64,000 bases of DNA from Nannocystales bacterium. Its GTDB lineage: Bacteria > Myxococcota_A > Polyangia > Nannocystales > Nannocystaceae. The notes beneath the pieces are model-generated. The model saw nothing but the letters and a program-made list of their open reading frames with translations. It was not told the origin of the DNA and searched no databases. The position numbers and the translations under genes were made by a program. The first letter of the stretch is position 1, and every line of letters begins with the position of its first letter. Below, one piece after another: positions 1 through 64,000 of this stretch. The stretch is taken from contig JBOEGF010000002.1 in assembly GCA_050633305.1 (NCBI GenBank), forward strand, positions 185,624 through 249,623. Reading direction: 5' to 3'.

Positions 1-1626
1 CAGAGACGCGAGCTCTTCGATCGCCGGGGTGACGTTCTGCGGCGCCAACAGGTTGGTTCGTTCTGCTGGATCGGCAGCGAGATCATACAGCTCGCGGTAG
101 GGGACTCCGCCAGGTTTCAGAAAGACTCCGCTGTCGTGATAGCGGATGTATCGGTATTGCTCCCCCGGACGCTCCGTTCGGAGGGCGTGGGAGGCCCCGA
201 GCATGCGAGCCCCATAGCTTGGGCAAAGCTGCTCGGTAAACTCTCCGCAGCGCGTGATTCCACGCTGCTTCATACACAGGTCGATATCTGGGTTGTAGTG
301 ACTCTTTGTATGCTGCCGATGCGCGCTCCTGAAGTTCAACGTGGTGAGCACGCTGGTCTGCGACCACGGGGCGTTGCCGTCTTCGACCAGGGGGCGCAGG
401 CTGTGCCCGTAGCCGACGGGGTTGGCGATGCCTGCGTAGTCGAGCACCGTCGGGAACACGTCGTTGAGGCTGACGATCTTGTTGGTGCTCTGTCCATTGA
501 TGTTGCCTGTGTCGAGCACGATCAAGGGGACCCGGCTCGCACGCTCGTAGAGTTTGGGTTTCTTCCATCCGTGTTTCTCCCCCATGAAGTAGCCGTGGTC
601 GCTCCACAGCACGAAGAGTGTCCGTCGACTCCGTTGCGCGACGGCGCTGATGACCTCCCCGAGCAGGTGGTCCGTGTGGGTGATACACGCGAGGTACCCC
701 GCGATCGCAGCCCGCGTCCGGCCCTCCCACTGCCCGTCGTCCGGTGAGCTCTTGAGGTCCCGCAGGCTCGTGCACCCGCTGAGCGTCAGGTCGGCCTGAT
801 CCAGGCGCTCGACAAAAGGGTCGATCGACTTGATGCTCTCGATCGGATACATGTCGTAATACGACTGCGGAGCCTCCCATGGTGCATGGGGCTTGAAGAA
901 TCCAAGGGCGAGGAATAACGGCGAACCGTCGTGGGGCTCCCCGAGTTTTTCGATGCCGAAATTGGCGACCTGTGCGTCTGGCAAGGTGGGCCAGTCCTCG
1001 GCGCAAGGCCGAACCTTGGCGTCGACCTGAGGGCCACCCACGTCCGGGAAGGTCTGCGGGCACCCGGCACGATTGTTGATGATCTCGTACTCGTCCCACG
1101 CCTCGCCGTCGTAATGACCAGGCTTCTCGTACTCATTGTAGCCGCCGTTGTGGAAGATCTTCCCGGCGCCTCGAGTCACATACCCAGACGCCTTGAGCAG
1201 ACGCGGAAGCGTCGTAAAGTCGTCGACCAGCAGCGGTCCAAACCCCTCGATGGGCTGGAGGATGTTCTCGAGTTCGGTCACACCCGAAACGTGAGGGGGC
1301 AGCCCGGTCATGGTTGCCGAGCGCGAGGCTCCACAGATCGGTGCCGCACAGTAGGCCCGCTGGAAGACGGTGCCGAGTGTCGCCAGCAAGTCCATGTTCG
1401 GCGTCAACACATTGTGCGGATAGGCTGTCGGCTTGGGGCCCTCGAAAGGGGCCGGCCAGTCGTTGAGGTCGTCCACACACACGAATACGATGTCAGGGGG
1501 CTCATCGGTATTCGAGTCTGGGGCGAGGCTGCGAAGCGCGTCTTCGAGGCTGCCTTCTTCGTCAGAGCCACAGGCGCCCGCGGCCGCGGCCGCACCAAGC
1601 ATGAAGTTTCGTCGACTGGTACGCAT
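1..1626 (-). CDS. Sulfatase (iduronate-2-sulfatase/choline-sulfatase-like), Tat lipoprotein; 3' end runs off the window
   Basis: Absent from the ORF track; translated by hand from ATG 1626. MRTSRRNFMLGAAAAAGAC gives a twin-Arg motif plus lipobox. It also has the DIVFVCVDDLNDW, TPNMDLLA, formylglycine motif CGASRSATMTG, GKIFH, KPHAPW, WSDHG and LYDLAADP motifs. Confidence 0.9.
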   Translation of the reverse strand, partial: MRTSRRNFMLGAAAAAGACGSDEEGSLEDALRSLAPDSNTDEPPDIVFVCVDDLNDWPAPFEGPKPTAYPHNVLTPNMDLLATLGTVFQRAYCAAPICGASRSATMTGLPPHVSGVTELENILQPIEGFGPLLVDDFTTLPRLLKASGYVTRGAGKIFHNGGYNEYEKPGHYDGEAWDEYEIINNRAGCPQTFPDVGGPQVDAKVRPCAEDWPTLPDAQVANFGIEKLGEPHDGSPLFLALGFFKPHAPWEAPQSYYDMYPIESIKSIDPFVERLDQADLTLSGCTSLRDLKSSPDDGQWEGRTRAAIAGYLACITHTDHLLGEVISAVAQRSRRTLFVLWSDHGYFMGEKHGWKKPKLYERASRVPLIVLDTGNINGQSTNKIVSLNDVFPTVLDYAGIANPVGYGHSLRPLVEDGNAPWSQTSVLTTLNFRSAHRQHTKSHYNPDIDLCMKQRGITRCGEFTEQLCPSYGARMLGASHALRTERPGEQYRYIRYHDSGVFLKPGGVPYRELYDLAADPAERTNLLAPQNVTPAIEELASL

Positions 1627-1856
1627 GCCCGAATGTTGCGCGACGACGTAGATTGTCAAATGCGTTTCGGGGTCGCGGAAGTTTTTATTTTGCTTCGGCC
1701 GTCAGAGATCCAACCGCCACCGCAAAGGGTAGAGGACCGTCGAAATCACCGGGCCAACGCCAGCCACCTACGTCCCCGCAACGTCGCTCGCGTCGAGTTG
1801 GTTGCCGACAAGCGACACACTGCTTGAGTGCGTCATCAAGACCTCTCGAGAATCCG

Positions 1857-4400
1857 CTACAACCGCGGATCCACCGGTTCGCTCTCGAGTGCAAGCACCC
1901 CGAACACACACTCATGGACGCGCCACAGCGGCTCGCGTTCGGCGAAGCGGTACAGCCCCTCCAGGCCTAACGCGAACTCCCGAATCGCCAGGCCGCGCTT
2001 GGACGACAGGCCTCGTGCGCGCAGGCGTTCGACGTTGTCGGGTGCGGTGTACTCCGGCCCGTAGATGATCCGGAGGTACTCCGGGCCCCGGCATTTCAGA
2101 GCGGGCTGAACGAGGCCACGCTTCCCCCGAACGATCCATTGTTCGGGCTTGATCACCATGCCCTCCCCGCCCTTGGCGGTGAGTTCCTCCCACCACGCTG
2201 TCGCTTCAGCTCGTGCGCCCTCGTCGGCAAGCTCGATGACCTTGTACGGCGTCGAGACGAAGACAGGATCGTGCTCTGCCAGGCGCCCGAGCGTGTCCAT
2301 GTGCCAGACGTGGGATTCGTCGAAGTAGGTCTTGCCTTCCGTGGCCAGGAGGTGGAACGGGGCCAGCCTCACGTCGGCGATGCTGTCGGCGGTCCAGCAG
2401 TAGCGACGCCAAGCGGCGGAGTACCCCTCGACCATCTCCCTTCGAGCCCGGAAGCGCTCGAGAAGCTCTCCGGAACCGCGATCGGTTGCTGCTTGGAGGC
2501 TGGACAGGACCTCGTCCAACGCAGCCTTCGCGGCGGAGCCGACCGCAGCGTACTGAGTCCGCAGGAGTTCGATTGCCTTGAGCGACCATGGCATGAGCTC
2601 AGCGTCCAGGCAGACCCAGTCGGTGCCGAGTTCCTCCCACAGGCCGGCCTTCTCGAAGGCCGCGGCGAGCCGGCCGACGAGCTCCGCCTCGGGCTCGTCG
2701 CTGGCGAAGAACGGCCGTCCGGTCCGGGTGTAGATGACCCCCTGCTTGCCGTCGCCGACGCCGAACCGGGCCTGAGCGGCTTCGACCGTGCGGGCGACGA
2801 CAGCGACGGCGCGAGAGCCCATGTGCTTCTCTTCGCACACCACGCGCTCGACACCGTTCGAGGCAAAGTAACCGAGGGCTTCCTGTGGGCGCTCCAGCAG
2901 ATCGACGTCCGAGGGAGCGGTCTCAGCCGGCGACATCGTCGGGGGCAGGTAGATGAGCCAGCGCGGGTCGACGGCGAAGCGGCTCATCACTTCCAGGGCC
3001 GCGACCGCGTTCTCCTCCCGGATCGTGACGGTATGCCGCACCCGGGTGTCGACGATCCGCTTGCCGGTCACGTCGGCGACATCCAAGACGTTGGCGGGTC
3101 GCTCGTCTCTGTGTGCGGTGCCCAGCGGCGCTGCGGGTTCGTAGTGGGTCTCGTGGGCGTCGACCTGAACGAGCTCTCGCTCCGGGTATTGCAGGGCGGT
3201 GAGCTTGCCCCCGAAGACGCAGCCCGTATCGATGCAGATGGTCCGGTTGATCCACTCGGCCTCCGGTACCGGGGTGTGGCCGTACACGACCATGGCCCGG
3301 CCTCGATATTCGGAGGCCCAGTCGTAGCGCACAGGAAACCCGAACTCGTCGGTTTCACCATTGGTCTCGCCAAACAAGCAGAACGAGCGAACCCGACCCG
3401 ACGCGCGCCCCTGGTACTCCTCCCGCAGTCCGGCGTGCGCCACCACGAGGCGCCCGTCGTCGAGGACGTAGTGGCTGACGAGTCCGTTGATGAACTCGGC
3501 GACCTGCTCGTGAAACTCCTCCGGCTCCCCGGAGAGCTGTCCGACCGTCTCCGCCAGACCGTGGCTCAGGCGAACGTTCTTGCCTCGGAGTTTCTTGAGG
3601 AGCTTGACCTCGTGGTTGCCGGGGATGCAGATCGCGGCTCCGGAGGCCACCATTGACATCACCAACCGAAGTACACCGGGGGAGTCGGGGCCGCGGTCCA
3701 CGAGATCGCCAAGGAACACCGCCCTGCGACCCTGGGGCGGCTTCACAGCGGGTTCCTCCCGGCTTCCGGTGATCTCATAGCCAAGCAGGCCGAGCAGCTC
3801 TCGGAGCTCGTCGTAGCAGCCGTGCACGTCCCCGATCAGGTCGAACGGGCCGCTCTCTTCTCGCTTGTCGTTCCACAGCTTCCGGCGAGAAATCGTGACC
3901 GCGTCGACCTCCTCGACCGAATCGAGGATGTGGACTCGGGAGAATCCCTCGCCCTTCATCCCTCGCAGACCGCGACGGAGCTGGCTGTGCTGCTGCTTGA
4001 CAACCCGGATTCCGAAACTCCTGTCGTCTCTGGACTCGTTGCGTTCTCCCGCAACCTTCGGCGGAACGTTGAGGACGATCACCACCGCGAGACAATCATG
4101 TTGCCGGGCCAGTTGGACGAGACCCTTGCGGGCTTCGGGCTGGACGCTGGTGGCGTCCACAACCGTCAGAAGCCCACGGGACAGGCGCTTGCCGGCGATG
4201 TAGTGAAGGACGTCGAAGGCATCGCCAGTCGCCTGCTGGTCGTTCTCGTCGTTCGACACGAGGCCGCGGCAGAAGTCGGACGAGACGACCTCGGTCGGCA
4301 GGAAGTGCTTCCGCGCGAACGTCGACTTCCCGGCACCTGACACGCCGACGAGCAGGACGAGGCACAGCTCCGGGATCTCGAGCTTGGTGTCCTTGGTCAT
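1857..4400 (-). CDS. pnkp: Polynucleotide kinase-phosphatase-ligase (bacterial Pnkp) of the Pnkp-Hen1 RNA repair system
   Basis: 847 aa. N-terminal P-loop GVSGAGKS, central metallophosphoesterase motifs (GDVHG, GDLVDRG, GNHE, GHTP, DTG) and C-terminal adenylyltransferase EEKHMGSR, ending ESEPVDPRL. Overlaps the hen1 stop. Confidence 0.96.
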   Translation of the reverse strand: MTKDTKLEIPELCLVLLVGVSGAGKSTFARKHFLPTEVVSSDFCRGLVSNDENDQQATGDAFDVLHYIAGKRLSRGLLTVVDATSVQPEARKGLVQLARQHDCLAVVIVLNVPPKVAGERNESRDDRSFGIRVVKQQHSQLRRGLRGMKGEGFSRVHILDSVEEVDAVTISRRKLWNDKREESGPFDLIGDVHGCYDELRELLGLLGYEITGSREEPAVKPPQGRRAVFLGDLVDRGPDSPGVLRLVMSMVASGAAICIPGNHEVKLLKKLRGKNVRLSHGLAETVGQLSGEPEEFHEQVAEFINGLVSHYVLDDGRLVVAHAGLREEYQGRASGRVRSFCLFGETNGETDEFGFPVRYDWASEYRGRAMVVYGHTPVPEAEWINRTICIDTGCVFGGKLTALQYPERELVQVDAHETHYEPAAPLGTAHRDERPANVLDVADVTGKRIVDTRVRHTVTIREENAVAALEVMSRFAVDPRWLIYLPPTMSPAETAPSDVDLLERPQEALGYFASNGVERVVCEEKHMGSRAVAVVARTVEAAQARFGVGDGKQGVIYTRTGRPFFASDEPEAELVGRLAAAFEKAGLWEELGTDWVCLDAELMPWSLKAIELLRTQYAAVGSAAKAALDEVLSSLQAATDRGSGELLERFRARREMVEGYSAAWRRYCWTADSIADVRLAPFHLLATEGKTYFDESHVWHMDTLGRLAEHDPVFVSTPYKVIELADEGARAEATAWWEELTAKGGEGMVIKPEQWIVRGKRGLVQPALKCRGPEYLRIIYGPEYTAPDNVERLRARGLSSKRGLAIREFALGLEGLYRFAEREPLWRVHECVFGVLALESEPVDPRL

Positions 4401-5791
4401 CGGGAAAACACTCCCATCTGAGTCGGAGCTCCGAGTTCGGGATCAACCGGGCCAACGGGCTCGAAGTCCACGTCGTAGCCATGGCGCTCGGCGACCCCGC
4501 GAGCCCACGCCTCGAATTCAGCGCGGGTCCACTCGAAGCGATGATCTCGGTGTCTCAGCTTGCCTTCAGGCAAGGTCTCGAACCTGACGTTGTACTCGAC
4601 GTTGGGCGTCGTCACGACCACACAACCGGGGCGCGCGGCCTCGAAGAGAACGTGCTCGAAGGCGGATAGGCGCGTCGAGTCGATGTGCTCGATGACCTCG
4701 ACCGCGCAAGCCCCATCGAACTCAGCGAGGCGCTTGTCTCGATACGTCAGGGACCCCTGAATCAGCTCCAAGCGTGCTTTTTGGCGCTCGCTGAGTTCGT
4801 CCACATGGAGGCGGGCCTTCGCCCGCTCCAGCGAACTCATCGAGACATCCATGCCCACGATCCGCTCGAACGTCTTGTCTCGAACCAGCTCCCGCAGAAG
4901 CTTGCCCTCGCCGCAACCCACGTCCACGATCCGGCGGACGCCGTTGCGGCGCAGCGCGGACAGCACCGCTTGCATCCGCTGCTCGTTGAGCGAAAGCCCC
5001 TTTTCGAGCTGCTCCTCTTCGCGACGCGTCTCTCCGTCCGTCGTTTCAGGCTCCAGCTCGCCCTCATCGGCGAGGCGGGCGAGCGCTTCTGCGGCCAACG
5101 ACCGCCGGTGCTTGAGGTACCTCTGTGCAATCTGCTCCCGTTGTGGGTGGGTGGCCAGCCAGCCCTCGCCTCGGGTGAGCAGCTTCTCGATCTCCTCGCG
5201 GCCGACCCAGTAGTGTTTGCTGTCGTCGAGCACCGGAATCAGAACCGTCAGGTGACGGAGCAGATCCTGGAGCCGTTGCGTGCCGCGGAGGCGGACGGTG
5301 CAGTAGACAGTATTGCCCCACTGAGGGAAGTCGGGATCCAGCTCGTGACGCTCGACTTCGAGTTCGTATCCCAAAGGCCCAAACAGCGCCTCCAGAAGCT
5401 GTTCGCCACCTCGTGTGGGGAGAACCGCGAGCTTGGCTTCCAGCGGGATCGCCTGCTGGGCAAGCTCGGGGCGCTCACGACTCCGCCCGCCGAGGGCCTG
5501 ACCAAAGATTCGCCCGATCGCGACACTGAGAAACGACGACGCCACGTAGGGACGGTCGTTGGTGTACTGGCTCAAGGCGAACGCCTCGCCGCCTTTCGGT
5601 CGCCGAACCAACCCAATCGGATCCACGTCGAGCAGCAGCGCAGCCGTGCACCGCTCCTCGCTCGCCTCCGGGTAGTAGACGTGGCCCTTCCCAAACGAGA
5701 GCTCGAAGCTCTGTGTCCGCGCAGGATTCTTCCCGAGCAAGTAGCCCAGGTCAGTCGCGGGTTGGTGGGTGGTGGTGATCGTCAGGAGCAT
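4397..5791 (-). CDS. hen1: 3'-terminal RNA ribose 2'-O-methyltransferase Hen1
   Basis: 464 aa. Hen1 N-terminus MLLTITTTHQPATDLGYLL...YTNDRPYVASSFLSVA, SAM motif DVGCGEG, EVIEH, TTPNVEYN and RHRDHRFEWTRAEF. Confidence 0.96.
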   Translation of the reverse strand: MLLTITTTHQPATDLGYLLGKNPARTQSFELSFGKGHVYYPEASEERCTAALLLDVDPIGLVRRPKGGEAFALSQYTNDRPYVASSFLSVAIGRIFGQALGGRSRERPELAQQAIPLEAKLAVLPTRGGEQLLEALFGPLGYELEVERHELDPDFPQWGNTVYCTVRLRGTQRLQDLLRHLTVLIPVLDDSKHYWVGREEIEKLLTRGEGWLATHPQREQIAQRYLKHRRSLAAEALARLADEGELEPETTDGETRREEEQLEKGLSLNEQRMQAVLSALRRNGVRRIVDVGCGEGKLLRELVRDKTFERIVGMDVSMSSLERAKARLHVDELSERQKARLELIQGSLTYRDKRLAEFDGACAVEVIEHIDSTRLSAFEHVLFEAARPGCVVVTTPNVEYNVRFETLPEGKLRHRDHRFEWTRAEFEAWARGVAERHGYDVDFEPVGPVDPELGAPTQMGVFSR

Positions 5792-6137
5792 CGAAGGCCT
5801 CGAAGGGACGAGTCTGGCAGTTTTCTGCCATCCCTTCCCATCCGATGCCCACAGACAGCCAGGTCGCCCTGCCCCGGCGCCTCGCGGGTTCGATCGAACA
5901 CAACGAGGACAGAACGGTCACCTTCATCTCACATGAACATGCACAGCATCCACGATCGCGTCCGGGTGTGTTGATGCCCCGGGCCCGGGCTTCTTGGGTT
6001 GCGTTGAGGCAACTGAGTCAGCCGTAGGCGCGGCGTTGGCATGCCAAGACGGTAGAGCACACGAAAATGTGCGACGGGGCCCGCTCAACCAAGGGCAGCT
6101 CAAGCACGCCCGTGGAAAGCATGCTCGAGAGAAGGTC

Positions 6138-7148
6138 TCACGGAGCCACGAACACGTCGTCGAGGCTCTCAGCCCCGACAGCGCGGCTGGTCCAAAGCTG
6201 GAGAGCGTCGGCGTCGGTACATTCCTCAACTCGATCACGGACGTTGTCCGGCACCTGAAACCCTCGCGCTCGCAGGATCACGAGCAGCGACGCAGCCTGC
6301 CCTCGGAGAACCCCTCGTGCCTCACCACGCGCCTCACCTCGTGCTTCGCCTTCAGCTCGAAGTTGTTCTGCGATGGTCATGGTGATGGATTCGGCGGCAG
6401 GCGCTCGCCCTGTGAGGATGACACGGAACTGCTCAAGCCGCAGGTCCGGAGAGACATCCGCGACATAGCGCAGAAGGGGAGCCAACGCGCGCTCTCCGCC
6501 CGGCGTCCTCGCAAGTTCCTCGAGCTCATCTGCCCAGCCAGCGAGTCGCTCAAGGAGAACGGCGCTATCCCGAGCATCGCGCATCAGCCACAGGGCCAGC
6601 CGGGCCTGGAGAGAGACCTCGCGTCGCCTCAGGCCCGCGTCGTCCGTCCGCTGGAGGTCATCCACGGCGTACGAGAAGTCCGGGAGCACAAGGTCCGCCA
6701 GGGACCCGAAGCTTGGGGAGAACAATCCAGAGAACCGCGTCGGTGCTCTCCAGCCCCCGACGACTTGGGACAGCACAGCCGGCACGATGAGCGGCAGCGG
6801 AGCCTTCTTGTCCACGTCGGAGAATCGCTCCCAGATGCGGACCATGTAGCTCAGCAGTCGCAGCGCCATCTTGGGCTCCGGGGTCGACTGGTGCTCGAAC
6901 AACAAGTACACGAGTACGCGTTCTCCCGAGGCGCGGGCCGTCGCCGAAAACAGCAGGTCGCTGTGCTGGTCGGCGAGCTTCTCGTCGACGAAACTCCCGG
7001 GCTCGAGCTTGAGCGTCGACCAATCAATCGCTGAGACGTGCTCCGCGGAAAGCACGTGCTGCAGCTCCGCCGCGGCGTGCTCCGGCTGCTGGAACACCGA
7101 CTTGAAGAGTGCGTCGTGCGGGACCTTCGTCACGGGCCTCCGAGACAA
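6138..7148 (-). CDS. Rpn family recombination-promoting nuclease / YhgA-like putative transposase (PD-(D/E)XK) with C-terminal GEAR repeats
   Basis: PHDALFKSVF, GSFVD..L...HSDLLF, VYLLFEHQSTP, MALRLLSY, PLP.IVPAVL, then MTIAEQLRAEGEARGEARGEARG. The real start may be GTG 7133 (GGAGG upstream). Confidence 0.92.
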   Translation of the reverse strand: MSRRPVTKVPHDALFKSVFQQPEHAAAELQHVLSAEHVSAIDWSTLKLEPGSFVDEKLADQHSDLLFSATARASGERVLVYLLFEHQSTPEPKMALRLLSYMVRIWERFSDVDKKAPLPLIVPAVLSQVVGGWRAPTRFSGLFSPSFGSLADLVLPDFSYAVDDLQRTDDAGLRRREVSLQARLALWLMRDARDSAVLLERLAGWADELEELARTPGGERALAPLLRYVADVSPDLRLEQFRVILTGRAPAAESITMTIAEQLRAEGEARGEARGEARGVLRGQAASLLVILRARGFQVPDNVRDRVEECTDADALQLWTSRAVGAESLDDVFVAP

Positions 7149-7256
7149 TACTACCGCCCGGTAGCCGACCTTCGCGGGAGCGTGAAGCTCGGTCTCCCGG
7201 GTGCGAGGAGGCCCAGGAACCTTTCAGGGGGTGCGATGCGGTCTGGACAACACCAC

Positions 7257-7299
7257 AGAGTGTGACGACATGGCCTTTTGGGACATGTCGTCACACTCT
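7257..7299. repeat. Perfect 16-bp inverted repeat with 11-nt spacer
   Basis: AGAGTGTGACGACATG (7257-7272), GCCTTTTGGGA, CATGTCGTCACACTCT (7284-7299). Confidence 0.85.
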
Positions 7300-7632
7300 T
7301 CCAACCTGGGTGTCGGCGCTCATGAGGAGCCGCGTGATCCCGTGCGCGCCGACACTGCCGACCCGAGGGAGTGGACTGCAACCTCTTGACCTGCGAACTC
7401 GCGCGTGAAACCGGGCAAGGCTGGATCCCCGAGGTCGCCCAAGCCGTCGTCCCTCAGCTCCGCGAGCTGCGCATCTCGCCCTGCGCCCCGGTCACGGAAG
7501 CCCAATCCGCTCGACTCAGAACTCGAGCGCCTCGATCCTGCCCTACCGTGGTCAACGCTTGGCCAGAAATTCACCATAGGCGACCACGGTAGGGAGAGAG
7601 ACTCGGCCGCTACGCTAAACAGCGGCTTCTAG

Positions 7633-7717
7633 CGGAGGAGGAGGGATTCGAACCCCCGGTGGGTTGCCCCACAACGGATTTCAAGTCCGCCACCATCGGC
7701 CACTCGGACACTCCTCC
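7633..7717 (-). tRNA. tRNA-Ser (anticodon TGA), long variable arm, CCA not encoded
   Basis: Reverse complement folds as acceptor GGAGGAG/CTCCTCC plus discriminator G, anticodon arm GCGGA-CTTGAAA-TCCGT, variable arm GTGGG-GCAA-CCCAC and T-arm GGGGG-TTCGAAT-CCCTC. Confidence 0.95.
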
Positions 7718-7963
7718 GTGGCGCGGAAGGTAGCGGATTCGAGCCACAGGCGCCAGTACGAGCTGCAGGAGGGGTCAGAGGCCGCTGTGCGCCTGCGGAT
7801 GGCCCGGGGCGTTGGGACCACTCGGCCGCGCTTCAGAGCGTACCAGGGGCCTCAGCCGAGGTTCGCGGGAGTCGCGGATCCGGCCCGTCGGTGTGGCGAC
7901 GGGGCCCTGCCGCCCCGCAGGATCTGCCGGGTCCGCACCTCGGCGATCCCCTAGACCGCAGGT

Positions 7964-9085
7964 GTGAAGTGGTCCTGGAAGATCGGAACACTCGCCGGCA
8001 TCGAGGTGCGGGTGCATGCGACGTTCCTGCTGCTGATCACGTGGGTCGGGTGGGGCAACTATACGACGCAGGGGTCGATGCAGGCGGCGCTGGCGGGGGT
8101 GACGTTCATCGCGCTGCTGTTCGGTATCGTGGTGCTGCACGAGCTTGGCCACGCGTTGACGGCCCGCCGGTTTGGGGTGGCGACCCGGGACATCACGCTG
8201 CTTCCGATCGGGGGGGTGGCGCGTCTGGAACGGATGCCGGACAACCCTCGGCACGAGTTGGCGGTGGCGGTGGCGGGCCCGGGGGTGAACGTGGTGCTGG
8301 CGGCAGGACTGGCGACGGTCGGTCTGCTCGCGGGGATGGACATTCGACCTGCCGCAACGACGGACAACCTGGTGGCGCAGCTGCTGTGGATCAACGTCGG
8401 GCTTGCAACGTTCAACATGCTGCCGGCGTTCCCGCTCGACGGAGGCCGAGCCCTTCGCGCGCTGCTGGCGATGCGGATGCCAGACGTGCGGGCGACGGAG
8501 GTGGCGGCGCGGCTGGGCCAGGCGCTTGCGGTGGTGTTGGGCATCGCGGGGCTGTTCGGCAATGTGGTGCTGCTGCTCATCGCGGTGTTCATCTGGATGG
8601 GCGCCCGAGCAGAGACAACCGCAGCCCACCTCAAAGACGCGATGTCGGGCCTCACGGCGGGGCAAGCGGCGATCCGCGAGCTGCATGTGCTTTCGGTGAA
8701 CGACCGGGTGAGCACGGCGGTGGAGTACGCGCTGCACGGTTTTCAGCGCGACTTCCCCGTGCTGGAACACGGCCAGGTGGCGGGGGTGCTTTCACATCGG
8801 GCGCTGCTCAGTGCGCTCAGCGAAGAAGGTCGGGACAGCCCGGTCAGCACATTGATGGAACCGGACCCGGCCATGGTGCCGCCGACGATGGGCCTGTCGA
8901 AGGCGCTGGAGGCTTTGGAGACTGCGCCGTGTCGCTGCCTGCTGGTCGTGGATTCCCGCGGGCAACTGGCAGGCATGCTCACGGTTGATGCGGTGGGCGA
9001 GTTGATTGCAGTCCGAGAAGCGGTTCGCCGACGCGAAGCCCCGTTTGTCCCGGCGATGGCACGCGGCGCGGCAACCCGGCGATGA
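7964..9085 (+). CDS. Site-2 protease (M50 zinc metalloprotease) with C-terminal CBS pair
   Basis: HELGH, LLPIGGVA, AGPGVN, FNMLPAFPLDGGR and hydrophobic segments; the C-terminal half has a CBS-like pattern. Confidence 0.92.
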   Translation: MKWSWKIGTLAGIEVRVHATFLLLITWVGWGNYTTQGSMQAALAGVTFIALLFGIVVLHELGHALTARRFGVATRDITLLPIGGVARLERMPDNPRHELAVAVAGPGVNVVLAAGLATVGLLAGMDIRPAATTDNLVAQLLWINVGLATFNMLPAFPLDGGRALRALLAMRMPDVRATEVAARLGQALAVVLGIAGLFGNVVLLLIAVFIWMGARAETTAAHLKDAMSGLTAGQAAIRELHVLSVNDRVSTAVEYALHGFQRDFPVLEHGQVAGVLSHRALLSALSEEGRDSPVSTLMEPDPAMVPPTMGLSKALEALETAPCRCLLVVDSRGQLAGMLTVDAVGELIAVREAVRRREAPFVPAMARGAATRR

Positions 9086-10431
9086 ACATGGTCTCGCTCC
9101 AACAACTCGCGCCCGCGCCACTGCATCGGCTGGTGGACCAGGTTCAAGGTCTGCTCCGCAGTCGGCTGTGGCTCAAGGTCACGGTTGGTTTGGTCTTCGG
9201 GATGGTCGCGGGCTTCGCCCTGGGCCCCGACCTCGCTTGGGTCTCGCCCTCGACGAGCGCGGTGCTGGTGGAGTGGGCCGCGTTTCCAGGGCAACTCTTC
9301 CTGTCCGCGGTTCGCATGATGGTGGTGCCGTTGGTGTTCGCCTCGATCGTCGGCGGTCTGGCGGCCAGCGAAAACACGGACCAGCTCAAGGCGCTGGGCC
9401 TGCGGGCGGGGGCCTATTTCGTCTTCACCAGCGTGGTTGCAATCACGTTGGGGCTGGCCGTCGCGATGCTGCTCGCTCCAGGCTCGCTGATCGAGTTGGC
9501 CCCCGAGGCGACGACTCAGCCACAGACGACGGCCGCAGGCCTGCCCGAGATCCACGAGATCCCACAAGCTCTACTCGGCATCCTCCCCACCAACCCATTG
9601 GGCGCGCTGGCCACGGGGCAAATGTTGCAGATCGTGGTCTTTGCGTTTGTGATGGGCATCGCGCTGGTGGTGATGCCCTCCAAACGCTCGGCGCCCCTGC
9701 TGGACCTGCTGGAGTCCCTACAAGGGGTGTGCATGACGGTGGTGAAGTGGGCCATGAAGCTGGCCCCGATCGCGGTGTTTGGGCTTTCGGTGCGACTGAC
9801 GGCGACCGTGGGGATGGAGGCTCTCGCGGGTATGGCGGCTTACGTCGGCACGGTCTTGCTGGGGCTGGGGTTGCTGGTCGGATTCTATGCACTCATTGTG
9901 GCGGTTCTTGGACGGCGGTCGCCGTGGGCGTTTCTGGCGGCCATCCGAGACGTGCAGGTGCTGGGGTTCTCCACGTCGAGCTCCGCGGCGGTGATGCCGT
10001 TGTCGATGCAAACCGCCGAAGAGAAGCTCGGGGTCAAACCTGCGATGGCGCAGTTTGTCGTACCGCTGGGCGCGACGATCAACATGGACGGCACCGCCCT
10101 GTATCAGGGCGTCGCGACGGTCTTCCTCGCCCAAGCGTATGGCGTGGACCTGGGCGTGGGCGGGCTGGTCTTGATCGTGGTCACGGCGGTCGCCGCATCG
10201 ATCGGAGCCCCCGCTGCGCCCGGCGTCGGCATCGTGATCCTCTCGGGGATCCTCTCCTCGGCCGGGATTCCAGCGTCAGGCGTCGCGCTGCTGCTGGGTG
10301 TTGACCGCTTGCTCGACATGGCACGCACCAGCGTCAACGTGACCGGTGACCTCGTGGCCTGCGTCGTACTCGACCGGTGGCTCGCCACCCCGGACGAGGC
10401 CACACTGGCTGACAACGCGGCGCAGCCCTGA
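9082..10431 (+). CDS. Dicarboxylate/amino acid:cation symporter (DAACS family)
   Basis: MVVPLVFASI, MLQIVVFA, GFSTSSSAAVMP, LGATINMDGTALY and DRLLDMARTSVNVTGD. Confidence 0.95.
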   Translation: MNMVSLQQLAPAPLHRLVDQVQGLLRSRLWLKVTVGLVFGMVAGFALGPDLAWVSPSTSAVLVEWAAFPGQLFLSAVRMMVVPLVFASIVGGLAASENTDQLKALGLRAGAYFVFTSVVAITLGLAVAMLLAPGSLIELAPEATTQPQTTAAGLPEIHEIPQALLGILPTNPLGALATGQMLQIVVFAFVMGIALVVMPSKRSAPLLDLLESLQGVCMTVVKWAMKLAPIAVFGLSVRLTATVGMEALAGMAAYVGTVLLGLGLLVGFYALIVAVLGRRSPWAFLAAIRDVQVLGFSTSSSAAVMPLSMQTAEEKLGVKPAMAQFVVPLGATINMDGTALYQGVATVFLAQAYGVDLGVGGLVLIVVTAVAASIGAPAAPGVGIVILSGILSSAGIPASGVALLLGVDRLLDMARTSVNVTGDLVACVVLDRWLATPDEATLADNAAQP

Positions 10432-10434
10432 GCC

Positions 10435-10803
10435 CTACGGCTCTTCCAACCACGCCTCGGCGGTGGCCTGCTGCTCGAGCCCGAAGCCCCGGATCTCGAC
10501 CCCAGGAATCAGCGCGCCCTCGAGCTCGCTAATCCTCTTGAGCCACCGCTGGTCGGCCAAGACAGCACAGCGCCGGAACTTACGGACGAACCCAAGCATG
10601 GAGGGCAGGCGCGCGAACTCGACCTTCAAGCCCGCAAACGTCGGTAGGGCGAACTCGCCCACCCGAAACAGCATCTGACCGTGCTCCAACCCCTCCGTCT
10701 CGCGGATCAGGCTGTCGAGGGCTGCGTTCATCTCGTCGCCATCGAGCTTGCCGCTGGACTCGATCTCGACGCGAATCGGACTCACGCGGGTCACGGTGAA
10801 CAT
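10435..10803 (-). CDS. SpoIIAA-like (STAS/SEC14 domain) protein
   Basis: 122 aa with SGKLD, FRRCAVLADQRW and a terminal AEAWL pattern. Confidence 0.8.
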   Translation of the reverse strand: MFTVTRVSPIRVEIESSGKLDGDEMNAALDSLIRETEGLEHGQMLFRVGEFALPTFAGLKVEFARLPSMLGFVRKFRRCAVLADQRWLKRISELEGALIPGVEIRGFGLEQQATAEAWLEEP

Positions 10804-10900
10804 GCAAGAACCCTACACCGCCAGCAGGGGCGTTGAGGCGGCGGCAAGAATGCAGATCGTGCGCCCTCGGCTGGGGACGACGACCCACGGACGACAACTC

Positions 10901-11296
10901 TCAACGATGCTCTTGCAGCAAGTCGAGGAACACCATGAAATCGATCGGCTTGTTCAAGAACCCGTCCGCGCCAACATCTTCGGCAAGCCGTCTGGCATCG
11001 AGGGTGCGGTGACCGGTGATGATAATGACCGGCGTTTCCTTGCAGCGGCGTCTGATCTCCGCGACGACTTCGTCTCCGGAGATTCGCGGCATCTCGAGGT
11101 CGGTCACAACGACGGAAGGCTCCGCGGTCCCGAAGGCATCGAGCGCCTCTGCACCATCGGCGGCCAGCACGACGTGATAGCCCTCCTCTTCGAGAAAGTC
11201 CTTCGCGGCGGTCCGCGTGGTTTCGTCGTCGTCCACAAAGAGGACGGTCCGCCTCGGCTCTGTTCGCTGTTCCAACGCTCGCGTCCCCGTACCCAC
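10901..11296 (-). CDS. Single-domain response regulator receiver
   Basis: [34 protein letters not shown] and FLNKP. Confidence 0.92.
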
Positions 11297-11439
11297 TGAC
11301 GGTACAGCCGATCAACACACCTCTGGCGGCAAACCCAGCGCTCAAATGCTCAACGCCAGAATGGAACCGGCGTTTTTCCGGGCATCGCGCAATTCCTGCG
11401 CGCTTTGGTGTAGACCTAGAACCTCGAACAGGCCGCGCC

Positions 11440-11958
11440 ATGGAACGCTCCGACAAGCTTCGCATCGCCGACGTCGCGCTGAACCGCGACGTATTCCTGC
11501 GAAGCCTGGTCCGAGAGCTCGCCGGGACGCTCGAGAGCGTCGTGGGCATGGCCGACGCTGTGGGCTTCATCAGCGTGGTCGGGCAGAACATCGGCCAGCA
11601 GATGGAGGCCGACTACAAGGCAGCATTGAAAGTCGACTCGCTTTCTCGCGAACAGGTCGCCGACGTCCTCGTCGATCTCAAGCGCAGGATCCAAGGCGAC
11701 TTCCGGGTCGTCGAGGAGAGCGACGAAAAGATCGTGCTGGGCAACCGAGCCTGTCCGTTCGGCGACAAGGTCATCGACCGCCCGTCGCTGTGCATGATGA
11801 CCTCAAACGTATTCGGCAACATCGCCGCGAACAACCTCGGCTATGCCCGTGTCGTTCTCGACGAGACCATCGCCGCGGGTTCTCCTGGTTGTTTGGTCAC
11901 GATCTTCCTCAAGCAGGGCTCGGGCTCTGACGAGGGCCGCGAGTACTTCCAGGACTGA
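11440..11958 (+). CDS. Methanogen output domain 1 (MetOD1; V4R-related) protein
   Basis: [19 protein letters not shown]...[46 protein letters not shown]...TIA.G..GC, ending GREYF. Confidence 0.85.
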
Positions 11959-11966
11959 GTTCGTCG

Positions 11967-13502
11967 ATGAACCCACAGAGCTTCGCAGAGCTGGCCAAGC
12001 TGGTTCCTGCCCCGATGATTCTGTTGGACGCGGCGGGGCGCGTGCTGAAGGCCAGCCCAGGCCTGGGTCGCAAAGCCCTGTGGTTGGCGCACCCAGAAGA
12101 GCGACTGCTGACCGACCTGGTCGAAGACCCCCAAGAGGACATCACCCAATACCTGCAGCGATGCAGACGCAGCTCCCAACCATCCATTGGCGCGGTCACG
12201 CTTCGCAACCGTGAAACCGACGGGAGCGGGATTCGGTGCCGCTGCTATGGGGCCGGCGTCGCCCAAAGTGAGGGGACATCGCGACTGGTGGTTCTCCGAC
12301 TGGTGCCCGTGCACACCAGCGGCGAACACGACCCGTTCCAAACGCTGACCGAACGCATCCGCCGGCGCGACGACGCCAGGCGAGGCCAACACGAGTCCGC
12401 GGTGGAAGTGGCCGCAAGCGAACGGCGACTGTCGTACTTGGTCGAGACCACGCAGGACGCGGTTGTCTTCATCGACGGCGAGCACAACATCGACCGCTTC
12501 AACGCCTCGGCGGAGCAGACGTTCGGATATGCCCGGGAGGAGGTCCTCGGGAAGCCGGTCACGATGCTCATGCCCGAGCCGCACCAGTCCAAACACGAGC
12601 GGTACATCGCTCGATACGAAGAGACTGGAGAAGCGCAGGCGGTCGGACAGATTCGAGAAGTCCGGGCGTTGCGAAAGGACGGCACCGAGTTTCCGATGGA
12701 GCTGTCGGTCACTCCCCTCGAGCCGGAAGCCGGTCGATACGCGGCGTTCATTCGCGACACGTCGAGGCGACGAGCCTTGCAGGAGCGAATCTTGAGCAAG
12801 GAGCGGCTCGCGGCTGTCGGGGAGACCGCAGCGATGTTTGCCCACGAGGTCTCCAACCCGCTCAACGGCATGTCCATGCATGCTCAGCTGCTCGAGCGCC
12901 GCTTGAAGAAGGCCGGCGTGGACGACGAGAAGATCAAGAACAACGTCGCGTTGATCGCCAAGGAGATCCACCGCCTCACCGGCCTCCTCAACGACTTCCG
13001 CGGCCTGTCCAAGGGACAACAGCTGTACCGCTTTTCCCCGACCCGACTCCAGGATCTCCTCGGGGAGCTCTGCGAAGAGCAAGCGCCGATCCACCGTGCG
13101 CTCAAGATCGCCACGCAAGTCGAGATCCCCGATGCGGTCCCGATGGTCAGCGTCGACCGCGACAAGCTCAAGCAAGCACTGCTCAACCTGTGCAAGAACG
13201 CCTCCGAGGCGATGTCCGATGGCGGCACTCTCACGGTGAAGCTCGAGGGCGGTGAGCAGACCGTTTGCGTCGAGATCGGTGACACCGGTTGCGGGATCCC
13301 AAGCGAGGTCGATGTGTTCAAGCCGTTCGCGACCACCAAGTTTGGCGGCACCGGCTTGGGCATGCCCGTCGTCCGCCAGATCGTGGACGCGCACGGCGGG
13401 ACCATCAGCTACGACAGCAAGCCGGGTGTGGGGACGACGTTCCGACTCGAGCTCCCCATCGCCGCGCCAGGGAGCGAGTCACCACCCCTGGTTGCGGACT
13501 GA
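11967..13502 (+). CDS. PAS-domain sensor histidine kinase
   Basis: FixL-like PAS (FNASAEQTFGY, LMPEP....H..YI.RY), H-box FAHEVSNPL, N-box QALLNLCKNA and G-boxes DTGCGI and GGTGLG. Confidence 0.94.
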   Translation: MNPQSFAELAKLVPAPMILLDAAGRVLKASPGLGRKALWLAHPEERLLTDLVEDPQEDITQYLQRCRRSSQPSIGAVTLRNRETDGSGIRCRCYGAGVAQSEGTSRLVVLRLVPVHTSGEHDPFQTLTERIRRRDDARRGQHESAVEVAASERRLSYLVETTQDAVVFIDGEHNIDRFNASAEQTFGYAREEVLGKPVTMLMPEPHQSKHERYIARYEETGEAQAVGQIREVRALRKDGTEFPMELSVTPLEPEAGRYAAFIRDTSRRRALQERILSKERLAAVGETAAMFAHEVSNPLNGMSMHAQLLERRLKKAGVDDEKIKNNVALIAKEIHRLTGLLNDFRGLSKGQQLYRFSPTRLQDLLGELCEEQAPIHRALKIATQVEIPDAVPMVSVDRDKLKQALLNLCKNASEAMSDGGTLTVKLEGGEQTVCVEIGDTGCGIPSEVDVFKPFATTKFGGTGLGMPVVRQIVDAHGGTISYDSKPGVGTTFRLELPIAAPGSESPPLVAD

Positions 13503-13636
13503 CACACAGAAGCGTTGCACCCCGCCACGGACGCCTCCTGCGATCCAGCGCACAGAATCGAAGGCAACCCTTCGAGATCCGACGTAGATTCTCCGAGCCG
13601 TGTAGAGCTGGCCCGCGTTTCGAAATGAACGCTGGC

Positions 13637-14047
13637 ATGACTTACCGACTGGCTCTCGTTCTCGCCCCGACCCTCGTCCTCGCCGCCTGCGCGGGTCCGG
13701 TCCAGGCTCCAGTGTCTCGAGCACCGACGACCGCCAGCCCCGATTCATTCGCCTCCTTGGATTCGCCCCCACCCGCGCCCCTACCGGAGCGTGTGGACGC
13801 CCCCGCACCCGATGCGCAGGCGCTCCTCGTCGCGTCGGCGATGTCGTTCCTCGGCAAGACGACGGCGGAGTACGATGGAATGTCGATGGTGATCGTCGAG
13901 CACGATCCGGCGGAGTTGCTCGACGAAGCGTTCGCAGACCGAAGCTTCTGCGAGCTGGTTGCCGCGGCAGATGTCGAGCCACACGATGGCGTGCTCACCC
14001 CATCAGAGGCGCAGCACCTCGAGCTGTCGGTCTTGGCGTCACTGTAG
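13637..14047 (+). CDS. Hypothetical lipoprotein with a possible EF-hand-like C-terminal loop
   Basis: MTYRLALVLAPTLVLAAC lipobox; C-terminal ADVEPHDGVLTPSEA. Start placed at ATG 13637 inside ORF 13289..14047. Confidence 0.6.
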   Translation: MTYRLALVLAPTLVLAACAGPVQAPVSRAPTTASPDSFASLDSPPPAPLPERVDAPAPDAQALLVASAMSFLGKTTAEYDGMSMVIVEHDPAELLDEAFADRSFCELVAAADVEPHDGVLTPSEAQHLELSVLASL

Positions 14048-14124
14048 GGGTTCGCGAGAGAACCCCCGAGGGACGGTCCCACGGTGGGACCTCCGAACAG
14101 CTGGCCCCCTGCTACGATGGGGAG

Positions 14125-14532
14125 ATGGCCTACGGGTTCGACAACCACTCCCACGCACCCATCTTGGTGTTGTGGTGGAGCGGAGCGACCCTCCGGGAAG
14201 ATGTCACGACGTGTCTCGACGAACTCAGCCGACGGTTCGGGAGCTGGGATGCGCCCGGACGCGTCGTGTTCGACTTCGCTGAAGTGGGTGACTTCAACGC
14301 GGACATGCGCCGCCTCCTCGCGTCCTGGCGAGCCCGAAATCGCCAACTCATCCAGGACCGCGTCGACGCGGCAGCATACGTCTTCACCTCCAGGCTTTCC
14401 CGCGGTTACTTGACCGCGGTCGACTGGCTCAAGCCAACGCCCGACTTCGCCCGACGCTTCTTCGCCACGCGAGCTGAGGCCGTGCGCTGGTTGGAGTCCA
14501 TGGCGCCAAACACCGCCGCCACAGGCGCATGA
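14125..14532 (+). CDS. STAS/SEC14-like small protein (myxobacterial type)
   Basis: 135 aa with VVFDF, AAAYVFTSRLSRGYLTAVDWL.P and FATRAEAVRWL. Confidence 0.65.
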   Translation: MAYGFDNHSHAPILVLWWSGATLREDVTTCLDELSRRFGSWDAPGRVVFDFAEVGDFNADMRRLLASWRARNRQLIQDRVDAAAYVFTSRLSRGYLTAVDWLKPTPDFARRFFATRAEAVRWLESMAPNTAATGA

Positions 14533-14734
14533 ACGAGCCCAGGCGCGGGGATTGGCGATGACGCGTTTGGATTGCCCGCTGTCGGGCTTGGCGAGAGCGC
14601 TGTCGCGGAAGACGAACTACGTTGTGGCCACAGGGAGCCATGCCTGAGCACAAGATTGACAACAGCATCGCCGCCGGTTCGGGCTCTCGGACGCTCTGCG
14701 TCTTCTGGCGCTCACTGTCCGAGGCCGCCCTCGC

Positions 14735-15736
14735 GTGAGCAACGGAAAGGACTACCGGCTCGCTCCTTCGTGGCGAGCGCAAATCTCGGAGATGGGTCTC
14801 GAGCCCGCCGACATCCTCCGCCTCGCAGGCCTTCCCGAGGATCTGCTCTCTCAACCTGAGGTCCGTGTTTCGGGCACTGACTTCTTCAACCTGTGGAACG
14901 CGGCAGAGTCACTGTGTCCGGGCATCGAGCTGGCACTGGAGGCGGTCCGGCGCACGACCGCTGAGACGTTCTCTCCACCCGCGTTTGCAGCGTTGTGCAG
15001 TCCCAACTTTGCGACCGCGCTCGAACGCCTCGCGACCTACAAACAGGTCTGCGCTCCCGTGCGGCTCGAGCTCGAGCCCACGAACGACGACGGTCTTCGG
15101 GCCACGATTCGCTGGCTCAACAGCACGACTCCCCCTCCCCCATCGCTCTCGACCATGGAGCTCGCGTTCCTCGTTCGGATCGGCCGCATGGGAACACGTC
15201 AACCCATCGCCCCCACCGCGGTCGCCCTTCCGCAGATGCCGGAGAGAGTGCAGCCCTACGAAGAGTATTTCGGAACCCCGATCGGCACTTCGGTTCCGGG
15301 GTGGATCGAATTCGGTCGCGAAGCGCTGGTAACCCCGTTCCTGACCTCGAACGACGAGATGTGGAACACATTCGAGCCCAGTATGCGGCGGCGCCTGGCG
15401 ACCTTGAGCGGCGCCGCGAGCACGACAGAACGCCTACGAGCGGTCCTGCTGGAGTCCTTGCCCAGCGGCCGAGCCAGCATCGCCGATGTCTCCCAGCGCC
15501 TCGGCGTGGGCGCCCGAACACTCCAGCGACGGCTCCGCGCCGAAGACTCCAGCTTCAACAATGTACTGGCCAGCGTCCGTGAACAACTCGCTCGGCACTA
15601 CCTGGCCAGCACCGAGCTGTCATGCAACGAGATCGCGTTCCTGCTGGGCTACGCGGAGCCGAACTCCTTCTTCCGCGCGTTTCAGGGATGGACCGGCGAG
15701 TCACCCGAGCGCCACCGCCAGGCCCAGGTTCATTGA
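14735..15736 (+). CDS. AraC family transcriptional regulator
   Basis: C-terminal double HTH (LGVGARTLQRRLRAE, IAFLLGYAEPNSFFRAFQGWTG) and N-terminal FAALCSPN ligand domain. Confidence 0.93.
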   Translation: MSNGKDYRLAPSWRAQISEMGLEPADILRLAGLPEDLLSQPEVRVSGTDFFNLWNAAESLCPGIELALEAVRRTTAETFSPPAFAALCSPNFATALERLATYKQVCAPVRLELEPTNDDGLRATIRWLNSTTPPPPSLSTMELAFLVRIGRMGTRQPIAPTAVALPQMPERVQPYEEYFGTPIGTSVPGWIEFGREALVTPFLTSNDEMWNTFEPSMRRRLATLSGAASTTERLRAVLLESLPSGRASIADVSQRLGVGARTLQRRLRAEDSSFNNVLASVREQLARHYLASTELSCNEIAFLLGYAEPNSFFRAFQGWTGESPERHRQAQVH

Positions 15737-15746
15737 GCCACCTCCG

Positions 15747-16655
15747 TCAGCCCTGATCGGCTGCGCGTCGTTTGAGCACCCGGAGACTATGGAACCCGTG
15801 GCAACAGTGGCCGCTCTCCGCCTGCTCTACATCGATCCCCAACGAAGCGCCGTCTGGCAGCTCAAGCGCGCCTCGATGGCCCGAGACAAGGGTCATCGAC
15901 TGTTCGGCGTATTCGAACTGCAACGCCAACTTGCCAACATCAGCATCGATATCGCCGGGCAACGGAGCACCGCACGCGTCGTAGCTTCCGACCGCCTCGA
16001 TCCGCGACGTGAGTGTCTCGAGCCCTGCGTCGACGTCGTCTCCATCGATCCCCTGCGCGAGAAGGTCGGACCCCCGAGCCAGGTCGAACCAATCGAAGCC
16101 CCCGAACTCGTTCCTGTTGTGGATCGCCTGCAGACGGACCTCGTCGCCGGGGGCCCAGTCGGGGTCCTCTTCCGCGACCGCGGCAACCGAAACCGTAGCG
16201 GTCCGAGAGGTCTCCGCATCGCTGCAGTCGAGTTCCGTGGCCCAAACGCCGTCGGCGACATCGACCGACGAGATCAGACAGTCGTCATCGATATCGTAGA
16301 AGCCATAGCCGTTGTCGATCTCCCAGCCGTCCAGGGTGACGTCGAACGCGGCATCGACTTCGGGGTCCGAGGCTGCACATGCGGGGTCGAACGGATCGGG
16401 TCCGTCCGTGTCCGTGTCCGTGTCCGTGTCCATGTCCGTGTCCGTGTCCGTGTCGTCGGAGTCCCCGTTGGTGTCCGTGTCGCCAGTGGTGACGGTCCCG
16501 AGCGAATCCGTGTCCGGTTCGTCCGTTCCGGTCGCGCCAGGCTCGGTGTCTGCGTTTTCGGTTCCAGCCGTGGACGCGTCCGCGCCATCACCTCCGGTGT
16601 CGCAAGCGATCGCCAGACCTGCCATGAGGCCAAGCAACATTCCTTTCAATCGCAT
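15747..16655 (-). CDS. Hypothetical lipoprotein with (DT)n linker
   Basis: MRLKGMLLGLMAGLAIAC lipobox, Asp/Thr low-complexity linker and Cys-containing C-terminal domain. Confidence 0.75.
   Translation of the reverse strand: MRLKGMLLGLMAGLAIACDTGGDGADASTAGTENADTEPGATGTDEPDTDSLGTVTTGDTDTNGDSDDTDTDTDMDTDTDTDTDGPDPFDPACAASDPEVDAAFDVTLDGWEIDNGYGFYDIDDDCLISSVDVADGVWATELDCSDAETSRTATVSVAAVAEEDPDWAPGDEVRLQAIHNRNEFGGFDWFDLARGSDLLAQGIDGDDVDAGLETLTSRIEAVGSYDACGAPLPGDIDADVGKLALQFEYAEQSMTLVSGHRGALELPDGASLGIDVEQAESGHCCHGFHSLRVLKRRAADQG
16405..16454. repeat. Hexamer tandem repeat (TCCGTG) of about 8 copies encoding a DT dipeptide run
   Basis: Directly visible; in frame within CDS 15747..16655. Confidence 0.85.
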
Positions 16656-16668
16656 GGCGTCGGTCTAC

Positions 16669-16684
16669 TGCACGCCGAGTGCCA
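16669..16684 (-). promoter_or_regulatory. Putative sigma-54 promoter for the lipoprotein gene 15747..16655
   Basis: Minus strand TGGCACTCGGCGTGCA has exact GG-N10-GC spacing, 13 nt upstream of the ATG. Confidence 0.55.
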
Positions 16685-16718
16685 GCCGGTTTTCAGGGCG
16701 ATACGAGCCCCGGCAGAC

Positions 16719-16766
16719 TGAAGAACGACATCTTTGTCGGGGTGAAGAACGACATCTTTGTCGGGG
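16719..16766. repeat. Perfect 24-bp tandem duplication, each unit containing a palindrome
   Basis: TGAAGAACGACATCTTTGTCGGGG twice; core CGACA-TCTT-TGTCG. Confidence 0.9.
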
Positions 16767-16825
16767 ACTTCGCTCGACGGGAGTGCCGGCTGTGGGCCCG
16801 GACAGCGCACAGCAGCCGAAGAAGC

Positions 16826-17704
16826 TCAGCGGCTCACCAGGCTCGACGCGTCGAGGAATCGATGAGGATGCCCTGCATGGACAGGGTCCTCATCGCAGAG
16901 GTGGCGACTATCTTCGATGATCACCACGTGCGCCCCCTTGGGGAGGTCGCCCTCACTCGTCTCGAGCAATGTCCGCGCCCGAGCCCGTCGCTGCGCTTCG
17001 TCTTCAGCGCGCACGAAGAATCGACACACCGCATCGCCCACCCGCTCCTCCACCGGGCGCCCAAGGTCTTCCCGGATCGCGTCGGTCAGCAATCGGTCCG
17101 CGGTGTCCAAGTCCCCCTTCGCAGCGTGAGCGGAGGCCCGGAGAAACGCGATCGTCTGGTCTCCAACCGCGAGCCCCAAGGCGGTGTCGTAGGCGGTGGC
17201 CGCCTCGTCGTACTTCCGCTGAGCCGCCAAGCAGTTGCCCATGTTGCGCCAGGTGGCGACGTGCTGGGGGTCGGCGAGCATGGCGCTGCGGTAGCAAGCC
17301 AACGCGGCCTCCCACTCTCCCCGCGTGTCGAGGAGCACGCCCCGCGACACCCATGCCTCAGTGAACATCGGATCGGTAGCACTCGCGCGCTCGTACGACG
17401 TCAGCGCCCCATCCATGTCGCCACCCTGTTCTCGGTAGACACCCACCTGGTGATGGATGCGCGCGTCGTCCCCGATCACACCGAGCACGTCGTCGAGCAC
17501 CGTAGCGGCATCGAGCGGTCGCCCTCTGAGCAGCTGAACCTGCGCGTAGGCAGCCGCTCGTGTCAGCGGGTCCGCGCCCTCCAGGGACGTCTCGATGGCT
17601 TCGAGCGCCGCCTGTACCGCGGTAGGGTCCTTGGCTGCGATGCCAGACCGCAGAGCTTCGAATCGTTGGCGGAGGTCTGGGTTACCCATCTCGACGGCGC
17701 GCAT
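16826..17704 (-). CDS. Tetratricopeptide repeat protein
   Basis: Successive TPR motifs (ALTSYERA...DP...EAWVSRGV, ALACYRSA...DP....WRNMGN, AATAYDTAL). Start 17704 or 17689. Confidence 0.82.
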   Translation of the reverse strand: MRAVEMGNPDLRQRFEALRSGIAAKDPTAVQAALEAIETSLEGADPLTRAAAYAQVQLLRGRPLDAATVLDDVLGVIGDDARIHHQVGVYREQGGDMDGALTSYERASATDPMFTEAWVSRGVLLDTRGEWEAALACYRSAMLADPQHVATWRNMGNCLAAQRKYDEAATAYDTALGLAVGDQTIAFLRASAHAAKGDLDTADRLLTDAIREDLGRPVEERVGDAVCRFFVRAEDEAQRRARARTLLETSEGDLPKGAHVVIIEDSRHLCDEDPVHAGHPHRFLDASSLVSR

Positions 17705-17860
17705 GGTGACCCGAGATCTCGAGGCTGTCACCGCGTTGTCACACCTTCGCGCGTGATAGCGAGCGCCCCGTGTTTTTGCGCTGGTTCGGGGACAAATGCG
17801 CACCGGCCCTTGCCACTCGTAGCGTGTAGGATGTGGGACCTCGTGGGAGAGACCCAGACC

Positions 17861-18829
17861 ATGCGCACCGCCGCTCTTTGCTTGATCCTTGGAACTTCAA
17901 TCGGTTACGCGGGTTGTACGGTCGACGCTCGCGACAACATGATGGCTCAAACCGGAAGCGCGGGAGCGACGCAGGACTCCGGGGCGACCGCCTCAACGAC
18001 CGACGATCCCAGCGCTGGCTCCACCACCGGCGTGAGTGATGAGACAAGCACGGGCAGCGGCGCCACGACCGAGGACGACACCGACCCCGTCGGCCCCATC
18101 CTCGACGTCGGACCGGACGAGACGGGCGGTATCGAGCTGGCCGAGGTGTTCGGACACAGCGGGGACACCCTGTACCGACTCGACCCCGAGACGCTCGACG
18201 TCGACGAAGTGGGTGAGTTCGACGGCTGCAACGACGGAGCGATCATCGACATCGCACTCGACTCGGACTCGAACATGTTCGGGGTCAGCTACGACTCGCT
18301 GTACGAGATCGACCGCGTCACGGCGCGGTGCACCTTGATCGCGTCCGGCTCGTACCCGACCTCACTGTCGTTCGTCCCCGAGGGCACAGTCACCGTCACC
18401 GGTGAGGCACTCGTCGGCTTCCTCGGCAACCGCTACGTCCAGATCGACACGAACAACGGCAACGTCTCCGACATCGCCATGCTTGCGGACGGGCTGCAGT
18501 CCAGCGGTGACGTCGTCTCCGTCAAGGACGGCGGCACATACCTCACCGTCTTCGGCCCCGGCTGCGAAGACAACGACTGCATCATCCAGTTCAACCCGAG
18601 CAACGGCTTGGTGCTGCAGAACTACGGCACCATCCCCTACGACCAAGTCTTCGGCTTGGCGTTTTGGGCGGGTAAAGCGTACGGGTTCGCACGGGACGGC
18701 GAACTGTTCGAGATCGACTTCGTGGGCGACACCGTTACGACCACCCCGATTCCAGTGCCCGATGCGCCCCCGGGGCTGGAGTTCTTCGGCGCGGGGTCTA
18801 CGACGTCCGCGCCTCCCGTCGCCGGCTGA
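17861..18829 (+). CDS. Lipoprotein with S/T-rich linker and beta-propeller-like domain
   Basis: MRTAALCLILGTSIGYAGC; repeated LY.(L/I)DP/IDIA motifs, ending GAGSTTSAP. Start placed inside ORF 16679..18829. Confidence 0.8.
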   Translation: MRTAALCLILGTSIGYAGCTVDARDNMMAQTGSAGATQDSGATASTTDDPSAGSTTGVSDETSTGSGATTEDDTDPVGPILDVGPDETGGIELAEVFGHSGDTLYRLDPETLDVDEVGEFDGCNDGAIIDIALDSDSNMFGVSYDSLYEIDRVTARCTLIASGSYPTSLSFVPEGTVTVTGEALVGFLGNRYVQIDTNNGNVSDIAMLADGLQSSGDVVSVKDGGTYLTVFGPGCEDNDCIIQFNPSNGLVLQNYGTIPYDQVFGLAFWAGKAYGFARDGELFEIDFVGDTVTTTPIPVPDAPPGLEFFGAGSTTSAPPVAG

Positions 18830-18960
18830 GCGGGCGGGAACGCTCGGGAGAGCTTCGGTCTCTCGTATCCGAGCCCGCGCATGTGAGCAGAGGCCAGTCT
18901 CGAGCGCGGCGTGGGCCCCGCATCTGTGTTTGAATCCCCGTGGGGATGGGGAACGACGTG

Positions 18961-20364
18961 ATGCGAAGCAAGAGCCTGAGAACGAGTGCACTCGCAACAG
19001 CGGTGTTGCTCGGTTGTGGTGGAGATGCCTCAACCGACGCCAACACGGCCGATGGATCTGGCGGACTGACAACGATGTCCGGCGTGGGCAGCGAAGGTGA
19101 GGGCGGAGGCGAGACTGGCGGGTCCATGTCCGCAGGAGGCTCGACCAGCGGACCCGCCACAGCGGCAGGCAGCGAGGAGGGCGGCGGAGGCGAGGACAGC
19201 GATCCCGGGCCGGTCAAGTTCGACTTCGGGGCGATTCCCGACGCGGGCCAGAACGTGGGCGGGTGCCAACCTGGGGGTGGCAACGACGAAGGGAAGAAAG
19301 ACGCACCTGACTTCTCGTATTTGTGGGCGGCAAACAGCTCGGAGGGCACGATCTCCAAGATCGACACCCAAACCGTCACCGAAGTCGGTCGATTTAGGAC
19401 GGGCCCAACCACCACCGGGAGCCCATCTCGCACCTCGGTGAGCCTTTCGGGCGACGTTGCAGTTGCCAACCGCAACGGCGGCATCACCAAGATCTACGCT
19501 CTCGAAGAAAACTGCCAGGACACCAACGGCACCCCTGGGATCCAAACGTCAGTGGACAACGTGCCACTAGCCTGGGACCAGGAGGAGTGCCGCGCATGGC
19601 ATATACCGTTCAACTACGACAGCCAACGACCCGTCGCGTGGGCTCCGGGCACGTGGAACTCCTCCACCTGCTCGTGGGAGAACGAGCTGCTGTGGACCGC
19701 CGGTCGTGTCGGCCAAGGCACCACCGACGAAGTCGTCCTCATCGACGGGGACGCAGGCATCGTCCTCGAAACGGTGAACATTCCGGGTCTGAAGCAGGAT
19801 TCCTTCGGACTGTATGGCGCAGCTGTCGATGCAGACGGCAACCTCTGGGCCACCGGCTGGGCAACAGGAAACCATATCGTCCGCGTGACCCTCGAGGACA
19901 TGGAGGTCACCGTTTGGGACGGGCCCTCCAGCACGGGCACGAGCTCCCACTGGTACGGCATGACCGCGGACGTCGATGGCTACATCTGGAACTGCGGTAG
20001 CCGAGCCGCGCGTTTCGATCCCGCGACCGAGTCTTGGACGGTAAGCCCAGAACTCAGCGTCTCCTCGGGCTGCATGGCCGACGGAGAGCCGGGGGGCCTC
20101 TTGTGGATGTCCTACTTTGGTGGAGTCCGAGGCGTCGATCGGACGACGTTCGACGTCGTGCACAACTTCGCCACACCAACCTCCTACGGAGTGAGCATCG
20201 ACTTCTTCGGGAACGTCTGGGCCGTCAACGGCAATGGCGCGCACCGGGTCGATCCTAGCGATGGCACTGTCACGTCGTACTCGGGGCTCAACGGGGCCTA
20301 CACGTACTCGGACATGACCGGGCACTCGCTCAGTGTCGTGGGTGGCGGAACGCCTAGCGGTTGA
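18961..20364 (+). CDS. Lipoprotein with G/S/T linker and beta-propeller (Vgb/YVTN-like) domain
   Basis: AVLLGC lipobox; YLWAANS.EGTISKIDT, SPSRTSVSL.GDVAVANR, YG.AVD.DGN.W and YTYSDMTG. Confidence 0.82.
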   Translation: MRSKSLRTSALATAVLLGCGGDASTDANTADGSGGLTTMSGVGSEGEGGGETGGSMSAGGSTSGPATAAGSEEGGGGEDSDPGPVKFDFGAIPDAGQNVGGCQPGGGNDEGKKDAPDFSYLWAANSSEGTISKIDTQTVTEVGRFRTGPTTTGSPSRTSVSLSGDVAVANRNGGITKIYALEENCQDTNGTPGIQTSVDNVPLAWDQEECRAWHIPFNYDSQRPVAWAPGTWNSSTCSWENELLWTAGRVGQGTTDEVVLIDGDAGIVLETVNIPGLKQDSFGLYGAAVDADGNLWATGWATGNHIVRVTLEDMEVTVWDGPSSTGTSSHWYGMTADVDGYIWNCGSRAARFDPATESWTVSPELSVSSGCMADGEPGGLLWMSYFGGVRGVDRTTFDVVHNFATPTSYGVSIDFFGNVWAVNGNGAHRVDPSDGTVTSYSGLNGAYTYSDMTGHSLSVVGGGTPSG

Positions 20365-20437
20365 TCTCGCCTCTGCGCCTCGGCACGGATTCCATGCCGC
20401 CAGCGCCCCGGGGATACGACCGCACGACGGGTCGTGA

Positions 20438-20677
20438 TCACACCGCGCGGAGGAGCACCGACTCGATGATGCCGACTCGTCCACTGCTCTTGGGTGGGTC
20501 GGGAACCAACGAGCGAACATTCGCGGCTCGCTCTCGACAGCCCGGGAACGTCTGCGCGACGAAGGCGTTGCTGTTTGCCGCCTGCTGGCCTCGGGGGGCG
20601 CTGAACAAGCGGACCTCAAGGTCGGAGAAGGAGCTCAGGAGGGTGTAAGAGTCGTGCGTCGTGGTCATGGCGGTCAT
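20438..20677 (-). CDS. Small hypothetical protein (about 79 aa)
   Basis: ATG 20677; GC-rich third codon positions; fills an otherwise empty 550-bp gap. Confidence 0.4.
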   Translation of the reverse strand: MTAMTTTHDSYTLLSSFSDLEVRLFSAPRGQQAANSNAFVAQTFPGCRERAANVRSLVPDPPKSSGRVGIIESVLLRAV

Positions 20678-20911
20678 CCCGATACGCCCCCGTTTAGTGC
20701 GAGTTCGGATCCATTTTGGGACATCACGCAATTTCGAGGGGTTGCAGGGGGCCGCCCGGCCGGTCCCGTTCGTTGGTCAAAGTCCCAACACCGAACCGTC
20801 AGTGGAAGCGTCAGTCGACCAACGCTGAGCCAGCGGGCCGTTTCCTTCGCCTAAACCCCGTGTCTCTGGCGCGACCGGGTTGGCGCCGGATTCGAGGGTC
20901 GCGGTCGTGTT

Positions 20912-21472
20912 TCACACAGTCCACGAGACGTTGAAGATCGCCCCGTCGGGGGTGGCCTCGAACTCCACTTTCGTACCCCGTCGGCCCGAGACCGCGAGCA
21001 GGGTTTCGATGCCCGTCGCGACACCCACCCGCCGCAGGTCGGACATGCCTTCCCAACCGGAAAGCACCGCCCTCGCCTGCCCCGGGCCGATGATCTTCGG
21101 GACGATCTTGCCCGCCGAGTGACCACGCCCGTAGACGATCGGCGCCCGCAGCAACAATGCACGCGGGCTCGAGAGACGGATCAAGACCTTCCAGACCGAG
21201 CGAAGCGTCTGTTCGATGCCTTGCCTCACCACGTCGGAGTAGAACGACAGCAGCTCTCGGCCGGCCTCGTTGGCGATGGCGTAGTAGAGGTCGTCCACGT
21301 CGGTGGCCCACATCCAAGCTGCAGGAACCGCAGCGTGCAGGCGGTCCCGTTGCTCCTTGGGAAGGGACGCGAAAGCCCTCTCCACGGCGGCGCTCCCCAC
21401 TTCTTTGCGGAAGAACTCGACGTTCCGCAGGTAGACCGCTCCGGAGAGCGATGGGACGGCGCTGTCAGGCAC
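20912..21472 (-). CDS. Hypothetical myxobacterial protein (DUF2378 / HNOB-V4R-like fold)
   Basis: Pattern G.V.L..V......G.....R....LP, AAW, and terminal F.V.W. GTG 21472 chosen because TACAAT lies 8 nt upstream. Confidence 0.6.
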   Translation of the reverse strand: MPDSAVPSLSGAVYLRNVEFFRKEVGSAAVERAFASLPKEQRDRLHAAVPAAWMWATDVDDLYYAIANEAGRELLSFYSDVVRQGIEQTLRSVWKVLIRLSSPRALLLRAPIVYGRGHSAGKIVPKIIGPGQARAVLSGWEGMSDLRRVGVATGIETLLAVSGRRGTKVEFEATPDGAIFNVSWTV

Positions 21473-21807
21473 TGCGCGATATTGTACGCCCTTCCGGCCC
21501 GTCGGGCGCCACAGCGGCCGGGACAGCGGAGCCGCTCGCGGAGCGCTGGCAGACACGCGATGCGAGCGGGTGCGCGGCCTCGCCCCTCAGCGATCTGCGC
21601 TCACGGCGCAGGGATTGAGGCAGGTCGGGGCGATACCGTGCGCCGCGGGTGGCTGCTGGGGACCGGTCGCACCACGGATTCGCAACGCAGCCCCGCTCTG
21701 AGGTTGCCGATCGACCGACCGCCGAACCGAGCGCGGCGGGGTTGTGTATGTCCCTACTCGGCGTTTCACCTTGCGCCAGGGAGGGGCTTGTCTCAAGGTA
21801 GAGAAGC

Positions 21808-22077
21808 GTGACAGCGCCATCTAAAGAGCGTCGTAAGGGCCGTTCCACGGCCGGACGGGTGAGCGGAATCCGCTTCGACTGGGACGCCCATGGTGCAGAG
21901 GGCTATGCCGTAGACGTTCAGGAACGTAGCCACGAGGACTCCGGCGACCTCATCGCGGCCAAGATCCGTCGCGATTGGAGCGAAGAGGCCGCGTCCGCCG
22001 AATCGTCGACCGAGGCATCTCCCGAGGCGTCTCCCGAATCGTCTTCTTCCGAAGAAGAGTCGGTCGACAACGCTTGA
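21808..22077 (+). CDS. Small hypothetical protein with acidic Ser/Glu tail
   Basis: 89-aa ORF in a gap between genes; plausible codon usage. Confidence 0.45.
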   Translation: MTAPSKERRKGRSTAGRVSGIRFDWDAHGAEGYAVDVQERSHEDSGDLIAAKIRRDWSEEAASAESSTEASPEASPESSSSEEESVDNA

Positions 22078-22134
22078 GCGTCCGCCTAGCCGGAACAATT
22101 CAAACCTGTCCATGCAGGACACTCGAGACAAGGT

Positions 22135-23022
22135 TCAGGCGACGCCGATGTCGCGCAGGCGCTCCATCAAGAAGTCGAGCGCCAACACCTCGGGGTCTTC
22201 ACTCAGTCGAGCGTCGTTGCGCGGATGACAGAAGAATGGCATCGAGTAGCGCGAACGATTGGCATCGCCAGGAGGGTTCACGACCCGGTGCGTGGTCGAG
22301 CGGACCCGCCCCCCGGTGAGCAACTGCAGCATGTCGCCGCTATCGCAGACCATGACGTTCGGAGGCGTCTGCACATCGATCCACTCGCCTTCGCGCGTCA
22401 TGAGTTGCAGGCCGGGCTCGGTCGCAACCGGAAGCACGGTCATCAGGTTGATGTCCTCATGCGCCGCTGCCCGCACCGCACCCGGCTCGACCTCGGAAGG
22501 CAGCGGCGGATAGTGGATCACCCGAATCACCGAGTTTCCACCGCGGGTGAAGTCCTCGAAGAATCCCTCGGGCTTCTCGAGGTAGGCGCCGACGCTGGTC
22601 AGCAGAGTGGTTGCAACCCGATCGAGCTGGTCGAACAGCGCGTTGAACGTCGGGGCGAATTGCGGAAGCTCCGCCGGCTCCACGTTTGGCACCACGTCGC
22701 CCTCACGACGACCCACGTGCCAGAATTCCTTCATGTCGGGCACCGTTTGCCCCTTGGCGTGCTCGACACCCAAAGAGGTGTATCCACGCTGGCGACCGGT
22801 GGTGGTGTCCTCGTATCGTTGCTTGTCCGTGGGCGGCAGCTCGAACAACGCACGGGCCTGCGCGTACGCGCCGGTCAGGAGCGGCTCCGGGACACCATGC
22901 TCTGTGATCGCGACGAAACCGAAGGTCTCGAGAGCCTCACCGAGCGTCTGCACGGCTGCGGCACTCCGGGTCGCGGGCGCCAGGTCGTGGAGGCTGATCA
23001 CCGGGATCGTCGCGTCTGCCAT
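22135..23022 (-). CDS. Isopenicillin N synthase family 2OG-Fe(II) oxygenase
   Basis: IPVISL, GFV.IT.HG, RVIHYPP, AHEDIN.MT.L, STTHRVVNP and RYSMPFF. Confidence 0.93.
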   Translation of the reverse strand: MADATIPVISLHDLAPATRSAAAVQTLGEALETFGFVAITEHGVPEPLLTGAYAQARALFELPPTDKQRYEDTTTGRQRGYTSLGVEHAKGQTVPDMKEFWHVGRREGDVVPNVEPAELPQFAPTFNALFDQLDRVATTLLTSVGAYLEKPEGFFEDFTRGGNSVIRVIHYPPLPSEVEPGAVRAAAHEDINLMTVLPVATEPGLQLMTREGEWIDVQTPPNVMVCDSGDMLQLLTGGRVRSTTHRVVNPPGDANRSRYSMPFFCHPRNDARLSEDPEVLALDFLMERLRDIGVA

Positions 23023-23086
23023 CCGGCGGAGGTTTCACCCGTCGGAGCAGACCGGTCAAGTCGCCTACGTCTGCTACAGTGAAAGC

Positions 23087-23692
23087 GTGGGACCCACACG
23101 GAACTCCAAAGGGCAGCTCGAAGACTACGGCCATCGCGAAGTCGAGCTCCCAGCCGAGTCCGAGACCCCCGCCGGGTGGGTGCGCGCTGATGGCACCCAG
23201 GAGGGCTATGCACCGTCGGCCGACGTCGTGTTCGACAACAATGGGCGCCCCCAGGGGCTCTCCATGCAGCCGTTGCGCGGCCGCGCCGCCGTCACCACCA
23301 TCCTGAGGTTCTTCAACCTCAGCGCGCTCGACCGCAAGGGTGCGTTGGCTCCCGAGAAACAGGTCGAGCACCGCCACCTTCAAGTTCAGCTCCAAGACGG
23401 CGCCAGCCACCGCGGTTTGCGCGACTGGATGAGGCTCCCAGTCAGCGTCGAAGTGCTCGTCGGGCCCCGGCAGACCCCTGGGCTCATGAAAGACCTCGGG
23501 GCCGGCGGTTTGCGACTGGAGGACGTCGAGGGGCGATTCATGGTCGGCACCCGCATCGACGTGATGATGCCCTTGGCCCTGGGTCAGCGGCGCGGGACGA
23601 TCGTGTTCACGAACCGGGTCGCGTGGGCGAACGCCATGCGAAAGACGCTGGGCCTCGAATTCACCGCGGCCCCGAGCTGGCACCAGCGATAG
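23087..23692 (+). CDS. PilZ domain-containing protein
   Basis: C-terminal R...RLPV..EV, KDLGAGG.RL, RVAW and LGLEF. GTG start preceded by TACAGT. Confidence 0.7.
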   Translation: MGPTRNSKGQLEDYGHREVELPAESETPAGWVRADGTQEGYAPSADVVFDNNGRPQGLSMQPLRGRAAVTTILRFFNLSALDRKGALAPEKQVEHRHLQVQLQDGASHRGLRDWMRLPVSVEVLVGPRQTPGLMKDLGAGGLRLEDVEGRFMVGTRIDVMMPLALGQRRGTIVFTNRVAWANAMRKTLGLEFTAAPSWHQR

Positions 23693-23705
23693 GCTCCGCG
23701 CTCGC

Positions 23706-24623
23706 GTGTCTGCCCGAGAACTGATCGCCCTGGGAACCGGCTCCCAGGTCCCCTCGCGCTATCGAAACCACAACGGCTACCTGCTGCGGTGGGATGACGA
23801 GGGTGTGCTCTTCGACCCCGGCGAAGGGACCCAACGCCAGATGATCTTCGCAGGCGTAGCCGTCAGCGCGATCACCCGCGTCTGCGTCACGCACTTTCAC
23901 GGCGACCACTGTCTCGGCCTCGCCGGCATTACGCAGCGACTCTCGCTCGACGACGTGCCGCACCCCATCCACGTCTACTTTCCCGCGAGCGGACGCAAGT
24001 ACTTCGACCGGCTCCGGTATGCGTCGATCTATCGCGAACGCGCCACAGTCGTGCCGCACCCCATCGAAGACCCCAACGCGGGAATCGACATGCCTTCGTT
24101 CCGCATGACGGTGGCCCCGTTGGACCACGGCGTGCCCACGCTCGGGTACCGAATCGACGAACCGGACGGAGTCCGCATGCTTCCCGAAGAGCTGGCGAAG
24201 CGCGGCGTTGTGGGACCTGCGATCGGGCAGCTCGCGCGCGAGGGGCAGATCGAGGTCGACGGTGACACGGTACGCCTCGAGGATGTCAGCGTCGCCAAGC
24301 CAGGGCAGTCCGTCGCGTTCGTCATGGATACGCGGCCGTGCGCCGGGGCGTCCGCGCTGGCCAAGGACGTGGACCTGCTCGTCATCGAGTCCACCTACTT
24401 GCATGAGGACGCCAAACTCGCGCACGACCACATGCACATGACCGCGGTTCAGGCGGCCACCATTGGCCGGGACGCGGGTGCACGCCGGGTTGTGCTCACG
24501 CACTTCTCACAGCGCTACCCTTCGCTGGACCCGTTCATCGAGGAAGCATCGGCGATTCACCCGGATGTGGTCGCGGTGGTGGATGGGCAAAGGGTGTCGG
24601 TGCCGAAGCGCAGAGAGGTGTGA
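23706..24623 (+). CDS. rnz: Ribonuclease Z
   Basis: LGTGSQVP, DPGEGTQRQ, THFHGDHCLG, H.VPTLGYRI.EPD flexible arm, DTRPC, ESTY and LTHFSQRY. Confidence 0.93.
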   Translation: MSARELIALGTGSQVPSRYRNHNGYLLRWDDEGVLFDPGEGTQRQMIFAGVAVSAITRVCVTHFHGDHCLGLAGITQRLSLDDVPHPIHVYFPASGRKYFDRLRYASIYRERATVVPHPIEDPNAGIDMPSFRMTVAPLDHGVPTLGYRIDEPDGVRMLPEELAKRGVVGPAIGQLAREGQIEVDGDTVRLEDVSVAKPGQSVAFVMDTRPCAGASALAKDVDLLVIESTYLHEDAKLAHDHMHMTAVQAATIGRDAGARRVVLTHFSQRYPSLDPFIEEASAIHPDVVAVVDGQRVSVPKRREV

Positions 24624-24948
24624 CGAGGCTCTGCTGTCAGCCGCCGCGGTGCGACTCTCCCTCAAAGACGCCCGGACGCCTGAGCCGGCACACGGCCGAT
24701 GAGAGCTCTGGCCGAAGTCAGCGCCTCCGGACGCCGGCGGAGGAACCCGAGCAGACAACACACCTCGAAGTGCTGTCGTCCGCCGACTCTCGCACGAGCG
24801 GATCAGCCGACTCGCTGGAAACCGTCGAGACGTTTTCGGTAGGTCGGTGGATCGCTTCAAGATCGACGCGCCTTGCCCGTAGGTCCGGCGACGTGCGTGC
24901 CTTCGATGGTTCGCTGGAGGCAAACGCAATACGATTCGGGTCCGCCAC

Positions 24949-26034
24949 ATGGCCGAACCCAAGAGCACCACCCAGCTGTACGCGCAATGGCGAGCCCCAC
25001 GACGCGGGCACTCGCATGCTGAGGCGCTCACCAATCCGGTGTGGAGCTGGCTTGTCGAAGAAGAGCTCAGCGCGTACGAGGCAAACCAGAGGTTCGGGGG
25101 ACCGAGTTCCGTCAAGGCCGGACCTGCTTGGTGCTTCCAACGTATGGGGCAGACCGAAACGCTCTTGCCCGACGGCCGAACGGTCTACGTAGCGGGCGAG
25201 CATGAGGACTACTACGACCCCAATTTCTACATCTACAACGATGTGGTCATTGCCGAACCGGATGGCGCCATCGACATTTTTGGCTACCCCGCCACGGATT
25301 TCCCGCCAACGGACTTCCACACCGCGACACTCGTGGGCTCGACGATCATCCTGATCGGGAACCTCGGGTACCCCGAGGACAGGGTGGCTGGAACGACCCA
25401 GGTTCTGGCGTTCGAGTTGGGGAGCAAACGCGTGCGGACACTCCACCCATCCGGGGATGTCCCTGGCTGGGTTTCCTCTCACAAAGCTGAGCGCGTGGAC
25501 TCGGCCATCGTAGTTCGCGAAGGCACGTTCTACGAAGAGGAGATCTGCGAAATCATCGACGAGTGGAGCCTCGACACCATCCGCTGGGTCTGGACACGGC
25601 TCACCGATCGCCAGTGGCCCACCATCCGCCTCGCGCGGGCCGACCAAACCTCAAATCGTCTATTCGATGTCGAACAGTTCGCATATTACTCGAGGCTCAC
25701 CGAGGACAACCGATTCAAACAAGGGGGCCTGGCTTCCTGCCTGGAGACGCTCGGCGACACGCCGGATTTGACCCTGTTCGAGTCTCGCTACCGGCCCTCG
25801 ATGGAGCACGAGGTGCTCACCAACGCGGACGAAGACAGCGACGAGTTTGGCATCCACCGCATCTCGGTCGAAGGCGTCGTCGTTCGGTTCAACGAAGGGC
25901 AGCTAGACGTCACGATGACGGTCGAAGGCACGCTCCCCGAGACGACTGCCCAAGGACTCGCCGACGAACTAGAGCGCAAGCTCGCTGCGCTCGAGCGCAC
26001 GCCCTACATCGCCACTGCGGTGAAGCGACGCTAG
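24949..26034 (+). CDS. Hypothetical protein with Kelch-like repeats
   Basis: WCFQR.GQT.T.LPDGR.V..AGEHEDYYDP.F.IYNDV and FPPTDFHTATLVG..I.LIG.LGY. Confidence 0.75.
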   Translation: MAEPKSTTQLYAQWRAPRRGHSHAEALTNPVWSWLVEEELSAYEANQRFGGPSSVKAGPAWCFQRMGQTETLLPDGRTVYVAGEHEDYYDPNFYIYNDVVIAEPDGAIDIFGYPATDFPPTDFHTATLVGSTIILIGNLGYPEDRVAGTTQVLAFELGSKRVRTLHPSGDVPGWVSSHKAERVDSAIVVREGTFYEEEICEIIDEWSLDTIRWVWTRLTDRQWPTIRLARADQTSNRLFDVEQFAYYSRLTEDNRFKQGGLASCLETLGDTPDLTLFESRYRPSMEHEVLTNADEDSDEFGIHRISVEGVVVRFNEGQLDVTMTVEGTLPETTAQGLADELERKLAALERTPYIATAVKRR

Positions 26035-26398
26035 GAGGCGTCCCCAGCCGGCGCCTCCCTCCGTTGCACGAGATCACGTCTTCTCCACGGATTCGCTCCT
26101 CAACACTCCCGCCACCTCGAATCCCCGCACGACATCCGCGGCGGCCAACTCCGGGTTCCGCGTCGGAACTGGCGGTCGGCGTCCTCAACGACCCATGTAC
26201 ATGACTGCTCGGACACAAAGGCCGAGCGCCCGGCACGGACAACCTCGACGGGACATGCGAGAGTTTCTCGCAGGGCTCCGACTGCGCCTACGGCACCGAC
26301 GAGGCCAATTGCGGGGGCTGAGAGCCCACTCCGTGCCCCTCACGGCGAGGAGGCCGGCAGTCTTCGAGACATCAGCGCAGCCGTGGTATGAGCGACAG

Positions 26399-28180
26399 AT
26401 GATGGGTAGACGGCTTGGTTGGCTGCTCGTGGCCCCTTTGCTGGGCTGTAGCTTCGAAGGCTTCACCGCCGCGGACACGGACACGGACACGGAGTCCGCC
26501 GCGGAAGAAGGCGGCGGCACGAGCGGCGAAGCCAGCACCGGCAGCGCCACCACCGCCGACTCCGACTCCGACTCCAACTCGGACAGCAGCGGCTCGGGCG
26601 GCACGCTCGACGTCTGCACGCAGCAGGGCGTCCCGGCGCAGTGGACCGAGGGCGAGCTCATCTCCCCGTGTGGTCGCATCAACCCCCTGGGGCTGCCTGA
26701 GGATCAGGTCGCCGCGTACGCCCAAGCCGGGCAGGGACACGCCAAGCAGTACCCGGTTGAGACCACGGGCATCTTGCTCCCCGAACGCCCCCTCCGGCTG
26801 CTGATCGAGGGCAACCCCAACGACCCGCTGCGACAGCTCATGTCCGAGTTGCTCCCGGCGTTCACGGGCCTGTCCTCGATGGAGGAGATCTACGAGCAGC
26901 TCGGGCTGGTCCGCTCCCCCGAAGGCGACTATTGGGGCGTCACGGTGATGAACACCGAACGTGGTGCCGGGCTCACGTTCAGCTGCGCCACCTGCCACTC
27001 GGGTCGCGTGTTCGACACGCCAACGATGGGCCTGTTCAACCGCCAGTCGACCGCGAACAACATGTTCGTCGTCTACAAGCCGATGTTCGAGGCTGTGGGA
27101 CCCACCGGGTTCGCCTTGGGCACCGGCGCGGACTCGGGGGAGACGGACTTGTGGCGCATGTCCCGAGACAACATCCGCTACGTGCGGAGCGTCGAGCCCC
27201 GTGTCCTTGGCCTCGACACCGCACTGGCCCACACGATCCTATCGCTGGGCACGCGCGAGCTCGACCCGTGGGCCACGCGGACCGAGGAGTCGTGGCAGAA
27301 TCCTCGTCCCAACGAACTCGAGGACTTCCCCAGCGACGTGAAGCCCGCCACCTGGTGGCTGACCAAGTACAAGAACAAGTTCTTCTCCGACGGTTCGCTC
27401 GTTAGTGGCAACCCGGTCTTGGGCGCGCTGCTGGTCAACGAGTTTGGGCGCGGGTCCGATCTTGTCGCCCTCGATGCTTGGATCATCGAGAACTGGGACA
27501 TCATCGAAGAGTTCACCACTGGCGTGTTCGCAACCGAGGCCCCAAGCTTCTTCGATCACTTCGAGCCCAGCGCCTTCGACATGGCAGCCGCAAAACGTGG
27601 AGAGCAGCTCTTCGTTGAAAACTGCGCGAAGTGCCACGGCACCTACGACAAGGGCTGGAACGAGCCCGACGCGGACGCGCTCTCGGTCCGCGAACAGCTC
27701 GAAACCTCACGCGTCGTGTACTTTGCGGACACCCCTATCCACGACGTTGGGACCGACCCGCACCGTCGCCAAAGCGTCGAGTTCATCCAGGACATCAACG
27801 ATCTTCAGCTCTCCGAGAAGTACGACCTCGTACTCACACCACAGGAGGGCTACGTGCCGCCTCCACTGGAGGGGATCTGGGCTCGCTGGCCCTACTTCCA
27901 CAACAACTCGGCGCCAAGCCTCTGTGCGGTCCTGACCCCGGCAGCCCAGCGACCCGAGGTGTATCAGTTCGGCCCCATCAACAATCAGGCGGCCGACTTC
28001 GACAGCGGCTGCAACGGCTACCCGCTGGCCGCCCCGCCCCACTTCGACCAGGTGTTCGACACCAGACTCCCCGGACTGTCGGCCATGGGACACGACGAGG
28101 GCATCTTCATGGACGGCGGAAAAGAGCGCTTCAGTGCCGAACAGAAGACCGATCTGATCCGGTTCCTTCAGACGCTCTAG
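26399..28180 (+). CDS. Diheme c-type cytochrome lipoprotein, RoxA/RoxB (rubber oxygenase)-like
   Basis: LLGC lipobox plus linker; CATCH and CAKCH heme motifs; DVGTDP.R; GYVPPPLEGIWARWPYFHNNSAP.L; G.S..GH. Confidence 0.85.
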   Translation: MMGRRLGWLLVAPLLGCSFEGFTAADTDTDTESAAEEGGGTSGEASTGSATTADSDSDSNSDSSGSGGTLDVCTQQGVPAQWTEGELISPCGRINPLGLPEDQVAAYAQAGQGHAKQYPVETTGILLPERPLRLLIEGNPNDPLRQLMSELLPAFTGLSSMEEIYEQLGLVRSPEGDYWGVTVMNTERGAGLTFSCATCHSGRVFDTPTMGLFNRQSTANNMFVVYKPMFEAVGPTGFALGTGADSGETDLWRMSRDNIRYVRSVEPRVLGLDTALAHTILSLGTRELDPWATRTEESWQNPRPNELEDFPSDVKPATWWLTKYKNKFFSDGSLVSGNPVLGALLVNEFGRGSDLVALDAWIIENWDIIEEFTTGVFATEAPSFFDHFEPSAFDMAAAKRGEQLFVENCAKCHGTYDKGWNEPDADALSVREQLETSRVVYFADTPIHDVGTDPHRRQSVEFIQDINDLQLSEKYDLVLTPQEGYVPPPLEGIWARWPYFHNNSAPSLCAVLTPAAQRPEVYQFGPINNQAADFDSGCNGYPLAAPPHFDQVFDTRLPGLSAMGHDEGIFMDGGKERFSAEQKTDLIRFLQTL

Positions 28181-28195
28181 CGATACTCTGCTGTC

Positions 28196-28849
28196 ATGCC
28201 GCTGAAGTCCGTCCGCGTGCCCGCGCCGTTCGAGGGACCGTTCGCCCAAGGCGAAGAGTTCGTCGAACGCCTGTTCTCCCAGGTCGACCGAAACCCCGAA
28301 CGGGGCACGGTGCACGTTGGCGGGGAGCGCTACGTCTTCATGCGTTGCGAGAGCTTGTTCGCGGCGTGGTTCTCCGCGTTGTCAGAGACGTTCGGTGAGG
28401 AGGCCGCCAGCCGCTTCATCTACAACACCGCACGTGAAATCGGCCGAAGCGACTCCGTCTCGTTCGCCGAACGCCAAGGTGTCGACGACCCGCTTTCTCG
28501 TCTCGCCTCCGGTCCCGTGCACTTCGCACACGCGGGCTGGGCGTTCGTCGAGATCCTGCCGGACGCCAACCCATCACCGGACGAGAACTTCTTCCTGCAC
28601 TACAACCACCCCAACACATTCGAGTCCGAGGTCCTGGCCAAACGTGGGGAGACTCGGAAGAACTGCGCATGCCTGTTCAGCGCGGGCTACTCGTCGGGCT
28701 GGTGTACCGAAGCCTTCGGCTTGGAGCTCCACGGCCGCGAGCTTCGGTGTCTGGCCAGAGGGGACGATCACTGCGAGTTCATCATGTGCCCCTCAGAGCG
28801 GCTCGACGAACAGGAGACGCGGGTCCGCGCCACATGGACGACTTCCTAA
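28196..28849 (+). CDS. Stand-alone XylR-N/V4R domain protein
   Basis: G.V.VGGERY, EIG..D, GP.HFAHAGW, C.F.AGY.SGW....FG.EL...E..C.A.GD..CEF. Confidence 0.82.
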   Translation: MPLKSVRVPAPFEGPFAQGEEFVERLFSQVDRNPERGTVHVGGERYVFMRCESLFAAWFSALSETFGEEAASRFIYNTAREIGRSDSVSFAERQGVDDPLSRLASGPVHFAHAGWAFVEILPDANPSPDENFFLHYNHPNTFESEVLAKRGETRKNCACLFSAGYSSGWCTEAFGLELHGRELRCLARGDDHCEFIMCPSERLDEQETRVRATWTTS

Positions 28850-29094
28850 GCCGACGCCCCGCCGGCATCGAGCTCAACGCGCTCTCCGAGAGTGTGTTCG
28901 ACATCCTCGTGAACTACACGGCCTTTCCTTGGCCGTTGCTGCAAACCCAGGCCAAACGCGTGGGCGCCGATCCTGCGGCACTGGGCCGCACCGACCTCGC
29001 CAGGCTGGTCAAGCCCCTGGCCCAGGGCGTGGCTCGGTTCAACACACCCAAAGCTGGGGTCCAAGTCCAGGTCGCACTCGAGCGACTCTTGTGA
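28834..29094 (+). CDS. Small helical hypothetical protein (86 aa) coupled to the V4R gene
   Basis: ATG 28834 overlaps the V4R gene end by 16 nt; MDDFLSRRPAG...VALERLL; typical codon usage. Confidence 0.65.
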   Translation: MDDFLSRRPAGIELNALSESVFDILVNYTAFPWPLLQTQAKRVGADPAALGRTDLARLVKPLAQGVARFNTPKAGVQVQVALERLL

Positions 29095-29154
29095 GGACTC
29101 CGGATGCTCTTCGCGAAGACGACCGTCTCCCCGCACGGGGCGACTCGCTTGTAA

Positions 29155-30054
29155 CTACGGCGTTTGAGCGAAGGCGGCCAACGCCGCGCGGGCGACGACT
29201 TCACCATCCTCCTGGACGAAGTGCCCGGCCTGCGGAAGCTCCATCGGCTCGGGGCATCGCGCGATCTTCGAGTGTAGCCAGCGCATGGCTGGCGGCCCCA
29301 ACACAGGGTCTTGCATGCCGATCGCCATGAAGCTCTCGCCTTTCCAGCGCTCCGAGAAAAACTCGACGGCCTGCCGCGATCGTGCGGCACCGTCCATGTC
29401 GGGCGTGATCGGAACGAGCGCGGGAAACCGACGGACGCCTGCCTTGCTTCGCGGCCCATCGAACGGCGCATCGTAGGCCGCGACCTCGTCGTCACTGAGT
29501 CCCGGCGCCGCCCGTTTCATCAAGGCGCCCACATCGAAGTCGGGTGTCGATGCGACGAAGTCCCGCCACTCCATGAAGCCCGGCCCTGGCTCGGCTCCCA
29601 CCGCGAGCGCCGTGTTCATCACGATCAACCGGTTGAATCGGTCGGGCATTTCCATCGGAATCGTCAAACCCAGAAGGCCACCCCAGTCCTGGCAAACCAG
29701 CGTGACGCGGCGCAGGTTCAGTCGCTCGATCGCTTGCAGGAGCGTGTCGCGGTGGAAGTCGAAGGTGTAGACGGAGTCATCGACGGGCTTGTCGGAGCGC
29801 CCAAACCCGAAGAAGTCCGGCGCCACGACACGCGCACCGGTCTCCAGGAACACGGGCAACATCTTTCGATACAGGTACGACCAGCTCGGCTCGCCATGCA
29901 GACACAGAAACGTGTGCTCCGCGTCGGTCGGGCCCTCGTCGAGGTAGTGCAGGCGTAGGGTCGGCGCAACGGCAAGCCCCTCCAAGTAGTTGGGCTCCCA
30001 CGCAAACCCCGGAAGGTCTGAGAAGCGCTCATCGGGGGTTCGAAATGCGTCCAC
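29155..30054 (-). CDS. Haloalkane dehalogenase (subfamily I, DhlA/DppA-like)
   Basis: RTPDERF, LCLHGEPSWSYLYRKM, nucleophile elbow CQDWGG, GMQDPVLG and AGHFVQE. From memory it is very close to Plesiocystis pacifica DppA. Confidence 0.93.
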   Translation of the reverse strand: MDAFRTPDERFSDLPGFAWEPNYLEGLAVAPTLRLHYLDEGPTDAEHTFLCLHGEPSWSYLYRKMLPVFLETGARVVAPDFFGFGRSDKPVDDSVYTFDFHRDTLLQAIERLNLRRVTLVCQDWGGLLGLTIPMEMPDRFNRLIVMNTALAVGAEPGPGFMEWRDFVASTPDFDVGALMKRAAPGLSDDEVAAYDAPFDGPRSKAGVRRFPALVPITPDMDGAARSRQAVEFFSERWKGESFMAIGMQDPVLGPPAMRWLHSKIARCPEPMELPQAGHFVQEDGEVVARAALAAFAQTP

Positions 30055-30165
30055 GGTGCATGCTACGCCGCTTCCTGGGACCGCGCGCGGCACATTGTCG
30101 CAGTCGGCGAACGACCCCGGTCGACCGGTCAGTTCCGCGTCGTCACCCGGCTAAGCTTCCCCGCG

Positions 30166-30999
30166 ATGGTCAAGATGAACGAAGAGCCCGAGACCTACTG
30201 GCGCGAACATGCCGGGCCGAAATGGGTCCGAGCACGGCACGCCGTGGACTACATCGTGTCCCCGATCACCGATCATCTCCTCGCTGTCGCCGATGCGAAG
30301 GAGGGCGAACGTGTCATCGACATCGGCTGCGGATGCGGAACGACAACCCTCGCGTTCGCCAAACAGGTCGGGCCCAGTGGCCACGTGCTCGGCGTGGACG
30401 TCTCGGACCCCATGCTCGAGGTGACCCGCAGCGCGGCCGCCGAGATCCCCCAGCTGGATGTCGCGCTTGCCGACGCTGGCAGCCACAGCTTCAGTCCCGA
30501 GGCCAACCTCCTGGCTTCGCGCTTCGGCGTGATGTTCTTCCCCGACCCGCCCGCCGCCTTCGCAAACATGCGATCGGCACTCGCACCCGGCGGACGTACG
30601 GCCCTCATCTGTTGGCAACCGATCGAACGTAACCCGTGGATCAGCCACATCATGCGGGCCTTCCCCGAAGCCGCACCCGCGATGCCAGACCCCGACGCGG
30701 GGCCGGGTCCATTCAGCCTCTCCGATCCCGAGCGCACCCGCGACCTCTTGACCACCGCGGGCTTCAAGGCGGTCGCCGTCGAGTCCTTCGAAACCACGGT
30801 CTCGTTGGGAGAGACCGCAGAGAAGGCGTTGGAAGCCATGACCGAGGTCGGTGGGTTCTCGCGCATGCTCGCCGAAGCCGAGAACGACGAGCATCGCGTG
30901 CGACTCAACGAACGAGCCCGCGCATTTCTCGACGACGAGTATCAAGGGGGTGCGCCGCAGCTAGACGCCGCGGTTTGGGTACTGCGGGCACGCACATAG
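30166..30999 (+). CDS. Class I SAM-dependent methyltransferase
   Basis: VIDIGCGCG, GVDVS..ML, SRFGVMFF.DP..AF.N and GPGPFSL.D. Confidence 0.92.
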   Translation: MVKMNEEPETYWREHAGPKWVRARHAVDYIVSPITDHLLAVADAKEGERVIDIGCGCGTTTLAFAKQVGPSGHVLGVDVSDPMLEVTRSAAAEIPQLDVALADAGSHSFSPEANLLASRFGVMFFPDPPAAFANMRSALAPGGRTALICWQPIERNPWISHIMRAFPEAAPAMPDPDAGPGPFSLSDPERTRDLLTTAGFKAVAVESFETTVSLGETAEKALEAMTEVGGFSRMLAEAENDEHRVRLNERARAFLDDEYQGGAPQLDAAVWVLRART

Positions 31000-31181
31000 G
31001 ACCCCAATCCCACACTCACACCATTGGACCTGCGGTCGCGGGTTCGACCGCACCCGGATCGGCGCTCGACCCGTCCGGTGCCCAGAGCGTAGACAAGCTC
31101 GCCCATTGATCGCCCGTATGTGTCGATCGGCCCCCCGATTGCCGCGCCCGGTCCCCATTGCTGCCCTACCCTGAAGTGGTG

Positions 31182-32189
31182 ATGGGATCGGTATTGCGCG
31201 CATCGGCGCTCGCGGCATGTGTCGCGGGACTGAGTTCGTGCAGCATCGCGCATGCTGAGGAACCCGTGGAGCTCTCGGAGCTCGAGGTCGCGGACCCCCC
31301 CATGATGCATGCCATGGGTGCGACGATTCCCTCGGCAACACGCCCGCACCTGAACCTGGACGCGGTCTGGTGGACCGTCCCTCGCAACGAATCGTTGAAG
31401 CGACTCGCCGATCGCTGGGGCGCCGACGACGACGAACTGCGGAAGCTCAACCCAACGCTCTCCGACGAGAAAGCTGAGAAAGGCGAACGCCTCGTCGTCT
31501 ATCGGCTCGAGCCCGGCACGGTGTCGCGCTCGGTCGGAGCCCCAAATCGCGGCCGCATTGAGAACTCCGCTCCCTTTCCAGACGGCGAGGGCTGGAACAT
31601 GCGCGGGTACCGTCCGCGGAGCTATGCCACGCGACAGACGGTCACCCAGCTTGCGACCTCGCTGGCCCTGTGGCGCGAACGCTATCCCGACGCCAACCCC
31701 GTCAAGCTCGGGGAGTTCTCCCGCCGTGGCGGCGGACGCGTTCGACCACACAAGTCGCACCGCACAGGCCGCGATGTCGATATTGGCTACGTCATGAACG
31801 AGCCCGATGAGGGACATCGGTTCGTCACCGTCAGCGACGACAACATGGATGCAGCCGCAACCTGGGGGTTGGTGCAACAGCTGGTGGCCGGCGATGCGGT
31901 CGAATCGATCTTCATGGCGGAGTCCGTGCAGGCACAGCTGATCCCGTTTGCGGCGCTGTCCCTGACCGAGGCCCAACAACGTGCCCTCTTCTCAACGCTC
32001 GAGCCCGATGCCCGAGCCAAGAAGAAGACCACCATCCGGGCCTGGCGTGGCCACGATGACCACATGCACGTCCGCTTCGGCTGCACCGAAGCCGACTTCC
32101 AGTGCCGCGGCGCGGTCTCCCGGAAGAAGAAACGGCGCAGGAAGAAGAAGCGGCACAAGTCGAAGCGCAGGCGCAGCCGGAAACGCTAA
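31182..32189 (+). CDS. Penicillin-insensitive murein endopeptidase (MepA-like) with LysM-like domain and polybasic tail
   Basis: LysM-like WTV...ESL..LA.RWG....L.KLNP; SVGAPN.GR, S...GG...PHKSH.TGRDVD and GHDDHMHVRF.C. Confidence 0.85.
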   Translation: MGSVLRASALAACVAGLSSCSIAHAEEPVELSELEVADPPMMHAMGATIPSATRPHLNLDAVWWTVPRNESLKRLADRWGADDDELRKLNPTLSDEKAEKGERLVVYRLEPGTVSRSVGAPNRGRIENSAPFPDGEGWNMRGYRPRSYATRQTVTQLATSLALWRERYPDANPVKLGEFSRRGGGRVRPHKSHRTGRDVDIGYVMNEPDEGHRFVTVSDDNMDAAATWGLVQQLVAGDAVESIFMAESVQAQLIPFAALSLTEAQQRALFSTLEPDARAKKKTTIRAWRGHDDHMHVRFGCTEADFQCRGAVSRKKKRRRKKKRHKSKRRRSRKR

Positions 32190-32277
32190 GCACTACAGAC
32201 CGAAGGTCCGTCTACGCTGACTCGGAGTCGCCAGGGCCGTCGCTATCCCCCGGGCCATCATCGTCGTCCGGCGGGAG

Positions 32278-32505
32278 CTACCCAGAGTCTGAAGCTTCTT
32301 GCTCGTGGCACGTCCGCTCCCAGTACTCGCGGTCGACTTCCCAATAGGTGTCGTGAATCCGTTCGAGGTCCACGGTGTACTTGCCACCTCGATACGGCAC
32401 CGAAGGGTCGGCGAACGGCGCCGCAGAGGCGACCCCGCCAAGGAGCATGACCAACCCCGCCACGACGACTGAGCCAAGAACGCCCACACGCTTGGCGTGC
32501 AACAT
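32278..32505 (-). CDS. Small secreted hypothetical protein
   Basis: MLHAKRVGVLGSVVVAGLVMLLGGVASA signal peptide; the frame stays open for 21 acidic codons beyond the TAG. Confidence 0.5.
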   Translation of the reverse strand: MLHAKRVGVLGSVVVAGLVMLLGGVASAAPFADPSVPYRGGKYTVDLERIHDTYWEVDREYWERTCHEQEASDSG

Positions 32506-32654
32506 GTCCCTGGAGCGCCCGCGTACCCCGATCGGATCGAGCGGACAGGCAGCTTTTTTCCTGCCCGCCCTCGCGGCCCTCGACTGACGAGCTTCGCATC
32601 GGCTCCCGACCACGGCCCTACACGGCGAACTCTCTCCCGAGCCCCCTCTCCGAC

Positions 32655-33518
32655 TCAGTTCGAAGGGGGTAGCAGGCCACCAAGCGCGGTGTCCTCCAGC
32701 ATTGTGGACAAGCGCTCGGCCAGCTCCTGAGGATCGGAAAATGCATGCTTCCGATAGAGCGCCGGGTAGTCGTTGGTCAGCTTGTCGTACACGGCGCCCG
32801 CTTCGCGCGTCGCCACTTGGTCGATCGATGCCACGCGGTCCCGCTGGAACTTGAGCCGGTCTCGGTCAACGAACCCTGCGTTCATGAAGGTGCGGGTCTT
32901 TCGGGCGCAACGACACGGGTTGTCCTTGTTGATGAGCCCGCAGTGTCCATTCATGAAGTTGTGCAGATCCCCGCGCGCACGTTGCAACCGCTTGCGAAAG
33001 GTGGCGGACGGGACTTCGAGAATCTCGGACGCCATCGTGTCGGACAGCTCAAACACGGATCCGAGCACGTACGCGAGCCGCTGCTCCCGGTTGAGACACA
33101 GAAGCATCCCGGTCATGCATGCGGTCATCGCTTCCTCGACGAGGAGCTCACGTTCTGGCTCAGGGATGTCATCGAGCTCGAGGTCAGGCGCCGCATCCAG
33201 ACCGCCAGCGTACTCTTCGAACGTGGTGTGATGCTGCTCGCCGACGCTACGCTTTGCGTTGAGCAGGTGGTGAAACGCCACCCGGTACAGCCATGTACGG
33301 AACGAACTGCGCCCTTCGAAGCTCCCGATCCGCCGCAGGACTTTGATGAAGACCTCCTGCGTGGCGTCCTCGGCGGACCCCGGGTCGCCCATCATGCGCA
33401 CGGCGATGTTGTAGATCCAAGGACGGTGCCGCTCGATCACCACCGTGAGCGCGTCGCGGTCTCCCTTCTGCGCCGCAGCGACGACGGTGGGATCGTCGGC
33501 GTCAGAGAACGGATTCAA
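32655..33518 (-). CDS. ECF RNA polymerase sigma factor with Cys-rich C-terminal extension
   Basis: Region 2 AEDATQEVFIK...F.GRSSFRTWLYRVA, region 4 L..EQRLAY.L, then GHCGLINKDNPCRC. Confidence 0.92.
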   Translation of the reverse strand: MNPFSDADDPTVVAAAQKGDRDALTVVIERHRPWIYNIAVRMMGDPGSAEDATQEVFIKVLRRIGSFEGRSSFRTWLYRVAFHHLLNAKRSVGEQHHTTFEEYAGGLDAAPDLELDDIPEPERELLVEEAMTACMTGMLLCLNREQRLAYVLGSVFELSDTMASEILEVPSATFRKRLQRARGDLHNFMNGHCGLINKDNPCRCARKTRTFMNAGFVDRDRLKFQRDRVASIDQVATREAGAVYDKLTNDYPALYRKHAFSDPQELAERLSTMLEDTALGGLLPPSN

Positions 33519-33880
33519 TTGGCCTCCGAGCCCGCCAGGGCGATCCAGGGGCGAGAGTCGTAGTGGGCTCGGATGGACGCGATGCGGCCGGCGCGAACCT
33601 GGAAATACTCTGCGACCGGGCTCTTACCGATCGGCGTGGCAGTCACCAGATCAAAAACGCAACACGCCTGCTCGCCCTCCACGAACAGGTGTTTCACGTC
33701 GAACGTCTCCGTCAGGCTGGACATCTTCGATAGCATAGCGACGAAGTGGTCGGCGTTGGAACTCGTCTCTACCGGGCTCTCAAAGACGAGGTCGTCGTGG
33801 AGCATGCTGCGCACACCGTCGAAGTCTTTCTTCTCGATTCGGGAGTAGAAGGCGGTGACGATTTCTTTGGTCGTGGTCAT
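33515..33880 (-). CDS. SnoaL-like / NTF2 family protein
   Basis: IV.AFY......DF.....ML.DD.VF.SP and G.IASIR.HYD. The stop overlaps the sigma-factor TTG start (TTGA). Confidence 0.85.
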   Translation of the reverse strand: MTTTKEIVTAFYSRIEKKDFDGVRSMLHDDLVFESPVETSSNADHFVAMLSKMSSLTETFDVKHLFVEGEQACCVFDLVTATPIGKSPVAEYFQVRAGRIASIRAHYDSRPWIALAGSEAN

Positions 33881-33923
33881 GGTGTTGGTCCTGTACGCGG
33901 GCGGTCTTGCCCACTCGCCTCGG

Positions 33924-33950
33924 AGACACACCGCAGCGCCGACTGTGACC
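33924..33950 (-). promoter_or_regulatory. Putative ECF-type promoter for the SnoaL-sigma operon
   Basis: Minus strand GGTCACA-N15-TGTCT, resembling GTCACA...GTC ECF promoters, about 44 nt upstream of the SnoaL ATG. Confidence 0.5.
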
Positions 33951-34223
33951 GTTGCCGCGAACTTTTTTCCTCCGCGCGCGATTCCACAGCCAGGGCACCG
34001 GACGTAGGGCGCCCCTCAGTTCGGTGAGATCGCCAGCGAAGTGTCTGGCGCCCCCCCAGGGCGGTTCTTCGTCATCGCAGCAACGAAGCCCGGGTCGACG
34101 GCGTCCAGGTCGCGGCACGGGACAAGAAGCTGGTTCTCCCCGCTTCAGGAGCTGGCCTCTCAACAGCACAACCTACAGAGACGACCTCAGGTCGACACTC
34201 TGTTGGTAAAACTGCCGCGACTG

Positions 34224-35414
34224 ATGCGAACTCGCCGCGGATTTTTGTTGTTCTCGGTACTGCGCCTCGCGGCCGGGTGCAGCCAGGGTCCCGCGGAACG
34301 CGCGGACACGGACGCGTCCTCTTCAGAAACCACCGACGGCGTGGAGACCTCCGCGTCCGAGAACACTGCGGAGACGACGTTGGCCGAGACGGAGACCGGC
34401 GTCCCAGCCGAGCCCGTCAACCTCGACATCGACGCGTACCCATTCGACACGCTCTCCGAGTACAACTTCTTCCAAGGTCACCTCGGCGACCTCATGCCGA
34501 ACACGGGCGTCGTCGGGTACACCGTCGCCGCCCCACTGTGGGCGGATGCTGCCGAGAAGGGCCGCTTCTTCGTCATCCCCGAGGGGACTGCGATCGCCTT
34601 CACCACACAGGACGCCTGGGAGTTCCCGACCGGCTCCGTCTTCATCAAGAACTTCTACTTCGATCAAGACCGCGGGAACGCGGAGGACTTGAGAGTCGTC
34701 GAGACTCGGCTGCTCGTGCTCGAAGCAGACGACCAATGGCAAGGCTACGTCTATCTGTGGAACGGCGAGCAGACCGAGGCTGAGCGCACCAAGGGTGGCG
34801 CGGATGTCTACATCGACTTTGTGGACGAAGCCGGCGCCCCACATTCCCAGCTCTACCTCGTCCCCGACCAGAACGTGTGCGAGACCTGCCACCGCCACGA
34901 GGATCGGAAGGTGCTCCTCGGACCGACCACGCTCCAGATGAACACCGCTTGGCCGATCGGTGGCGACGAGGAGGTCAACCAGATCGACTGGCTGTTCGAC
35001 AATGGCTTCTTCCGCGGAGATGTCCCCGCCTCAGCCGACCTGCCCGCTCTTGCCAACCCCGCGTCCAACGCCCCCATCGACGCTCGCGCGCGGGCGTACC
35101 TCCACGGAAACTGCGCACACTGCCATCGCCCCGGCGGACTTGCGGGCATCACCGGCCTCCGGCTCTCGATCTGGGTCGACAACCCCGGCGAGTACGGCGT
35201 GTGCAACCGGTCTGGAGGCGCGGGATCTGGCGCGGACGGAAGCCACCACATCATCTGGCCTGGGCACCCCGAGAAGAGCGTCCTCCCCATCCGCATGGCC
35301 AGCGACGACCCCGAGCTCAAGATGCCGGAGCAACCCAACCTCCTCCCGGACGCATTCGGCGTGGGGCTTATCGAGCAATGGATCACCGAACTCGACGGAG
35401 CGCCCTGCGAGTAG
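34224..35414 (+). CDS. SO2930/HNE_0200-family diheme c-type cytochrome lipoprotein
   Basis: LAAGC lipobox; LSEYNFF.G, PLWAD.A.K.RF, FP.G.V..K.F, ETRLL, CETCH and ARAYL.GNCAHCH. Confidence 0.88.
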   Translation: MRTRRGFLLFSVLRLAAGCSQGPAERADTDASSSETTDGVETSASENTAETTLAETETGVPAEPVNLDIDAYPFDTLSEYNFFQGHLGDLMPNTGVVGYTVAAPLWADAAEKGRFFVIPEGTAIAFTTQDAWEFPTGSVFIKNFYFDQDRGNAEDLRVVETRLLVLEADDQWQGYVYLWNGEQTEAERTKGGADVYIDFVDEAGAPHSQLYLVPDQNVCETCHRHEDRKVLLGPTTLQMNTAWPIGGDEEVNQIDWLFDNGFFRGDVPASADLPALANPASNAPIDARARAYLHGNCAHCHRPGGLAGITGLRLSIWVDNPGEYGVCNRSGGAGSGADGSHHIIWPGHPEKSVLPIRMASDDPELKMPEQPNLLPDAFGVGLIEQWITELDGAPCE

Positions 35415-35469
35415 CCGATGCCCTGCGACGACAACACGACACAGGGGTCGCGCGATTCGCCGCCCTCTG

Positions 35470-36129
35470 TCAGTTCGGATCGCGCTCGAGCTGGAACGGG
35501 CACGTCTCTCCGTTGCTGAGCAGCAGCATGCGGTCGCCCTCGTCGTCGTCATCACCGACAGTCGAGACAGCGAGCTGTGCGTACCCGGGCCGTCCGAAGT
35601 CTCTGCCGAGCTGCTTGAGCGGAAAGCAAAGAAACCGGTTGCAGGTCTCACTTCGCATGGCACGAGGCAAGGCGCAGCCGAGAGCACCGTGAAAGATGCA
35701 GCTGCCCTCGCGTGCAACCTCGGGCACGTGATCCAGGTAGGACTCCAGCAGCGCGGCGTCGGTCGCAAGCCTCTGTTCCACCCTCACGCGAGAGAGGACC
35801 GAACGAGTGAGAAACGCGTGCCCCTCACCTGCCTTGCAGCATGCTCCCCGGCACGTCCCGCATACCGCGAGAATCGACGCGTCATCGAGGGGGGTCGAGG
35901 TCTGCGGAACCTTCGTCCGGTCTTTTCGCGCATAGAACTCCGCCTCGATGCTCGTCGCGAGTTCGTCCTTTCTGGCGCGGGTCACGGGCACCATCTTCAC
36001 CTCCGCCGCCGGAAGCACGACGAGCTCGACCTTCTCAGGGCCCGCAAGGCCCAGACCCTGTGCGACCTGCGTTCGGACTCGGAGACGGTCTTGCTCCTTC
36101 GCTCCCGAACGCTGGGTTTTCGAGTCCAT
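35470..36129 (-). CDS. YkgJ-like (CxxCxxCC) cysteine-cluster protein
   Basis: CGTCRGACC...SCIFHG..GC.L....RS..C..FLC. Confidence 0.72.
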   Translation of the reverse strand: MDSKTQRSGAKEQDRLRVRTQVAQGLGLAGPEKVELVVLPAAEVKMVPVTRARKDELATSIEAEFYARKDRTKVPQTSTPLDDASILAVCGTCRGACCKAGEGHAFLTRSVLSRVRVEQRLATDAALLESYLDHVPEVAREGSCIFHGALGCALPRAMRSETCNRFLCFPLKQLGRDFGRPGYAQLAVSTVGDDDDEGDRMLLLSNGETCPFQLERDPN

Positions 36130-36224
36130 TCGTCTCGAACGCTACCTCGTCCGCCTCCTCGTACATCACCCGCAGACCACCGTGCGCCGTGAGCTTCATC
36201 AGCGACCGTGTGAAGGGTCTGCCC

Positions 36225-37433
36225 TCAGTCGGCGAGGTGGTCGCGCACGTACGCGGAGAACCTCTCCCTCACCGTCGCATCGCTGGGGCCAAAGCCCCGT
36301 GCGCTGTAGGCGTGAGAGCCATACTTGTCCTTGGGTCGGGCGGCGAGATGCCGCTCCATTCCCTCGACCATCTCCTCGGAGACCGTCAACTCGAGGTGAG
36401 CGTAGATCCGCCGCACGCAGTCGATCGGGTTGGCGACCAAGTCGGCATACCGCACGTCAACCCAACCCTTCGAGCGCGCGCGCGCCAGCTCGGACGTTTC
36501 CACGAGGTGCTCGAGATGCTCGAGGTTGCTCGTGCACATTCGCTCGATGTCCAAGCCCTCGGAGACCAACGAGTGAAGCGAGAGCACCAGGCTGTTGGCG
36601 CTTGGAACCACGGACACCGGGTCTCGATGCGTCTGCACGAGAAGCGCGTTCGGGACGGCCTGCAACAGAGCTTGCACGGCGGCGGTATGAGCAGGTGCCT
36701 TCAACACCAACCGCTGGGTAGGGGTCTCGCGTTGGAACCACTGCAGGTACCAGCGGTAGAGCTCGTAGGATCCGTGCAAGTCCTGCGCTCTGAGCCACTG
36801 CAGGTAGCCGTGCACCGGCGCAAAAACCCAGAACGAAGCGCTCACGAGCGAGGGGTCCAGCAGCAGCACACACTCCTCGGGGTTGTCCGCGTCGAAATGG
36901 TGCTTGGCGTCGAGCGTTTGGTCCATCCATCTCGCTCGCGCGAGGGCCTTTGCAGTGCGGCGCCGCCGATGGTCTGGGCCGGGCCCCGCGATCGGTTCCA
37001 TCAGCTCCCACAGCCGAAGCGGTCGAGCCCCCGGGTCGCACGCGAGCAGGTGATGCAGAAACGTGGTGCCCGAGCGGGGAAGGCCCATGACAATGATCGG
37101 TGGTACCAAGTCGACCTGCTCGACTTCGGGTTGAGCCGCCCGGGTCTGCACGTACCGCAGTCGGTTCGTCAGACTGCGCACGATGTAGTCCCGAAACGCG
37201 ATTCGGCCCGCCAAGGACAGCCCGGCATCCACCTCGACCGACCGACATAGCGTCTCGAGCCCCTCGGAGAACTGCGTCTGTTCGCCGAAGTCGTGGAGGC
37301 CAGATGCCCGAACCGCTCGCTCCCGCAGCGCCGAGGCCTCGAGCGGCACGATCCGCGCTGCCGGCCTGCGACCGGCCCAGTTCAGCGCGCGGATCGGTAA
37401 CGGAAGCTTGTGAGGCGTTGGAGTCGGATTCAT
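36225..37433 (-). CDS. Sulfotransferase (Sulfotransfer_3, Stf3-like)
   Basis: PAPS-binding PIIVMGLPRSGTTFLH, LVLKAP.H, HRDP..V..S and V.Y.DL..NP. Confidence 0.92.
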   Translation of the reverse strand: MNPTPTPHKLPLPIRALNWAGRRPAARIVPLEASALRERAVRASGLHDFGEQTQFSEGLETLCRSVEVDAGLSLAGRIAFRDYIVRSLTNRLRYVQTRAAQPEVEQVDLVPPIIVMGLPRSGTTFLHHLLACDPGARPLRLWELMEPIAGPGPDHRRRRTAKALARARWMDQTLDAKHHFDADNPEECVLLLDPSLVSASFWVFAPVHGYLQWLRAQDLHGSYELYRWYLQWFQRETPTQRLVLKAPAHTAAVQALLQAVPNALLVQTHRDPVSVVPSANSLVLSLHSLVSEGLDIERMCTSNLEHLEHLVETSELARARSKGWVDVRYADLVANPIDCVRRIYAHLELTVSEEMVEGMERHLAARPKDKYGSHAYSARGFGPSDATVRERFSAYVRDHLAD

Positions 37434-37441
37434 GGGACGGC

Positions 37442-38071
37442 TCAACCAAACGGGGGCCACAGGGCGGCCGAAGCGAACACCGGGATGTTCAGGAGTTCGG
37501 CCTGCCAAGGCCGCAGGACGAGTACGCCGAACGCCAACACGGCCGCGTAGGCAAACTGAGTGCCCGCGGCTCCCGGCACGCCCGCGAACAACGAGGACAC
37601 GCCCAAGAACACGGCGGAGGCGGCGATCATCGTCCCCATCGTGATGTCGGCACGGACCCGCGAAAACGACAGCACGGCGGCTGCGATCCCCGTGCAGCCC
37701 AATGCGCCCAGCGTCGCGAGCGTACCGTCGGCTGCCAACGCGACGTCGGCCAACACGAATCGCATCCAGGACACGAGCGCGAACACGACCACCGCGGCCG
37801 ACCCAAGGGCGTTGCGCCGAAAGTAGACCACCTCGAGGTCCCGACTCGCCGCGCTACGAGTTCCATTCCTTGCGAGCAAACACTGGCCCAGCGCCTCGAG
37901 GGCAAACAAGGCCAGCAGCGGTGCCGACCCGCTGCCCCTCACCATCAACACCGCCACGGCGCAGAACACAACCGCCGAGACGTATTGAGCCTGATACGTG
38001 CGACGCTTTCCGACCTGTCCGCAGGAGCGCCGGTGCACGCTGTCGCTCAACTGCTCAATCAGCCTGCGCAC
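37442..38071 (-). CDS. Hypothetical multi-pass membrane protein
   Basis: About 6 hydrophobic segments; lies in operon order between the P450 and the sulfotransferase. Start uncertain. Confidence 0.6.
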   Translation of the reverse strand: MRRLIEQLSDSVHRRSCGQVGKRRTYQAQYVSAVVFCAVAVLMVRGSGSAPLLALFALEALGQCLLARNGTRSAASRDLEVVYFRRNALGSAAVVVFALVSWMRFVLADVALAADGTLATLGALGCTGIAAAVLSFSRVRADITMGTMIAASAVFLGVSSLFAGVPGAAGTQFAYAAVLAFGVLVLRPWQAELLNIPVFASAALWPPFG

Positions 38072-39548
38072 GCGACCTCGGCTCGATGTCCAGGTGCAAT
38101 CCCCCCTGGGGAGTCAGGCTCACGTGCGAGATGGGTCGGGGCATGTCGCCGGGCAAGGAGAGTGAGAACTCCGCCAAGACCCGCACGACGATCACCGCGA
38201 CCTCGACCGTCGCGAAGGTTTGCCCAACGCAACCGCGCTCGCCCTTGGAGAAGGGAACGTACGCGGACATCTGCGAGGCGGGGCACCCCGAGAACCGCTC
38301 GGGGCGAAACTCGAGCGGGTCCGACCAGTGCTCGGAGTCGCGATGCAAAACCCAGGTGGGCACAACGACGCTGGTGTTGGGTGGAACCCGATAGCCACTG
38401 AGCACGTCCTCCTGGAGAGTCCGCCTCGAAGACATCGCGATGACCGTGTACAGCCGGACCGCCTCCAAGATGGTGCAGTAGGTTTGGGGGTGGGTCTGCC
38501 GGAGCGTCGCCCAATCAACATCCAGACCCGCTGCATCGATCTCGGTGTGAAGCCGGGCCTGAATGGTGGGGTGCGCGGCGATGGTGGCAAAGACCCAGGC
38601 CAAGGTGTTGGCCGTCGTTTCGTAACCGGCGATCAGCAGCGTCACGACTTCGTCCCGCAACACTCGGTCGCTGAGCGGCTCGCCACTGTCAGGATCGACC
38701 CCGTGAACCAACTGATCGAGGATGCTCCTCGCCCCCTGCGGTGCCGGCGACTCCCGAGACGCTTCGATCAATCTGCCAACGATACGGTCCAAGTTGTCGC
38801 GGTGGCGATTGAACTTCCGGTTCACGGGGGTGGGCACCCAGTACGGCACCGGGAACAGCTGAAACATGTGGTCGTGGACCACCCCTGATGTGTATCGGAC
38901 TGCGTCATCGATCGCCGTCCCATCCTCGGGGCGGAGATTGGCGCCAAGCAGCGCCTTCCCGGCGATTTGGAACGTGATCGTCCGCATCGCTCGCCACACG
39001 TCGGTCTTCGAGCCGCCACCGGACTGCGCGACCTGGTTCCACTTCGCGACCAACGCATCGGCGTACTCGGCAAACACCGGCACGAAGCTCCGAACGGACC
39101 CCGCGCTCATGGCCTTGTTGACGACAGCCCGGCTCTTGGCCCACGAGCGCCGATCGTTGTTGGTCACCAGGCCATCGCCCATGACCACATTCATTTCTTC
39201 GGTCTGCGCCCCCTTGACGTAGTTGCGCTGGTTTTGAATGAGCACACGACCGACCGCGGCTGGCTCGTAGATGATCACCGTGCTGATCGGCCACGGGTAA
39301 CTCGCGATCGGGCCGTAGCGCTCGTGTGTGACCTCGAGCGCTCCCAGGCTGTCTCGCTGGAAGTGCCGCATCAGTCGGACGAACTCGAGCCCCCGTGGGC
39401 CGGGGATATGGCCCAGGTACGGAACACCCACCAACCGGTGGAACCAGCGAACGGCCCTGTCGAAGACCCTCCCGGCTGCGGAGCGGCGCACGAGCGCGGC
39501 GCCATCACCCGCGGAGGTCGCTAGCGCAGTCGGGTGCTCTCGCCCCAT
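38055..39548 (-). CDS. Cytochrome P450
   Basis: I-helix AGYETTA, EAVRLY (ExxR), FRPERF and heme motif FSKGERGCVG. Confidence 0.95.
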   Translation of the reverse strand: MGREHPTALATSAGDGAALVRRSAAGRVFDRAVRWFHRLVGVPYLGHIPGPRGLEFVRLMRHFQRDSLGALEVTHERYGPIASYPWPISTVIIYEPAAVGRVLIQNQRNYVKGAQTEEMNVVMGDGLVTNNDRRSWAKSRAVVNKAMSAGSVRSFVPVFAEYADALVAKWNQVAQSGGGSKTDVWRAMRTITFQIAGKALLGANLRPEDGTAIDDAVRYTSGVVHDHMFQLFPVPYWVPTPVNRKFNRHRDNLDRIVGRLIEASRESPAPQGARSILDQLVHGVDPDSGEPLSDRVLRDEVVTLLIAGYETTANTLAWVFATIAAHPTIQARLHTEIDAAGLDVDWATLRQTHPQTYCTILEAVRLYTVIAMSSRRTLQEDVLSGYRVPPNTSVVVPTWVLHRDSEHWSDPLEFRPERFSGCPASQMSAYVPFSKGERGCVGQTFATVEVAVIVVRVLAEFSLSLPGDMPRPISHVSLTPQGGLHLDIEPRSRAQAD

Positions 39549-40429
39549 ATTCCCCCGAGGTCGAAGTAGCGGCGTACAACGCCCGTTGGCCGGACAGCAC
39601 GCGCCCCTTCGGAGACCTGTTCTTGCGGTGGAATGGTCAGCATGGGCGCGCTCCGTTCATCCACCGTGCGGGGATCGATCAGCTTGGGCTGAAGGTGGTG
39701 ATTCTTGTGAAAGTAGCCGCCCATTGTCACCGCGTTCGCCACATCGTAGTAGAGGTTTCCGCTCAGGTTGACGATCTCGACCGAGCCGTCGTCCTGGTCG
39801 CGATGACACGCGTAGTTGATGTGGGCCAGGATCGCGACATCGCTGAGAATCGACGGGATGTAGAAAAGCAGGAACAGCTCGGGTCCGAAGACGAGGGCCC
39901 ACATCGCGACCCGCAGAATCACGTTGGCATTAAAGGCAACGAACTCCCCCCACCGAACGCGTTCGTAGCCAGGCGAGGCCCCGTGCACACTCGCCAGATA
40001 GGCTCGAGCGATCCTCGTGGGGTGGCGCAACGGCGAGATCAGATACTGGAAGAACGTCAGACCGCGCGGCGAAACGGGGTCGTGTTTTCGGTCGGTGTGG
40101 GAATGATGGAGCGTGTGAATGAGGACGAAGCTCGTGTACCCATATCCGAGGTACGCGCCAGCGAACTCCCCGATCACTCGGTTGCTTCGACCCGGGAAAT
40201 TGCTGTGCCCCGCGTTGTGGACCAGTGAAGCGACGAACCATCCGAAGGGAATCGCCACGACCACCGCGAGCGCGTGGGCAGGAACGAGGTCGAACGAGGT
40301 GAACGCCGTCCAGCGGAGCCATGCCAGAGGCGCCACGATCGAAAGCAGCTGCAGCGTTTCGAAGAAATAACGCCGCATCAAGAACTTGGCGTCGGCGCGG
40401 CAGCGCTGGAAGATCGCGGAAGCACGCAT
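39521..40429 (-). CDS. Membrane fatty acid desaturase family protein
   Basis: Three His boxes HNAGH, HTLHH and HKNHH with TM segments; RBS GAGGGGG. Confidence 0.88.
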   Translation of the reverse strand: MRASAIFQRCRADAKFLMRRYFFETLQLLSIVAPLAWLRWTAFTSFDLVPAHALAVVVAIPFGWFVASLVHNAGHSNFPGRSNRVIGEFAGAYLGYGYTSFVLIHTLHHSHTDRKHDPVSPRGLTFFQYLISPLRHPTRIARAYLASVHGASPGYERVRWGEFVAFNANVILRVAMWALVFGPELFLLFYIPSILSDVAILAHINYACHRDQDDGSVEIVNLSGNLYYDVANAVTMGGYFHKNHHLQPKLIDPRTVDERSAPMLTIPPQEQVSEGARAVRPTGVVRRYFDLGGIWGESTRLR

Positions 40430-40647
40430 CGAAGTCCCCCTCGCCGCCGATAGGGCCGCAAGGTCGAGGAATATAGCCGCGGCGTTTCTGAGTTCCAGGC
40501 AACAGGATCGCGAATCGACTTCGCAGCATTGCGATTCGGCGGTAGGTGGACCGAGGGAGGACTGCTACACCGCGATGCGACCGAGCGGTCCTCGCTCCGG
40601 CTCGCGGAGGCGTGGTTGAACTTCAACGCGCCCGTATATTCCCGGCC

Positions 40648-41595
40648 ATGACCTTCAGCCGTTTGCATGTTCCGTTGGGCCTACTGCTTGCCTTGAGCGC
40701 GTGCGGGGATGACGACAGCGCCCCCGCGGCAACAGGCTCCACCGGAGTCGATACCGAAAGCGACCCCGGGACCTCGAGCATCAGCGGAAGCCCGACCAGC
40801 ACCACGGACGCGGGGAGCTCGACCGGGCCCGGGCAAACGACGGATGCCGATGCGTCATCCGGGACAACGACGGAAGGTGGTGAGGAGTCCTCTTCGACTG
40901 GCTCTATCGCAGACCCCGAGCCGAGCTACTTTCGCATCACGTCGCTCAACATTCGAGACCCCCACTTCTTCGTCCTCATCGAGGACGTGACCGATGTGAT
41001 CAACGACTCCGTCAACGAAGGGCTCACCACCGACGACCCCGACCGCCCCGACGGAATGCTCGACCTCGGGTTTGTACTGTCGTTCGAACCGCTCGATCAA
41101 AGCGACGGAGCCAGCGCGGATTTCTCGCTGGTCAACGCCCAGTGCGTCTCCCCCGTCGCGGAGACGTCGTGCGACATCCTGCCGGGCACCCAGCTCTATC
41201 CGACGACCTACACCTCGTCCGCCGAAGGCGAGTGCTACGCGGCCACGCCCTCGAACCTCTCCGACTACGACGATCCACCAGCGGCTCCAACGCCGACCAC
41301 GGGACCGTGCTTCATCACCGCTCCGACCGACGTCTCGATCATCGCCGGGGCGGTCGAGCTGCCCCTTTCCAACGCGTTGGTGTCGGCCCGATTCGTCGGA
41401 GATCCGGCGGACAACATCGTCGAAGGCAACCTGGAAGGGTTCATCAGCATGCAAGACGCCGAGGAGACCGAAGTGTCGACGCCGCTGGGAGACTTCCAGC
41501 TTGACCGCTTCTTGGACGACGACGATGCCGACGGCGCGGGCTGGGTGTTCCACATCGCATTCACCGCCGAAGCCGTGGACTGGACCGGAAAGTAG
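40648..41595 (+). CDS. Hypothetical lipoprotein with S/T-rich linker
   Basis: LLLALSAC lipobox, linker and a Cys-containing domain starting FRI.SL.IRDPHF. Confidence 0.78.
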   Translation: MTFSRLHVPLGLLLALSACGDDDSAPAATGSTGVDTESDPGTSSISGSPTSTTDAGSSTGPGQTTDADASSGTTTEGGEESSSTGSIADPEPSYFRITSLNIRDPHFFVLIEDVTDVINDSVNEGLTTDDPDRPDGMLDLGFVLSFEPLDQSDGASADFSLVNAQCVSPVAETSCDILPGTQLYPTTYTSSAEGECYAATPSNLSDYDDPPAAPTPTTGPCFITAPTDVSIIAGAVELPLSNALVSARFVGDPADNIVEGNLEGFISMQDAEETEVSTPLGDFQLDRFLDDDDADGAGWVFHIAFTAEAVDWTGK

Positions 41596-41682
41596 CGCTC
41601 TCAGAGGACTCGCCTGAGCGGGCGTGCGGCGGCCGGACAAGCCCGCCGCACGACAGCGGGGTTCGCGTAATACTCTCGTGGC

Positions 41683-43590
41683 ATGTCCAAGGAGTCGCCT
41701 CGCGTCCCCGCGCCGCCCGCTGATGCGGGGACCGGCGACACCTCGATGCATCCGCTCGGCGGCGCGGACACGGTGGCAGGAGACTCGACTCTGCCTCCGA
41801 CGCCGCTCGACGCCAGCGAGCCAGGTGAGCGGTACCGTGACCAAGGCCGACTCGGTCGCGGGGGCATGGGGGAGGTGCGGCTGTGCACTGACGTGCGGAT
41901 CGGTCGCGAAGTTGCGCTCAAGGTCATCCGTGACGAACGCGCCGGACAACCTCAGGCACGCACGCGCTTCCTCAAGGAGGTGCGGGTGCAGGGACAGCTC
42001 GAACACCCGGCCGTAGTCCCGGTCTACGACCTCGACGCCACCAAGGGCGGTCGGCCGTACTTCACGATGCGGCGGATCGGCGGCAACACCCTCGCGGACA
42101 TCATCCGGATGGACGACGAGGAGGAGTTCTCGCGCCGGCGGCTCCTCTCCGCGTTCTCTCAGGTCTGCCTCGCGGTCGACTACGCCCACGAACGAGGCAT
42201 CGTCCACCGCGACCTCAAACCGTCCAACGTCATGCTCGGGGACTTCGGCGAGGTCTACGTGCTCGACTGGGGTCTGGCCAAGACCATGGACGAGGAGGAG
42301 CGCCTCCCAACCGAGGACCCCGTCTCCTTCGATGGCCTCGGAGGCTCCGGAGAGACCGTGGAAGGTGAGGTGCTGGGGACGCCGGGCTACATGGCGCCCG
42401 AGCAGCTCGACGGCGTCCACGGAAACGTCGGCCCGCACTCGGACATCTACGCCCTGGGGGCGCTCTTGTTCGAGCTGATGACGTGCGAACCGCTGCACCC
42501 ACGAAGCACACCGCAACACGCGATCGGTTCGACCATCGGGGGCGCCGACGCTCGAGCCCACGCCCGGTACCCGGATCGCCAGGTCCCACCGGAGCTCGAG
42601 GCGATCTGCGTGCGCGCGACCCAGTACGACGCCGCCGACCGCTTCACCAGCGCCAGGGAACTCCAGCTCGCTGTGGAGCGGTTCCTCGACGGCGACCGAG
42701 ATGCTCAGTTGCGCCGCGAACTGGCGCAGAGCTACCTCGACCAGGCTATGCAGGCGTTCGACAAGCTGGAGCGCGATGGTGCCGACGCCGCCGCGCAGCG
42801 CGATGTCACCAACATGATCTCGCGCGCGCTCGCGTTCGACCCCGAGAACGCAGAGGCCCGGACAGCACTGATGCACCTCCTCACCCGGCCGCCGTCCACC
42901 GTTCCGACGGAGGTCCGAGACCAGCTGGAATCGGGACGCAGAGACAGCGAACGGAAAGCCGCCCGCGGTGGGGTCTCGGCCTACCTCGCCTGGCTTCCTT
43001 TTGCGGGTGTCACCTTGATCATGGGCGTGCGCTCGTGGGGACTGCTGATCGCGATGCTGACGCTCATCGCATTGGGCGTGGTCACCTCGTACCTCGGTTC
43101 ACGCGCACGAAAGACCGATGGCTGGGCGACGGGATCGCTGATGATCAGCACAGTCACGCTCATCATGCTGAGCCGGTTGCTCGGCCCGCTCGTGCTCATT
43201 CCAGGGCTCGCAGGAGCCAACGCCGTCGCGTTCACCCAGCACGCCCGCGGGCGGCGGCGAATCGCCTATGTGTCGATCGCCGCGATGGCGGTGGTCGTTC
43301 CCCTGCTGTTCGAGGTCACGGGTCTATGGCCGCCGTCGTATGAGTTCACCGAAGCGGGCATGCTCATTGTCCCCCACTTTGCATCGCTGCCCACAGTCTC
43401 GACCCTGCTGCTCTTGGCTCTCGCCAGCATCACGACTGTGGTTCTGCCCGCGCTCCTCATGCGGGAGGCCCGGGACAGCGTGGAAGAGAGCCGGGAACAA
43501 CTCGCGGTCCAGGCTTGGCAACTACGCCAGCTCGTCCCCGACCGAGACGCGCGACTCAGTCGCACGGCCATGCCGACCCAGGCGGCGTGA
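41683..43590 (+). CDS. Serine/threonine protein kinase with C-terminal transmembrane segments
   Basis: LGRGGMGEV, VALK, HRDLKPSN, DWGLA and GTPGYMAPEQ; about 6 TM helices. Confidence 0.95.
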   Translation: MSKESPRVPAPPADAGTGDTSMHPLGGADTVAGDSTLPPTPLDASEPGERYRDQGRLGRGGMGEVRLCTDVRIGREVALKVIRDERAGQPQARTRFLKEVRVQGQLEHPAVVPVYDLDATKGGRPYFTMRRIGGNTLADIIRMDDEEEFSRRRLLSAFSQVCLAVDYAHERGIVHRDLKPSNVMLGDFGEVYVLDWGLAKTMDEEERLPTEDPVSFDGLGGSGETVEGEVLGTPGYMAPEQLDGVHGNVGPHSDIYALGALLFELMTCEPLHPRSTPQHAIGSTIGGADARAHARYPDRQVPPELEAICVRATQYDAADRFTSARELQLAVERFLDGDRDAQLRRELAQSYLDQAMQAFDKLERDGADAAAQRDVTNMISRALAFDPENAEARTALMHLLTRPPSTVPTEVRDQLESGRRDSERKAARGGVSAYLAWLPFAGVTLIMGVRSWGLLIAMLTLIALGVVTSYLGSRARKTDGWATGSLMISTVTLIMLSRLLGPLVLIPGLAGANAVAFTQHARGRRRIAYVSIAAMAVVVPLLFEVTGLWPPSYEFTEAGMLIVPHFASLPTVSTLLLLALASITTVVLPALLMREARDSVEESREQLAVQAWQLRQLVPDRDARLSRTAMPTQAA

Positions 43591-43645
43591 TTCGAGCGGT
43601 GCGCTTCCATGAAGCGAGCCATCCACTCGGCCTGAGCTCAGGCTC

Positions 43646-46627
43646 TCAACGCGCTGCGAGCCAGGCGTCGATATCCGCAGGGTGCAGCATCTGTCCGCCG
43701 CCGAGCTCCACCACGATGGCTCGGGCCGCCGTTGCAGATGCAACCGCGGCTTCATCCTCTCCGGCTGCGTCGAGCACCCGGGCGAGATCGAAACGTGCTT
43801 GGGCTTCCTGTTCGTCGGTACCCTCTGCAGTTTCAAACCCGGAGATCGCCTGTTCGAGTAGCTCCCGCGCCTTTTCAGGGTTGCCATCCCGGAGCCACGC
43901 ATCTCCCGCATGCGCGAGCGCGGTCGCAGTGTGGGGATGGTTTGGGCCAAACGTGACCTTCCAGATCTCGTGGGCCTGGGCGTAGAGTTCGACCGCGTCT
44001 GTGTAGCGACCCGACTCCAGCGCCACGTCGCCGAGGTTGTTCAACGCCGCACCGTAGCCAGGGTGCGACTCCCCCAGGGTCGCCGCGTAGATCGTCTTCG
44101 CCCGTCGGTACATCTTCTCGGCCTTTGGAAGATCGCCCACGATGAAGTGTTCCGTCCCGAGGTTCACCAAAGCCTCCCCCACGCTCGCGTGGTCGAGCCC
44201 ACGGACCGTCTCGCGAATCTTCAGACAACGCTCGAGCAATTCAATCGCCGCCTGCGAATCCCCGTTCGCCGACTTCGCAGCTGCCAAGTGAGAGAGCGTT
44301 TCCGCCTCCGCCATCGTGTCGGGCACCGTACTGCGCTTGATCTTCAGCGAGCGCTCGAGCAGCACCTCTGCCGCTTTGCTGTCGCCCAACATGTTGGAGA
44401 CCGCGGCCGCGTTGTCGAGGGACTGCGCCACTAGGGGATGCTCGCTGCCAAGTGCTTGTTCACGGCGTTGCAGGACGGCTTCAAACATCTCCTTCGCCCG
44501 CCGGAGTTCCCCATTCTTTGCGAGACCGGCCGCAAGGTTGCCCAAGGACGAGATCGCCAAGGGATGAAGCGCGCCCAGCTCGCGCTCACGGAACTCGGCC
44601 ACGTCTTCGAACAGCGCAAGCGCCTTCCCAACCTCGCCCTTCTCCATGTAGACCGCCCCGAGATTCCCCATCGTCGACGCTCGCTCGGGGTGGTCGAGGC
44701 CGAATGCCTCCGCACCCGCCTGCAGCGCTCGTTCGTGAAGCGCGATAGCTTCATCGTAGTTTCCAAGCGCCCGTTCGACGACCGCGAGGTTCGCAAGCCG
44801 CCCGGTTTCGTGAAGCCGCAGAGGATCACCACCAAGGGCGCTTGCGATCTCAGCGTGTCTGGCCCATGCAGCCCCCTCGGCAGGCCGGTCCAGCTTTGCG
44901 CCGAGCACGAACATCAACGACTCGGCAGCGAGCGCCGCGGTCGTCCAATCCTCGCCCGAAGCTGCAAGCGTGTACGCCTGCGAGGCTGCCTCTTCGGACT
45001 CGGCGTACGCACCCGCGTGGGCCTGGAGTCGCCCCTGTGCCACCAGGATCGTCGCATGCAGAGGTGAGTCGGGCTCGGTGTCCAGCAAGCGCTTCGCGTC
45101 CTCGAGCACGATCAACCCTTCAGCGTAGCTGCCGGTGTCGTCGAGGGCTCCTGCCTCCGCGAGCTTGTGGAAGACCGCGCGATAGTTCTCCCGCTGAGAG
45201 CCACTCGGGGGATCGCGACGTCGCCCGAGATTGTATGCATCTCCGCACACATCTACGGCTGGGAGCGAAGCCGCCATCGCGACGGCGCCATCGAGCGCAG
45301 CTGACTTTGGAGCCTGCATTCGCTCGAGCACCGCCTCGAACCCGAGTTGCCCCTCTGCGAGGCACCACCGCGCGCGCTCAGCAAGCTCCTCGTCCCATGC
45401 CCCATCGACCGAGTGGGCTGTGCAGCTCTGCGTCCGGACGCTTGCCCACGATTCCTTCCAGTCGTCCAGCCTTGGGAGGACGCGGTCTGCCGTCCCAGCT
45501 CCGTAGGGTGAACCGCTGGCTTCCAACGCGGTGCGAACCTTGCCCGCAACATCGTCGTTCCACACGTCGTCGAGTTCACGCCCCGCTGCTTCGCATCCCG
45601 CGACCGCAACCCGATGCTGGTACTCCACGAACCCAAACCCGCCCGCCACAGCGAGCATCCCTCCGCCCAATACCGCCGCGACTCGCCGGAGTCGAGCTTG
45701 CCGAAGGTTGGGCCTCAGTTGTTCGACCAACGCCCGCATTGAAGGCCAGCGCGCGCCGGGGTCAGCGCAAAGACCCCGACGCAACGCATCGGAGACCGAA
45801 CGCGACACCCCACTCACCGCCGGCCACGGCGGTGGTCCGTCCAGCTTCAACGCCTCCATGTCGTCGATAGGTCCGGTGGCCGAGAGCGACGAGACCTGGG
45901 TCGAGGGCGTCACACCGCCGCAACTGAACGGCAGCACGCCCGTCAGTGCCAGCCACGCCGTCACGCAGAACGAATACTGGTCGGTGCTCTCGTCTGCGCT
46001 TGCACCGGCGTGTTGCTCAGGCGCCATGAAAGCGAGCGTCCCAACCGGACGCTCCGTGCCTCCGCGTTCACCAGGAATTCGGAGCCGTGCGATCCCAAAG
46101 TCCGACACCTTGATGCCCACAGCCTCGCTTCGCAGGACATTGGCCGGCTTGATATCACCGTGCACGATCTCCGCGTCGTGGGCCGCAATGATGCCGCTGC
46201 AGACCTCGATCAGTGCCGCCACGATCGCCGCCACGCTCCCCGTCTCCCGCTGGCTCGCCGCAAACGCTTCGAGGTCTCCCCCGGCGACCAACTCCATCGC
46301 CATGTAGGCCTGCCCCTCGTGAAAGCCGACCTCGTACACCTCGAGCACGTTGGGATGGCTGACTTTCGCGAGCATCCGCCCCTCGCGAATCAGCGCCGAC
46401 TTGGTCTCCTCGCTTCCGTGGAGAAGCTTGATCGCGACCTTTCGATCGAGGACCGGATCGAAAGCGGAATAGACCTCGCCGCCACCGCCCCGACCCAGCG
46501 TTCCCAGCCGGACGTATCTGCCGATCAACGCCCCGCCCGGACTTGCACCGGAGTCTGGCACAGCTCCGCTCGCAGCTTCGAGGGGTCCGGTCGCAGGTAG
46601 CTCGTTCGGGCTCATCCGAGACTCCAT
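43646..46627 (-). CDS. Serine/threonine protein kinase with TM segment and TPR repeats
   Basis: LGRGGGGEV, HGDIKPAN, DFGIA and GTLAFMAPEQ; many LG..HP..A..L.NL TPR repeats. Start 46627 or 46615. Confidence 0.93.
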   Translation of the reverse strand: MESRMSPNELPATGPLEAASGAVPDSGASPGGALIGRYVRLGTLGRGGGGEVYSAFDPVLDRKVAIKLLHGSEETKSALIREGRMLAKVSHPNVLEVYEVGFHEGQAYMAMELVAGGDLEAFAASQRETGSVAAIVAALIEVCSGIIAAHDAEIVHGDIKPANVLRSEAVGIKVSDFGIARLRIPGERGGTERPVGTLAFMAPEQHAGASADESTDQYSFCVTAWLALTGVLPFSCGGVTPSTQVSSLSATGPIDDMEALKLDGPPPWPAVSGVSRSVSDALRRGLCADPGARWPSMRALVEQLRPNLRQARLRRVAAVLGGGMLAVAGGFGFVEYQHRVAVAGCEAAGRELDDVWNDDVAGKVRTALEASGSPYGAGTADRVLPRLDDWKESWASVRTQSCTAHSVDGAWDEELAERARWCLAEGQLGFEAVLERMQAPKSAALDGAVAMAASLPAVDVCGDAYNLGRRRDPPSGSQRENYRAVFHKLAEAGALDDTGSYAEGLIVLEDAKRLLDTEPDSPLHATILVAQGRLQAHAGAYAESEEAASQAYTLAASGEDWTTAALAAESLMFVLGAKLDRPAEGAAWARHAEIASALGGDPLRLHETGRLANLAVVERALGNYDEAIALHERALQAGAEAFGLDHPERASTMGNLGAVYMEKGEVGKALALFEDVAEFRERELGALHPLAISSLGNLAAGLAKNGELRRAKEMFEAVLQRREQALGSEHPLVAQSLDNAAAVSNMLGDSKAAEVLLERSLKIKRSTVPDTMAEAETLSHLAAAKSANGDSQAAIELLERCLKIRETVRGLDHASVGEALVNLGTEHFIVGDLPKAEKMYRRAKTIYAATLGESHPGYGAALNNLGDVALESGRYTDAVELYAQAHEIWKVTFGPNHPHTATALAHAGDAWLRDGNPEKARELLEQAISGFETAEGTDEQEAQARFDLARVLDAAGEDEAAVASATAARAIVVELGGGQMLHPADIDAWLAAR

Positions 46628-46940
46628 TCGTACACCACCGCTGAGTCCGAGCCCAGCGGGAGTGTATTCGTTCGCATACCCGGCGGTCCCAAGGAGAGTC
46701 GTGGCGATGACGGCAGCCCCAGGACGAGGGGTGCACCCCCCGCGCGAGTTTGCACCATCGCCCGCGCCAGTGGCCCTCATCCGCTTTCGTCGCGCGAGCC
46801 AGGAGGGCGCACGGGCCCCAGCAAGCCCCGCATCGGTGCGACTCGCCGGGCGGAAGAACGACGAGGGCGACATCGGCTGCGCCGCATCGGCACAGCACAA
46901 AATGCACGAGGCCATCCACGACCCGGACTAGGCATGGGTC

Positions 46941-48173
46941 ATGAACTCGCTCGCCCCAACTCGCCTTCCAACGCCGGCCGCCTCCTCCGCGTGGCACGGT
47001 CTCACACTCGGTCTTCTACTCAGCATCGGATGCGGGGACGACCTCGAGTCGTCTCAACGTCCAGCAAGCACGGGCGTGACTGCCGAATCCTCCACCACCG
47101 CAGGATCGACGACTGAAGCAACAGAAGACGAGTCCGGTGAAATAGCCCCGACTTCGAGCGCAAATACATCAGACTCGGGCCCGGCATCGTCGAGTTCGGA
47201 AACCACCGCCGCCGACAGCACCGGAGCGGACTCCGACGCCGAACTCGCCCTGTGGCCCGCAGCCTACCAAGCCTTCATCGCGGACGTCGGCGGATCCAAG
47301 TTCGTCGACATCGACGGCGCCAGCATGCACTACATCGACACAGGCGCCGCGACGGAAGACACGTACCTCCTCGTCCATGGAATCCCAACGCACACGTACC
47401 TATGGAGAGACGTCATCCCCCACCTCGTCGACAAGCGGGTGATCGCTGTCGACCTGGTTGGATTTGGCCGCTCCGATCGCCCGGACATCCCGTACTCCCC
47501 CGCGATTCAGGCGGAGTACCTGCACACATTCGTCGAAACTCTGGGGCTTACAGGCGTCCACTTGGTCGTCCAGGACCTCGGTGGGCCGGTTGGGCTGTCC
47601 TGGGCTTCCCAATCCCCCGAAAGGGTCGCGTCCATCACGATGTTCGAGACCCTCTGGTCGACCTTCCCCGGCGGGGTCGGCTCCATGCCCAATGACTTCG
47701 CCCAGTTCCTCACGGCGCTCCGGACTCCAGGGGTCGGCGAGAATCTCGCGGGTAGACAAGATGTCTTCGTCAACGGGATCCCCGGGCTTACGGTGTCGGG
47801 CGTCTCAGATGAAGACATGGACGTCTACCACTACCCCTGGCCGAACGCCGCAGATCGAGAAGCTGTATTTCTTCCCTCGGGACCGAGGGCCTTCCCGTTC
47901 CCCGAGGACCCCGGCGCGACCGCATTCTTCGCGGAGTATCAGGATTTCCTGTCGCGGACTTCCGTGCCCAAGCTCATCTTTGACGTGACGCCTGGCGCAC
48001 TCTCGGCGATTCATATGGAGTCCGGTTTGTCGACCCTTGGGTATGCTCAGTTCGCCCACGAGTCCTTCCCCGACAGCACAATCATCGAGATCGACCGGTC
48101 CGGACACTATGTCCAAGAAGACCGGGCCGCGTTGTTGGGCCAGCTTATTCACGACTTTGTAGCCGCGCTCTGA
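46941..48173 (+). CDS. Lipoprotein alpha/beta hydrolase (haloalkane-dehalogenase-like fold)
   Basis: LSIGC lipobox plus linker; HGIPT.TYLWR.VIP, DL.GFGRSD.P, QDLGG and GHYVQED. Confidence 0.85.
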   Translation: MNSLAPTRLPTPAASSAWHGLTLGLLLSIGCGDDLESSQRPASTGVTAESSTTAGSTTEATEDESGEIAPTSSANTSDSGPASSSSETTAADSTGADSDAELALWPAAYQAFIADVGGSKFVDIDGASMHYIDTGAATEDTYLLVHGIPTHTYLWRDVIPHLVDKRVIAVDLVGFGRSDRPDIPYSPAIQAEYLHTFVETLGLTGVHLVVQDLGGPVGLSWASQSPERVASITMFETLWSTFPGGVGSMPNDFAQFLTALRTPGVGENLAGRQDVFVNGIPGLTVSGVSDEDMDVYHYPWPNAADREAVFLPSGPRAFPFPEDPGATAFFAEYQDFLSRTSVPKLIFDVTPGALSAIHMESGLSTLGYAQFAHESFPDSTIIEIDRSGHYVQEDRAALLGQLIHDFVAAL

Positions 48174-48353
48174 GCAACACCGGTCGGGCGCTCGACAGGT
48201 TCCCAACGCCCGCGGGACGGTCCTTATCCCTTCCTCCGCTCTGCCGGGGCGCAACGCGTGGGCTGCCGCGAGGAGCTGCGCCCGCGCGCACTCACGACGG
48301 AAGCACAAAATGTCAGATCGTTCTCGCGGGGGCCTGAGACACTCGTCACCCGC

Positions 48354-49244
48354 ATGAGCTACCTGACCCGCATCCAGCACGGCGTCGACTACATCGAGGA
48401 GCACCTCGACGACGACCTCTCGCTCGTCGCGGTCGCGGCGCACGCGGGGCTCAGCCAGTGGCACTTTCAAAGGGTCTTCCGCGCGCTGACCGGGGAAACA
48501 CTCAAGGCCTACATCCGCTCCCGCCGAATGGCCGCGGCGCTCAACCGCCTGTTGTCGACGGACCTGCGGGTCCTCGACATCGCGGTGGCCGCACGCTTCG
48601 AGTCTCAGGAGGCCTTCAGCCGAGCCTTCAAGAAGGCGTTTTCGATGACTCCGACCCAGTATCGAAAGATTGGGCGCAGAAACCTGTTCCCGCGAAAAGT
48701 CCAGTTCAACCGCGAGTATCTCAAGCACATCCACCGCAACGTTTCGCAGACGCCGCGGATGACCAAGCGACCTCGAACGCAACTGGTCGGCATGAAGACC
48801 TCCTTCTACGGGCCAGAATCCGAGAAGAACAACTTCGCGAACAAGGTACCCGCGTTGTGGGCCGAGTTCACGCCTCGGGTCTCCGAGATTTCAGCCGTCG
48901 TGGAAGGCTTGGGCTACGGCGTAGTTCGCACCGCGAGTTCTGGCCCTGATCTGCTCGAGTACATCGCCGCGGTTGAGGTCCGCGAACCTGGAGAGCTGCC
49001 ACCTCAGATGTTCGACCACGAACTCGACGAAGAGACGTACGCCGTCTTCGAGCACCGAGGGGACCCTGACCAACTCGACCTGACAGTCAACTACATCTAT
49101 TCCACCTGGCTGACTCAGTCAGGAAAATGGCATTCGAACGGCGCCGACTTGGAGATCTATGGAAAGGACTACGTGATGGGATCCACGGAGTCCGTCATGC
49201 AATATGCGATTCCCATCGGCGACCTGCCTCCGCCGGTCTCGTAG
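48354..49244 (+). CDS. AraC family regulator with GyrI-like effector domain
   Basis: N-terminal HTH (S.WHFQRVF, F.SQEAFSRAFKK) and C-terminal YAVF.H.G....L..T..YIY..WL. Confidence 0.92.
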   Translation: MSYLTRIQHGVDYIEEHLDDDLSLVAVAAHAGLSQWHFQRVFRALTGETLKAYIRSRRMAAALNRLLSTDLRVLDIAVAARFESQEAFSRAFKKAFSMTPTQYRKIGRRNLFPRKVQFNREYLKHIHRNVSQTPRMTKRPRTQLVGMKTSFYGPESEKNNFANKVPALWAEFTPRVSEISAVVEGLGYGVVRTASSGPDLLEYIAAVEVREPGELPPQMFDHELDEETYAVFEHRGDPDQLDLTVNYIYSTWLTQSGKWHSNGADLEIYGKDYVMGSTESVMQYAIPIGDLPPPVS

Positions 49245-49310
49245 ACATGCGCGGCCGAGTTCGGCGCACAGAATGCACGAGGACGTGGCTCCGTCGGCGT
49301 AGACCAGGCC

Positions 49311-49835
49311 ATGGCAAAAACACACAGCTACGAGGTTTCCATCGTCATCCCGCAACCCGCGGAGAATGTGTGGCAGCTGCTCAGCCGCGACTACGGGCGC
49401 GTTCAGGACTACGCGGACCAGATCATCGCGTCCCGGTACGTCGAGGGACATATCAAGGGCAGCGAAGGCTGCGAACGGATTTGCGACCTCAACAAGAGTG
49501 GCACTCGCTACCTTCGGGAGCAGATGGTCGAGGTGGATGATGAAGGCATGCAGTACACGAACGTCCTCACCGGGGCGACAGGCATCCCTCTGGTCCCGCT
49601 CGTTTCTCGCACCGTCTTCAGCGTCCGGCGCATTGACGCCGCATCCTGCACACTGCGCGCCGCCTCGACCGTGCAAACGCGTCCCGCCTTCTTGGCGCTC
49701 CTTCTCAGAGGATCGTTCCGCAAATCCATGAAGGACTACCTGCTGTCGGTGAGTCATCACCTTCGGACGGGGCAAAGTGTCCACGCTGGACAGATCAAGG
49801 CCATTCGTCGGGCGCATTCGCATCCGGCAGTTTGA
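49311..49835 (+). CDS. SRPBCC (polyketide cyclase 2 / START) family protein
   Basis: I.I..PA..VW, G..R.C.L and L.E.....D.......Y. Confidence 0.8.
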   Translation: MAKTHSYEVSIVIPQPAENVWQLLSRDYGRVQDYADQIIASRYVEGHIKGSEGCERICDLNKSGTRYLREQMVEVDDEGMQYTNVLTGATGIPLVPLVSRTVFSVRRIDAASCTLRAASTVQTRPAFLALLLRGSFRKSMKDYLLSVSHHLRTGQSVHAGQIKAIRRAHSHPAV

Positions 49836-49882
49836 GCCGTCTCGAGCGCCCCGCGTCGCGCCCCGGGGTCACAGCGGACGCG

Positions 49883-51727
49883 CTACTCCACCGTCCAGTC
49901 GACCTGGTGGCGCACCACGAACCACCGACCTCCACCGGAGTCCGCGAACTCCACTGTGTGTACATCGTTCTCGACCAGGACGCCGCAGTTGCCCTCCGGA
50001 TCGTACTCCCCCCACGAGATCGTGTCGCCCGAACACTCGTCGAGCATGTCGTCATACAGCAGCTCGTCGACGTCCTCGTACCGCGTCTCATCCACCGCCT
50101 CGCACGGCTCGACCGTGGTCGCGAGTTCATCCTCCGGGCTGGTCGGGAAGTCGTCCGAGCATGTCTCGACGTGCTGGTATCCCCGGTCCAGGATCATGCG
50201 GCTCGTATCGCGGGACCCGGTCGCGCAAAGCTCGTAGAGCTGTTCACATGCGTCCGCGAATCCGGCCGTTCGCGGCGGCGGAACCGTCCCGCCCAACCGA
50301 GTTTGAGCCGCACGGAGGTCGGCCACGAACTCGCAAGCCTCCCCACCATCGTGCAGCTCCTGCGCCAGCGAGGCCAGATGCTCTCGATGGCCGCCCGCCT
50401 CCAACCACTCGAGCGCTTCCTTTCGGTATGCGCCCGACCCGTTGAGGGCAAGCGCCACGGCGACCTCGGGGACGCGGTGGGAATCCAAGGAAAGCACGAA
50501 CGAGTCTCCCAACGGATGCTCGGCAGGAAGCTGATCGATCGTCTCGAGAAGCGGCGCCTTACAGCGACGAACCTCCTCCGCAGAGGCCTCTTCGATGATC
50601 GCAGCAAGCAGCGCATCGTGTTCGTGCCCAATCGGAACGAACCCGTCCATGGGCACCTCTTCGTACTCGTGGCAGCCGACCGGGATCATGATCGGCTCGC
50701 TGTCCGACAGATCCCGCTCGAGCAGTGCCTCAAGTGCGAACATGCGGGAGGCGCCGGACAGAGGGTTGTCGAGGTCCCCAACATCCACCCCCGAGAACCA
50801 CGCCAGCGCGGTCTCTGCTTCACCGACATCTCGCCACGGCAGCCCCAACGCGCTCGGGGCCCCGTACTCGGGCACATCGCCAGGCAGGAGCGCCAACGTT
50901 CGACCGTCTTGCTGGATCGTCACGACCCGGCCATTCGGATGAGAGACGGTGTCGGCGTCGAGCGGACTGGACAAGATCGCCTGCGCCCTCGCAGCAAGCT
51001 CGAGGGGCTCGAGCGCATCGGTGGTCACGTCCGCGAGGTCCCAGTCCTCCTCGGCGCTGGAGCTCGCCCGAAGAACCCTCTCGCTCTGGGGGAAGTAGAA
51101 CTCGCCTGGCTGAACGGCCACCGCGGGACCGATCTCCAGCGAGTCGGCCTCGTATACTGGAAGCGCCGTCACTGGTTCCCCGACCGCTTCCGCTGAAACA
51201 TGAATCGCGCGGACCTCGGCCTCGCCATACGGTCGAACCAGCGCCCACGCGCCCCGAGGCGTCGTGCCGAACCCGACCGCGAACTCCGAGCCGTTTCCGA
51301 ACCGTTGTTCCCACCGCAGCGCTCCATCTCCCCCATACGAGCGCACCCACAGCGACGCTGGCGACGACGAGCGTCCCAGCACGAACAGGCCGCCGTCCGG
51401 ATCCCACGCAGCCAGCTCTGCCGCGGACCGTCCTTCGGTGGAGCTTTGCACCGACCACACTCGACGACCCGAGTCGTCGAAGCGAGCCACCCACGCCCCA
51501 ATCGCACCGTCCCACGAATCACTCTCCATTCGGCGACCCACGACCACGAAGCCCCCGCGACCGACCGCCAACACGTGACGCGCTTGCTCCCGGCCTGCCG
51601 GTCTGCCGACGGTCGGAGGGCCTGCGTCCGGAACCGCCACCGATGGGGAAACCACGCTGACCGGGGGCACCGCCGGACGGCACGCACAGACCACGGCGGC
51701 AAGTACGAGGTGGGGTCGGAGGGTCAT
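49883..51727 (-). CDS. Hypothetical lipoprotein with N-terminal beta-propeller-like repeats
   Basis: LVLAAVVCAC lipobox; WVARFD.SG...W and WV..Y..DG..RW repeats. Confidence 0.65.
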   Translation of the reverse strand: MTLRPHLVLAAVVCACRPAVPPVSVVSPSVAVPDAGPPTVGRPAGREQARHVLAVGRGGFVVVGRRMESDSWDGAIGAWVARFDDSGRRVWSVQSSTEGRSAAELAAWDPDGGLFVLGRSSSPASLWVRSYGGDGALRWEQRFGNGSEFAVGFGTTPRGAWALVRPYGEAEVRAIHVSAEAVGEPVTALPVYEADSLEIGPAVAVQPGEFYFPQSERVLRASSSAEEDWDLADVTTDALEPLELAARAQAILSSPLDADTVSHPNGRVVTIQQDGRTLALLPGDVPEYGAPSALGLPWRDVGEAETALAWFSGVDVGDLDNPLSGASRMFALEALLERDLSDSEPIMIPVGCHEYEEVPMDGFVPIGHEHDALLAAIIEEASAEEVRRCKAPLLETIDQLPAEHPLGDSFVLSLDSHRVPEVAVALALNGSGAYRKEALEWLEAGGHREHLASLAQELHDGGEACEFVADLRAAQTRLGGTVPPPRTAGFADACEQLYELCATGSRDTSRMILDRGYQHVETCSDDFPTSPEDELATTVEPCEAVDETRYEDVDELLYDDMLDECSGDTISWGEYDPEGNCGVLVENDVHTVEFADSGGGRWFVVRHQVDWTVE

Positions 51728-51920
51728 GATGGTCGCTACGGTCTCGCTGGGCAGAAGCTTCCCGAAGAGTGTCCGACAATACGCGTCCGCCGGGCTACTC
51801 TGCATCCGTGGGTCAGACGCAGCCTGGCCTTTGGCTGCGCCTCGTCGTGCTCGCCGGTTGCACGGAGAAGGAGGACGGCGACGGGGTCATCGACACCGTG
51901 GAGGAATGCGGACGGCTACG

Positions 51921-53198
51921 TCATCGTGTCTCCGGGTAGCCGGATCCAGTGCGTGCCGACGAAGAAGCGTAGCCCGCAGCCCCGGACTCCCGACCAACGG
52001 CGGGCTTGAGAACACCCGCTCGGATCAGCCGCCGCACGAGGACTCGCTTCGATTTTGGCGTGACCGCGCCGGGTAGTTCTCCGACAGAAAACGGGCCCGA
52101 CGCATCAGCGATGAAACGAAGGGCCGAACTGACCTGCCGTGGAGCCCGGATGGTGGCCCCGGGCTCGCTCCCCGGCCACCGCAGAAGAACGTGGTCCCCG
52201 GTCGACTCCAAGGCGCACTGCACCCCCGCACGCTTGATCACCCGCGTCTCATCGTCCACCGTCGTCTCTTGTGCCATCGCGGTGTCGAGCTGGCGATCGG
52301 ACAACGCGACGTCGGCGATCGTGCTTCGTTCATAGAGGGCAGCGAGCGCATCGGGGTCGAGCACGTCTGCACAGCGACGAAGGAGTCGCTCCGCTTGCTC
52401 GGCCCGTCCCTTGGGGTCGAGCGACACGGAGCGACGGAGCTCGGGGTCCGACTGCGCAACCTCGCGCACCGTTTCCGCGAGCAACTCATGCCACTGCAAA
52501 CGATGCACACCGATCGTCAGATGGAGCGACTGCACCCCTTCGGTGCGCACCTCATGCACCGCACCGCGCGGCAAGTAGAGCATGTCCCCGGGCGTGAGCA
52601 GGTGGTCCGCCGTTGCCTCTTGCGTCCCCTTCGACTGCTCATACGTCGTCTCTCGCGGACGCATGGGCAACTGTTCGGCCTGGCCGAAGAGCCTCCAACG
52701 CTTGCGGCCCTCAACCTGCAGGATAAAGACATCCATGTAGTCCCAGTGGCGGCCAAGGCCTTGGGCGTGCTTGGGCGTGAGGTACAGCCCAATGTCCACG
52801 CGCGCGCGAAAGGCCTGTGCCAAGTCCCGGGCCAGGCGCCCCAACGGCCGAAACTGTGTATCGACCGCATACGCAGCCGCGGTGTCTCCGCTCAGGTGTC
52901 GCTCGCGAACCCAGCTCGCGATCGCGCCGTCGCGTTGCCGACGGCCGAAGCCCGGCGTGGCTCGGAACAGAGGGGGGGGGATCCGCTCTCCGTTCCGGAA
53001 GATCCCGTAGCTCTCGGCGTCGCTGAAGAATCCCCGCGCCAGAAGGTCCTCCACGTCGTCGAGGCTGACCAGTCCCGCGAATCGGTCCGCTGCGCCCGCC
53101 GAGTGCAGCGGCTGCTTCTCGAGGTGAGTCTCGACAAACGACTCTACGGAGAGCGGAGCGAGCAATTCTTCAGGGGTTAGCGTGGCGCGAGGAGACAT
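51921..53198 (-). CDS. JmjC / cupin-4 2OG-Fe(II) oxygenase (YcfD/RoxA/NO66-like) with C-terminal winged helix
   Basis: LLAPLS...F......K.PL, LYLTP...QG...HWD..DVFILQ.EG.KRW, L.PGD.LY.PRG..H and SLHLT.G; C-terminal VRRLIRAGVL. Start ATG 53198 or TTG 53234. Confidence 0.92.
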   Translation of the reverse strand: MSPRATLTPEELLAPLSVESFVETHLEKQPLHSAGAADRFAGLVSLDDVEDLLARGFFSDAESYGIFRNGERIPPPLFRATPGFGRRQRDGAIASWVRERHLSGDTAAAYAVDTQFRPLGRLARDLAQAFRARVDIGLYLTPKHAQGLGRHWDYMDVFILQVEGRKRWRLFGQAEQLPMRPRETTYEQSKGTQEATADHLLTPGDMLYLPRGAVHEVRTEGVQSLHLTIGVHRLQWHELLAETVREVAQSDPELRRSVSLDPKGRAEQAERLLRRCADVLDPDALAALYERSTIADVALSDRQLDTAMAQETTVDDETRVIKRAGVQCALESTGDHVLLRWPGSEPGATIRAPRQVSSALRFIADASGPFSVGELPGAVTPKSKRVLVRRLIRAGVLKPAVGRESGAAGYASSSARTGSGYPETR

Positions 53199-53237
53199 TG
53201 GCGGAAGGGCTTCCTTGGGGAACGAGTCAAACAAGTG

Positions 53238-53261
53238 CGTGGCGGTCGCGGGACCGCCACG
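53238..53261 (-). terminator. Perfect 10-bp GC-rich stem-loop between the peptide gene and the JmjC gene (attenuator or mRNA-stabiliser)
   Basis: CGTGGCGGTC-GCGG-GACCGCCACG; no strong U-tract. Confidence 0.65.
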
Positions 53262-53284
53262 ACACGAGAGGAGGGATCCCGCCT

Positions 53285-53482
53285 CTAAATGTGCAGGGGG
53301 TTGCCGTCCCAGTCGTGCACCGACAGAGGACCCGGGAGACGGACTCTGCCCGGAACGATCGGCGTGGTTCCAGCCGAGGCACCGCCTACCGCCGATTCCA
53401 GCATGTCCTCGGTAAGCTCGAAGAGCCCCTGTTCGTTGCTATCGCCACCAGAGGGGGTCGTGTCATTACGTTTCTTCTTCAT
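53285..53482 (-). CDS. Putative RiPP precursor peptide with double-glycine leader
   Basis: 65 aa. Leader ends LFELTEDMLESAVGG (ELxxxxLxxxxGG), followed by the 31-aa core ASAGTTPIVPGRVRLPGPLSVHDWDGNPLHI. Confidence 0.75.
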   Translation of the reverse strand: MKKKRNDTTPSGGDSNEQGLFELTEDMLESAVGGASAGTTPIVPGRVRLPGPLSVHDWDGNPLHI

Positions 53483-53556
53483 CGGTTCTGTAGAGTCACC
53501 ACTCGATCGATTGGATCACGACAAAGCTCAAAAAACGTTGGGATTAGAGAGCCCAG

Positions 53557-53570
53557 CCCCCCCCCCCCCC
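53557..53570. repeat. C14 (G14 on the coding strand) homopolymer tract
   Basis: 14 consecutive C in an AT-richer segment 75 nt upstream of the peptide ATG. Confidence 0.9.
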
Positions 53571-53854
53571 ATTTCGGATAAAAAGGACACAGCCGTCGCC
53601 CAAGGCCCGTTCGCGACACGTACTCGAGTCCGGCCCCCGAACCGAGGTCCCCACGACAATGTGATGGTTTGGGTCGGACCGCCCAATCGTGAAGGAGCAC
53701 GCCGACCGACTCGGCACAGGATTCGAACCCGAGGAGCTGGAGTGCGTGCGAGCACCGTAGCGGACGCGCCCGCGGGGTTCTCCACAGCGGGCGAGACGCA
53801 CGAGCGCCGGGGTGATTCCCTCCCGCCCTGCTCCTCAGCACCAGACGGCGGGAC

Positions 53855-54571
53855 TCAGATCCCGCAGACGAGGAATCTTTTGTTGTCGCAATGCGTGCCT
53901 TGGCACTGCACGCCCTGAATCACGGTACCGACCGGCGCAAGAAACGGACCGCTGTTTTCTTCTGAGAACCACGCACTCAGAATGCACCGGTCCGGGTCGG
54001 TCAGGAACCCGGGCGACGGGCTGCACTCGATGCTGATGTCGTCGCAGTACGACCCCCTGCAGTCGATGCCCGTCATTTTCTGGTCCGCATTGCACACGTG
54101 GCTCGTCTTCACGAACCCAGATGCGATTCCTGGAGGCGGGCCAACCTCGAACCAGTCCGAGAAACCATCGATTGCCGGCGGCACCGAGCCGCCGTAGCCG
54201 TGGCACTCGATGCGGACGTTGTCGCAGTAGTGGCCTGAACAGTCGAAGCCAGTGACGGCCTCATTGACCCCGCACTGCGATGCCCCTGGCGTCTCTTCCG
54301 AGTGAAACGGGAGGAACGAGAACGCTTGAGGATCACCTTTCGCGGTGAATTCCAGCGGGCGCGACCGGTCACCGACCAGTTCTTCCTCGGGCTCGGCGAG
54401 CACCACGTCGAGAAACTCGTCGGGGATTTCGTCGGCAACGGCCTGTGCTTCAGCCTCGATGTCGACGTCATCCTCCGAGTCGCAGCCGACGGGACCGACG
54501 ATGGCGACTGCGAGAGTGAGCGCCGCGAACCGGAGAATGCGTGCGAAAGATGGAAGCTGTGGTTGGGTCAT
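53855..54571 (-). CDS. Lipoprotein with three Cys-rich internal repeats
   Basis: VGPVGC lipobox; three repeats ending C.G.(Y/H)CD(N/D). Confidence 0.75.
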   Translation of the reverse strand: MTQPQLPSFARILRFAALTLAVAIVGPVGCDSEDDVDIEAEAQAVADEIPDEFLDVVLAEPEEELVGDRSRPLEFTAKGDPQAFSFLPFHSEETPGASQCGVNEAVTGFDCSGHYCDNVRIECHGYGGSVPPAIDGFSDWFEVGPPPGIASGFVKTSHVCNADQKMTGIDCRGSYCDDISIECSPSPGFLTDPDRCILSAWFSEENSGPFLAPVGTVIQGVQCQGTHCDNKRFLVCGI

Positions 54572-54793
54572 CGAGGACGTCTGTACCCAACGCAGCCCAA
54601 CTGTTCCCAGGGATCGGGCGGAACCGGTCGTCGGTCGACAGCGGCCCCGACCTGCATCGAGCCCAAGACCCGCGGCAGCTCGGTGCCGAAGCACGAGCCG
54701 CCGGGTGTCATGCGGACCACGCTGTCGGCAGAGAAGAGCGGAGGAGCCGACCGTGCGGGCGGTCCTCGACCCTCGGCTCTCGGCTCGAATGCT

Positions 54794-55960
54794 CTAGGCC
54801 GGCAGTGAGCAGACGCCGACACCCTCGAGACACATGTCGGGCACTTCACCCATCTCGAACCAGGGCACGCACTCCTGCCCCGCGAGACACTCGGAGCCAT
54901 CCCCGTCAACATTGCAGAACGACGAACAGCATCCCGCCGCGCCGGCTGGGCAAGGGACGAGGTCGGGGCTCACACAACCAGCGCCGTCATCACACGCATT
55001 GAGGAATTCGCACGGGTCACCCGGCTCGCCCTGGTCCTCGCCCGAAGCATCCGGAGCACATTGGAAGACGTCGCCGACTCCATAGCAGCCCTGGCCAGCG
55101 CCACACTCGTCTGCCAGGGGGTTGCAGACAGGCAGGCACAGGATGAGCACGCCCTGGTTCGAGATGGAGCACGCCGTTCCAGCCGGGGCGCACGTGGGCG
55201 CCTCGGGGGACCCTTCGCACAGCGCGATGCACGTCCCTTCATTCGTCTCACCATCCACGTCCCAACACATCGCGCCCGCTCCACAGTCGTCGATGCCCGA
55301 GACCCCACTGCCCTCCACGACGCACGTCTCGCCGACGCCCGCCGGGTCGGGGTTGACGGGTACGCAGCGGACCGCGTTCCAGGCACTACCCCCGTCGTTC
55401 GACCACGCCGCGCACTTCTCTCCCTTGTCGCAGTCCTGAGCCCAGATGTCACATTCCTGGGCCATGCCGCCGCCGTCGGGATCGACGATGAAACCGCCGC
55501 CCTGCGGGGGTTCGGCAAGGCCGTTCCCGGCTGCGGAAGATGCCTGGAAGTCCGGGACGGATACCGCGATGTCCGCAAACGTCGGCATGTGATTGTCCGC
55601 GTCCATACGCCAGGCCTCGATCGCGGCCTGGGACATCTCTGGCTGGCACGGTGTCGCGCCCATCGGCTCGCCCGTACTCGAGCTGGATTCGCCTCCCGTC
55701 GTGCTCGAGCTCCCGGTGGTTGTCGCCTCGTCTGTCGTGGAGGAACTTCCACCGGTGGACCCGCTTGTCGTGCTCGTCCCTTCCGTGGTGGTCGTCGTGG
55801 TCGTCAGCGTTTCGCCGGTCGGGTTCGTCTCCGTCGATTCCGAAGTCGAGCCGCTCGAGCCATCCCCGTTCGAACCGCCATTCGAACCGCCATTCGAATC
55901 TCCATCACACCCCGCCGCGCCCAAAAGTGCCACCAACCCAAAACTAAAAACTCGTTTCAT
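54794..55960 (-). CDS. Cys-rich myxobacterial lipoprotein with S/T linker
   Basis: LLGAAGC lipobox; GGGFI..PDGG, CDIWAQDC..GEKC..W.NDGG..WNA..C.P, SG.DDC..G.MCW and CC..FC. Confidence 0.85.
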   Translation of the reverse strand: MKRVFSFGLVALLGAAGCDGDSNGGSNGGSNGDGSSGSTSESTETNPTGETLTTTTTTTEGTSTTSGSTGGSSSTTDEATTTGSSSTTGGESSSSTGEPMGATPCQPEMSQAAIEAWRMDADNHMPTFADIAVSVPDFQASSAAGNGLAEPPQGGGFIVDPDGGGMAQECDIWAQDCDKGEKCAAWSNDGGSAWNAVRCVPVNPDPAGVGETCVVEGSGVSGIDDCGAGAMCWDVDGETNEGTCIALCEGSPEAPTCAPAGTACSISNQGVLILCLPVCNPLADECGAGQGCYGVGDVFQCAPDASGEDQGEPGDPCEFLNACDDGAGCVSPDLVPCPAGAAGCCSSFCNVDGDGSECLAGQECVPWFEMGEVPDMCLEGVGVCSLPA

Positions 55961-56180
55961 ACGGGACAAGTAAAGCGGCATTCGCCCAGCGTGTCAGGTT
56001 CTTCTTTGCTCAATCTTGGAAGGCCGGGCAGCTGGAAATCCGGCGGACTGGCTGGCTCTGACAGACGTCCCGCCCCATCCGGTCGCGACAATGTGCACGT
56101 CACCTGGCCGGCATGCTGTACGTGCCGCCGAACGTTCGGCGTCCGTCGGAGCCATCCGCGAGGTCGAGGGTATCCTGGAC

Positions 56181-56708
56181 CTAGAAAGCTCCGCGAGAGA
56201 CCATCAGCGTCATCGACCCCGAGTCGAGTCGCAGGTTGCTGGAGTTCGGGTCGACCTCCGAGCCGCCAAGGGTGATGCCGACCACACAGTCGTCGGTGAG
56301 GGCGCAGACGCTGAGCGGTGCTGCCACTTCGGCCGGCTTCACCGCCCCGCTGAACTCGATGTTGGGACCGCCACTCCCACCCCAACGGCGATCGGACCAA
56401 GCGCAGCGTCCAGGTGTTAGCAGCTCTCCGCGAGTTCCCGCCCGACTCGCCGAGCCCTTGGCACGCATGTACATGCCGCCCATGGCCCTGCCGAACGCGA
56501 ACGGCGCTCAACAAAATAGGGTGGAACTCGCTCCCAACTCCGGCAGCTTCTTGTTTGTCGGAACCTTGCCCGGCTTCTTCGGAACCCTCCTCGCCGATGG
56601 TCGGTCCGATGCGGGCTTTGCCGCCCAGCTGGCAGAAACGGCGGCGGTTGTCCCGACGAGGGCGAGAAAAGGGATAGCGAGGCGGTGGTACTTGCGGCGA
56701 CGGTCCAT
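56181..56708 (-). pseudogene. Secreted protein gene interrupted by one in-frame TGA (56508-56510)
   Basis: ORFs 56508..56738 and 56181..56483 are in the same frame: signal peptide...TLFC*APFAFGRAMGG...L.PGRCAW.DR. Confidence 0.65.
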
Positions 56709-57199
56709 AGGGGTCGAACGCTTGACGTACGCCGCCATTCGATTCCCTCACGTGGATTCGTTTCCCGGCCGCGGGATCCACGCAGCGAACCCTGGGCTAC
56801 AGGCGGATCAGCTCATTGATGAGTGCGCTGCGCGACCGGGGGCATCACATCGGTGACAGTGACACTCACGGTGACTGCGGCGTTCACCGACTCTGATGGA
56901 GATGTCGAGTTGAACGCAACGCGGAGCAAGACCTGCGACCTGGCCACGAGCTGACCCCCGGGCGCCGGCTTCCCCCCACCGATTGCAAAATGCAAGTCGA
57001 TTGCGTCAAAGATCATTTCGGCGCCTTCGTGCTGGCCTTGTCGGAGGCGCCAAACAACCGGTTCGCGTGGGCGGCCTCGTTCAAGAGGTCGCCCGCACGT
57101 CTTCGCCTCGGAGCACGTTTGACGCCCCACGAACGCCGCCAGCCCGGGTGGTTCAGCGGTGTCTGGGCGGACTCACCCCCGACGAACCGTCGACGCGGG

Positions 57200-57663
57200 T
57201 CAGGGTCGCAAGTCCGTGATCACGACGCAGCGCTCGTCTCCACCGTGAAACGTGGGCCCCTGAGCTTCGACCACGATGCAGACGGACGTACCGATGACAA
57301 GCTCGGCGGCATCGATGTCGAAGACCACCCGGTCCCCGACCCGATCCCAGCCCTCCTCGTTCCAAAGCACGTTGTTCTCGTAGAGCTTGGCAGCGGTCTC
57401 ATCGCTCAGTGACTCGCCCGTCTCGGCGTCGACCGCCTCGTACGTCAACGTCAACCCGTCGGGGTCGACGCCGATCGCTCGCACACGGCGATGTCGACAT
57501 GCCACCCGCCCTGCAGACCCGCGACCAGTTCCAGCCCATCGCCGTTCGCCAGAGACGCCCACTGCACGAGTCCACTTCCCAACTGGAAGGAGGCAGTCAC
57601 CTCGGACTCATCGCCGAGCCTCAACCCCGGTTCTGGCTGGGACTCGCCCGTGTTCCTCGAGCA
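57200..57663 (-). pseudogene. Frameshifted remnant of a secreted myxobacterial protein
   Basis: FQLGSG...L.NGDGLELVAGLQGGWHVDIAV continues as RAIGVDPDG... only after removing 2 nt (GTGTG) at about 57483. No signal peptide or start of its own is evident. Confidence 0.6.
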
Positions 57664-59253
57664 CTACAGGTCGGGGAACAGTGGCACGTCGCCCGCGCTG
57701 CTCGGGGTCTCGTCGTCGCCAATGGTTGTCGTGTTGCTGTACCCAAGACGCCCGTCTGCGCCTTGCCCCCAGCAGCGGACGGCACCGGACACCATCAATG
57801 CGCAGGTGTGGGCTGCTCCCGCCGCCAGCAGTGCGACGGGCCCCCCGACGTCAACATTTCCCGCGGAGTACGGGGTCTCATCATCGCCGACCGTCTCCGT
57901 GTTGCCGTAGCCGAGCTGCCCTTCACCACCGTGGCCCCAGCACCGAACCGAGCCAGCCGAGATCAGCGCACAGGTGTGGTTTGAGCCCGCGACGACCTGC
58001 GTCACCGTTTCGCCGATCATGTCTTCGGCGACCATGACCGCCCCCACCGGTGTCTCGTCGTCGCCGATCACATCGGAGGAGAGGTAGCCCAAGCCGCCGC
58101 CGGGGACAGTCCCCCAGCACCAGACCTGACCGGTGTCCGCGGTCAGGATGCACGTGTGGTCGCCGCCTGCAACGATAGCGTCGGCGCTCGGAACGTTCAC
58201 CTCACCCACGCTGCTTGGATCCTCGGTGTCTCCAATCCAGTCAGGGAGGCCATAGCCGAGCGCTCCTTCCGAACCGTAGCCCCAGCAACGGACAGCACCG
58301 GTGCTGAGCCGCGCGCAGGTGTGCCGCTCGCCGGCAGCGAGCTCTACGACGTCCCCCGGTACGTCGACGAACCCCGCAGCGGTCACGAGTTCGTCGTCAC
58401 CGATCGTGTCGTAGTTGCCATAGCCCAGCGCCCCGAAGTCGGAGTCTCCCCAACATGCAACCTCTCCGTCGTCGAAGGCCGCGCAGGCATGTTGGAACCC
58501 AGCCGCAACTGCGACGACAGCACCCGCCGGCAAGCTGTTGTCGCCGACGGTACTGGGCAGCTCGTCGTCCCCGACGTCGAGAATGTCGCCATAGCCAAGC
58601 TGACCTCGGTTGTTGCGTCCCCAGCACCGCACTGTGTCATCGGCACCCAGCCCGCACGTGAAGTCCGAACCGGCCGCGACCGTGGCGACGCCGATACCGA
58701 CGCCCGCGGCCGCCACGTCGGCAGGGGCCTCGTCGTCGCCCACAGCATCAACGGTGCCCAGCCCCAGCGCCCCCGCATCGTTGGCCCCCCAACAACGAAC
58801 AACGCCCGTGTCCAACGTCGCGCAGGTGTGCCGGAGTCCGGCGGACAATCCGACCACCACCGATTCGGTGCAGTCGTTGTCACAGCCGTTGCCGTCGTCC
58901 GCATCCCCGTCATCGCACTCTTCGTCGAGGTCGACGACCCCGTCCCCACAGCCCACGAACTCCCCTGAAGACGAGCCGGAACCTTCGCCGGCCGTGCTCG
59001 ACCCGGACGGGCCCTCCTCGCCCCGGGTCGCGCCCGTACTCGTACCCGTACCCAGCGTATCGGCCCCCGTTGACACGCTGCCCGACACCCCCTCGCTGCT
59101 TCCACCATGTTGCCCGCCCGTACCGGTCGGAGAACCCGTGCCCGGCAACCCGGTGCTCGACTCTGAGTCGTGAGCGGTTCCCGTGTCGCTCGTATCCGAG
59201 TCCACACATGCTGTCGAAACGAGAAGAACCAATCCCAAGAATCGCCTTGCCAT
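57664..59253 (-). CDS. RCC1-repeat lipoprotein with Myxococcus Cys-rich (DUF4215-like) repeat
   Basis: STAC lipobox, linker, CGDG..D..EECDDG...DG.GC..DC and six AG..(H/F)(T/A)C...G.V.CWG....G.LG repeats. Confidence 0.92.
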   Translation of the reverse strand: MARRFLGLVLLVSTACVDSDTSDTGTAHDSESSTGLPGTGSPTGTGGQHGGSSEGVSGSVSTGADTLGTGTSTGATRGEEGPSGSSTAGEGSGSSSGEFVGCGDGVVDLDEECDDGDADDGNGCDNDCTESVVVGLSAGLRHTCATLDTGVVRCWGANDAGALGLGTVDAVGDDEAPADVAAAGVGIGVATVAAGSDFTCGLGADDTVRCWGRNNRGQLGYGDILDVGDDELPSTVGDNSLPAGAVVAVAAGFQHACAAFDDGEVACWGDSDFGALGYGNYDTIGDDELVTAAGFVDVPGDVVELAAGERHTCARLSTGAVRCWGYGSEGALGYGLPDWIGDTEDPSSVGEVNVPSADAIVAGGDHTCILTADTGQVWCWGTVPGGGLGYLSSDVIGDDETPVGAVMVAEDMIGETVTQVVAGSNHTCALISAGSVRCWGHGGEGQLGYGNTETVGDDETPYSAGNVDVGGPVALLAAGAAHTCALMVSGAVRCWGQGADGRLGYSNTTTIGDDETPSSAGDVPLFPDL

Positions 59254-59546
59254 CGCGTGGCCGACGGCAGCGCCGATCCTTCTATTCACCCCAAGCCCAA
59301 ACCTGGAGAGACAGGCGCAGTTTCAATGTTTGCGGTACGTAGAACTGCGTACGCGTGGGCACAATCTCGCGGTCACAGCGAGGGGGGCAAGCACGGTTTT
59401 GGTGTCGCCCGAACGCCCTGAGAGACCCCGGTTCCGCAACCTCAGCGGCGCGTCGGCACGCTGTGATCGCGAGCGCCTCGTCGCATTTTTCGGCTTCCCC
59501 ATTTCGTTCTACTCAACCGCGAGTCGAGCGTTTAGGATGCGCGACC

Positions 59547-59680
59547 ATCGGAAGGGTTGGCGTCAACGCCCCGAAGTCCCCGGTCACCAAGGGCTCCAAC
59601 GGTATCGCGATGGCGACCGTACCCAACGTCTGCAAGATGCCGGGACCCCCGCTCCGTTCGTGCCGGCCCCACAGCCCAAC
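59547..59680 (+). pseudogene. PAAR-like DUF4150 gene remnant
   Basis: VGVNAPKSPVTKGSNGIAMATVPNVCKMPGP, then a 1-nt loss in the C-run, then PAPFVPAPQPN. Truncated, with no valid start codon. Confidence 0.75.
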
Positions 59681-59779
59681 GCATCCGGTGGTCGGTGTCT
59701 GCTTCTGTGTTCTTCGGCCTCAGGGCGACGTTCAGCGGTCCTGCTCGGCCCCTACGGGGCGACGGGCGCAACCCACCCA

Positions 59780-60078
59780 TGCCCTCAGACCGTGGTCATC
59801 ACAGTCGCCGATCCCGACGCGCCGTCCGGGTCGTGACCGTGCCCGGCGATTTCTTCGCCTCAGCCTCCCGACCCATCGCGTCGTTCAACGTCATGGCGGG
59901 GCGGGAGGGGCAGTGACGACGCGACGAAGTCGCGCGCATCGAGGCCCAAGACGGAGTCCACGATCTGTGGGGTGCGGCCCCCTTCTGCGTCAGCGTCGTG
60001 GGCTTCGACCACGCCGACAGCTACGTCTACCCGGGCGGGATGGGGACCGCCGTCATCAACCCGAACCCCGAGGGCTGA
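59780..60078 (+). pseudogene. C-terminal remnant of an IgGFc-binding-domain protein
   Basis: Fragments GDFFASASRPI..FN.M.G and VARI..QDGVH.L.G..PF.VSVVGFD..DSYVYPGG.GT..INP.PEG*, broken by stops and frameshifts. Confidence 0.55.
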
Positions 60079-60151
60079 CGGTCCGGCGCGCGGAAGTGCC
60101 CCACATGTTGATGCAGCGCCTGGACCGGACCTTTCGTATTCTTACGCCCGG

Positions 60152-60589
60152 ATGCGGGACGGGCTGACGGTCATCGAACACGGCGACGCACGGGTTGCAC
60201 TCTCCACCGATCGCCTTCCGATCCTCGTCGCAACGTGGTCCGGCTCGCTCACTCCAACGCTTGTCGACCGATACTTCGACGCCCACTACGAGACACTGCG
60301 TGCGATCGACGACTCGGGGCGGCGTTGCGTACTCCTGACGATGGGCCTCGCCGCAGCACGCCCGAGCCCCATCGTTCGGCGTCGAATCGTGGAACGCATG
60401 GGTGACGACCGTGAACTGCTCGAGCGTGTGCTCGCATGCAACGCAGTCGTCGTCGAGAGCACGATCGTCCGCGGAGCGATGATCGCGATGTCGTGGGTGG
60501 ATGACAGCCTGCGTGTGCCCATGTTCGCGACCGAGGACGAGGCGTTCGCATGGGCGCACGAGCAGTGCCTTCAGTTCGACCTATGCTGA
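60152..60589 (+). CDS. STAS/SEC14-like small protein (myxobacterial type)
   Basis: PILV.TW.G, P.P.VRR, V..S.IVRGAM.A.SW and F.T..EA.AW; resembles 14125..14532. Confidence 0.65.
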   Translation: MRDGLTVIEHGDARVALSTDRLPILVATWSGSLTPTLVDRYFDAHYETLRAIDDSGRRCVLLTMGLAAARPSPIVRRRIVERMGDDRELLERVLACNAVVVESTIVRGAMIAMSWVDDSLRVPMFATEDEAFAWAHEQCLQFDLC

Positions 60590-60629
60590 TGCCCGCGGGT
60601 CCGTCAGCGACCACGAGCGCGAGTCCAGA

Positions 60630-61736
60630 CTAACGCCGTGCGGGACGACCATCGATGCGAGTACGGGACTCGCTCCTGACGAGGTCTCGTACCCCGTCCG
60701 AGGCGAGGAAGTCAGAGGGAAAACCCAGTGGCACAGCGCTCGCGGCATCGAGACGTTCGACCTGAGAATCGTCCAGCGCGACCTCGGTGGCGCCGAGCGT
60801 GTCTTGGATCTGCTCGACTTTCCGGGCGCCGACGATCGGGATGTAACCGTAGCCCTTCGAGCGAACCCACGCCAACGCAACCTTGGCCGAGCTCACGCCC
60901 AGTTCGTCCGCAACCGTGTCGACCACTCGTGCGACCTCCAGCGACTTCTCATTTGTGCGGCCTCGCGCCTCGTTGCTTTGCGCGCGCATCGAGTCGTTGT
61001 TGCCGCCGCGGGTGTACTTGCCTGTGAGCACGCCGGCGCCCAGGGGTCCCCAGCCGAGAACAGACAGCCCGTAATGCTCAGCCATGGGCAGGAGCTCTCG
61101 CTCTGGAGTGCGTTGCAGCAGGCTGTACTCGATCTGAAGCCCGACGAAGCTGGACCATCCACGGAGCTCAGCCGTGGCGTTGGCCGCCGACACGACCCAG
61201 GCGGGCGTATCGCTAATGCCGACGTACAGGACCTTGCCCGAACGAACCAGGTCATCCAGACCGCGAAGTGTCTCGCTCATGGGCGTGTAGTCGTCCCACG
61301 CGTGCACCCAAAGCAGGTCGATGGAGTCGGTCCCGAGGCGACGCAGGCTGTCTTCGACTGAACGCACCATGTTCTTGCGGTGGTTGCCTGCCGTGTTGGG
61401 GTCGGTGTGGTCCATCGCGAGGGTGTACTTGGTGGCCACCACCATTCGATCGCGCTTGGTCTTCAGCCAGCTGCCCACAATCTCCTCGGTCTCGCCGCCA
61501 TGGTATTTGTTCGCGGTGTCGAGGAAGTTTCCACCCGCTTCGGCATAGGCATCGAGCACCGCGTGGCTGGTGGCCTCATCGGCACCGAAGCCCCACTGCT
61601 GGCCGAAGCTCATGGTGCCCAGGCAGATCTCGGAGACGCGGAGCCCCGAAGGGCCGAGAAGTCGATAGCGCAACACGTCGGCAGGGTTGCTCGTGGACTC
61701 TTGGCCGGCAACCCGGATGATCGGGGGGCCAGACAC
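60630..61736 (-). CDS. Aldo/keto reductase
   Basis: LG.SGLRVS.ICLGTM.FG, GGNF.DTAN.Y, ATKY, SL.RL.TD.IDL.W.H, Q.EYSL..R and PI.GAR...Q. Confidence 0.95.
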   Translation of the reverse strand: MSGPPIIRVAGQESTSNPADVLRYRLLGPSGLRVSEICLGTMSFGQQWGFGADEATSHAVLDAYAEAGGNFLDTANKYHGGETEEIVGSWLKTKRDRMVVATKYTLAMDHTDPNTAGNHRKNMVRSVEDSLRRLGTDSIDLLWVHAWDDYTPMSETLRGLDDLVRSGKVLYVGISDTPAWVVSAANATAELRGWSSFVGLQIEYSLLQRTPERELLPMAEHYGLSVLGWGPLGAGVLTGKYTRGGNNDSMRAQSNEARGRTNEKSLEVARVVDTVADELGVSSAKVALAWVRSKGYGYIPIVGARKVEQIQDTLGATEVALDDSQVERLDAASAVPLGFPSDFLASDGVRDLVRSESRTRIDGRPARR

Positions 61737-61898
61737 GTCCGGTCGGCGAGGGCCGCCAGCGCATCGTCGCTCAGTCGGGTTTGCTTGGGGTTGATCCCCT
61801 GGGGTTCACCCCGCCCTGCAGTCGCGCCCGTTCCGGACTCCACGGTCGGAGTGGACGCACTCCCGCAAGATCGAGAAGAAGACGCTACCCTCGGGCGC

Positions 61899-64000
61899 GT
61901 GACGCAGAAGATCCACACCTGCACTCTCTGTGAAGCAGCCTGCGGGATTCTGGTCACGGTCGACCAGGGACGCGTCACCCGGGTCGAGGGCGACCCCGAC
62001 GACCCGCTCAGCCGTGGTCACATCTGCCCGAAAGCAGCGGCTCTGGCCGACCTCCAGCACGACCCCGATCGGCTGACGCACCCTGTGCGGCGGACGGCGG
62101 ACGGCTGGGAGCGGGTCTCGTGGGACGACGCGATGCAAGAGGTCGCCACGCGGTTGCACGAGATCCAGCGTGAGCACAGCCCAGACGCCGTCGCGACATA
62201 CCTGGGCAACCCGAACGTGCACAACCTCGGCTCCATGCTCTACATGCCCGGCCTGCTGCGAGCGCTGCGGAGTCGTCGTCGATACAGCGCGACGTCGGTC
62301 GATCAGCTCCCGCACATGCTGGCCGCGTTGCAGATGTTCGGGCACCCACTGCTGATGCCCGTCCCGGACGTGGACCGTTGCGACTTTCTGCTGATGTTCG
62401 GCGCGAACCCGGCCGTGTCCAACGGCAGCATCGCAACGGCCCCCGGGATTCGAAGGCGGCTGAAGGACGTGACGGCGCGGGGCGAGCTGCACGTGTTCGA
62501 CCCTCGACGGACGCGCACGGCCAAGCTCGCCACCGCGCACCACTTCATTCGGCCCGGAACCGATGCACTCGTCCTGCTCGCGATGCTGGCCGTCGTCTTC
62601 GAGGAACGCAGTCCCAACCTCGCGCATCTGGGTGAAGGAGCCAGGAACCTCGAGCGCTTGCGGGCTGTCGCAGCCCGCTTCACGCCGGAGCGCGTCGCCG
62701 AAACGACCGGTGTCCCGGCCCAGACGATCCGGACGCTGGCCCTGAAGCTCGCCGACACCGAACGCGCCCTCGCCTACGGGCGCATGGGTGCGTGCACGCA
62801 AGACTTCGGCGGCACCACGGGCATGCTGCTGGTCGCACTCAACGCGGTGACCGGCCACCTCGACACGGTCGGCGGCATGATGTTCACCCAGCCGGCCATC
62901 GACGCCATTCATACACCGACGGGCAAGCCGGGGCGGGCGAAGGCGAGGTTTGGGCGTTGGACGAGCCGGGTCCGCGAGCTCCCGGAGTGCAACGGCGAGC
63001 TTCCTGTCGCCACCTTGGCCGAGGACATCCTCGAGCCCGGCGACGACCGAATCCGTGCCCTCGTGCTCTGGGCCGGCAACCCGGTGCTTTCGTGTCCCAA
63101 CGGCACCAAGCTCGACCAAGCCTTCGATGCCCTCGACTTCTGCGTGTCCGTCGACCTCTACATCAACGAGTCGAACCGGCACGCCGACCTCATTCTGCCG
63201 GTTGTGCCTCCGCTGTCACGACCCCACTACGACACCGCGTTCGCCCTCCTGTCGGTGCGCAACTTCGCCAAGTTCGTCGACGCCGCACTCCCCGTTGAAG
63301 GCGAAGAGCGCCACGACTGGGAGGTCGCGGTCGAGCTGCAACAGAGGCTCGAGGCGCTGGGCGGGGTTTCCCGTTCACGGCGGTTGGCGACTCGCGCCAG
63401 CGGGGCCCTCGGTCCCCAGGGAACCTTGGCGGCGGCGTTGCGCGTGGGTCCCCGGGGCCTGCAGACCGGACTCGGGGGCCTCTCCCTTCGCAAGCTGAAA
63501 CACCATCCCCACGGGCTCGACCTCGGACCGCTCGAGCCATGCCTGCGCCAACGCATGCCCACCGACTGGCCGGGCGTCGACCTGTGCCCGGACGTCTACA
63601 CCGAAGGGCTCGACCGACTCGAAGACGCGGTCGACTCCCCTGCGCCTCCACTCGTATTGATCGGGCGAAGGCAACTCGCCAGCAACAACAGCTGGCTGCA
63701 CAACACCAAGCGACTGACCAAGGGCCCGTCCGGATGCACCGCCTTGATGCACCCCGACGATGCGAGTACCGCAGGCATCTCCGACGGGGACACCATCGAG
63801 GTGCGTTCTGCCGTGGGCACCGTCTGTGCCCCCGCGAAACTCACCGACGAGATCATGCGCGGCGTCATCAGCCTCCCTCACGGCTATGGCCACAGCCGCG
63901 ACGGAGTGGGGTGGCAACACGCCGCCGCGAACCCGGGCTGCAGCATCAACGACCTGACCGACGACGCACGGGTCGATGTCGTCTCCGGAAATGCGGCGTT
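61899..64000 (+). CDS. Molybdopterin-dependent oxidoreductase (DMSO reductase family); 3' end runs off the window
   Basis: Absent from the ORF track; translated from GTG 61899. CTLCEAACG...SRGHICPK [4Fe-4S] motif, GANPAVSNGS, GNPVLS.PNG, D.YINE....AD.ILP, NNSWLHN and MHPDDA. Confidence 0.94.
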   Translation, partial: MTQKIHTCTLCEAACGILVTVDQGRVTRVEGDPDDPLSRGHICPKAAALADLQHDPDRLTHPVRRTADGWERVSWDDAMQEVATRLHEIQREHSPDAVATYLGNPNVHNLGSMLYMPGLLRALRSRRRYSATSVDQLPHMLAALQMFGHPLLMPVPDVDRCDFLLMFGANPAVSNGSIATAPGIRRRLKDVTARGELHVFDPRRTRTAKLATAHHFIRPGTDALVLLAMLAVVFEERSPNLAHLGEGARNLERLRAVAARFTPERVAETTGVPAQTIRTLALKLADTERALAYGRMGACTQDFGGTTGMLLVALNAVTGHLDTVGGMMFTQPAIDAIHTPTGKPGRAKARFGRWTSRVRELPECNGELPVATLAEDILEPGDDRIRALVLWAGNPVLSCPNGTKLDQAFDALDFCVSVDLYINESNRHADLILPVVPPLSRPHYDTAFALLSVRNFAKFVDAALPVEGEERHDWEVAVELQQRLEALGGVSRSRRLATRASGALGPQGTLAAALRVGPRGLQTGLGGLSLRKLKHHPHGLDLGPLEPCLRQRMPTDWPGVDLCPDVYTEGLDRLEDAVDSPAPPLVLIGRRQLASNNSWLHNTKRLTKGPSGCTALMHPDDASTAGISDGDTIEVRSAVGTVCAPAKLTDEIMRGVISLPHGYGHSRDGVGWQHAAANPGCSINDLTDDARVDVVSGNAA

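Follow-up and report, generated by a model that had tools for sequence, protein, structure and literature searches.

The locus examined here raises the question of whether a short open reading frame (ORF) and the oxygenase gene beside it make up a RiPP pathway and, if so, how much of that pathway they contain. The window, meaning the whole 64,000-nucleotide stretch of Nannocystales DNA that was analyzed, carries on its reverse strand a 65 aa precursor peptide gene (53285..53482), called from the ORF, six homologues and a seven-sequence alignment. Downstream on the same strand lies a gene for a 425 aa JmjC Fe(II)/2-oxoglutarate oxygenase with a NO66/MINA53-like fold (51921..53198), called from PF08007 and the predicted structure. 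An initial annotation had described the ORF, its 34-residue leader and its 31-residue Cys-free core as they are found here. The likeliest product of the cassette is a small secreted peptide, modified by the enzyme and of a general type already known. More specifically, we think it probable, from sequence, models and analogy, that this is a minimal self-contained RiPP cassette in which the oxygenase would hydroxylate a conserved tail, guided by the leader, with export in trans. What the analysis itself shows is the conservation, co-occurrence, gene order, fold and transporter presence.

The two genes form a conserved unit in a few myxobacteria-like genomes, and their pairing is confirmed. Adjacency was read as DNA at three independent loci, this window and two others (L028 and L029), and at all three the genes are adjacent and co-oriented, with gaps of 86, 96 and 105 nt; in the source genome the peptide ORF is upstream of the oxygenase ORF, which ends at 51921. 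Seven peptides were recovered for the seven enzymes of the clade, the other four pairs being inferred from enzymes and peptides whose longest contigs are of equal size (6952, 4693, 25080 and 1575192). Pairwise identities of enzymes and peptides correlate (r 0.785, a value equalled or exceeded in 33 of 5040 permutations). Strong matches to both genes co-occur in the same 3 of 72 genomes of the family, a count that leaves out a weak peptide-profile match in genome G021 (E 0.0018, positions 25-52). A scan of genome contigs gave no match with a single-protein query, and L028, L029 and one weak match with an alignment query; a metagenome scan returned eight distant loci and no clade member. Among 48 distant JmjC loci a small Gly-Gly-like ORF lay within about 1.5 kb in six (some loci are duplicates and one ORF is an antisense frame), which shows that the pairing does not hold generally within that distance. 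Contigs from two DNA runs covered parts of the cassette region but not the greater part of the peptide gene.

How much of the pathway the pair contains can be approached through its surroundings. The cassette could be one part of a larger pathway, with an enzyme encoded elsewhere recognizing the same leader and modifying the core first, and the oxygenase tailoring the product. PhaI, BipG/PbsQ and MppG offer precedents, since the first two need Orn, MppG prefers a lanthionine ring and all act after other enzymes; that these enzymes need or prefer a pre-altered substrate counts against an oxygenase acting alone. Several further Gly-Gly-leader clusters, with MNIO, ATP-grasp and 2OG enzymes, are present in the source genome. 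However, no third ORF common to the three loci was found besides peptide and enzyme, in line with the minimal two-gene unit first proposed. The flanking genes differ, placing the cassette in unrelated neighbourhoods in two genera of the family, and it was not found in the six other searched genomes of the source genome's genus (72–94% complete), as would be the case for a self-sufficient module. The core, moreover, lacks Cys and any conserved Ser, Thr or Arg. We regard the larger pathway as unlikely and continue with the self-contained cassette.

Conservation along the seven aligned peptides is bimodal, with one block in the leader and one in the tail. The leader (residues 1-34, 53381..53482) follows the pattern F-x-L-T-x-x-M-L-x-x-x-x-G-G and ends ...FELTEDMLESAVGG; F21, L23, T24, M27, L28, G33 and G34 are invariant in 7/7 peptides. 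The published rule for PCAT leaders calls for a Gly-Gly end and hydrophobic residues at -4, -7 and -12 (PMC10885120). Here G33-G34 is universal, Leu occupies -12 and -7 in all seven leaders (an L(X)4L motif), and -4 is mostly a small hydrophobic residue (Ala or Val in 6/7, Thr in 1/7), the features of a double-glycine, PCAT-type leader. The core (residues 35-65, 53288..53380) opens with a Pro/Gly-rich linker of varying length and sequence, its Pro-rich character not being conserved, and closes with the tail V55-H56-x-W58-D59-G60-[N/H]-[P/W]-x-H64-I65 and a stop (tail 53288..53320), which is the predicted modification site. Within the tail V55, H56, W58, D59, G60, H64 and I65 are invariant in 7/7, and residue 62 is Pro in three peptides and Trp in four. 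As in a RiPP, precursor and candidate modifying enzyme are conserved together, and leader and core are both constrained. Around Gly60 the tail is arranged symmetrically (V/I, H/H, W/W-or-P, D/N-or-H), as would fit a hairpin in which two His face each other; the likeliest role of the core, as an extracellular signal or a metal-binding peptide, is speculation.

A strict leader pattern, composed after the peptide had been seen, matched 2 of 56,171 ATG ORFs of 30-120 aa in the source genome, and a looser one matched 27; the rarity of the strict pattern, together with conservation of the peptide beside the enzyme in other genomes, places it beyond chance. It matched no Pfam or NCBIfam family (Pfam to E 1), and a core profile search found no second core copy in the source genome, the next protein standing at E 2.6. 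Among 1.84 billion representatives a profile search gave only four family members and one leader-only match, to a cyanobacterial-type repeat protein. Feature matches in the ESM Atlas were all below 0.9, and the peptide model had a pLDDT of 0.32, so no structure is given for the tail. Two known precursor classes were set aside: a Nif11 or NHLP long-leader precursor, since the leader has 34 aa as against more than 70 and no Pfam family matched at E 1, and a class II lanthipeptide, since no Cys occurs in 7/7 cores and no lanthionine synthetase was seen among the window ORFs scanned.

Residues of the enzyme are numbered from the ATG at 53198, preferred from the alignment over the TTG at 53234 because it coincides with the Met of all six orthologues, one of which has an N-terminal extension. 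The two starts account for the co-oriented gap of 50-86 nt reported earlier, the TTG leaving 50 nt and the ATG 86 nt. The protein matches PF08007 at E 2.4e-30. Its JmjC catalytic domain (residues 125-239, 52482..52826) has the intact HxD...H triad originally noted, with His151, Asp153 and His215 invariant in all 107 aligned relatives. The clade comprises seven proteins, 57–81% identical to the source enzyme, the next relatives standing at 35%; it has an SH-aLRT support of 100 in a quick tree, and pairwise identity within it falls to 56–63%. Tyr139 and Lys166 are kept in the domain, and Gly137, Trp152, Met155, Tyr110 and Asp135 are specific to the clade. Position 137 is Gly in the clade and Asn in 99 of 100 others, and position 155 is Met in the clade and His in 96 of 100 others. 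Gly230, which replaces a Ser of NO66/MINA53, is also Gly in 99 of 100 outside relatives. When residue 62 of the peptide (Pro or Trp) was set against enzyme columns, four columns separated three enzymes from three, which is uninformative because the quick tree does not separate signal from ancestry.

These residues bear on what the enzyme might do. It could be the sole maturase and go beyond hydroxylation, by desaturation (for instance to dehydro-Trp, formed at once or through dehydration) or by an oxidative cross-link between His/Trp residues of the symmetric tail. The motif of seven invariant residues has persisted beside one enzyme while the enzymes diverged to 56–63% identity, the enzyme pocket has the clade-specific changes Asn to Gly137 and His to Met155, and the beta-hydroxy-Trp made by MppG readily loses water. 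Yet the characterized relatives in the cited literature are all hydroxylases, the iron triad is canonical, and the Pro found at residue 62 in three peptides makes a general Trp-Trp link impossible; we judge this chemistry decidedly unlikely. Also unlikely is that a ROX-type enzyme alone defines a RiPP family, its winged helix reading the leader and its chemistry exceeding tailoring; that chemistry might be an oxidative His/Trp cross-link, a desaturation or a hydroxy-His metal site on the symmetric hairpin. Hydroxylation of the tail by the oxygenase of a self-contained cassette is the reading we retain.

In its predicted model (pLDDT 90.7) the enzyme has the ROX-fold layout of JmjC domain, helical segment and C-terminal winged helix. 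Whole-enzyme comparison gave Z 30.3 to NO66 (382 residues, rmsd 3.8), 26.9 to MINA53 and 19.9 to YcfD; TM scores by query were 0.70-0.73 to NO66 and 0.50-0.51 to E. coli YcfD. It had been recognized from the start that a housekeeping YcfD/RoxA orthologue, an Arg hydroxylase of uL16, beside a chance upstream ORF would undo the proposal. The Pfam family PF08007 is indeed the same, and distant relatives are automatically labelled 'L16 Arg81 hydroxylase'. But the enzyme occurs in 3 of 72 family genomes and, besides the source genome, in 0 of 400 genomes sampled from the phylum, and in both fold and sequence it is closer to NO66/MINA53 than to YcfD. It has no conserved neighbour at the three loci, whereas the proteobacterial RNA-linked group adjoins mnmA and purB, and the reading frame of the peptide is conserved, start and stop included. 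An orthologue of YcfD is thus extremely unlikely.

A subtler possibility is that the peptide acts as regulator, decoy or docking partner, the true substrate being a cellular protein, for example a ribosomal one. The best fold matches of the enzyme are ribosomal oxygenases, and the C-terminal G-[N/H]-[P/W]-x-H-I of the peptide is similar to the site in Rpl8 to which NO66 binds but is without the target His, as a decoy could be. PF20514, the YcfD-type winged helix, had no match in the three cassette genomes (it matched in the E. coli control), so no other such ROX is evident there. An export leader would be superfluous in a decoy, but in these peptides the PCAT-type leader is conserved to the same degree as the tail. 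The profile search turned up no other source-genome protein with the core motif, and the enzyme is sporadic. We consider such a role very unlikely and return to the peptide as substrate.

If the peptide is the substrate, the C-terminal winged helix (residues 310-401, 51996..52271), ROX-type and RRE-like by predicted fold, is the part that may read its leader. The winged helix seen in the first reading holds by predicted fold, and a Pfam sequence search gave no match to it; the domain carries a clade-invariant WPGSEP insert. Alone it superimposes on MINA53 with Z 12.6 (rmsd 2.1 over 86 residues). Foldseek listed ROX proteins first and then the RREs of TbiB1, TbtB, TruD, LynD, PbtF, TigE and MccB, the E-values to RREs being 0.15 or worse. 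Z scores to RREs were 7.3 (PqqD), 6.9 (PbtF), 6.8 (TigE) and 6.8 (TbiB1), all below 8, the level that the fold-comparison tool calls common. The model has four strands, a helix, a three-residue helix, a helix and a last strand, and the strict RRE definition is three strands followed by three helices (PMC12710340). PF05402 had no match in the 107 aligned members at E 0.1. The modelled domain appears to resemble RiPP recognition elements by fold. A 2018 review called the function of the ROX winged helix unclear (PMC6182338). Since all ROX enzymes inherited this domain, those with ribosomal-protein substrates among them, it implies no peptide substrate by itself.

Expression of the cassette may begin at a two-box motif, TGATCC-N17-CTCTAC (53490..53518, reverse strand), 7 nt before the peptide ATG. 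Both boxes recur in L029 (spacer 16) and L028 (spacer 17), there 8 nt upstream of the ATG. GTGATCC-N17/18-TCTA occurs 12 times in the source genome, whereas every other spacing between 8 and 40 gives 0-4 occurrences, an enrichment seen only for the strictest of five patterns tried, the looser ones having no clear peak. A sigma-70 promoter scan found no sites. The motif is a candidate ECF-sigma promoter, and the mRNA that it yields may be leaderless. Its TGATCC box is identical to the -35 box of the RpoE(Rsp)/PSPTO_1043 class; as that class has CGTA for its second box, unlike the motif here, it was not assigned. Between the genes lies a stem-loop of 10 perfect pairs, extendable (53238..53261, reverse strand). 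Whole-spacer folding z-scores were -3.3 at the source locus, -2.4 in L029 and -2.3 in L028, with differing stem sequences, and -1.35 in a control region after the enzyme gene. Intergenic hairpins can leave the mRNA of the upstream gene in excess over that of the downstream gene.

The cassette might accordingly be pictured as follows. An ECF-type promoter would give a transcript of peptide and then enzyme, and the hairpin would keep peptide mRNA above enzyme mRNA. The RRE-like winged helix may bind the F-x-L-x4-L part of the leader, to judge from fold and precedent, while a flexible Pro/Gly linker would give the tail access to the iron. One or two tail residues would then be beta-hydroxylated in a reaction with Fe(II), 2-oxoglutarate and O2. 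Targets had been sought in both the RVR and the HDWDGNPLH segments of the core; the RVR arginines are not conserved among the seven peptides and drop out, and the last 11 residues remain as predicted targets. If the tail is hydroxylated, His56 is our tentative first choice, as the first His of an H-x-aromatic motif like that in NO66/MINA53 substrates, weakened as His targets are by Gly230 in place of the Ser that bonds the substrate His. Trp58 is a possible target, by analogy with MppG, which hydroxylates Trp, and His64 or residue 62 is an equal candidate; Asp59 or Asn/His61 is somewhat more doubtful.

A C39 peptidase ABC transporter encoded elsewhere would then cut after Gly-Gly and export the 25-34-residue core. 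The initial annotation saw no protease or transporter in the window. That is correct for a C39 peptidase or ABC exporter, neither of which was found among the 63 long ORFs scanned (a selection from 73 long window ORFs plus the cassette neighbours), but other proteins of these kinds are encoded in the window, namely an M50 peptidase (7964..), an M74 murein endopeptidase (31158..) and a dicarboxylate symporter (9082..), which are unrelated and at least 19 kb from the cassette. The genome search it suggested places C39 domains in trans in all three cassette genomes, with 5 matches in the source genome (G000), 3 in G020 and 10 in G450. In the three source-genome regions that were read (L063-L065), out of four, the C39 transporters sit inside their own peptide clusters, which, like the absence of a transporter from the cassette, counts against the reading proposed here. 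One of the five source-genome domains (C39:24606-24992) belongs to a cluster that shares the promoter-like motif.

With one soluble enzyme and one 65-residue substrate, the cassette is a near-smallest test system for a bacterial NO66/MINA53-like enzyme, and seven natural peptide variants mark the essential residues. On the unlikely reading above, in which a ROX-type enzyme alone defines a RiPP family, the winged helix shared with human NO66/MINA53 would function as a RiPP recognition element, and a link would exist between the human His hydroxylases of the ribosome and bacterial peptide maturases. An enzyme that hydroxylates His or Trp in a linear peptide under the direction of a leader would also be valuable for engineering.

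Among known systems, no published description of this peptide-oxygenase pair was found in the open-access literature. To that extent the specific product is undescribed, but the system is less new than first claimed, since PF08007/JmjC hydroxylation of RiPP precursors and JmjC-RRE fusions are already in print. PhaI of phaeornamide (selidamide) is a PF08007 Fe(II)/2OG hydroxylase of a RiPP precursor with a Gly-Gly leader, as is proposed here (PMC8784127). The ornithine on which PhaI acts is produced by an arginase, its cluster also encodes LanM, GNAT and an exporter, and the precursor has a long NHLP leader. The present cassette has the oxygenase as its sole enzyme and a leader of 34 aa, and no Arg is conserved. 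MppG of Moorena producens is a leader-dependent Fe/2OG hydroxylase with a C-terminal RRE that beta-hydroxylates Trp (bioRxiv 10.64898/2026.10.04.756588). It shares the L(X)4L motif and the Gly-Gly leader end, and its RRE has a putative counterpart in the RRE-like winged helix here, but it has a 77 aa Nif11 leader, a lanthionine-cyclized substrate and a multi-enzyme cluster. Its first and last triad His are 88 residues apart (His141-His229) as against 64 here, and by this spacing the two enzymes probably belong to different subfamilies. BipG/PbsQ of biphenomycin (PMC12707348, PMC12257519) and CzlI of curacozole (PMC11575548) are likewise JmjC hydroxylases of RiPP precursors, but by description they tailor Orn and Phe in large clusters with different precursors. 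PCAT-exported double-glycine peptides have the same Gly-Gly end and hydrophobic positions -4, -7 and -12 (PMC10885120); unlike them, this cassette has no PCAT in the window or in a third gene common with L028 and L029, no Cys, no lanthionine enzyme and no immunity gene.

Human NO66 and MINA53 and E. coli YcfD/RoxA share the iron triad and the order of JmjC domain, helical segment and winged helix, but act on ribosomal proteins, whereas the gene here is paired with a peptide gene. In NO66/MINA53 a Tyr and a Ser hydrogen-bond the substrate His; Tyr139 (MINA53 Tyr167) is kept here, but Gly stands in place of the Ser (Gly230) and also of the Asn two residues ahead of the Tyr. The NO66 substrate motif is N-H-x-H (Rpl8 site Gly, Asn215, His216, Gln217, His218, Ile219), whereas the peptides have H-x-W and G-[N/H]-[P/W]-x-H-I. 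Finally, Cupin_JmjC_RRE (RREFam042, RRE-Finder) also joins a PF08007 JmjC domain to an RRE-like fold (PMC12710340). Its description, in the part available for comparison, does not mention this clade or core motif, and it places the closest bacterial homologues of the eukaryotic Cupin_JmjC_RRE proteins in RiPP-like contexts.

The 65-aa precursor peptide is encoded at 53285..53482 on the minus strand. It is followed on the same strand by the JmjC oxygenase gene, which ends at 51921 and more probably starts with the ATG at 53198, because a Met aligns there in all six orthologues. Re-reading of both ORFs bore out the leader (residues 1-34, ending in Gly-Gly), core (residues 35-65), intergenic gaps and iron triad of the initial annotation. 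The enzyme matches PF08007 (E 2.4e-30), and the peptide has no family match in Pfam or NCBIfam. The source genome, G000, is 11.0 Mb with a G+C content of 66%. Upstream of the cassette, a lipoprotein-like ORF (53855-54571, minus strand) carries the Cys-rich repeat C-x-G-x-x-C-D-[N/D] three times; it matches no Pfam family and is absent from the orthologous loci. The window also holds an RNA-repair gene pair, Hen1 and Pnkp (1860-5791, minus strand).

Protein searches with the enzyme returned six proteins at 57-81% identity, after which identity fell to 35%, and the seven enzymes form a single branch (SH-aLRT 100 in a quick tree of 34 rows). DNA was read for three of the seven pairs: the window, L029 of genome G020, whose DNA is identical to that of L010, and L028 of G450, whose contig recurs as G468:C585. 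Two relatives that carry the cassette have the record labels Myxococcota and Deltaproteobacteria. A Gly-Gly-leader peptide upstream of close JmjC homologues, the neighbourhood check proposed initially, is present in all three loci, where a homologous peptide gene lies on the same strand at distances of 86, 96 and 105 nt. Peptide-alignment searches found four more peptides, with longest contigs sized 6952, 4693, 25080 and 1575192, exactly as for the four remaining enzymes. Pairwise identities of enzymes and peptides correlate (r 0.785; 33 of 5040 permutations as high), which is a matter of shared descent and no proof of co-evolution. Matching contig sizes and tracking identities support the pairing of the remaining four, adjacency itself having been seen in three loci.

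Strong peptide (E < 1e-28) and strong enzyme (E < 1e-220) matches fall in the same three of 72 genomes of the family; a single weak peptide match, in G021, was set aside from this count, and ten other genomes contain distant enzymes only (best E 4e-53). The six other genomes of the G000 genus (72-94% complete) gave no strong match to peptide or enzyme, and among 401 genomes drawn from the phylum the enzyme orthologue was found in G000 alone. The two-gene RiPP-type cassette is real and conserved. No third ORF is common to the three loci at E 1e-6, and it is fairly unlikely that another enzyme, in trans, acts on the peptide before the oxygenase.

Two blocks are invariant in all seven peptides: the leader box F21-x-L23-T24-x-x-M27-L28-x4-G33-G34 and, at the extreme C-terminus, the tail V55-H56-x-W58-D59-G60-[N/H]-[P/W]-x-H64-I65. 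They are separated by a Pro/Gly-rich linker of variable length; P44, also flagged by the aligner, lies in a low-complexity stretch and was given no weight. The initial suggestion of Arg in the RVR segment as a possible target did not hold, as these arginines are not conserved among the seven. Leader positions -12 and -7 are Leu throughout, and position -4 is Ala or Val in six of seven peptides, in agreement with the recognition rule described for C39-peptidase ABC transporters (PCATs; PMC10885120). At residues common to two loci, synonymous codon differences number 10/28, 10/28 and 9/26, about one third. The sequence itself shows a tail symmetric about Gly60. Speculatively, the tail may form a hairpin in which two His face each other, and the peptide may serve in metal binding or signalling; the sole peptide model had a pLDDT of 0.32. 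That the peptide is a regulator, with a protein as the true substrate, is very unlikely. The peptide is, with high probability, a substrate of this oxygenase in some form.

The enzyme model (pLDDT 90.7) matches NO66 (Z 30.3) and MINA53 (Z 26.9) over its whole length, both above YcfD (19.9). By its modelled structure the enzyme has a ribosomal-oxygenase (ROX) fold; it is not a YcfD orthologue, and a housekeeping YcfD is a most implausible identity. In the alignment to MINA53, Tyr139 corresponds to Tyr167 and Gly230 to Ser257; in that enzyme and in NO66, the Tyr and the Ser form hydrogen bonds with the substrate His (PMC9994133). Gly230 is also found in 99 of 100 outside relatives. Clade-specific residues are Gly137, Met155, Trp152, Tyr110 and Asp135. 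Position 137 holds Asn in 99 of the 100 outside relatives and corresponds by offset to NO66 Asn326, which binds the residue following the target His (PMC4556315). Judging from these residues, the substrate pocket has been remodelled in the clade, and His as the target is not assured. In an H-x-H pair, human NO66 and MINA53 both hydroxylate the leading His (PMC9994133); the cassette tail offers H56-x-W58. The tail end is similar to the Rpl8 site bound by NO66, but has Pro or Trp where the target His stands (PMC4556315). His hydroxylation is a candidate activity; desaturation or cross-linking of the peptide by the oxygenase is unlikely. The reading we consider most likely, with moderate confidence, is that the enzyme would bind the leader via its winged helix and beta-hydroxylate the conserved tail, with His56 or Trp58 as first candidates, and that a PCAT encoded elsewhere would free the core.

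The C-terminal winged helix noted initially was confirmed by fold. Modelled alone (pLDDT 92.4), the domain has its best structural matches in the ROX winged helix (Z 12.6 and 10.6), followed by PqqD (7.3), PbtF (6.9), TigE (6.8) and TbiB1 (6.8), interspersed with unrelated winged helices (7.6, 7.0). Foldseek listed many RiPP recognition elements (RREs), at E 0.15 or worse. The domain is predicted to be RRE-like in fold. A WPGSEP insert in this domain is invariant in the clade; none of 25 aligned distant domains has it, one of them carrying a different insert at that position.

In all three loci a two-box motif, TGATCC and CTCTAC spaced 16-17 nt, stops 7-8 nt short of the ATG of the peptide gene, and no Shine-Dalgarno sequence is evident before that ATG. 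The first box is identical to that described for the RpoE(Rsp) class and the second differs (PMC5507510). In G000, GTGATCC-N17/18-TCTA occurs at 12 sites, versus 24 summed over all 31 remaining spacings in the 8-40 range (Poisson p ~1e-7 for a mean of 1.55, with the pattern picked after seeing the loci); four looser patterns gave no clear peak. From the list of sites, a start codon follows after 7-9 nt in 7 of the 12, and six of those seven genes, all but the cassette, start by eye like lipoprotein signal peptides. Sites at this distance from lipoprotein-like genes include C5:149490, C13:36007, C15:72856, C18:354334, C23:4466 and C43:150570 (G000 contigs). We infer that the motif serves as an ECF-sigma promoter shared by a group of genes for exported products. 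The G000 sites are candidates for an ECF regulon whose transcripts are leaderless, and the cassette mRNA is perhaps leaderless too. A run of 14 C (53557-53570), about 40 nt upstream of the motif, is absent from L028 and L029. The peptide-enzyme spacers each contain a 10-13-pair hairpin, unlike in sequence (folding z -3.3, -2.4 and -2.3 versus a control of -1.35). Intergenic hairpins of this kind can set a high precursor-to-enzyme ratio, on which our literature search returned nothing relevant.

The window had been said to lack a protease or transporter; no C39 peptidase or ABC exporter was detected among the 63 long ORFs scanned. The genome search for a C39 peptidase that the initial annotation called for yielded five matches in G000, with three in G020 and ten in G450. 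C39 transporters examined in G000 sit in other peptide clusters. By analogy with the ksp cluster, for which trans use of a transporter was proposed (PMC8784127), the cassette core would be exported in trans.

Two similar PCAT clusters of G000 (L063:8843-15685 on C39; L065:5919-13782 on C14) each encode a short precursor of Gly-Gly/Gly-Ala type together with a small 2OG-Fe(II) oxygenase (confirmed as PF13640 in L063) and two proteins of ~400 and ~490 aa, for which no Pfam match passed the cut-off in L063. By eye, the motif HDYLH stands in one of these two proteins and GRA...YLKGVGRT in the other, the latter motif presumably recalling SelO-like pseudokinases. These clusters are possibly an undescribed RiPP type. 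The cluster on contig C39, which ends in a PCAT, carries one exact and two looser copies of the two-box motif. On C10, L064:4254-9655 combines a 72-aa precursor with repeated TTLA(V/L)GEE units, an ATP-grasp (RimK-like) gene, an HlyD-like gene and a PCAT, which we take to resemble a graspetide cluster; another PCAT is encoded 7 kb from there. On C38, a contig with no C39 domain match, a 58-aa Gly-Gly-leader peptide is immediately followed by two MNIO (PF05114) genes (L068:6874-9084), and on C2 (~326.3 kb) a Gly-Gly-leader peptide with repeated GCFPP units has no evident modifying enzyme alongside (L067:8287-8547).

Some distant JmjC genes also have small peptides as neighbours. In L011:1480-4149 (G050) a distant ROX-like JmjC gene is transcribed away from genes for a Nif11 precursor (PF07862) and a radical SAM/SPASM protein, and small Gly-Gly-leader ORFs with unrelated cores adjoin distant JmjC genes at L086:1267-1446 and L089:2750-2935 (both G468) and L059:2764-3198 (G430).

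JmjC-type hydroxylation of RiPP precursors is already published. PhaI, a PF08007 hydroxylase, targets Orn in a precursor with a Gly-Gly NHLP leader (PMC8784127); the JmjC-type BipG/PbsQ also target Orn (PMC12707348, PMC12257519), and CzlI targets Phe (PMC11575548). TsaJ, of another family, beta-hydroxylates His in a RiPP (10.1101/2020.12.17.423248). Trp is the residue hydroxylated by MppG, an Fe/2OG oxygenase that carries an RRE at its C-terminus (bioRxiv 10.64898/2026.10.04.756588; cluster PMC11791876), and the L(X)4L motif that MppG requires is also present in the cassette leader as Leu23...Leu28 (bioRxiv 10.64898/2026.10.04.756588). As early as 2010, a survey assigned MINA/No66 genes of bacteria to clusters for peptide modification (PMC2938197), and a 2025 RRE survey describes PF08007-RRE fusions, with bacterial homologues in RiPP-like contexts and a model named Cupin_JmjC_RRE (PMC12710340). 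By analogy, the cassette enzyme would act like these published RiPP hydroxylases. No description of the cassette was found in the open-access literature, and it is apparently undescribed so far. In the characterised RiPP hydroxylase systems compared here the oxygenase is one among several enzymes, whereas the cassette consists of two genes only, and it is set apart from them by this two-gene form, its short leader and its tail motif.
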